A model generated the notes under the pieces. The model ran no database searches, had not been told where the DNA came from, and worked only from the letters and a program-made list of their open reading frames with translations. Shown in pieces: positions 1 through 34,443 of a stretch of 34,443 bases of DNA. Numbering within the stretch: the first letter of the stretch is position 1; each line of letters begins with the position of its first letter. Source of the stretch: Octopus sinensis (taxonomy: Eukaryota); assembly GCF_006345805.1 (NCBI RefSeq), contig NW_021831717.1:1-34443 (forward strand), in the 5' to 3' direction. Made by a program: the position numbers and the translations under genes.

Positions 1-41
1 CTACAATACCTCGTGGGTATTTGAAATTATCTTCAAAGTGG

Positions 42-1069
42 GTTAAGAAAATTTACAAATTTACATATCTGCAGCTTTCAAACATACATCCGATCGGCTT
101 TAAAAACTTTAATACCCACAACTGCCTCTGTAAGCACCCTTTTTTTTCTTCTCTCTAAAAACATCACGCTTTTCTTTTTGTGGACTTGCAAAACCCTAAA
201 ACTTTCTATGAAAATCTGACTTTTCTTTGCTTCCTCCCAGAATATTCAAATATAAATGTAAACGTATACTCTTTATTGCAAAAACACACCTGTTCTTCTA
301 ACTGGACATACAAACATCTCTAGAGGGGTCAACTTCAACCTCCACAATATTACCTTGCACGAAATATACAAACACTTTTTATTGCAATAACACAAACGCA
401 CATGGAAAAAATAATGACGCTAAGATTCTCTCTGGTCGAACACAACTTCTCTATTCACAAATAATACAGAACAGCCCTTCCAAATAAGCACGAAATATAC
501 AAACACTTTTTATTGCAATAACACAAACGCACATGGAAAAAATAATGATGCTAAGATTCTCTCTGGTCGAACACAACTTCTCTATTCACAAATAATACAG
601 AACAGCCCTTCAAAATAAGTTAAGAAAATTTACAAATTTACATGTCTACAGTTTTCAATCATACATTCGACCAGCTTTAAAAACTTTGATACCCACAATT
701 GCCTCTGTAAACATCCTTTTTTTCTTTTTTTCTTCTCTCTAAAAACATCACGCTTTTCTTTTTGTGGACTTACAAAACCCTAAAACTTTCTATGAAAATC
801 TGACTTTTCTTTGCTTCCTCCCTGAATATTCAAATATAAATGTAAACATATACTTTTTATTGTAAAAACACACCTGTTCTTCTAACTGGACATACAAACA
901 TCTCTAGAAAAGTCAACTTCAACCTCCACAATATTACCTTAGAGGAAATATACAAACACGTTTTATTGCAATAACACGAACGCACATGGAACAAAAAAAT
1001 GATGATGCTAAGATTCTCTCTGGTCGAACACAAGTTTTCTATTCACAAACAATACAGAACAGCCCTTCC
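42..1069. repeat. Nested tandem duplication (A-B-B-A-B; A ~315 bp, B 131 bp)
   Basis: GTTAAGAAAATTTACAAATTTACA starts at 42 and again at 619. Block B (GCACGAAATATACAAACAC...CAGCCCTTC) occurs at 357-487, 488-618 and ~945-1069. Confidence 0.9.
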
Positions 1070-1154
1070 TTAATTTTTCTTAAGCCTAATAGTAGTAAAC
1101 ATCTGAACTTTTTTTGACCGATAGGACCGCACCTAAAAAATAAAAAATATCACT

Positions 1155-1537
1155 GATGGTGATGGTGATGATGGTGATGATGATAATAATGATAGTAATA
1201 GTGCTGATAATCTATCTATCTATCTATACACACACACACACTCAAAGAGTTCAACCAACACAAAGAAAGTATTATTTGACAGGCAAGAACTCTGGTGTTG
1301 AAGACAGTCAGCCAGCCAACCACCAAGCCAGCCAACGAGACAGACAGACACTACTGTGATGGTGATAATGATAAAAAAATCAAAAATAACAATAATAAGA
1401 TACTGCTGTGACTACACATAAAACAATATCATTGATGATGATGGTGGTGATGGTGATGGTGATGAAGATAATGATGATGGTAATGGTGGTGATAATGATG
1501 ATAGTGATGGTAATGGTGATGATAATAACAATAATAA
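1155..1537. repeat. Compound microsatellites (GAT/GGT/AAT, CTAT, CA)
   Basis: Directly visible simple repeats just upstream of the retrotransposon. Confidence 0.9.
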
Positions 1538-1585
1538 GCCGACTACGGCTGCAATAATGGTACGATTATAATTGTAACGACAATG

Positions 1586-4500
1586 ATGGCCGTCTCCCCA
1601 CGAGCCAATCAAAGCTAAAAAATGACAACATTATCGTAGCACCAAAATGTTTTTGGAAACTAAAAGGGAAACTAAATCAGTATACCAAATCGCTTGTCCT
1701 ATGGTTAATCTGGAAGCGCGTCCCCCAGGGAAGAGCCAGCCTGGGATCGAAAAGTCATCAACTGGCACAAACTCTTCTCCGAATACGGACATGGATGGTC
1801 ACTTGAACGGGAAATCCCCCAACTCGAGCCCTCCAAGTTCACCACCACAACCACCACAAAGAAAAATGTAAGCGGAACAAATGGACCCGAGAAGAGTATA
1901 AAGAAGTAATATACGCTTATTACTATGCATTAGGTAGGCCATCTCAAGAGAGACACACCGCAAACTCTTACAGTATATGGAGAACACGGAATCAAGACAG
2001 TAGGCCCTATTTGGACGAGAACAAATTAGCAAATGTGAGGAGGGATATCCTTAGAAATAACAGACTCACAGACAGTGAAATAAACGCGATCAAGCACGCA
2101 ACGGAAAATGACATAAATATAAGACACAAAGGAAATGAAGAATCAGATGAACAGTATAGCCCGCCACGAGGCTTAATTGAAAGACTGCCATCTGACCAAA
2201 GTACGCAAAGGCCTGAAGATACAAGAAATTCTATTGTACCTGTTAAAGATAGCCAGGAAAACGAAAAAACAACAGTAACTGAAGATCTCGCATTTGCTGA
2301 AGAACACAGAGAGTCTATGGCAGAAATGAGGCAGAAAATCCTGAATACGCTTGAAGTTGTAAGACATACAAGTATGAATGACAGAGAACCGCTTCATAAA
2401 CTCTCAAATACAAACCAAAATAAAAAACAAATCCAAATTGGCAACTATGTAACAAATGAAATAATACGAGAATTAAAACCTGATTTTACTGAGTTAAATG
2501 AAATTATTTACGCTTCTGCTAGGGCAATTGAAACCAGCTGTATGCCCCCGAAAAAACAAAGAAAACAAAACCTGGGAAGAAATCAAACCTGGAGAAGTAA
2601 AATTGAAAAAGCGATTGAATTTATGAGAGGGGAAATATCAATATTAAATGAACTAATATGTGGAAATGATGTAAGATCCAGAACAGGAAGAAAGATGAAG
2701 AGAAAATTTGGATCCTCACCAAGAGAAGAACTGATATCAATAAAAGAAACGCTGAAACAAAAAGTCCAAGCAAAAGCCCAAAGAATACGAAGATTTGAGA
2801 AGAGAAACAAGTTTTACAAGCAAAATAAGCTGTTCACATCCAATGCCAAAAAATTCTACAGAGAAATAGGGAAGGAGAAAGTAACCGCTAAAGAACCCCC
2901 TCCCATGGAAGAAGTTCAAAACTTTTGGAAAAGGATTTGGAGTGACAAGAAGACGTACAACATAAATGCAGACTGGATTATACAAACTGAAAGATCCTAC
3001 CAAAATTTACAACAACAATCATGGGAAGACATCACAATAGCAGACCTAAGAAAGGCACTCACGAAGGCCCATAATTGGAAATCCCCCGGTAAAGATAGGG
3101 TGCCGAATTTCTGGCTCGCATCGCTCCCATGCGCACACGGTAAGCTAGTTCAGCTGCTCAATGGAATTATGAGAGACCCAAAGAAAACACCTGAATGGTT
3201 AGCAAGTGGCATTACTTACCTACTCCCAAAGAATAACGAAACCAACCTTCCAAAAACTATCGGCCTATAACCTGTCTATCCACCACGTATAAAATCCTAA
3301 CATCTATCCTGGCGGAGAAAAAATATGCATTCATGGAGAAGAACGATATTTTCCCCATTGAACAAAAAGGGTGCCGCCGAGGCTCTTACGGATGCAAAGA
3401 TCAACTGCTAATCAATCGTATGATCCTTGAGAACTGTCACAACAAGCTCAGAAATCTCAGCACCGCATGGATTGACTACAAAAAGGCCTTCGACAGTATA
3501 CCGCATCCATGGATCTTGAGATCGCTGGACATCTTCAAAGTTTCCCCTGTGATTTCAAACTTCCTGAAGCACAATATGTCGTTGTGGAATACGAATCTCC
3601 AATTACACCACTCTAATGGAGTACTTGCCTCAGAAAATATAAACATCAACTGTGGAATTTTTCAAGGTGACTCACTTTCACCTTTAATATTCTGCATAGC
3701 CCTAATACCCCTTACAAGTGAATTAAACAGAACAGGGTATGGGTATAAAATTGCCAATAAAAAAATAAGCCATGTATTTTATATGGATGACTTAAAACTT
3801 TATGGTAAAGACAATAATGAACTTGAAGGCCTATTGCGCACCGTGAAAGCATTCAGCGATGACATCGGGATGGAGTTTGGACTTGAGAAGTGTGCCAAGG
3901 CCACTTTCCAGAAAGGGAAAGTGAAGACCACAAATTCAGTCGTGTTAGATGTTGACACAGTCATAAGAGAGCTTGAGCAAGAACAAACATACAAATATTT
4001 AGGGATAAATGAAGGCTCTGGTATTCAGCATGCAAGCATGAAAGAGAAAATCAGGAAGGAATGTTATAGGAGAGTTCGTGCAGTCCTGAAATCTGAACTA
4101 AATGCACGTAACAAGGTGTTAGCTATAAATTCCTTAGCAGTTCCAGTTGTTACTTAGAGCTACAATGTGTTGAACTGGAATATGAGTGAAGTAAAGAATA
4201 TAGATAGAAAAATACGCAAGCTGCTGAGTTGTAATAGGATGCACCACCCAAAGGCAGACGTAGATCGCCTTTACCCTCCCAGAGCCCAAGGAGGTCGAGG
4301 CCTGATCCAATTTGAACTAGCTTACAAAACAACCACAATTGGACTGGCCAAATATCTCGAAATATCGAATGACTGGATGCTAAAGCTCGTGGAAAATCAC
4401 GAGAGACGAAAGAAGCTTCATTCTATCATCAAGGAAAGCAAAAAATTTGCTATTGATCTCGTGCAGGATACCCAAACTGAACAACCCGAGGGATGTACGG

Positions 4501-5498
4501 CAACTATTGTTGCAAAGAAGGTGAAAATGATGGCAATGAAAAAAGCGCACGAGCAATTGGCTGATAGGTGGGAGGAGAAACCTCTGCACGGCAAATATGT
4601 GACCCGCAGCAAACAAGCTGATGTTGACCAGAAGCAAACCCATCAGTGGCTACGGAGCTCAGGGCTAAAAGCAGAGAGCGAAGGTTTCATCCTGGCTGCT
4701 CAAGATCAAAGCCTATTAACCCGGAACTACCAGGCCAATGTGATGAAAAATGGAGCAGACCCAAAATGCCGATTCTGCAACGACATGATTGAAACAGTGG
4801 ACCACCTAATCTCTGGATGTAAAGTCTTAGCACCAGTGGAGTATAAATTAAGACATGAGAGAGTTGGCCAATATCTCCACTGGCTAATAAGTCGGCATTA
4901 CAATATCAAAACTGCCGACAAGTGGTATAATCACCACCCTGAGGCTGTAACTGAAGGAGAAAATGTAACCATTCTGTGGGACTTTCCAGTACATACAGAC
5001 CGAACCATCAAGGCCAATAAACCAGATATTGTTGTGAAAGACCAAAACAATAAAGTTTGCTTATTGATCGACATGAGCATCCCCTGTGATCATAATATCT
5101 CAGCGAAAGAGTTTGACAAGCTCAGAAAATATAAAGACCTACTCATTGAAATTGAGAAAATGTGGCATCTCAAGGCGGTTACAATACCAGTGATCGTAGG
5201 AGCACTAGGAATGATCAAGAAGGGAACCGAAAATTATATGAGAATGATCCCTGGCTTACCATCCCTGCAAGAAGTGCAAAAGATTGTCTTAACTGGTACA
5301 TCACACGTATTGAGAAGAGCATTGTCGATGTAGAACTGTTGCTGCTCATGTATTTTAATTTAACTTTAAAAAAAAAAATGAACGAACTACTGAGTTTGGT
5401 TTAATGGCCTACCAATGTATACTATGAGTTTCTTTGCCCTAGGAGTCGGGAAGACACTCGGCAAGAAATGGAAACAAATTTGAAAGAAGAAAAAAAAA
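1586..5498 (+). mobile_element. R4/Dong-clade non-LTR retrotransposon (Myb-like + RT + CCHC + restriction-like endonuclease), near full length
   Basis: Single interrupted ORF, a ~165-nt 3' UTR, an A-run and then a (TAA)n tract from 5499. The 5' boundary is approximate. Confidence 0.9.
1647..5333 (+). pseudogene. Interrupted ORF of the R4/Dong element (~1,230 aa when repaired)
   Basis: N-terminal Myb-like KWTREEYKEVIYAYY...ENKLANVRRDI (frame of 1861). RT motifs WKSPGKD, NYRPITCL, EQKGC, WIDYKKAFDS, GIFQGDSLSP, FYMDDLK, YKYLG. Zinc knuckle CRFC...HLISGC. RLE motifs RH...KPDIV...IDMSIP...KLRKY. Lesions: +1 A near 1862-1866, -1 A near 3252-3256, in-frame TAG at 4155-4157. Confidence 0.92.
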
Positions 5499-5518
5499 GT
5501 AATAATAATAATAATATA

Positions 5519-5553
<35 letters not shown>

Positions 5554-5844
5554 TTAATAATAATAATGGTTATGCTTCAAGAATTCTTCGCTGCGTTCTT
5601 GAAGAATGACCAGTAAACAAGTATCATCTAATTCTTATGGCTGTCGTCAACTGACACTTTCCATCATACCCAGCAAAATAAGCTGAGTTTTCATATAATA
5701 ATAATAATTATAATTATAATGATAATAATAATAGTGATAATGATAATAGTAATTATAATGATAATAATAATAGTGATAACGATAATAGTAATTATAATGA
5801 TAATAATAATAATAATAGTAATACTACTACTAATATTAATAGTA

Positions 5845-5883
<39 letters not shown>

Positions 5884-5888
5884 TGATG

Positions 5889-5930
<42 letters not shown>

Positions 5931-5962
5931 TAATAATAATAATAATGATAATAATAATAATA

Positions 5963-5996
<34 letters not shown>

Positions 5997-6020
5997 GGAT
6001 GAGATGATGATGATGATAAT
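5499..6020. repeat. (TAA)n tail/target tract and downstream (TAA)n/(GAT)n microsatellites
   Basis: Directly visible. Confidence 0.95.
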
Positions 6021-6104
6021 AGACCATTCATGATAGTGTTTCAGAAGACTTAGATTTCTGCTTCTTAGATTTCTATTCAGATTTCTGTTTAGGTTTAGGA
6101 AATA

Positions 6105-6400
6105 TTGGCCAGTTTTAAGCAACCGCAGACATTCTCGGAATCTCAATTTAGTTCCTCATTAGAGTACTGCTCACATCTATGGAAGAGTTTGCTGCTATAC
6201 GCACACACACTCACACGTAAATACACACGTATGTACACAACAAAGGTACAGCACACACGCACACATACACATCACACAAGCAGATATTCTCTACCATAAA
6301 CAAAAGTGGTTCGTCCAGCTGAATGACAAATATTATTTCACAAAGACACTCTAACTTCCCCACGCATCCCCTCCAAAAATCCAAAGATCAACTTCTCTAC
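6105..6400 (+). mobile_element. Highly decayed CR1/L2/Jockey-type LINE C-terminal remnant
   Basis: Translates to ...SSLEYCSHLW, resembling the RPxLEYCSxxW motif near the end of such ORF2s. Short and interrupted by CA repeats. Confidence 0.35.
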
Positions 6401-7392
6401 TTTAATAAAGCAGCTTATTTATTAGCTGAGGATATGTAACTGTTACTAAAGAAAGCAATTTGAATGTTGACGTATGTATCAAAATGTCGTTCCTAGATTT
6501 ATTTTATTGATGGAAATTTCTGCTTTTTTTCACTGCGTCACGTTGCCGGATGGAGGTTTTTAAGGCCTTTTTTTAACTGCGGAAATATAAAAGATACCCA
6601 AATTATTTGCAAATCTACTTTCTACAGACATATCAGCAACAGCATTTTTCAAATTACAAGCTTAATCAGGCGTCAGCGAAACTATATCACTGACAATATC
6701 CTTTTATATTTGTTGAAGGAATTAAAAACCCGAATAGGAAAAATGATTGTAATTTACTTGATTTCACCAAATATACACTTGTCTTATTGTCTTTCAAATG
6801 AGTATTTCTCACGCCTTGCCTTCTTCATAACTTCCAAGAAAGTAGATATTTTTAAATAAAATTTTATTCAAATAAATTTCAGGTGACGTAGATTGCGATT
6901 AACCTGGAAGTTATTTTGATTGATGTAGAATACAATTATTTTAGAAAAATCATTTTAAGACCTATTCCACCTATCTCCATTTAGAATTTGTTAAATGCAT
7001 ACGTTTTCCATAAAAGGAAATTTTCAGAGATACTGGCTTAATTCAAAATATAATGAAATTATCAGTTGTGAATTTGTTGAAACGGATATTTGTTATGCTA
7101 CAGGCCTTAGAACAAGCCAACTTGATCTCTGGATTCATGCTGTATCTAGCATACTAAATGACCACGTCCATTGTGTTTTTGTCTAAAAGTGGGAGGTTAA
7201 GCGGTAATACCTGGTTTCTTCATAAAGTCTAACACCGTATTGGTGAGAGCTTGGTATGATTCTGAATTTGGTTACTGAGTGGGATTAGACGACTAATCTG
7301 GGTAGGATTAGACGAATAAAAGATACAAAGGAATATGCCAGAAAAATGACACAACTTTGGAATCAAATATGTGAAAATAATTTAACGACTGC

Positions 7393-7508
<116 letters not shown>

Positions 7509-7827
7509 AGACGGAGTCACTTCTGTCACTACTCTTTTCCTCTACTTTTTCTGAATTGCAAAGCTATAAATTAATTCTACTTAAACACACGAGATAGATT
7601 ATTCCGCCCCCCCACTCCTTTATCTCGTGTCATCATTACAGTGTGTCACTTAAATATTCTTCTCTATAATATTTATCCAGTTACTCTTCATCAAAGTGAC
7701 AATATTCTGGAATTCTTTCCTCGACCTGCATCGATCTGATCAGCCTGTGAAAACCCCACGAACTGACAGATGTTGTTTCTCTGTATTTGAACAATTTATA
7801 AAAGAAAATAGAAATTGAAATACTTAC

Positions 7828-7949
7828 CTGAAACAAACATGAATTATTATTGTAAAAACAAGACAGACGAATGAAATTCCAAAGCCAGCGTTGGATACAA
7901 TAGACAAGTAATTTGCATTTTCTTTCTCTCCTTCCTTTTGGTAGACATC
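7828..7949 (-). CDS. aGPCR exon: Stachel linker + TM1 (DVYQKEGEKENANYLSIVSNAGFGISFVCLVFTIIIHVCFR)
   Basis: Acceptor ttttctcttgtag and donor gtaagta; 122 nt, phase 0 to 2. Matches the secretin/adhesion TM1 pattern LSxISxxGxxIS. Confidence 0.92.
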
Positions 7950-8738
7950 CTACAAGAGAAACCAAGAGTTTAGCCTCCTCCTACTCCACCTTCCTTATAT
8001 GTCAGTTAACACTTATACAAGGAGGAGTTTGTGTATAATACTGGTGTAGAAAGTGGTGACCACTGTATGCTGCATTAATAATGTTCCAGGCGATGCTGAC
8101 ACCAATAGAAACAACATCAATGACCTGACTATTTAATCTCAGTCTTCGTGATGTCAGGTGATGGCAGAACTGGCATGGAGTGAATTAACATGTGCCTTTA
8201 GATCAGCTTTTCCTTTAGGCCGAAATAGTTACCATAGACAGCGGTACTGTTTTATTGTTGTAAATAGCAGTGGTACTGTTTGACTGGCAGATATTTGGAT
8301 ACATGTGTATTACTGACATGAATGTTTCAAGTGAACAAATGTCATGCACGAGAGGAGAGATCTTCTAACAGAATCACGAAGAGACCAAATGTTTAACGTC
8401 TGCAAACCAAGCATGTCTCAACACAAATGAAGATTTTTTAATTCAAGAGGGATGATTCCCCTTCACATCAACAGCGGAGGAATTTCTATACATTACATTG
8501 AGAATGGTAGTTTCGTACATCTAAACGGAACCATCCGGAGTATAAAGTATAAACAACAGCAATGGCAAGAAGAACAAAAGTAACTTTTTAAAATATATCA
8601 ACCTTATACATTTACCAAGATACTCTGCATCACAAAGTGCAGTGGATATGTTATTATACAACTCCTTAAAATTAGTAAGGCATAGATATAACTGGCAAAA
8701 ATTACAATTAATTGATAACTTGTCAAAATATTACCAAC

Positions 8739-8888
8739 CATTAGTACGGCAAAACTTTTAAGACGGTCACAGGAACAAGTTACTTCTTTTCCAGGTATAT
8801 AATTGGACACATTGCAGCCGTTTAGGGACCAATGGGGATCCAATCCCGAGCTTTCATCCCAGTAAACACATTGTGGTTTGTTAGCATT
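8739..8888 (-). CDS. aGPCR exon: GPS motif (NANKPQCVYWDESSGLDPHWSLNGC...TCSCDRLKSFAVLM)
   Basis: Acceptor tttgtttcag and donor gttggt; 150 nt, phase 0 to 0. C-x2-W...W-x3-GC...CxC-x-x-L-x-SFAVLM GPS signature. Confidence 0.95.
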
Positions 8889-9284
8889 CTGAAACAAATT
8901 AAAACCTGATAATTTAATCAAATTACTTGGTAATTAGAATATATGTAATTATAATGTGACTCGTTAGACTTAGAAAACACCGAACAAACGATGGTTGTCA
9001 ATGCTTGGTTGGTTTTGACATTGTGAAGTCCATATCAGATGCTGTGACCTAGTTTAACTGACCTTTTCATCTCGCTTATAAATCTGTCTTTTCTCATGAT
9101 TTACACTGCACCGTCATAACAATGGATGAAAAATTCATTGAATGGAGTAGTTCACGAAATATTTAATGAAGTATAAAACGACGTGGTGGTCAGGAATGGG
9201 ATGTGTTTCACCATAGGTCGACTGGGTTACGGATGACATGAATATAAACAGCAAAAGCAGCAATAATAAACACACAGCTATTAC

Positions 9285-9413
9285 CTGGTTTATTAAATTG
9301 AAGGATATATTAATTGGTTCATCAAGGTTGCTTATTGAAATGTTCGGGATACTTGTAGCAAGTACATGGCTGTTAATTTCAGTATTTCCTTTGGCACTGG
9401 AGTTTTGTGTTAC
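9285..9413 (-). CDS. aGPCR exon: GAIN-B (VTQNSSAKGNTEINSHVLATSIPNISISNLDEPINISFNLINQ)
   Basis: Acceptor ctcttcacag and donor gtaata; 129 nt, phase 0 to 0. INSxV...NLxEPIxIxF is typical of GAIN-B. Confidence 0.92.
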
Positions 9414-9550
9414 CTGTGAAGAGAAGTTATTAAGTAAATTAATCTATTCAATGGAAAACATTATTAAAGCATGAAACGATCAAACGTTAGGATTGTTGTA
9501 ATTAGACATCGTTACTTTAGCCAACAGCACAACTTCATAAAATATATACT

Positions 9551-9751
9551 GGTTTCAAAAGTTGGCACAAGGCCAGCAATTTTGTGTGTAAGCAAAGTCC
9601 ATTACATCAACGCCCGTACTCAACTGGTACTCATTTTATTGACTCCAAAAGAATGAAAGGCAGATTCGACATCGGCGAAATTTGAACTCTGAAAGTGAAG
9701 ACAGATGAATGGTTGTGAGCATTTTACCCAGCATGCTAACGATTCTGCCAG
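9551..9751 (-). mobile_element. Decayed tRNA-derived SINE (same family as 9789-10181)
   Basis: Reverse complement of the CTGGCAGAA..GTTAGCA head, GAGTTCAAATT B-box-like motif and CCTTTCAT core. Confidence 0.8.
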
Positions 9752-9788
9752 ATGGAAGTCTGACAATAATATAATATATACTACAAAA

Positions 9789-10181
9789 GAGCGGTGAGCT
9801 GGCGGAACCGTTAGCAGGCCGGGCGGATTGCTTAGTAGTATTTCGTCTGCCGTTACGTTCTGAGATCAAATTCCGCCAAGTCGACTTTGCCTTTCATCCT
9901 TTCGGGGTCGATAAATTAAGTACCAGTTACGCACTGGGGTCGATATAATCGACTTAATCCGTTTGTCTGTCCTCGTTTGTCCTCTCTGTGTTTTGCCCCT
10001 TGTGGGTAGTAAAGAAATAGGTATTTCGTCTGCCGCTCCGTTCTGAGTTCAAATGCCGCCGAGGTCGACTTTGCCTTTCATCCTTTCGGGGTTGATAAAT
10101 TAAGTACCAGTTGCGTACTGAGGTCGATTTAATCGACTGTCCCTCCCCCAAAATATCGGGCCTTCTGCCTAGAGTAGAAAA
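9789..10181 (+). mobile_element. Dimeric tRNA-derived SINE with 16-bp TSD
   Basis: Head GAGCTGGCGGAACCGTTAG and two copies of GTTCTGAGTTCAAA...GTCGACTTTGCCTTTCATCCTTTCGGGGT. AATATATACTACAAAA flanks it at 9773-9788 and 10182-10197. Confidence 0.9.
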
Positions 10182-10411
10182 AATATATACTACAAAAAAT
10201 ATCCCATCTCCATTGACAGTTGTACTTGTTCTAAGGAACATAAAAGTTTTTTGCATTGAATTTTTTTTACATAAGGGCTGCCGGTATTTAAGAAATCTCT
10301 TGGTAATCAACGAATCCTGCGTTCAGCCTCACTGCTCAGCACCTTGATTAAATAGATTTCTAACACTGACGGTCGATAAATTGGTCTGTAATCCGCTTGT
10401 GATTAAAAAGG

Positions 10412-10698
10412 TGTATATATATATATAAGTGTGTGCACGCGAGTCCCGTGTGTGTATGTGTTTGTGTTTATGAGTTTGTATGTGTGTGTGCGAGTGTGTG
10501 TGCATGTGTTTGCGTGTGTGTGAATGTGTGTGTCTTTGTGTCTGTCTGTAAGCGTGTAGTGTGGACGCATAGCCAAGCGGTCAGGGTGTTGTAACATGGA
10601 AATAAAAATACACTCAAGTTTTCAGTCTTTGCTTTCGTGCATGTGTGTGTGTGTGTGTATGTGTGTACGTGCGTGTATGTGTGTGCGTGTGTGTGTGT
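10412..10698. repeat. (TG)n-rich microsatellites
   Basis: Directly visible. Confidence 0.9.
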
Positions 10699-10899
10699 CA
10701 TGACTCTTCATAGGCACAACAAAATTTGATTCAACACACGAATTCACATTAAAAATCTGGCAAACTAAATAAAGTCTATACATGTTCGGGCTGAATCTGA
10801 TAATTTGCATAAAAAGAAAGACAACACGATGTCTTGTCCAAAAACAAAACTATTCTTAAAAACTCAAAAAAATATCCACCAGTTTATTGCTGGGAGGAA

Positions 10900-11380
10900 A
10901 CTGTCTACTCAAACTAGCTCCCATCAACTTCTACCATGACCTCGAGACAACTCTGGAACCTAGCTCATGCGCTTCTCACAGGGTTAATGGAAATGTTTTT
11001 GAAAACCTCCTTGATCCTAGCCAGCAGCTTGCTGTTACAGGCAGACAGGTTGATGTTTTTCACAAACAACCACTTCTGACTCTTTCCGGAGATATGGCAA
11101 GTGGCCATTTGCTGTTGTCACACATGACGCCTTTGAGCAGCAAACCTCGCCAGTCAGTAGCCGCCTGAATCCTGCCTAAGGTCCTGTTCAAAGATGCGGA
11201 GATGAATTTTCGGCGTTTGGACGCAGATAGATTGCATAGTGTATCCCTTCCTGCTGGTCACTTCCTTGTAGTATCCATTGCTGCTGTCCATGCCACAGCC
11301 TTTACAGTGTTCACAGAGCAATGAGCAGCAATCGTGATGTTGGCATTTTGATACTAAGGGCTTTCTTCAGCTTCCGCCTA
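10900..11380 (-). mobile_element. Internally deleted Tc1/mariner-superfamily (maT/DD37D-like) transposon remnant
   Basis: The minus strand gives KLLARIKEVFKNISINPVRSA*ARFQSCLEVMVEVDGS*FE* (C-terminus) and V*QQQMATCHISGKSQKWL (decayed WQQDxAPxH). It has stops and deletions. Confidence 0.6.
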
Positions 11381-11589
11381 CCATATCCACTTACAAGGAT
11401 GTGGTATGCTTGGGGTTATACTAAAAGGAACTTCCCCAATATGCCGTGCACACTTACTGGACCCAAGACCACACAGTTGGTTCTCTGAGCTTCTCAACAA
11501 TACGTATATATACCATAAGAATACATATGTCTGTGTACATGTGTACGAAAATGCATATATGTAAGAGTTATCATCTTCATGATGATTGT

Positions 11590-11770
11590 TATTTAGCATG
11601 TTTTCCATGATGGCATGGGTTGGATGCTCGGAAAGGATTCCACAAGCCCCAGGAGCGCATCGGCCTATAATGTCGGCTTTGACATTGGTTTCCACAGCTG
11701 AATGACCTTCCTAATGCCAACCACTTTACAACGTGGACTAAGTGTTATTTCCGCATTACCAGCCCAAGTA
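11590..11770 (-). mobile_element. Decayed RTE-tail-type SINE/LINE 3' end
   Basis: Minus-strand GTGGTTGGCATTAGGAAGGTCATTCAGCTGTGGAAACC resembles RTE-type 3' ends. A related plus-strand remnant lies at ~12660-12770. Confidence 0.45.
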
Positions 11771-12404
11771 AGGTTACCAAGTAACTTGTAAAACAAAGAA
11801 TAGAAAAGAAAATCCCCCTTGGCAGCGAGGAAGCATATTTGAGAAAATGTGGGTGGCATAATGCCAGTTTCTGAAGGTTAAATTATGATGGAGAGACAAG
11901 CACAGGAGTCTGAGAAGAGAGGAGATGCAGGACTACCACGCTCTGTATGTGTGTAGGTAGCAGTAAGTGAAAGTAGGATGTAGACGTTGGTAACGAGGTG
12001 TCTAGATGCATCATCAAGGTACAAGAAGATAAGTATATGAGGGTATCCAGGCGGTGGAACACGGGGAAAGAAACCTGTGGGTCAAGAGAGTGTAAAGACA
12101 GGTGGTAAAGATGAGGCAAGAGGTTGAGTGTTTAAGTGATGAACGAAGGTGGTGTGGTTGATGGTTAATGTCATCAGAATGGAGTGTTGGGGAGAGAGAG
12201 AGAGAGAGAGAGAGAGAAGAGAAAGAGAAGTGGATCAAGAAGGTGGAAGTGATGGTGGTGGCACGGGAGTCATTGAAAATCGATTTGATGAATGAAAACT
12301 GAACGAAAACTGTCATATACACACACGCGCGCTCACGCATGCATATACGCATGTGTGTATATATTTTTATGTTTGTGAATGTATGTGTGTTTGTCTTTGC
12401 TCTC

Positions 12405-12575
12405 ACCAGCGCATGACAGCCTGTGTTAGTTTGTTTACATTCCCTTAAAGAGTTCAGCAAAAGAATTAGAATAAGTACCACGCTAGAAAAATATAAGTGC
12501 CGCGGTCAATTCGTTTAAGTAAACCATTCAATGTGGTACTCCAGCATGGCCGCAGTCCAATGACAAAAACAAGAA
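12405..12575 (+). mobile_element. Decayed SINE 3' half (family of 28620-28812)
   Basis: AGAATAAGTACC...GTGGTACTCCAGCATGGCCGCAGTC aligns with 28703-28800. Confidence 0.75.
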
Positions 12576-12776
12576 AAGGATGCATCACCGTCATACAAGC
12601 GGGGTTCTTTTTTTTCTTGAAACCCTGTTCTGCCACGGGAAAGGATTGACTTGTTTGAGACAGGTGAAGTTTGGTGTCCGGAACGACATTTGGCCGGAGA
12701 AAATCTGGTTCAATGAATTCTGTCTTCCCGATGCAAGCAGAGGAAATGGTCCTTAAAAGGATGACGACGTTGTACA

Positions 12777-13092
12777 TGTGTATGTGTATGTGTGTATGTG
12801 TGTGTGTGTGTGTGTGTGTATGTGTGTGTATGTGTGTGTGTGTGTGCGAGAGAGAGAGAGAGAGAGGGGAGAGAGAGAAAGAAAGAAAGAAAGATAGACA
12901 GAAAGGAAGAAAGAAAGAAAGAAAGAATGAAAGAAAGAAAGATAGAAAGAAAGAAAGAAAGAAAGAAAGAATGAAAGAAAGAACGAAAGAAAGAAAGAAG
13001 GAAAGAAAGAAAGAAAGAAAGAAAGAAGACAGGAAAGAAAGAAACACAGAAAGAAAGAAAGAACGAAAGGAGGAAAGAATGAAAGAAAGAAT

Positions 13093-13132
<40 letters not shown>

Positions 13133-13937
13133 CAAAGAAGAAGATAGAAGAAAAGAATAAAGAATGAACAAAGAAAGAAGAAGAAGAAAGAAGAAAAATA
13201 AAGAAAGAGAAAATAAGAAAGAAGGAAAGAAGGAAAGATGGAAAGAAATAAAGAAGAAACAAGAAAACAAAGAAAGAAAAAAGAAAGAAAGAGAAAGAAA
13301 GGAAGAAATAAAGAAGAAAGAAAGAAAGAAGAAAGAAAGAAAGAAAGAAAGAAGAAGGAGAAAGAAAGAAGAAAAAAGAAAAAGAAAGAAGGATGAAAGC
13401 AAGAAGAAAGATGGACGGAAGAAAGAAAGAAGAAAAAAAAAAGAAGTAAGGAAATAACAGAAGAATGAAAGAAAGAAAAGAAAGAAGAAAAGAAAGATTG
13501 AAGAAAAGAATACAAAGAAAAACAAAGAAGAAAGAAGAAAGAAAGAAGAAAAAAAGAAAGTAGAAAGAATGAAAAAAGAAAGAAAGAAGAGAGGAAGAAA
13601 GAAAGAAGGAAAGGATGACAGCTAAAAGAAAGAAAGAAAGGATGACAGATAGGAAGAAAGAAAGAAAGAAGGAAAAATAAAAAAGGAAAGAAAGAAGGAA
13701 AGAAAGAAGGTAAGAAAGAAACAAAGAAAGAAGGAAAGAAAGAAAGAAAGAAAGAAGAAATAAAGAAGAAGGAAAGGATGACAGATAGAAAGAAAGAAGG
13801 AAAGGATGACAGCTAGAAAGAAAGAAAGAAAGAAAGAGGAAGTAAAAAAGAAAGAAAAAGAAAGAAAGAAGGAAAGAAAGAAAGGAAGAAAGAAGGAAAG
13901 AAAGAAAGAAGGAAAGGTTGACAGATAGAAAGAAAGA
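12777..13937. repeat. (TG)n, (GA)n and ~1.1-kb degenerate (GAAA)n polypurine tract
   Basis: Directly visible. It generates the spurious F/L/S- and K/E/R-rich ORFs. Confidence 0.95.
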
Positions 13938-14334
13938 TGTGACGTGCGTGTGTTTTGTCACAGAAGTTTCTCCTAAGTGATTTCGTGTATCTTATCAGAG
14001 ACCCCTCCGACAAAGTTTATCGCTGCCATTGTTTTAAATTTTTATTTCAGTTATAAATGTTCTTCCCATCGTTCCTTGAATCTAACGTTGTTTGGAGAGC
14101 AAAGAGGGATTCCATTTGTCCCCGGCCAACTTCTACAGAAATCAGCAAATGTCTTTCGGTTTTTTATATTTGAACAAAGATTCTGAATAAAGTCCGAATG
14201 TCTGTAGCGGTAGAATCAAGTTGGAACCTCAGTGTCTCAAGATTCGTTGATGTTATTTCTGCTTTTGATAAACTAATTTTCTTAAGAGAAGTCTATCCGA
14301 AACAAAACTCAAAACAAGTCCCTCCCGAGTTTCT

Positions 14335-15293
14335 TATTTCTTTATAAGCCACAAGAAGCCAAACATAGAACGGGGACAAACAAGACAGACAAATGGATAA
14401 GTCGTTACATCGCCCCATGCATAACTGATACTTATTTAATCGACTCCGAAAGGAGAAAGGCAAAGTCGACCTCAGCGGAATTTGAACTCAGAACGTAACG
14501 GCAGGCGAAAGGGCTTAACACAAAGGGGACAAACAGGACACACAAATGATTAAGTCGATTACATCGACTCCATGTGCGTAACTGTTACAGAATATATCGA
14601 CCCTAAGAGATGAAAGGCAAGACGACCTCGCGGAATTTGAACTCAGACGTAACGGCAGGCGAAAAGGCTTAACCAAGGGACAAACAGGACACACAATGAT
14701 TAATCGATTACATCGACTCCAGGCGTAACTGTTACAGAATATCGACCCAAGAGGATGAAAGCAAAGACGCCCCTCGGCGGAATTTGAACTCAGAACGTAA
14801 CGGCAGGCGAAAAGGCTTAACACAAGGGGACAACAAGGACACACAATGGATTAAGTCGATTACATCGACTCCAGTGCGTAACTGTTACAGAATATATCGA
14901 CCCCAAGAGGATTCAGGCAAGCACCTCGGCGGAATTTGAACTCAGAACGTAACGGCAGGCGAAAAGGGCTTAACACAAAGGGGACAAACAAGGACACACA
15001 AATGGATTAAGTCGATTACATCGACTCCAGTGCGTAACTGTTACAGAATATATCGACCCCAAGAGGATGAAAGGCAAAGACGACCTCGGCGGAATTTGAA
15101 CTCAGAACGTAACGGCAGGCGAAAAGGGCTTAACACAAAGGGGACAAACAAGGACACACAAATGGATTAAGTCGATTACATCGACTCCAGTGCGTAACTG
15201 TTACAGAATTTGAACTCAGAACGTAACGACAGACGAAATACTGCTAAGCATTTCGCCTGGCGTGCTAACGTTTCTGCCAGCTCGCCGCCTTCT
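14335..15293 (-). mobile_element. tRNA-derived SINE with an internal tandem array of ~150-160-bp units; 13-bp TSD
   Basis: AATTTGAACTCAG recurs at 14479, 14634, 14781, 14933, 15093 and 15207. The SINE head ends at ~15290. CTCCYGAGTTTCT flanks it at 14322-14334 and 15294-15306. Confidence 0.88.
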
Positions 15294-15484
15294 CTCCTGA
15301 GTTTCTATATGCATAATAAATTGTTCACACACACATGCTCTCATATATAGATGAGTATATTCACATAAACATTGGCAGTTATGTTACATTAGTATTGTTT
15401 CTATTATTATCAAAAAGAGCCTCAATGCATCCAAACATTCTCCTGTCAACAAGAAGATGAAAAATGTCCGTTTTTGTTCCATAC

Positions 15485-15643
15485 CCTATATAGCTTATCG
15501 TCCCGCATGGAGAAAAAAGTTATCCGCGAAACGGATGACCTTTCTTCGTCTTTCAGATGTTTTAATAAACTCCTTGGTAATGAAATAGATGCCATGATCT
15601 TCGCATCTGCTTCTTGTTGGTCGGGATTTGGTAAGTCGTATAT
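15485..15643 (-). CDS. aGPCR exon: GAIN (IYDLPNPDQQEADAKIMASISLPRSLLKHLKDEERSSVSRITFFSMRDDKLYR)
   Basis: Acceptor tttttctccaccag and donor gtatgg; 159 nt, phase 0 to 0. ASIxLP and RIxF...KLY are GAIN motifs. Confidence 0.92.
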
Positions 15644-16005
15644 CTGGTGGAGAAAAAGAAAGATAAATTGAAATCAATAAAGAATAAATAACACTACTAC
15701 AGTTGCTACTGCTACTATTATTGTAACCTCTTCTTCCATAACCACTACACGACTACAACATTGCAAGTAACATAATATCTCAAACTACCAGTATCATACA
15801 CTGCCATTATCTCATACACAAGCAACCATTGGGGTTTCTACGTCGGTCAACTAATTATTGGTCTATTCAATAATTTTCTACATTCTGCCTCGATCGCTTT
15901 CTTGTCTTGGGATCGCAGTGAAATGGAGACAGAAGTATTTTGTACAAAATTCCCATTATTTTCAACCAATGACATAATTTTCTACTATTTATTCCTGAAA
16001 CGTTT

Positions 16006-16212
16006 ATATATTTGTTGTGCAAGATTTTTTATGTGAAGTCGTGTGTTGAAACAGATATTGTTATATTTCGGAATGGTCATTTTGCCAGTTTAGCCAATAA
16101 AAACACACGCACTATATATTTGGTGTTATTTTGCTTCAGTGTTATTTATTTTTTACATTAATCTTAATCTTATTGGCTAAACTGGCAAAATGACCATTCC
16201 GAAATATAACAA
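16006..16212. mobile_element. 207-bp insertion with 16-bp TSD and a perfect 46-bp inverted repeat
   Basis: TATTCCTGAAACGTTT at 15990-16005 and 16213-16228. Arms 16055-16100 and 16170-16215 are exact reverse complements. Confidence 0.8.
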
Positions 16213-16461
16213 TATTCCTGAAACGTTTTGTAACAAGCATACATACAAAAAACCAAATACACCCGTGTACTCCATTTGCTACACACAATTACACATGATA
16301 ATGTATTTAGCTGAAACATGCACAAACTTTTTATATTTTTCTGATGAAGCAAATGATCAGAAAAATAATGCAGTATGAATGTATGCTCTAATTATTGTTA
16401 TATTGTTCATCTTTTTTATGTGGTTGATATGTATATATATATATATGTACATATATATATA

Positions 16462-16886
16462 TCTATATATATAAAACTCAACTTGTGTGTCTGTGTGTGT
16501 GTCTGTGTGTTTAAATTCCCGGCACATCTCCTCCTAGCCAACAAATCGTAGAACCAGCAAAAATGGGTCACTTAAAGTTTAGGCGAATGAAAATTGAACT
16601 GCGCTATTTCTGTTCCGAAATTCATCTCGCAAGTGCAAAAATCGATAATGTGTTTGTTTAGAGCTTATCCCATGCATTGAATAGTGAACTTTACTCAGTC
16701 AGCTGTTTGACGTAAACTGTGTTCACCACGCGTGAAAGCATGCGTAAATTGCATGAAAAATAAAAAAATCAAGATATAAAAGGAATCGCCGTAAACTTGT
16801 AGAATTCGTCAAAAAAGAATTTCGGGATGTAGCCTAGAGGGTTTTTCGTATTAATATATATATATATATATATATATATAGATATA

Positions 16887-16938
<52 letters not shown>

Positions 16939-17234
16939 CATACATATATACATTATATATATATATGAGAGTATGATAGAAGAAGGCTAACTCTTCCTTC
17001 CGTGGAAGAAAATATTCAAATCGGACCATGTTAACACCAAAAATATTTACATCAAAAAGTGCCTTTTTTCTATGAAAATCCCTATTTTTTACGATCTTTT
17101 CACTGTTGTGTCGCGCCATTTTTCGGTGTATTTCACTTAAAGAGAATAACAAGCTACATACTGCCAAATTTTTACTTTCAAAAATTCCAATTCTAAAGGG
17201 TCTAAACAACCGCAACGCCGGGTGATACTGCTAG
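16462..17234 (+). mobile_element. Non-autonomous Helitron-type element
   Basis: Starts A|TCTATATATATAAAA followed by a (GTGT/GTCT)n tract. Ends with GC-rich CCGCAACGCCGGG followed by CTAG|T. Internal (TA)n; no TSD. Confidence 0.72.
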
Positions 17235-17239
17235 TATAT

Positions 17240-17710
17240 AAATCCTTAAATCCTTAAAAATGTTTTAGCCCGAAGGCCGCGGCCATGCTGGGGCACCACC
17301 GCTGAATGAGCTACACTAATATGTGAATCCACCTCTGATACGTGTCACTTGGTCAACAAGGGAGTTCGATGCCGCTGCCCGCATCTGTGTCTCCTGTCGT
17401 GAGGTAGGTTCATCTGGGACCCCCGACAAGAAGAGATCCAGTTTAGTTTTAAAGAAACCCACATCCACACCATGTAAGTCTCTCAGGCATTTAGGGAGGA
17501 TGTTAAAGAGCTGTGGTCCTCTGAAACCCAAGCTGTTGCAGTATCTGGACCTGTACTTTGATTGTGATGTTGGAATCTTTGGCACCATGCATTGGCGCCC
17601 CGTTCTGCGGTTGGGGTAACTTTGAATGCCAAAGTTTGGGACAAGACCCTCCAGGATTTTCCACATGTATATCACCGCATATCTCTCCTGCCTTCGCTCT
17701 AGGGAGAATA
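17240..17710 (-). mobile_element. 5'-truncated CR1-like LINE 3' end with short tandem tail (TTTAAGGA)n
   Basis: YSLERRQERYAVIYMWKILEGLVPN...GPQLFNILP...FKTKLDLFLSGVPDEP is a CR1-type ORF2 C-terminus. Stop at 17316, then a 3' UTR stem-loop and tail. Confidence 0.85.
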
Positions 17711-17719
17711 TATATATTA

Positions 17720-18468
17720 TTCAAGACTAGTTATAGCATTGGGTATATTAATAAGACGCTAAAACATATTTTTATACATTTAAAATCCAGCTAGATCAAT
17801 TTAATCGTTGAACATCGTAATATATATTGTTTATCAATATTATTTGGATCCTGTATTATTTTGAGTTTGATTGTTGTTGTTATTATTATTATTGTCATTG
17901 ACTGGATTTGTAGTGGACTGTTGGTTGTGGTTGAATATCTTCATAGTGTATTGTTCATTTGTTCTAATATTTTTGCACCTTTCTTTAATTTATGGGTCTT
18001 AAATGTTTCTTACTTTCCATTAGTAAATAATTTTCGCCATTCTATCATTTTTATATATATTGATAGTTATAAGTTACGATAGATATTAATTATTAAACCT
18101 ATTTATTTAGATTTTTTTTATAAAAGGATCTAACGTATTACATTTAATTTAATTTGAGAATTAATTTTGTTACACAATATATTATTTAAGTATTAGTTGG
18201 TAAATTTATTATGTAGTATGAAATTTAAGATAATTAGGTATTATATTAATTGATATTTAGTCAATTATATTATTGAGTGATTTATTAAATCTATAGAACA
18301 CATATATATTATTATATAGTTAGCTTATTTAATGAGTTTTCTATATGAACCATTTCTTATTTTCATTACGATATTAATGGCCTGTACTAGCATTGTGTAT
18401 ATTAATTAATTTTAAAGTATTGAATAATTTAAAAATTGTTTTTATTTTCACTTAATGTATATTAGTAT

Positions 18469-18506
<38 letters not shown>

Positions 18507-18815
18507 TAAAGTATATTTATTAAGTGATTCATTTTATTATTCTAGTTTATTCTAACCTGATGGTGGCAAATATTCATATCGAAGTGATTTTACTACTACT
18601 ATTATTAAATTTTTTTACTATAATCATTTCTTAAATATGGTCACGAAACACGTGTCGTTATTCTACCAAATATATACGTTTCTATTATTTTTTTGCAATT
18701 TACTTAATCTTCGGTATATTATTGTTATTTTAATTTTAAAATTTCTATTATATGTAATTTTCTAGATGGTGTAATTTAATTGTTCATTTTGAATTGCTAA
18801 AAAGTGTTTTTCTAA
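17720..18815. mobile_element. Very AT-rich decayed repeat, probably Penelope-like, with a hammerhead at 18553-18660
   Basis: Bounded and interrupted by (TA)n. Its right end (18690-18815) is clearly homologous to 31262-31380. No intact ORF. Confidence 0.45.
18553..18660 (+). ncRNA. Type-I hammerhead ribozyme motif with long stem-II insertion (A9 missing)
   Basis: TAAC-CTGATG-GTGGC...GTCAC-GAAA-CACGTG-TC-GTTA: stem I TAAC/GTTA, stem II GTGGC/GTCAC, palindromic stem III, GUC cleavage triplet. Confidence 0.65.
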
Positions 18816-19066
18816 TATATATTATATATATATATATATATATACATATATAGAATGTAAGGATAAAATTTATATTTTATTAAGTAGCCACCTTGTAAAA
18901 TCAATTACGGAAAAAATTAATACGAGGTATATAATTTTTTTAAATGCATTATCACAATAAGGGTGATTACGATAAGTAAAGCCGCACGCTGTAACGAGAC
19001 GCTAAAGTCAAACTATTTCATCAAATATACACACGCACCGAATTCGAAGGAAGGAACCAAGGAGAA

Positions 19067-19306
19067 AGGTAGGTAGGTAGGTAGGTAGGTAGGTAGTAGG
19101 TAGGAGGTAGTAGGTAGGTAGGTAGGTAGGTAGGTAGTAGGTAGGTAGGTAGGTAGGTATGTAGGTATGTATGTATGTATGTAGGTAGGTATGTAGGTAG
19201 GTAGGTAGTAGAGGTAGGTATAGGTAGGTTAGGTAGGTATGTAGGTATGTAGGTAGTATGTAGGTAGATAGGTAGATAGGTAACTAGATAGATAGATAGA
19301 TAGATC

Positions 19307-19341
<35 letters not shown>

Positions 19342-19370
19342 TGTATACAGACAGACAGGTAGATAGATAC
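19067..19370. repeat. (GGTA)n/(GATA)n microsatellite
   Basis: Directly visible. Confidence 0.95.
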
Positions 19371-19487
19371 ATGCATAGACATCTTGTCTTACTTTACATA
19401 ACAATAAACGTAATTATATTCCATTCTAATGTATTTTATCAACTTGGGTGTTTAGAACAAGAGAGTAATCATGAGAACGTTTAGTAC

Positions 19488-19658
19488 CATTGTTTTTCTT
19501 CTTGGTTCATTGGTTCCGTAGAAACCCCATAGAAAAGACCATCGAATGCGTCCGGATTCACTTTGGCAACACCAATACCAAGATTAGAATAGATAGCTGT
19601 GACTTGCTGCTCCTCCAGTGGAATCTTTTCTGGGATTTCTTGTATAAGATGCAGCAAT
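19488..19658 (-). CDS. aGPCR exon: GAIN A/B junction (LLHLIQEIPEKIPLEEQQVTAIYSNLGIGVAKVNPDAFDGLFYGVS...), one base short
   Basis: Acceptor tttctcacag (phase 2, matching the previous exon) and donor gtacta. It is 171 nt where 172 are needed to join the phase-0 exon at 15643. Confidence 0.85.
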
Positions 19659-19931
19659 CTGTGAGAAATCAAGAAAACGACTTTCCATTAACAATGTGTT
19701 TCGAATACGTAATTAGCTTTAGGTGTAATTACACTAATTATTTCGCTTAACAAATTTTTGCATGCTACTCTTGCTTCTAATACTTCTGTTGTTGTTGTTA
19801 GCATTGATGCAACAACTTTTATTATTTATGCCGCTCCATATATGACCGCGGGATCTATTTCTTTTTACTTTTCTTCTTCTTCTTCTTATCATCATCATCA
19901 TCATCATCATCATTATTATTATTATTATTAT

Positions 19932-20288
19932 TCAGTAGTCTTATTTTTATAACGTGCTTTCACTTCACTATCGAGCGCAGCTATGTGTGCCTTGGGTATG
20001 TGCTGTGGTTTGCTGTGACGCTCTTATGGTTACTTTATTGAATGTGTTTTACGTAGTATATGTGCAGTGCCTAGTAGTACTATTTTCTGTAAGTTATGTA
20101 TATTTGTTAGTCCTGGTGTTTTTCTTATGTATTTGTCTGAATGTTTTTTACATCATACTTAATGCGCTCACTATGATAGGAATTGTTTCTGTTTTTAGAT
20201 TCCACGTTCGAGTTACCTCTATTTCCAGGTCCTTGTATTTTGAAAGTTTCTCCATTTCTTGTAGAGACACGTTGTCATCTGCTGGTAT
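19932..20288 (-). mobile_element. 5'-truncated 3' fragment of a second R4/Dong-like family inside a (TAA)n tract
   Basis: The minus strand reads IPADDNVSLQEMEKLSKYKDLEIEVTRTWNLKTETIPIIVSALSM...PGLTNIHNLQKIVLLGTAHILRK, homologous to the end of ORF 4167-5333. (TAA)n lies on both sides. Confidence 0.88.
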
Positions 20289-20314
20289 TATTATTATCAT
20301 TATTATAATTATTA

Positions 20315-20367
<53 letters not shown>

Positions 20368-20396
20368 TATCATTATCATCATTATTATTATTATTA

Positions 20397-20446
<50 letters not shown>

Positions 20447-20473
20447 TACCACTACCACCACCACCACCATTAT

Positions 20474-20512
<39 letters not shown>
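20289..20512. repeat. (ATT)n/(ACC)n/(ACT)n microsatellite
   Basis: Directly visible. Confidence 0.95.
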
Positions 20513-20532
20513 CAAAGTGATTTGAATATTAC

Positions 20533-20761
20533 CTGTTGGCACTTCTATTCTCTTGTTCTGTCTCGGCCAGAACCTCCTCTGGTATGTTTAACAAATTGTT
20601 GATACTACGAAGTGTGTGGTTCAAAGTTATATTGGCCGACACTTTCGATACAAGTGGCACCATTTTCTCGTGAAGGTCTACAGCCAATTCAACATCTTCT
20701 TTGAAATACACTGATTTCTGGGATACATCTAAAACCTCCTCCAAAATACTGTCGATGTTTC
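20533..20761 (-). CDS. aGPCR exon: GAIN-A helices (NIDSILEEVLDVSQKSVYFKEDVELAVDLHEKMVPLV...LRSINNLLNIPEEVLAETEQENRSANR)
   Basis: Acceptor ttttccattgcag and donor gtaata; 229 nt, phase 1 to 2. D-V-x-L-A-V-D and I-N-N-L-L helix patterns of GAIN-A. Confidence 0.9.
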
Positions 20762-21584
20762 CTGCAATGGAAAATTTAACATGAAATTTAAGGGAATTAC
20801 AGTTGCTCTGAGCTGAAATATTAGATGCAAAAGTGATGGCGGTGTTGGTAGTGGTATTGGTGTTGGTTGTGGTGGTGGTGGTGGTGGTGGTGGTGGGGTG
20901 GTTGTGATAGTGGTGGTGTTGTGATGTTGGTATTGTTGATGTAGTAGTAGTAGTAGTAGTAGTAGTAGAAATAGCAGTAGCAGCAGCAGTTGCTGTTGTA
21001 AATAAATAGTTTGGACGTGCTGGCTGATTTGAGAACCATGTGCCATGAAGTGTTAGAAACACATATGGAGAGCGATATTCTCTTACGCTATCAAAAATAT
21101 TAAAAATATCGGACATTTTCGAAATATTATCCCCCTTGAGGCAAGCCAGGCATGACTTTAACACCGATCTATTAATGATTTCGCTCGAAAGTGGTTCACC
21201 ATGAACTTTCCATGATATAATAGGAAAGAATACTTTCCGACTGAGATATGTGCAAATTATGGACATGTATAACAGCGACATACAAGAAGTCGTTCAAAGA
21301 GGTAGATGCTGATTAAAGAAGGTTGAAATGAGTTTGATTTTCTGGATAAGAAATGCTTAATTTGGGAAAAAATTTGAGCTGGTCATTTATGAGAATGTAA
21401 CTGAGAATCAAAAGTCTTGGTCAATATCACCAGAAATAACAATTTGTAAAGACTTTTATTTTATATATGACCCATGATACTGATACAGACTCGAATCGCA
21501 ACTCGCAATTCAAACGTCAACATACTGCCTACCCCTCTATTATCTCCTTTTCACTACAATACCAGGAATCCTTCGGAAAATTCC

Positions 21585-21715
21585 AAGGACCCGCGACAGA
21601 TAGAATTAGCACTAGGCTTTCAAAGAATAACTCCTGGGATCGATTTCTTCGACTAACACTCTTCAAGGTGGTGCTCCAGCGTGGCCACAGTGAAGTGGCT
21701 GTAACAAGTAAAAAT
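21585..21715 (+). mobile_element. Decayed SINE 3' half (family of 28620-28812)
   Basis: GATAGAATTAGCACTAGGCTT...GGTGGTGCTCCAGCGTGGCCACAG. Confidence 0.75.
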
Positions 21716-21929
21716 GCGTCTGTCAGACCTAAACGCACAATGTAATAGCACACCTTTCATGCAGGTCTGAGGAAGTTCCTCTCCAATGCCTAAAACCGCA
21801 AATATTGCGTAATTTTTCTTTTAGAAGTTTAGAACTGGCGATGCAACTGGAAATGTTAGGGAAACATTTGTAACTTATAATTAAAGACTATTACAGGCTT
21901 TTCTTTCTCTTCTTGTTTTCATTGGATTC

Positions 21930-22146
21930 CGATGGACTCTCAGGTCGTTAGACGACGTATGACGGTTCGACAATTTCTTACCGAACAACGGGAGCCACAC
22001 GTCAGATGTCGAAATGACCGTAGAGCAAGGTGAAATGAAATGCGTTGCTCAAGAACACAACGCCCAAGAACAATCGATCTGAGAATCGATACCACGATCT
22101 CACAATCGTGAGTGCAACACCCTAACCACTAAGCCATGCGCCTTCA
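21930..22146 (-). mobile_element. tRNA-derived SINE with CORE-like body
   Basis: Minus-strand head GGCGCATGGCTTAGTGGTTAGGG...GTATCGATTC followed by TTGTGTTCTTGAGCAACGCATTT. Confidence 0.65.
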
Positions 22147-22748
22147 TTGGATTATATATATACATACTTTGTTCCTCTTGTATATCTCTTAGACATTGGT
22201 TAAAGCGTATAAGCTGTGTGTGTATCTATCGATCCTAATTCAAAATTAACATGATCACTTCGAACAAAATGAAATTCTGCTGAGGAAAATTATTTGCAGC
22301 ATTAATAATTTTCTTGTTTGAATTAAAGCAAGTACTGGAATTGTGTGAATTATTCTGCCCAGTAGAGTCTGCATCTTCTACTTCTATACAAAATTAGAAG
22401 AAAACATTTTTGCCCTTGGTTAATTGGTATAATTAAAAAGAAAATGAGCAAAGACAAACATTCCGTAGGGACAAGAAACGGAAAAGCGTAAAATAAAATG
22501 CTGATTTATTGAAATTATCCAAGCTTTGAGAAATGTAAATAAATAGTTGTATGTAGAGAGAGAGAGGAGAGAGAGAGAGGGAGAGTCTGTGTGCGTGTGT
22601 GTGTTCATGGCGCGCGTGCGTGCGTGTCCTATGGTATCATCCACTGTGGTTGATGATGATGACAACGACGAAGAGGATGGTAATGGTGATTGATGAAGCT
22701 AATTATGACGGTAATGGTGATAAAATTAATAAGAAACACGATACTTAC

Positions 22749-22901
22749 GTTCATCAAAATTTTCAGTGAAGTTTTGAACTCCTATGTTAAGCAATGCCTG
22801 GGATTTGTTCAAAACTTGGGGAGATATTGCGCCGCATTTGACTTTCAGTCATTTCGCTAAATACTGTACAGTAAATAGCAAATATTTTAATTCTGTTTGA
22901 G
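22749..22901 (-). CDS. aGPCR exon: SEA-like C-terminal part (SNRIKIFAIYCTVFSEMTESQMRRNIS/QVLNKSQALLNIGVQNFTENFDE), +1 frameshift
   Basis: Acceptor tattatttcag and donor gtaagt (phase 1, matching exon 20761). It reads through only if one base of the run at 22818-22821 is removed. The SEA assignment is inferred. Confidence 0.7.
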
Positions 22902-22980
22902 CTGAAATAATAATAAATACATACATGTACGTCGGTATGTATATGTGTATGTAGATAGCTAGCTAGCTAGATACATACAT

Positions 22981-23021
<41 letters not shown>

Positions 23022-23024
<3 letters not shown>

Positions 23025-23234
23025 AATGTGACCTCGTGTGTACCGTTTGCGATTTTGTTTCCTCCGTCTTCCCTTTTCTGGAACTTTCCTTTTCCTATGT
23101 TTCTGACGAAGAGCTCCGCTCGAAACGTAAAACCCTCCTTCTTCCCTTCCTTCCTGAACCTCCAATAATAATATATTTGTTCCACGTCCTCGCGTTGTTG
23201 TGTTTTCTCTTTGTGTTTTCATGTTTGGATGAAC

Positions 23235-23235
<1 letters not shown>
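23022..23235 (+). mobile_element. ~215-bp hammerhead-bearing repeat (Penelope-like pLTR/retrozyme type) in (TA)n
   Basis: (TA)n on both sides. A homologous inverted copy lies at 28367-28570. Confidence 0.75.
23099..23133 (+). ncRNA. Minimal type-I hammerhead ribozyme
   Basis: GTTT-CTGACGA-A-GAGC-TCC-GCTC-GAAA-C-GTA-AAAC. Intact core, stem I GTTT/AAAC, minimal palindromic stem III, predicted cleavage after 23129. Confidence 0.8.
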
Positions 23236-23268
<33 letters not shown>

Positions 23269-23667
23269 TCGTTTAAAAGCCGCCCTGTCGATCCTTGGGC
23301 CCAACAATGACACTTCATGCATTGAGTACATATTAAATCTTTTTAAACTTGACCGATATTTTTCAAGCAATGAACAACTTATTGCAAAGTTGCAGGATAA
23401 ACAACATCTTTTGTCTTCCCGTTCAGGGGTCAATGCAATATTTTCTGTCTAACCTCCTTCTTTCTCTCTCTCCCTCTTTCTCTTTCTGTTGACTATCACC
23501 AGCGCCACTACCGTTGCTACCTCAACTGCCATACACACATCATTCAGACTTCTGACGCCACCACCATCAATATATTTGACTTCGTCACTTTCCCCTCCAC
23601 CACCATCACCACAGTCTTTCACATCGCTTTCTTTCACTGACTGCCCCGGCTACCGCCACCACCACCA

Positions 23668-23827
23668 TATAGAGATAGATAAATAGAAGATAGGTAGATA
23701 GATAGATATAGACCAACAGACAGACAGACCGATCGATGATAGATAGATAGATATATAGATCATACATAGATGATAGATAGATAGACGATAGATAGATGAT
23801 AGATAGATAGATAGATAGATAATAGAT

Positions 23828-23866
<39 letters not shown>

Positions 23867-23937
23867 ATAGTAGATAGATAGAATAGATAATATATATAAT
23901 AGATAGATAGATAGATAGATAATAATAGATATATATC

Positions 23938-23979
<42 letters not shown>

Positions 23980-24038
23980 GGGATGATAGATAGACAGACA
24001 GACAGATAGACAGACAGACAGACGACAGACAGACAGAC

Positions 24039-24091
<53 letters not shown>

Positions 24092-24100
24092 TAATAGATA
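23668..24100. repeat. (GATA)n/(GACA)n microsatellite
   Basis: Directly visible. Confidence 0.95.
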
Positions 24101-24860
24101 AGGGTGTGGAGGGATTTCTTTTGAATTTTAAATGTCTTTACCATTTATTTAGTTAGTTCTTTACCATTGTATAGTCCACTGGCATGAGACATGAGTTCAA
24201 GGTGGTGGCCTCTTTTAGGTTGGGGAAAATAATGAAACAGGATGCGGTGCGGTCACCACTAAAACGATAGTATTCAGTATGTCAGCTGCAGGAATTTCCG
24301 TCAAAGAGACAAAGTTAAACAAAGCTGTACTTCTTCTCCCTCTTTTCTCTCTCTTTTGTTATTACTCCCACTGCCACCATCAACATTACTACTTTTAATA
24401 AAACATCAACGCTCCCTAAATTTCTTTGTCTCTCTCTCTCTCTCCCTCTCTTTTTATTTCTCTCTCTGTCTTCACCATCGCCCTCACCGTCTCTATGTCT
24501 ACTATTACTCTCACTGTTTCATGAGGAATAGTAGGAGTGTCATTGAATAGTGAGAGAGGGGTCTAAGTGTGACACACTGACACACAGAAATTAGTTTTCG
24601 CAATTATTATATTATATATATACTTATATGATTAGTTAAAACAAAAATCACCGGAATTTTTGTAGACCAAGTTAATCTAACTGGTTTAAAGATAATTTTG
24701 TTCTAATACCAGTAATCTAAATTGCACCTTTTCAATAAAACTGACCATTGACTGACCAGTTAAACTTCCATTTACCGTTAATGGATTCCATGTATCAATA
24801 CTGATGCGTATAAACATAATTCCATCACTTTATATGGATGCTATCATATCCTTGTTAATT

Positions 24861-25280
24861 AAGGCGGCAAAGTGGCAGAGACGTTAGCCCGCCGGGCGAA
24901 ATACTTCGTGGAGACGCAATGGCTCAATAGTTAGGGCAGCTGACTCGTGATCATAGGATCACGGTTTCGATTCCCAGACCGGGTGTTGTGAGTGTTTACT
25001 GAACGAAAACACCTAAAGCTCCTCGAGGTTCCGGCAGTGGGTGTTGGTGAGCACTGCTGTACTCTTTCAACACAAATTTCTCACTTCCGGTTTTTGTTGT
25101 ATTTGTATTTCAAAGGGCCAGCCTTGACACACACTGAATCTTGCTGAATCTCCCCGAGAACTACATTAAGAGTACACATGTCTGTGGGGTGCTCAGCCAC
25201 TTGCAAATTAATTTCACGAGCAGGATGTTCCGTTGATTGGATCAACTGGAACCCTCATCGTCGTAACCGACGGAGTGCCA
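24861..25280 (+). mobile_element. SINE head fragment (24861-24908) followed by a different tRNA-derived SINE (24909-25280)
   Basis: AAGGCGGCAAAGTGGCAGAGACGTTAG head of the 9789 family, then a new head TGGCTCAATAGTTAGGG...GGTTTCGATTCCC with A/B boxes. Confidence 0.65.
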
Positions 25281-25461
25281 TAAAATATACATATAGATTT
25301 CACAAATGACATCCAAAGACTCTCTCTATAGAAGACTAATAGTGCTAAAAAAAATCAAACATGGGCTCCGGTGTCTATAGAGGGGGATTTTTTCACAAGG
25401 TAAAGAAAGGCTTAAAGAGGAATCAGTTGATTGGATAAACAAATTAGACTCACCCAATATA

Positions 25462-25858
25462 TTCTTTTCTACTCTAGGCACAAGGCACGAAATTTTGGGG
25501 GAGGAGCTAGTCGATTACATCGACCCCATTGTTTAACTGGTACTTAATTTATCGATCCCCGAAAGGATGAAAGGAAAAGTCGACCCCGGCGGAATTTGAA
25601 CTCAGAATGTAAAGACATGAAATACTAATTTCTTTACTACCCAAAAGGGGCTAAACACAGAGGGGACGAACAAGAACAGACAAACGGATTAAGTCGATTA
25701 TTTCGATCCCATTGCGTAACTGGTACTTACTTAATCGACCTTGAAAGGATGAAAGGCAAAGTCTACCTCGGCGGAATTTGAACTCAGAACGTAACGGCAG
25801 ACGAAATACCACGAGGCAGTTCGCCCGACGTGCTAACGATTGAGCCAGTTCGCCGCCG
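25462..25858 (-). mobile_element. Dimeric tRNA-derived SINE (family of 9789-10181)
   Basis: Reverse-complement match along its whole length to 9789-10181. Confidence 0.88.
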
Positions 25859-26031
25859 TGACACATCAAATATGTGAAATATATTCAATACATTAAATAC
25901 AAAATATGAATATATGTATACACGTGAAACGAGGGAGAGCAAAATATATTTGTATTAAAGTAAAGAATGCCATCGAAGACAGAATATTAGGTAATATTTT
26001 TTATCTGATTTTGAAAACTTCAATAAATTAA

Positions 26032-26188
26032 TTCTTGCTTCTGGAAAGGTGTGAGCAACTTGGGAATCCATCTGGCAGACACCTTTTGCATATGCAAATG
26101 GTCATGAATGATAGTTTCCACAGACCCGGTACTAATCTTGACCTCATGGGCTATTTGGCGAATAGTTATGCGTCGATCTTCCAAAATG
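26032..26188 (-). repeat. 157-bp inverted copy of mariner internal sequence 26930-27086
   Basis: Reverse-complement identical except for two mismatches that I could find. Confidence 0.95.
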
Positions 26189-26247
26189 CTGATGATGGCT
26201 GCACTTTTCCTTGCGGAAAATAACAGCCGAAACTAAATTTAGTACAT
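26186..26247 (+). ncRNA. Type-I hammerhead ribozyme with intact core
   Basis: ATG-CTGATGA-T-GGCTG-(TTTTCC/GGAAAA hairpin)-CAGCC-GAAA-CTAAATTTAG-TA-CAT. Stems I, II and III all pair; predicted cleavage after 26244. Confidence 0.85.
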
Positions 26248-26531
26248 GGGTAAATATTTATTTCGTATATTTTTCACTTGTTTATTGTTTTGGTTTGGTG
26301 TTGAGTTTGATCTGAGAACATAGACTTTTTGTGGAGAAGGGCGATTTGACGTCTATATCTAGCATGTTGACTGTCCACTTTTCGTGTTCAGTCCTTAATT
26401 GGTATATATAAATATTTTAATCTTCGATTCTTTCTTAATATGCTAGACCACTGGTTCTAATTGATAAATATCAATTTTTATTACCTTAATTTATTTATAA
26501 AAATTATATATATATATATACACATACTATA

Positions 26532-27801
26532 CGGGGGACGCTCAATAAGTAATGCCCCTGACCCATTTGCAATTGTTTGATCTAGCTGAAATTTGCATGT
26601 GCAATTATTCATATCTCTACAGATTAAGTAGTAAATTACAGCTCTGTACTAATTGAGGTCTCTGATTTACAGGTGTTTGAACTGAGTCAAGTGTGAAATG
26701 GAGCCTGTTGAGTGTCGACAGTGATCCAGGTTTTGTATTGATAGGACGCACACCACGGGAGACTTTTGATGAAATGAAAGTAACTTTTGGTGATGATGCC
26801 CCATCATATGATCTTGTAAAACGCTGGCATCATGAATTCAAACATGGTCGGAATCTCTGGAAACAGCTCCCAGATCTGGTCGCCCCCTTCTGCCATTGAT
26901 GAGGCATTTGTCCGTCAAGTTGAGGCTGCCATTTTGGAAGATCGAGGCATAACTATTCGCCAAATAGCCCATGAGGTCAAGATTAGTACCTGGTCTGTGG
27001 AAACTATCATTCATGACCATTTGCATATGCAAAAGGTGTCTGCCAGATGGATTCCCAAGTTGCTCACACCTTTCCAGAAGCAAGAACGCGTCGAGGGCTC
27101 GAGGATGAATTTGGAGATGTGCCAAGAAGATGAGTCAAAATTTTTCAAAAGACTGATTACACAGGATGAAATCTGGGTCCATCACTATGATCCAGAGACC
27201 AAGCCCAGTCAATGCAGTGGAAGCACCGTGACTCACCTCCTCCAAAGAAGCCAAGGGTCCAGCCCTCCGCTGGCAAGGTCATGCTCCACAGTCTTCTGGG
27301 ACCAGGACGGAGTAGTGATGACAGATTTTCCTGGCCAAGGGTACCACAATTGCAGGAGCCTATTATGCTTCACTTTGAGGAAATTAAGAGCTATCAAAAT
27401 CAAGAGGCGGGGCAAGATCAGCAAGGCATCCTCCTCCTTCAGGACAACGCTCCGGTCCACAACTCGCGTGTCGCCAGATCAGAAGTACAGGCGTGCGCTA
27501 TGAACTCCGCCCCCATCACCCTACTCTCCTGACCTTGCACACTCTCATTTTCACCTCTTCCCAGCCATGAAGTTTTTTTGAAAATAAAGCGTTTCCCAAT
27601 GATGCAGCCTTGATTTCTGAAGTCACGTCGTGGTTGGAGGACCAAGCTGGGGTCTTCTACAAAAACAGTCTCCAGAGCGGCATCAAACGATGGGAGAAAT
27701 GCGTAACTCTGGGTGTAGAAAAGGACTAATACTGTGCCAAGTTTCGTTGCTCTAACTGTAAGGGAAGTGTGCCAGGGGCATTACTTATTGAACGCCCCTC
27801 G
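26532..27801 (+). mobile_element. Full-length (1,270 bp) mariner transposon, DD34D type, inactive
   Basis: TA on both sides and ~30-bp TIRs (CGGGGGACGCTCAATAAGTAATGCCCCTG / CAGGGGCATTACTTATTGAACGCCCCTCG). Transposase motifs WIPKLL, ITQDEIWVHHYDPETK, LLQDNAPVH and YSPDLAHSHFHLF (third D replaced). Many frameshifts. Confidence 0.95.
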
Positions 27802-27902
27802 TATATATATATATAAACACACACCATATATATATATATATATATATTATATATACATATACTATACAACATATACATACATATACATATATATACATAT
27901 GC

Positions 27903-27962
<60 letters not shown>

Positions 27963-28115
27963 GTGTGTGTGTGTATGCGTGTGTATATATAAATTAAGGT
28001 AGCTATCAGGATTTAAACCAACACGAAATTAATTTGCAGTCACTGGATATCTGTTACACATGATGACGCTTAATTGTGTGCATATGCAGCTATAACCTTT
28101 CAAACATTGGAAATA

Positions 28116-28168
28116 TTATACGGAAGAGGAGTAAATTAAATTATTTTTATCTCGAAACGCGTATATAA
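28116..28168 (+). ncRNA. Degenerate type-I hammerhead (U4>G)
   Basis: TTATA-CGGAAGA-G-GAG...CTC-GAAA-CGCG-TA-TATAA, within a ~330-bp segment between (TA)n tracts. Confidence 0.6.
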
Positions 28169-28325
28169 TTAATCCAGGTCGTGTTGTGTTCATTATTCTG
28201 CTCTTTGCCTTCGTAAAAAAAGGTTTTACCGTCATGGAGATTCTTAGTGTAGCAAAAGGAATTTTAACTCATATTTCTATTTCGGTATGTGTTGAAGCAG
28301 TTAGCTGAACCCTAATTATAATTAC

Positions 28326-28366
<41 letters not shown>

Positions 28367-28370
<4 letters not shown>

Positions 28371-28570
28371 ATCCAAACATGAAAGCTCAAAAATACACAA
28401 CGCGAGGACGTGGAACAAATATAGTATTATTGGACGCCCAGGAAAGAAGGAAAGAAGGGGGGTTTAACGTTTCGAGCGGAGTTCTTCGTCGGAAACATAG
28501 AAGGAAAGATCCAGAGAAGGGAAGACAGAGGAATAAAAATCACCAACGGTACACACGCGGTCACGTTTTG
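28367..28570 (-). mobile_element. Second copy of the hammerhead-bearing repeat (hammerhead at 28462-28496, core mutated)
   Basis: Reverse complement of 23022-23235. It reads GTTT-CCGACGA-A-GAAC-TCC-GCTC-GAAA-C-GTT-AAAC. Confidence 0.78.
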
Positions 28571-28619
28571 CATGCAAATATGTATATATATATATATATA
28601 CATGTGTGTGTATGTGTGT

Positions 28620-28812
28620 GTGTGTTTGTGTGTCTGTGTTTGTCTCCCAAGCATTGCTGGTGTGTTTACTCCCCGTCACTTAGCGGTTCGGCAAAAGAGA
28701 CCGATAGAATAAGTACTGGGCTTACAAAGAATAAGTCCCGGGGTCGATTTGCTCGATTAAAGGTGGTGCTCCAGCATGGCCGCAGTCAAATGACTGAAAC
28801 AACTAAAAGAGA
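28620..28812 (+). mobile_element. SINE 3' half with CR1-like tail
   Basis: TGCTGGTGTGTTTAC...GATAGAATAAGTACT...GGTGGTGCTCCAGCATGGCCGCAGTCAAATGACTGAAAC; three related copies in the window. Confidence 0.8.
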
Positions 28813-29648
28813 GTAAAAGTGAGAGAGATACATATATATATATAATATAATATATATATATATATATATATCTATATATATAGATAAGTACCTGGTTGGT
28901 TTTTAAAATGTGTGTTAGCTACCTTCAATATTTATAATCTTCACATTGCCATTTTGTGAAATCAGTCCCTAATTCCTATGGCATTCTCAATGATACTGAG
29001 AGGCGTGAGTTAGCCTCCACCAGCCGTAAGGGAGTGAGCATTGCTGATGAGTATTAACTTCCTATAAGAGATTACCATGCTAATCTAATCCATCTGGCTT
29101 CCGTGGGAATGTTCTCCCCACTGTCATGCAAACACCATATGTCTTTTTGTGGCACAGGAGTCTATGACTAATATTTCTAATAATGCTGGTGCTCACTGCA
29201 CTCTTTTCACACTTAGTGACTGTGAATTATTTCCTTGTTGGTTTCAAATTGCCGATACCCACCTCAATTTATATATATACACACCCATATATGTGTGTGT
29301 ATATATATGTGTGTATATATATGTGTGATGTATATGTATGTATATATATATACATATATATAAATACAGCAATTTAATAAATAAAACATATGCATACATA
29401 CATACATATATGTACATACCTACATCTATACGTATATATACATATATATATGAGTACAGGACACCACAAAAAAGCGTAGAACACAACGAGAAACGAAAAC
29501 ATAAAATCAAACAAGGAAACGGACTCTTTTCAACAACGAAAAACAGAGTACAAGACAAACAATACGAGGAACATTCCCCTTCTTCAGCTGCCCTGTTTTC
29601 GACTCAATGCGTATGTATATATATATATGTATATATACTATATATATA

Positions 29649-29713
<65 letters not shown>

Positions 29714-29938
29714 TATATACAGTTCTCTCTGTCTGTATCTTTATATGGGTTTGGTTTGTCCTTTGTATATAAAACATGGATAAACACTTAAACATTTCAT
29801 TGAATGTATGAATTAATATATTCTGGGTCACAAGTACAACACTGTTGATTATTGTGACGTATAATACCTGCGATAAAATCGAATGTTTGGAACAAAAGCA
29901 AATAAATTTTAATAAATGTGTTAGAAGCATTTGCTTAC

Positions 29939-29992
29939 CCACAGTCCTTCAACTCTAAATGTTCCCGTCACGGTTGAAAGGCCATGCTCAAT
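29939..29992 (-). CDS. aGPCR small exon (IEHGLSTVTGTFRVE...), SEA-like segment
   Basis: Acceptor ttttgcag and donor gtaagc; 54 nt, open only in phase 0. One base too long to join exon 22901. Confidence 0.65.
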
Positions 29993-30085
29993 CTGCAAAA
30001 GCCGGATGTATATATATATATATATATAATTAAATTCAAGAAACAAAGCTTGATTTAAAAGCGTGAGATGTATTGAAAATAAGAA

Positions 30086-30397
30086 ATAATTTTATTCTGA
30101 AACGCAGGATAATGCAAATGATATAACGTGAACCGCATGAAATCCATATTTGCAGATATATCTGTCGTCAGCCAGCTATGTGACTACACCACCTCACACC
30201 CATGTGATTACGCTTCAAGTGCTTTAACCATTAAGCTAAACTGCGCGAACGACAATACTTCTGCAAAGTTAGGCTATATACATCTAGCTTTATAAGACGC
30301 GTATCTGGCCGCCGACAGAGTTTTCGGCAACAGGTGAATACCTTATCCTGTTCATGCTATACTATTAGCATTATCCTGCGTTTGAGAATATAATTAT
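30086..30397. mobile_element. ~310-bp fold-back (MITE-like) element
   Basis: 30-bp terminal inverted repeats (30086-30115 / 30368-30397) plus further internal pairing CTGTCG..GCCAG / CTGGC..CGACAG. Confidence 0.65.
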
Positions 30398-31009
30398 GTA
30401 TAAATATATTAGCTTGACACTCGGTAAAGTGGGGGAAATGAGAGGGTTTTTTAATGTTCCGAGCATATATTTCTTTTCAGAAAGGAAAACGAAAATTTTG
30501 AGAAGAAAAATATTACCAAAAGGAAGTGTGTGATTACATATGTTCTTATGTGTGTGTTGTGTGTATGTGTGGTGTTGTGTGTGTGTTGTGTGTGTGTGTG
30601 TGTGTGTGTGTCTGTGTCTGTGTCTGTGTCTGTGTGTGTCTGTGTGTAAACAAAGATTAGTGAATATTTGAGTAGGATTTTATTTACTGTCAGAATCGGA
30701 AATTATAAACGGAATATATAAAGACAAAATAGTGGATAGAACAGTCTTTTTATTGACCAGAAAAATTCAGTAAGTTAAAAAAGAAGTTTTTATGTAATAG
30801 TTTATTATCAGTAAATGGAGTTGAATGTCTGAATTTCATGAAACCTCACTATTTATTTGATGTTTTCACCATTTCTTCTGCATGTGTGGTGTGTGTGCTG
30901 CGTGAGAGTGTTGTATGTGTATGCAGGAGTGCGCATGTTCAGTGCATATGTGTGCGCGCACGCGCGTCTGTGTACGGAGAAAGAGAGAGAGAGGGCGATA
31001 TCTACTCAC

Positions 31010-31086
31010 GGGCTCTTGATATGTTCTCAGCAGGATTTTATATTCGTTGAACTTTTTAAAATCAACGAAATACGAGATTCGTCCGC
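31010..31086 (-). CDS. Probable aGPCR exon linking the Ly6-like and SEA-like parts
   Basis: Acceptor caatcatag and strong donor gtgagt; 77 nt, phase 1 to 0, open (GGRISYFVDFKKFNEYKI...). It fits the flanking phases. Confidence 0.55.
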
Positions 31087-31593
31087 CTATGATTGATTAG
31101 AAAATAATCGCTGCGTTTATAATGAGACACACGTCATAGATGCACATAAAACCCACATCGTAGATAAAAATATACCATTCATAATCACATATACACTTAA
31201 AATACTATATATATATATATTATTCTTATTCTACCTATTATATACGTTTTATTATTATTATTATTTGCAATTACTTGCATTGACATTTAATTGTTATTTA
31301 TTTTTATATTTCTAATATATGTAATTTTCTAGATTGTAATTTAATTGTTCATTTTGAATTGATAAAACTGTTTTTTTATTTAATTTTTTATATATCTTAT
31401 ATTGTGTGACATTTGATTTAGTATTTTCTAAATTTAATTTTTCCCTTGTAAGTTTGGATTTTATTACACTCAAATAATATAATTATATATATTATATTAT
31501 ATATATATATATTATATATATACACATATATATATTAGAAATTTAATTACTAAGTCTCTCTAAAAGAGAACAGCGGCAGCGTTCCGGAAATAA

Positions 31594-31972
31594 AGTTATC
31601 GCCATACTAATATGGCATTCTTATAAAAATAAGAAAAAACTGTCCGCTTATTTCTCCATGAGGCCATCGCCTTAAGTTAGCTATTTGATACTCAAACTGT
31701 ATCCATATAACCTTCGAACAAGGAGGTCAGTCGCTCCACACTACTTGACCGCAGCTACAACGCGTTTTCGGGTATTGCCCCCTTTCAATGCAGCGTAGCC
31801 AGCCATTAGCTGCCGGTCAAGTAGTGGTGGACGACTGACCTCCCTTGTTCGAAGTTATATGGATACAGTTTGTGTATCAATAGCTAACTTAAGGCGATGG
31901 CCTCATGGAGCTAATAAGCGGACAGCTTTTTTCTTATTTTTATAAGAATGCCATATTAGTATGGCGATAACT
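31594..31972. repeat. ~380-bp palindrome (~165-bp arms, ~50-bp spacer)
   Basis: 31594-31757 and 31807-31972 are reverse complements apart from small indels and substitutions. Confidence 0.93.
31754..31799 (-). ncRNA. Degenerate type-I hammerhead in the palindrome loop
   Basis: Minus strand GCTACG-CTG(C)AT(T)GA-AA-GGGG-GCAATA-CCC-GAAA(A)-CGCG-TT-GTAGC. About three single-base insertions must be removed to restore the core. Confidence 0.5.
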
Positions 31973-32483
31973 ATTATTTTCATATATATCTTCATACACA
32001 CTTATCATTCCCTTTCTTCCTGTCGCTCTCTTCGTGTATCGCTATCAATGCCTGCACATGGATGATTGGTTCCATACATCGATAGGACCTTTCTTGACTT
32101 CCTGTCCAACTCCTTTAGCTTCTCCTCTGTCCACTTCATTTTCCAGCGTCATTCGAACTACTCTACTGCGACTGCGTGCGAGTTTTATCGCCGAATTATG
32201 TTCCAGGCATTCAGCTTTCTAACCATAATTTTGCTCACCTCGCCAAAAGTGCTCTCTTTTATTCTTTTCCTTCATGTCGTGGTGTTTGATTCCATCTGTG
32301 AGTGTGTGTGGTGTTAAGAGAGAGAGAGAGGGGGGGGGAGGAGGAGAGAGGGAGAGAGAGCATTGCAAATATTATACACACAATCAAAACATTTCCCTTT
32401 TAATTAACTATTATACATGTTTTCTTATCAACTATCATTTGTAATAAACTTGTTGGTGTTATATTAGACAATAAATAACACTT

Positions 32484-32670
32484 CCATGAAATCATTCTTG
32501 TTACATAAGTGTCCGAGCACAACAACCAGTACAAGACGTGCCATTCGTCCGTTTAATTTTGCATGTAAGGTATTGTTTCTCATCAGCTTCAACACATTTT
32601 CTGTATGTGCTGCAGGACCTTTCAGTCTTCAGTTTAGCACCGTCATTGATATTGCGAATCGGCATACAGG
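32484..32670 (-). CDS. aGPCR exon: Ly6/uPAR-like three-finger C-terminal part (CMPIRNINDGAKLKTERSCSTYRKCVEADEKQYLTCKIKRTNGTSCTGCC/xGHLCNKNDFM)
   Basis: Acceptor tattttacag and eight Cys, ending in CC-x4-CN after a 1-nt correction near 32515. The donor is damaged (G|aagtg). Confidence 0.65.
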
Positions 32671-32929
32671 CTGTAAAATAGATATGAAAATTATACACTA
32701 CAACACCAATATTATTAGGACGATTACTGCTAATTACAGCAACAACAACAGAAACGACACCACTGGGGATTTTACCATGCAAGTAAGTTTTAATCATTGC
32801 TTTAAAATACCAAAAGCAATAAATGAAACCGTAAAAGAGTTTCCGAATTGTTGAAAGTTAACAGCATAAGTAAAATTCCGTAAAAGTTATTGCTATTTAG
32901 TATTCAAAAATCATGTTTTAAATGCTTAC

Positions 32930-33018
32930 AGTGTCCAAACCTCTCGGATCACAAGGAGATATGGCTATCGGATCACGGTCTGTATCAAAACCGCATCGCA
33001 CTGTCACCCATCGCCCAA
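32930..33018 (-). CDS. Probable aGPCR exon: N-terminal part of the Ly6-like module (...VRCGFDTDRDPIAISPCDPRGLDT)
   Basis: Acceptor tattttaag and donor gtaagc; 89 nt, phase 1 to 0, open. Confidence 0.55.
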
Positions 33019-33078
33019 CTTAAAATAGGTCAAATTATCCCAATAAAGTTGTATAAATTCTCTAAAATTTCTTCTTAC

Positions 33079-33648
33079 TGGAGGAATGCTCAAGAGGAAT
33101 TTTTCATATAAATTTACGGAAAATCATGCGTACAAAACAAAACTCACCAACAAGAAACTAATATGCCTTTACCCAAAGATGAAAATGAAATATAATTGTC
33201 AGATTGAACTCCTCAGTCCAAGCAAATAAAACAGAAAATACATAAATGAACACAAGAGAAACTTCGTTTATTTGCAAGTATATTTCATATGAAAATACGT
33301 ATATTAGTATAAAAAATTTGGAGAGAAAAGAACAAGGTCTTGTGTAACTTAATAAGTGACATTCTGAAAGCGGAAAATATCAGAAATGGAGAAGAATATT
33401 TAAAGAAAAGAATCCATCACGAAACGCAATTAATAATCGCAAACACCTAACAATAATAAAAGCAATGAAATGTAGACATTGAAGTTAGAAATAACGATTT
33501 GCTTGCCTTACTTTGAAATTGAAACTCGTTTCTTCCAACGTTGGAAAAGTTTAGAAAGAAAATTGGATCTCCCAAACTGAGTGAGGATGTCATGAAAAAT
33601 AACCAATGATAGTGTCCGAAGGCTGGCTCTTCAAAGAGCCAATGGAGT
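33079..33648 (-). CDS. Two tentative exons (33512-33648, ~33079-33179) of a C-type-lectin-like domain end
   Basis: cacag|..LHWLFEEP.. (W-x3-EP) with donor gtaagg. Then ..FCTHDF/RKFI[C]EKFLLSIPP with donor gtaaga. Indel corrections are needed. Confidence 0.35.
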
Positions 33649-34199
33649 CTGTGATTGCAAATGAATGAATCATTACATAAGCTAACTCAGCTTCAAGAAA
33701 AAGAAAGGTCTGAGATCAGAACAGACATGAACAGGCACAGATTGCAGCCATGCTCTTATTCACGCTCTATTCTCCTATATCTCGTAGATCAGTTAATGTG
33801 AAGCATTGATCTGTGACATTACCGGTGTCTTTTATTGTTTCTCTTGTGTTTTTTTCTTTTCACCAATGTACACTGTGTATTCAGAGATATGCCTGGCAAT
33901 TTTAATTTGTGTTTTTTAGCTGCGTTCAATCGTATAGCTTTCACCCATTCCTGTTGAAATAATATGACCCCCATCCGTTATTTTCTGTGAAGCTTATTGT
34001 ACTTCTTGATGTGAGGGCAGATTTAATCTTTTTCGAACATTTCATAATCTTGTCTATCAAACACCACTTTTGCTATGGCCAACAGACGAAGGAGACGGTC
34101 ATTTACTTCTTATTTTCCTTAATCCGCTCCCTTTAATCTCTGCAAATGGTAGGGGGCCACATCCAACATGCAGTTATCCCCTCTAAGGTAGTGGCCCGA

Positions 34200-34310
34200 G
34201 GTCATTCGACAAGGAATCTTGATCCAAGTTGACTTCTGGCCACATACATTCAAACATCCTACTCTAAGGATAGCCATGTTTTTGTCGGAGAAAGCTCAAC
34301 TTTAAGTTCG
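34200..34310 (-). mobile_element. Possible remnant of a LINE ORF2 start (APE endonuclease N-terminus)
   Basis: ATG at 34277 gives MAILRVGCLNVCG, resembling the xLNVxG APE motif; homology is lost within ~25 codons. Confidence 0.3.
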
Positions 34311-34329
34311 TTTGTTCGGTTTCTTGAAT

Positions 34330-34412
34330 AGGGATTCCTGGACAGGGTAGAACGTTGCGTCCTTGAACAAGGCACTTTATTTCACTTTGTCCCCAGTCAA
34401 TCAAGTGAAATG
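34330..34412 (+). mobile_element. Decayed CORE-like SINE fragment
   Basis: GTTGCGTCCTTGAACAAGGCACTTTATTTCAC is related to 21930-22146. Confidence 0.5.
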
Positions 34413-34443
34413 TTCCCAACCTAGTGATGTTCATCTATTTCTC

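What the first reader, a model, noticed from the sequence alone, without database searches (positions are those of the whole stretch)
26032..27086. Mariner fragment captured in reverse and fused exactly at stem I of an intact hammerhead
Seen: 157 bp of transposase sequence (26930-27086) is copied in inverted orientation ~740 bp upstream with two mismatches. Its last three bases (ATG, 26186-26188) serve as the 5' strand of hammerhead stem I, pairing with CAT at 26245-26247. The hammerhead-bearing repeat then runs to the (TA)n tract where the mariner begins. Inference: a Penelope-type RT switched template onto nearby mariner DNA or RNA by microhomology at the ribozyme. The product would be an antisense-transposase RNA with a self-cleaved 3' end, and a read-through transcript would form a 157-bp duplex, a possible natural silencing trigger.
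Basis: partly seen in the sequence, partly recalled or inferred. Interest (0 to 1): 0.75.

Follow-up and report, generated by a model that had tools for sequence, protein, structure and literature searches.

The report
Fold-back scar at a retrozyme insertion
In an octopus gene intron, 157 bases of a neighbouring jumping gene sit copied backwards against a truncated ribozyme-bearing repeat; this is likely a one-off DNA repair scar that is predicted to cripple the ribozyme, not a gene-silencing device, and no sequencing data examined confirm the junction.

Summary
The inverted 157-nt copy and the hammerhead motif are in the sequence as described, but the reading changes. The ATG is native to the hammerhead family, a ~512-nt non-LTR retrozyme that inserts into (TA)n. 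It is a 3-nt microhomology, and the fusion cuts stem I from 5 to 3 bp (predicted pairing 0.001 vs 0.62-0.76). A sister version of the locus (C8838) carries the same insertion by descent but a different, palindromic 5' end, and keeps 283 nt of host DNA that the window lacks. So the window is most likely a later break-repair product: the arm's end folded back on its own strand, copied the mariner, and rejoined across a ~1.7-kb loss. One other locus (L169) shows the same geometry; 2 of 131 loci in all. The junction is unique in the assembly, the contig is error-rich, and no contig bridges it in 4 runs, so an artefact is not excluded. The host gene runs on the minus strand, where the ribozyme is antisense. 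Templated insertions are known for L1; I found none described for retrozymes. The scan's earlier notes showed nothing like this.

The parts
25830..26033 (.). Host left flank (intron of an adhesion-GPCR gene). It breaks at 26033; 26032-26033 (TT) is a 2-nt microhomology shared with the captured piece. 283 nt of ancestral host DNA beyond it is missing.
26032..26188 (-). 157-nt inverted copy of mariner 26930-27086 (templated insertion)
26186..26188 (+). ATG: 3-nt microhomology, native to both the retrozyme and the mariner reverse strand
26186..26249 (+). Type I hammerhead motif with stem I cut from 5 to 3 bp; predicted cut after 26244 in the native form
26186..26505 (+). 5'-truncated arm (q1-q320) of a ~512-nt non-LTR retrozyme unit; 26339 G is private to this locus and shared with both arms in C8838
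26506..26531 (.). (TA)n-rich target tract shared by the retrozyme and the mariner
26532..27801 (+). Decayed mariner-type transposon with TIRs; ORF broken; family has 1444 exact matches to one 22-mer
26930..27086 (+). Likely template of the captured piece, 425 nt from the arm's (TA) end
   Evidence: locality inferred from proximity and geometry

Best explanation
This is likely a one-off DNA break-repair scar (a fold-back templated insertion) at a retrozyme that had already inserted next to a mariner, and the ribozyme is likely a bystander that the scar is predicted to cripple. Shown: a mariner and a retrozyme share one (TA)n tract; the sister locus C8838 has the same insertion as a two-armed palindrome; the window replaces 1678 nt of that version with 241 nt through joints of 2 and 3 nt microhomology. 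Inferred: (1) the ancestral insertion was twin-primed and gave a palindrome whose right arm reached at least the ATG; (2) the palindrome broke near its centre; (3) the top strand was resected by more than 900 nt, and the bottom-strand 3' end (...CAT) annealed to its own strand at the mariner and was extended 157 nt away from the break; (4) that end was released and joined to the resected left flank at TT. C8838 would be a second outcome that lost the palindrome's centre.
For: Same insertion by descent: 26339 G is in the window and both C8838 arms and in 0 of 104 other arm alignments. C8838 and paralogues C10617/C10618 keep the 282-283 nt of host DNA. The ATG is native: 115 copies have C before it and 4 do not, namely the window, two other breaks at the ATG with AT microhomology, and one substitution. 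Palindromic two-armed insertions are common: 45 of 78 loci have both orientations, arm 3' ends are 70 at q231, 46 at q322 and 11 elsewhere, and 23 of 45 arm-arm joints overlap by 1-4 nt. Second case: L169 has 168 nt of its own flank, 100% identical and inverted, ~640 nt away, with the same strand geometry, between two arms. A mariner of this family within ~1 kb by chance is about 0.1% (1444 copies, my arithmetic). The window lacks a 6.1-kb element that C8838 has, as the outgroup C10618 does, so it is a distinct haplotype or paralogue. The active fold lies 8.3-8.9 kcal/mol above the minimum, against 3.0 for the native form.
Against: Neither junction is bridged in 4 of 4 runs (at most 3 samples); in each, one contig runs through 26033 into the host allele. 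The window contig is error-rich: 26 private differences in the mariner against 1 in C8838, and 82 against 17 in ~2.7 kb of flank. The long-palindrome ancestor is not observed, and q1-q42 is absent from C8838 at this locus. Sequence cannot prove the local donor: the stretch has no diagnostic variant and L034 is also identical. L169 fits capture during insertion equally well. Flank capture was seen at 0 of 79 other subfamily loci.
Confidence: 0.5

Rival explanations
1. Capture during target-primed insertion. The cDNA primed at the (TA)n tract ran to the ATG, left the RNA, snapped back on the resected flank and was extended by the Penelope-type RT or a host polymerase. The broken end was replicated before joining, so two sister ends were resolved differently (window and C8838). 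This is the closest form of the first reader's idea, with DNA as template.
For: L169's capture lies between two cDNA arms, after a short element-templated piece. 21 of 92 arms end within 29 nt upstream of the ATG, p about 0.005, a crude and selection-biased test. L1 templated insertions arise during integration (10.1101/2024.08.27.596794, passages), and replication of unligated ends is proposed for L1 (PMC11702581, passages).
Against: It needs two outcomes of one event both to survive. There is no significant pile-up at the ATG itself (3 of 92). The L1 templates were typically within 15 bp of the site; here the template is 425 nt away.
Confidence: 0.22
2. Long-read or assembly chimera at a palindrome-rich, multi-copy locus.
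For: No bridging contig in 4 of 4 runs. The 19-mer across the junction occurs once in the assembly. The contig is unplaced, 34 kb and rich in indels. PLE-type inverted structures are noted to trouble assemblies (PMC8557442, passage).
Against: It needs two joints within 157 nt, both with family-typical microhomology, plus forward q1-q42 that C8838 lacks. L169, on a chromosome-scale scaffold, has the same anatomy. The run data are contigs that drop rare variants. The flank is multi-copy (depth 214-654), so one copy could be pruned. Whether any run is the assembled individual is not known.
Confidence: 0.22
3. The fragment came from a distant mariner copy or transcript, or is an independent remnant, and lies near this mariner by chance.
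For: The fragment equals the family majority and a distant copy, L034. The family is large.
Against: Chance proximity is about 0.1%. The orientation is that of a fold-back. The fragment has 0 differences from the majority, while copies average 2.5-3 substitutions per 157 nt in this region, so it is not an old independent remnant. It sits exactly on a deletion boundary.
Confidence: 0.03
4. A functional self-cleaving antisense or hairpin trigger that silences the mariner family.
For: A read-through RNA of either strand is predicted to fold into a 154-bp or longer duplex (-478.5 and -462.5 kcal/mol).
Against: It is single-copy and absent from sister versions. Stem I pairing probability is 0.001. 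The host pre-mRNA is the minus strand, where the ribozyme is antisense. The local mariner ORF is broken.
Confidence: 0.03

Closest known systems
Animal non-LTR retrozymes (PMC7229834, passages seen; 10.64898/2026.07.22.740005, part 1 of 5 read)
   Same: Tandem non-coding units, each with a type I hammerhead; monomers, dimers and multimers; proposed non-autonomous derivatives of Penelope-like elements.
   Different: 'octopus', 'inverted', 'target site' and 'microsatellite' have 0 occurrences in PMC7229834's main text. Two-site priming on (TA)n and flank capture were not in the parts I read.
PLE minimal hammerheads and inverted pLTR insertions (PMC4209133, part 1 of 4; PMC8557442, passages; PMC11167929, parts 1-2 of 4)
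   Same: Helix I of 4-5 bp, an extra base before a long helix II, palindromic helix III, opposite-strand pairs 100-700 bp apart, microsatellite bias, extension of both target strands, two internal RT start sites.
   Different: No ORF here. [quoted passage not shown] These papers, in the parts seen, do not describe inverted copies of flank DNA.
L1 templated insertions and twin priming (10.1101/2024.08.27.596794, passages; PMC11702581, passages)
   Same: A non-element template under 250 bp built into the junction; microhomology of 2 bp or more; 3' end self-annealing after long resection; target deletion.
   Different: The element is a retrozyme. Templates lie 425 nt (window) and ~640 nt (L169) from the site, against typically within 15 bp. 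The event is probably germline and, here, probably after insertion.
Fold-back templated inverted insertions at yeast breaks (PMC11724301, abstract and outline only)
   Same: Microhomology fold-back at one end and end-joining at the other.
   Different: Mostly 5-34 bp and next to the break, against 157-168 nt and hundreds of bases away.

Membership tests
Type I hammerhead ribozyme | Core CUGANGA, GAAA and UH in type I order | tested here: met
   26189-26195, 26229-26232, 26242-26244
Type I hammerhead ribozyme | Helices II and III, with compensatory change in the family | tested here: met
   GGCTG/CAGCC vs GGTTG/CAACC; palindromic helix III in several subfamilies
Type I hammerhead ribozyme | Helix I of 4-5 bp or more | tested here: not met
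   3 bp in the window. Family: CCATG/CATGG, CTACG/CGTAG, CTATG/CATAG. Predicted pairing 0.001 vs 0.62-0.76.
Type I hammerhead ribozyme | Match to an Rfam hammerhead model | tested here: not met
   No hammerhead hit at E<=1 on the window or E<=10 on 26150-26300. A native copy was not scanned.
Type I hammerhead ribozyme | Self-cleavage | not testable with these tools
   Needs an in-vitro assay
Non-LTR retrozyme (the repeat family) | Tandem non-coding units, each with a type I hammerhead | tested here: met
   ~512-nt units in tandem, e.g. L024/L030, L198, L199. The window copy is a truncated single arm.
Non-LTR retrozyme (the repeat family) | Circular RNA intermediate | tested here: inconclusive
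   Arms run through the cut site and past one unit, which fits a circle or an uncut multimer. No RNA was examined.
Non-LTR retrozyme (the repeat family) | Sequence link to the pLTR of an autonomous PLE | tested here: inconclusive
   The one PLE-like element tested (6.1 kb, C8838) shows no similarity to the unit. No genome-wide search was made.
Fold-back templated insertion | Inverted copy of nearby DNA, read away from the break on the primer's strand | tested here: met
   the same geometry at L169
Fold-back templated insertion | Microhomology at both joints and loss of target DNA | tested here: met
   ATG (3 nt) and TT (2 nt); 283 nt of host DNA lost, 1678 nt relative to C8838
Fold-back templated insertion | Donor proven local by a shared variant | tested here: inconclusive
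   No diagnostic site in the 157 nt
Fold-back templated insertion | Junction present in independent reads | tested here: inconclusive
   Not bridged in 4 of 4 contig sets, which drop rare variants
Mariner/Tc1 transposon (donor) | TIRs, TA on both sides, transposase homology | tested here: met
   TIRs and TA. Pfam Transposase_1 E=4e-4, below its cut-off. The mariner label also rests on recalled motifs (WVPxxL-like, PYSPDLA).

The most novel reading that the evidence does not exclude
Octopus retrozymes integrate through a two-ended break in (TA)n. Both ends prime on a circular or multimeric RNA at two fixed TA-rich sites (q231, q322). A free cDNA end can snap back onto its own resected flank hundreds of bases away, so these ribozyme repeats themselves invert and duplicate host DNA and create hairpin-forming loci (about 1-2 in 100 insertions).
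Probability: 0.35. Interest if true: 0.55.

Novelty: new member of a known kind. Interest (0 to 1): 0.3.

Why it matters
As a single locus it matters little: a private scar in an intron with a weakened ribozyme. Its value is as a footprint. With L169 and the family's two-armed insertions, it gives genomic evidence on how animal retrozymes integrate (two-ended priming on (TA)n, microhomology joining, occasional fold-back onto the flank). PMC8557442 names the formation of such tandem/inverted PLE structures as an open question. It also warns that a neat fusion 'exactly at stem I' can be ordinary microhomology.

Tried and rejected
Mariner-supplied stem I: rejected, the ATG is native. Rescue of stem I by a bulged extension into mariner bases: gains only 0.6 kcal/mol. 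A repeated chimeric family: rejected, 1 match in the assembly. Hot spot exactly at the ATG: not significant. Donor assignment by variants: uninformative. First read-laying at 90% over 2.7 kb was swamped by repeats; the second, at 98%, showed no bridging contig. Expression: no RNA holder listed; no RNA run was laid. Rfam: no hammerhead hit. The promoter scan is bacterial-type, at chance level and not relevant. Link between the unit and the nearby PLE-like element: none found. Literature: 'retrozyme' + 'twin priming' gave 0 papers; searches listed no paper whose title or abstract start describes flank capture by retrozymes or PLEs. Most subscription papers are not searched, and no supplements were read. 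Earlier scan notes: other, permuted hammerheads in this genome; nothing by sequence or words. Rows dropped: L017 and L020 (same structures as L009, L012) and L024 (overlaps L030); L208 and L209 (same joint as L207); 3 chromosome-1 loci already in the subfamily set were left out.

Full report
Observation. The inverted pair is real in the assembly: 26032-26188 against 26930-27086, 157 nt, 2 mismatches, 741 nt apart, with no similarity beyond either end. A type I hammerhead motif follows at 26186-26247, and the repeat runs to a (TA)n tract, after which a mariner-type element with TIRs spans 26532-27801. Homologues of the host exons are named adhesion GPCR G6-like of Octopus. The exons map to the minus strand at 32673-32485 and 22903-22757, so the locus is intronic and the host pre-mRNA is antisense to the ribozyme.

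The repeat. It belongs to a large family: 1921 exact matches to one 19-mer, with a tandem unit of about 512 nt. In one search, 43 of 62 other matches start exactly at 26186 and none earlier, and the native upstream letters are GGGACC before ATG. So the ATG belongs to both partners. Of 119 exact copies of the core motif, 115 have C before the ATG. The other 4 are the window, two further breaks at the ATG joined to an inverted piece of the element through AT, and one substitution. Native stem I is 5 bp and shows compensatory changes between subfamilies, as does stem II, so the native ribozyme looks genuine. This fits the short-helix-I hammerheads described for Penelope-like elements (PMC4209133, part 1 of 4 read) and the tandem non-LTR retrozymes (10.64898/2026.07.22.740005, part 1 of 5 read; PMC7229834, passages). 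In the window only 3 bp remain. The active fold is 8.3-8.9 kcal/mol above the minimum and stem I pairs have probability 0.001, against 3.0 kcal/mol and 0.62-0.76 for a native copy (monomer model, no dimer or protein help).

How the family inserts. Among 78 subfamily loci, 45 hold arms in both orientations. Arm 3' ends fall at two TA-rich sites (70 at q231, 46 at q322, 11 elsewhere), and 23 of 45 arm-arm joints overlap by 1-4 nt. I infer priming from both ends of a break in (TA)n, then microhomology joining. A lizard PLE protein extends both target strands and starts at two internal sites (PMC11167929, parts 1-2 of 4), and inverted structures with microsatellite bias are PLE hallmarks (PMC8557442, passages). 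Only 3 of 92 arms that reach the ATG end there (p about 0.1); 21 of 92 end within 29 nt upstream of it (p about 0.005, crude, and the loci were selected for holding the core). 'Exactly at stem I' is therefore not special.

The sister locus. Contig C8838 is a second version of this place. It has the same mariner and the same right arm, but on the left it keeps 283 nt of host DNA, a second hammerhead-bearing palindromic repeat, and an inverted arm (q231 to q43) joined to the forward arm at q90. Paralogues C10617 and C10618 (92%) have the host DNA and neither element. Base 26339 G is in the window and both C8838 arms and in 0 of 104 other arm alignments, so the two are one insertion by descent. 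The window replaces 1678 nt of the C8838 version with 241 nt, through TT on the left and ATG on the right. At least one version was therefore remodelled after the cDNA was made. The window also lacks a 6.1-kb Penelope-like element present in C8838, as the outgroup does, so it is a separate haplotype or paralogue and not simply a mis-assembly of C8838.

The donor. The fragment equals the majority of 28 other copies, C8838's mariner and one distant copy (L034) at all 157 positions; the two mismatches are private to the window's mariner. Sequence cannot prove the donor, since the stretch holds none of the 46 variants shared by the window and C8838. Proximity does: with 1444 family copies, one within about 1 kb by chance is about 0.1%. 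A strand growing leftwards out of the arm must copy the mariner minus strand, its own strand, moving away from the break. That is fold-back on resected DNA; mariner mRNA cannot be the template (inference).

A second case. In 51 chromosome-1 loci chosen without regard to the ribozyme, one (L169) holds 168 nt of its own flank, 100% identical, inverted, about 640 nt from the priming end, between two arms, with short microhomologies. In 79 other subfamily loci none did within the 3-6 kb fetched. In all, 2 of 131. Templated insertions of under 250 bp are known at L1 insertions (22 cases, typically within 15 bp of the site; 10.1101/2024.08.27.596794, passages). cDNA self-annealing after long resection is proposed in PMC11702581 (passages), and fold-back insertions occur at plain breaks in yeast (PMC11724301, abstract). 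A search for 'retrozyme' with 'twin priming' gave 0 papers, and PMC13282606 on octopus repeats does not mention hammerheads or retrozymes.

Against the reading. The junction 19-mer is unique in the assembly. In 4 of 4 runs (at most 3 samples) no contig bridges either joint, and one contig per run passes 26033 into the host allele. These are contigs that drop rare variants, and the flank is multi-copy, so this is not proof of absence. The window contig has 26 private differences in the mariner against 1 for C8838, and 82 against 17 in the flank, many of them indels, which suggests a thin consensus. I give the artefact 0.22.

Function. A read-through RNA of either strand would fold into the long duplex. 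But the known transcription unit is on the strand without the ribozyme, the ribozyme is weakened, the structure is private, and the local mariner is broken. No expression data were examined. Silencing is not supported.

Verdict. Most likely a real but incidental fold-back repair scar after insertion (0.5), or capture during insertion (0.22). It is a new instance of a known kind of event, in an element class where I did not find it described. Interest 0.3.

Noticed in passing
L169 (G000:C1:90827700-90832100), 2135-2302 vs 1131-1298: Cleaner second case of flank capture: 168 nt, 100% identical, inverted, between two retrozyme arms, preceded by a 16-nt element-templated piece.
   Followed up: yes
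Retrozyme family, positions q231 and q322 (window 26415 and ~26505): Nearly all arms start at one of two TA-rich sites 91 nt apart and often run past one full unit, which suggests two-ended priming on a circular or multimeric RNA.
   Followed up: partly
L003, L107, L108, L223, L233: 5 of 15 arm ends between q20 and q100 fall at q56-q61, around the predicted cut site (p about 0.007; L108 is an internal deletion, and q56 lies before the cut). A weak hint that the native ribozyme cuts in vivo.
   Followed up: partly
G000:C8838:15460-21659, absent at window 23236-23259: 6.1-kb Penelope-like element in a (TA)n tract with a 1.1-kb direct pseudo-LTR, an inverted 5' piece and frameshifted RT and endonuclease-like frames (assignment from recalled motifs). 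No standard hammerhead was found in it.
   Followed up: partly
C8838, between the host flank and the inverted arm (L092 ~5240-6420): A second ~1.2-kb palindromic repeat with its own hammerhead-like motif in both orientations; its 3' end resembles that of the main family.
   Followed up: no
C8838, absent at window 28873-28882: About 0.8 kb of a ~390-nt tandem repeat inserted in another (TA)n tract; no clear hammerhead.
   Followed up: no
L135-L192 (many chromosome-1 loci): An abundant short subfamily forms near-perfect palindromes of about 100-200 nt per arm, mostly without the hammerhead.
   Followed up: no
window 23103-23125 and 23095-23198 / 28397-28500: A minimal CUGACGA...GAAA motif in a repeat that has an inverted relative 5.2 kb away.
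   Followed up: no
window 1807-5333 +: Retrotransposon with RT (Pfam RVT_1, E 2.5e-29) in three broken frames.
   Followed up: no
window 16055-16215: Near-perfect short palindrome (likely a MITE or another two-armed insertion) that gives spurious plant miRNA matches below threshold.
   Followed up: no
window 26197-26208 vs 26923-26935: The hammerhead's GGCTGCACTTTT resembles the mariner's GGCTGCCATTTT right at the switch point (10 of 12); may be chance or may have helped pairing.
   Followed up: no
window 14372-15209: Tandem array (160 nt x 5.4) of an abundant SINE-like repeat also present at 9788-10188 and 25500-25860.
   Followed up: no
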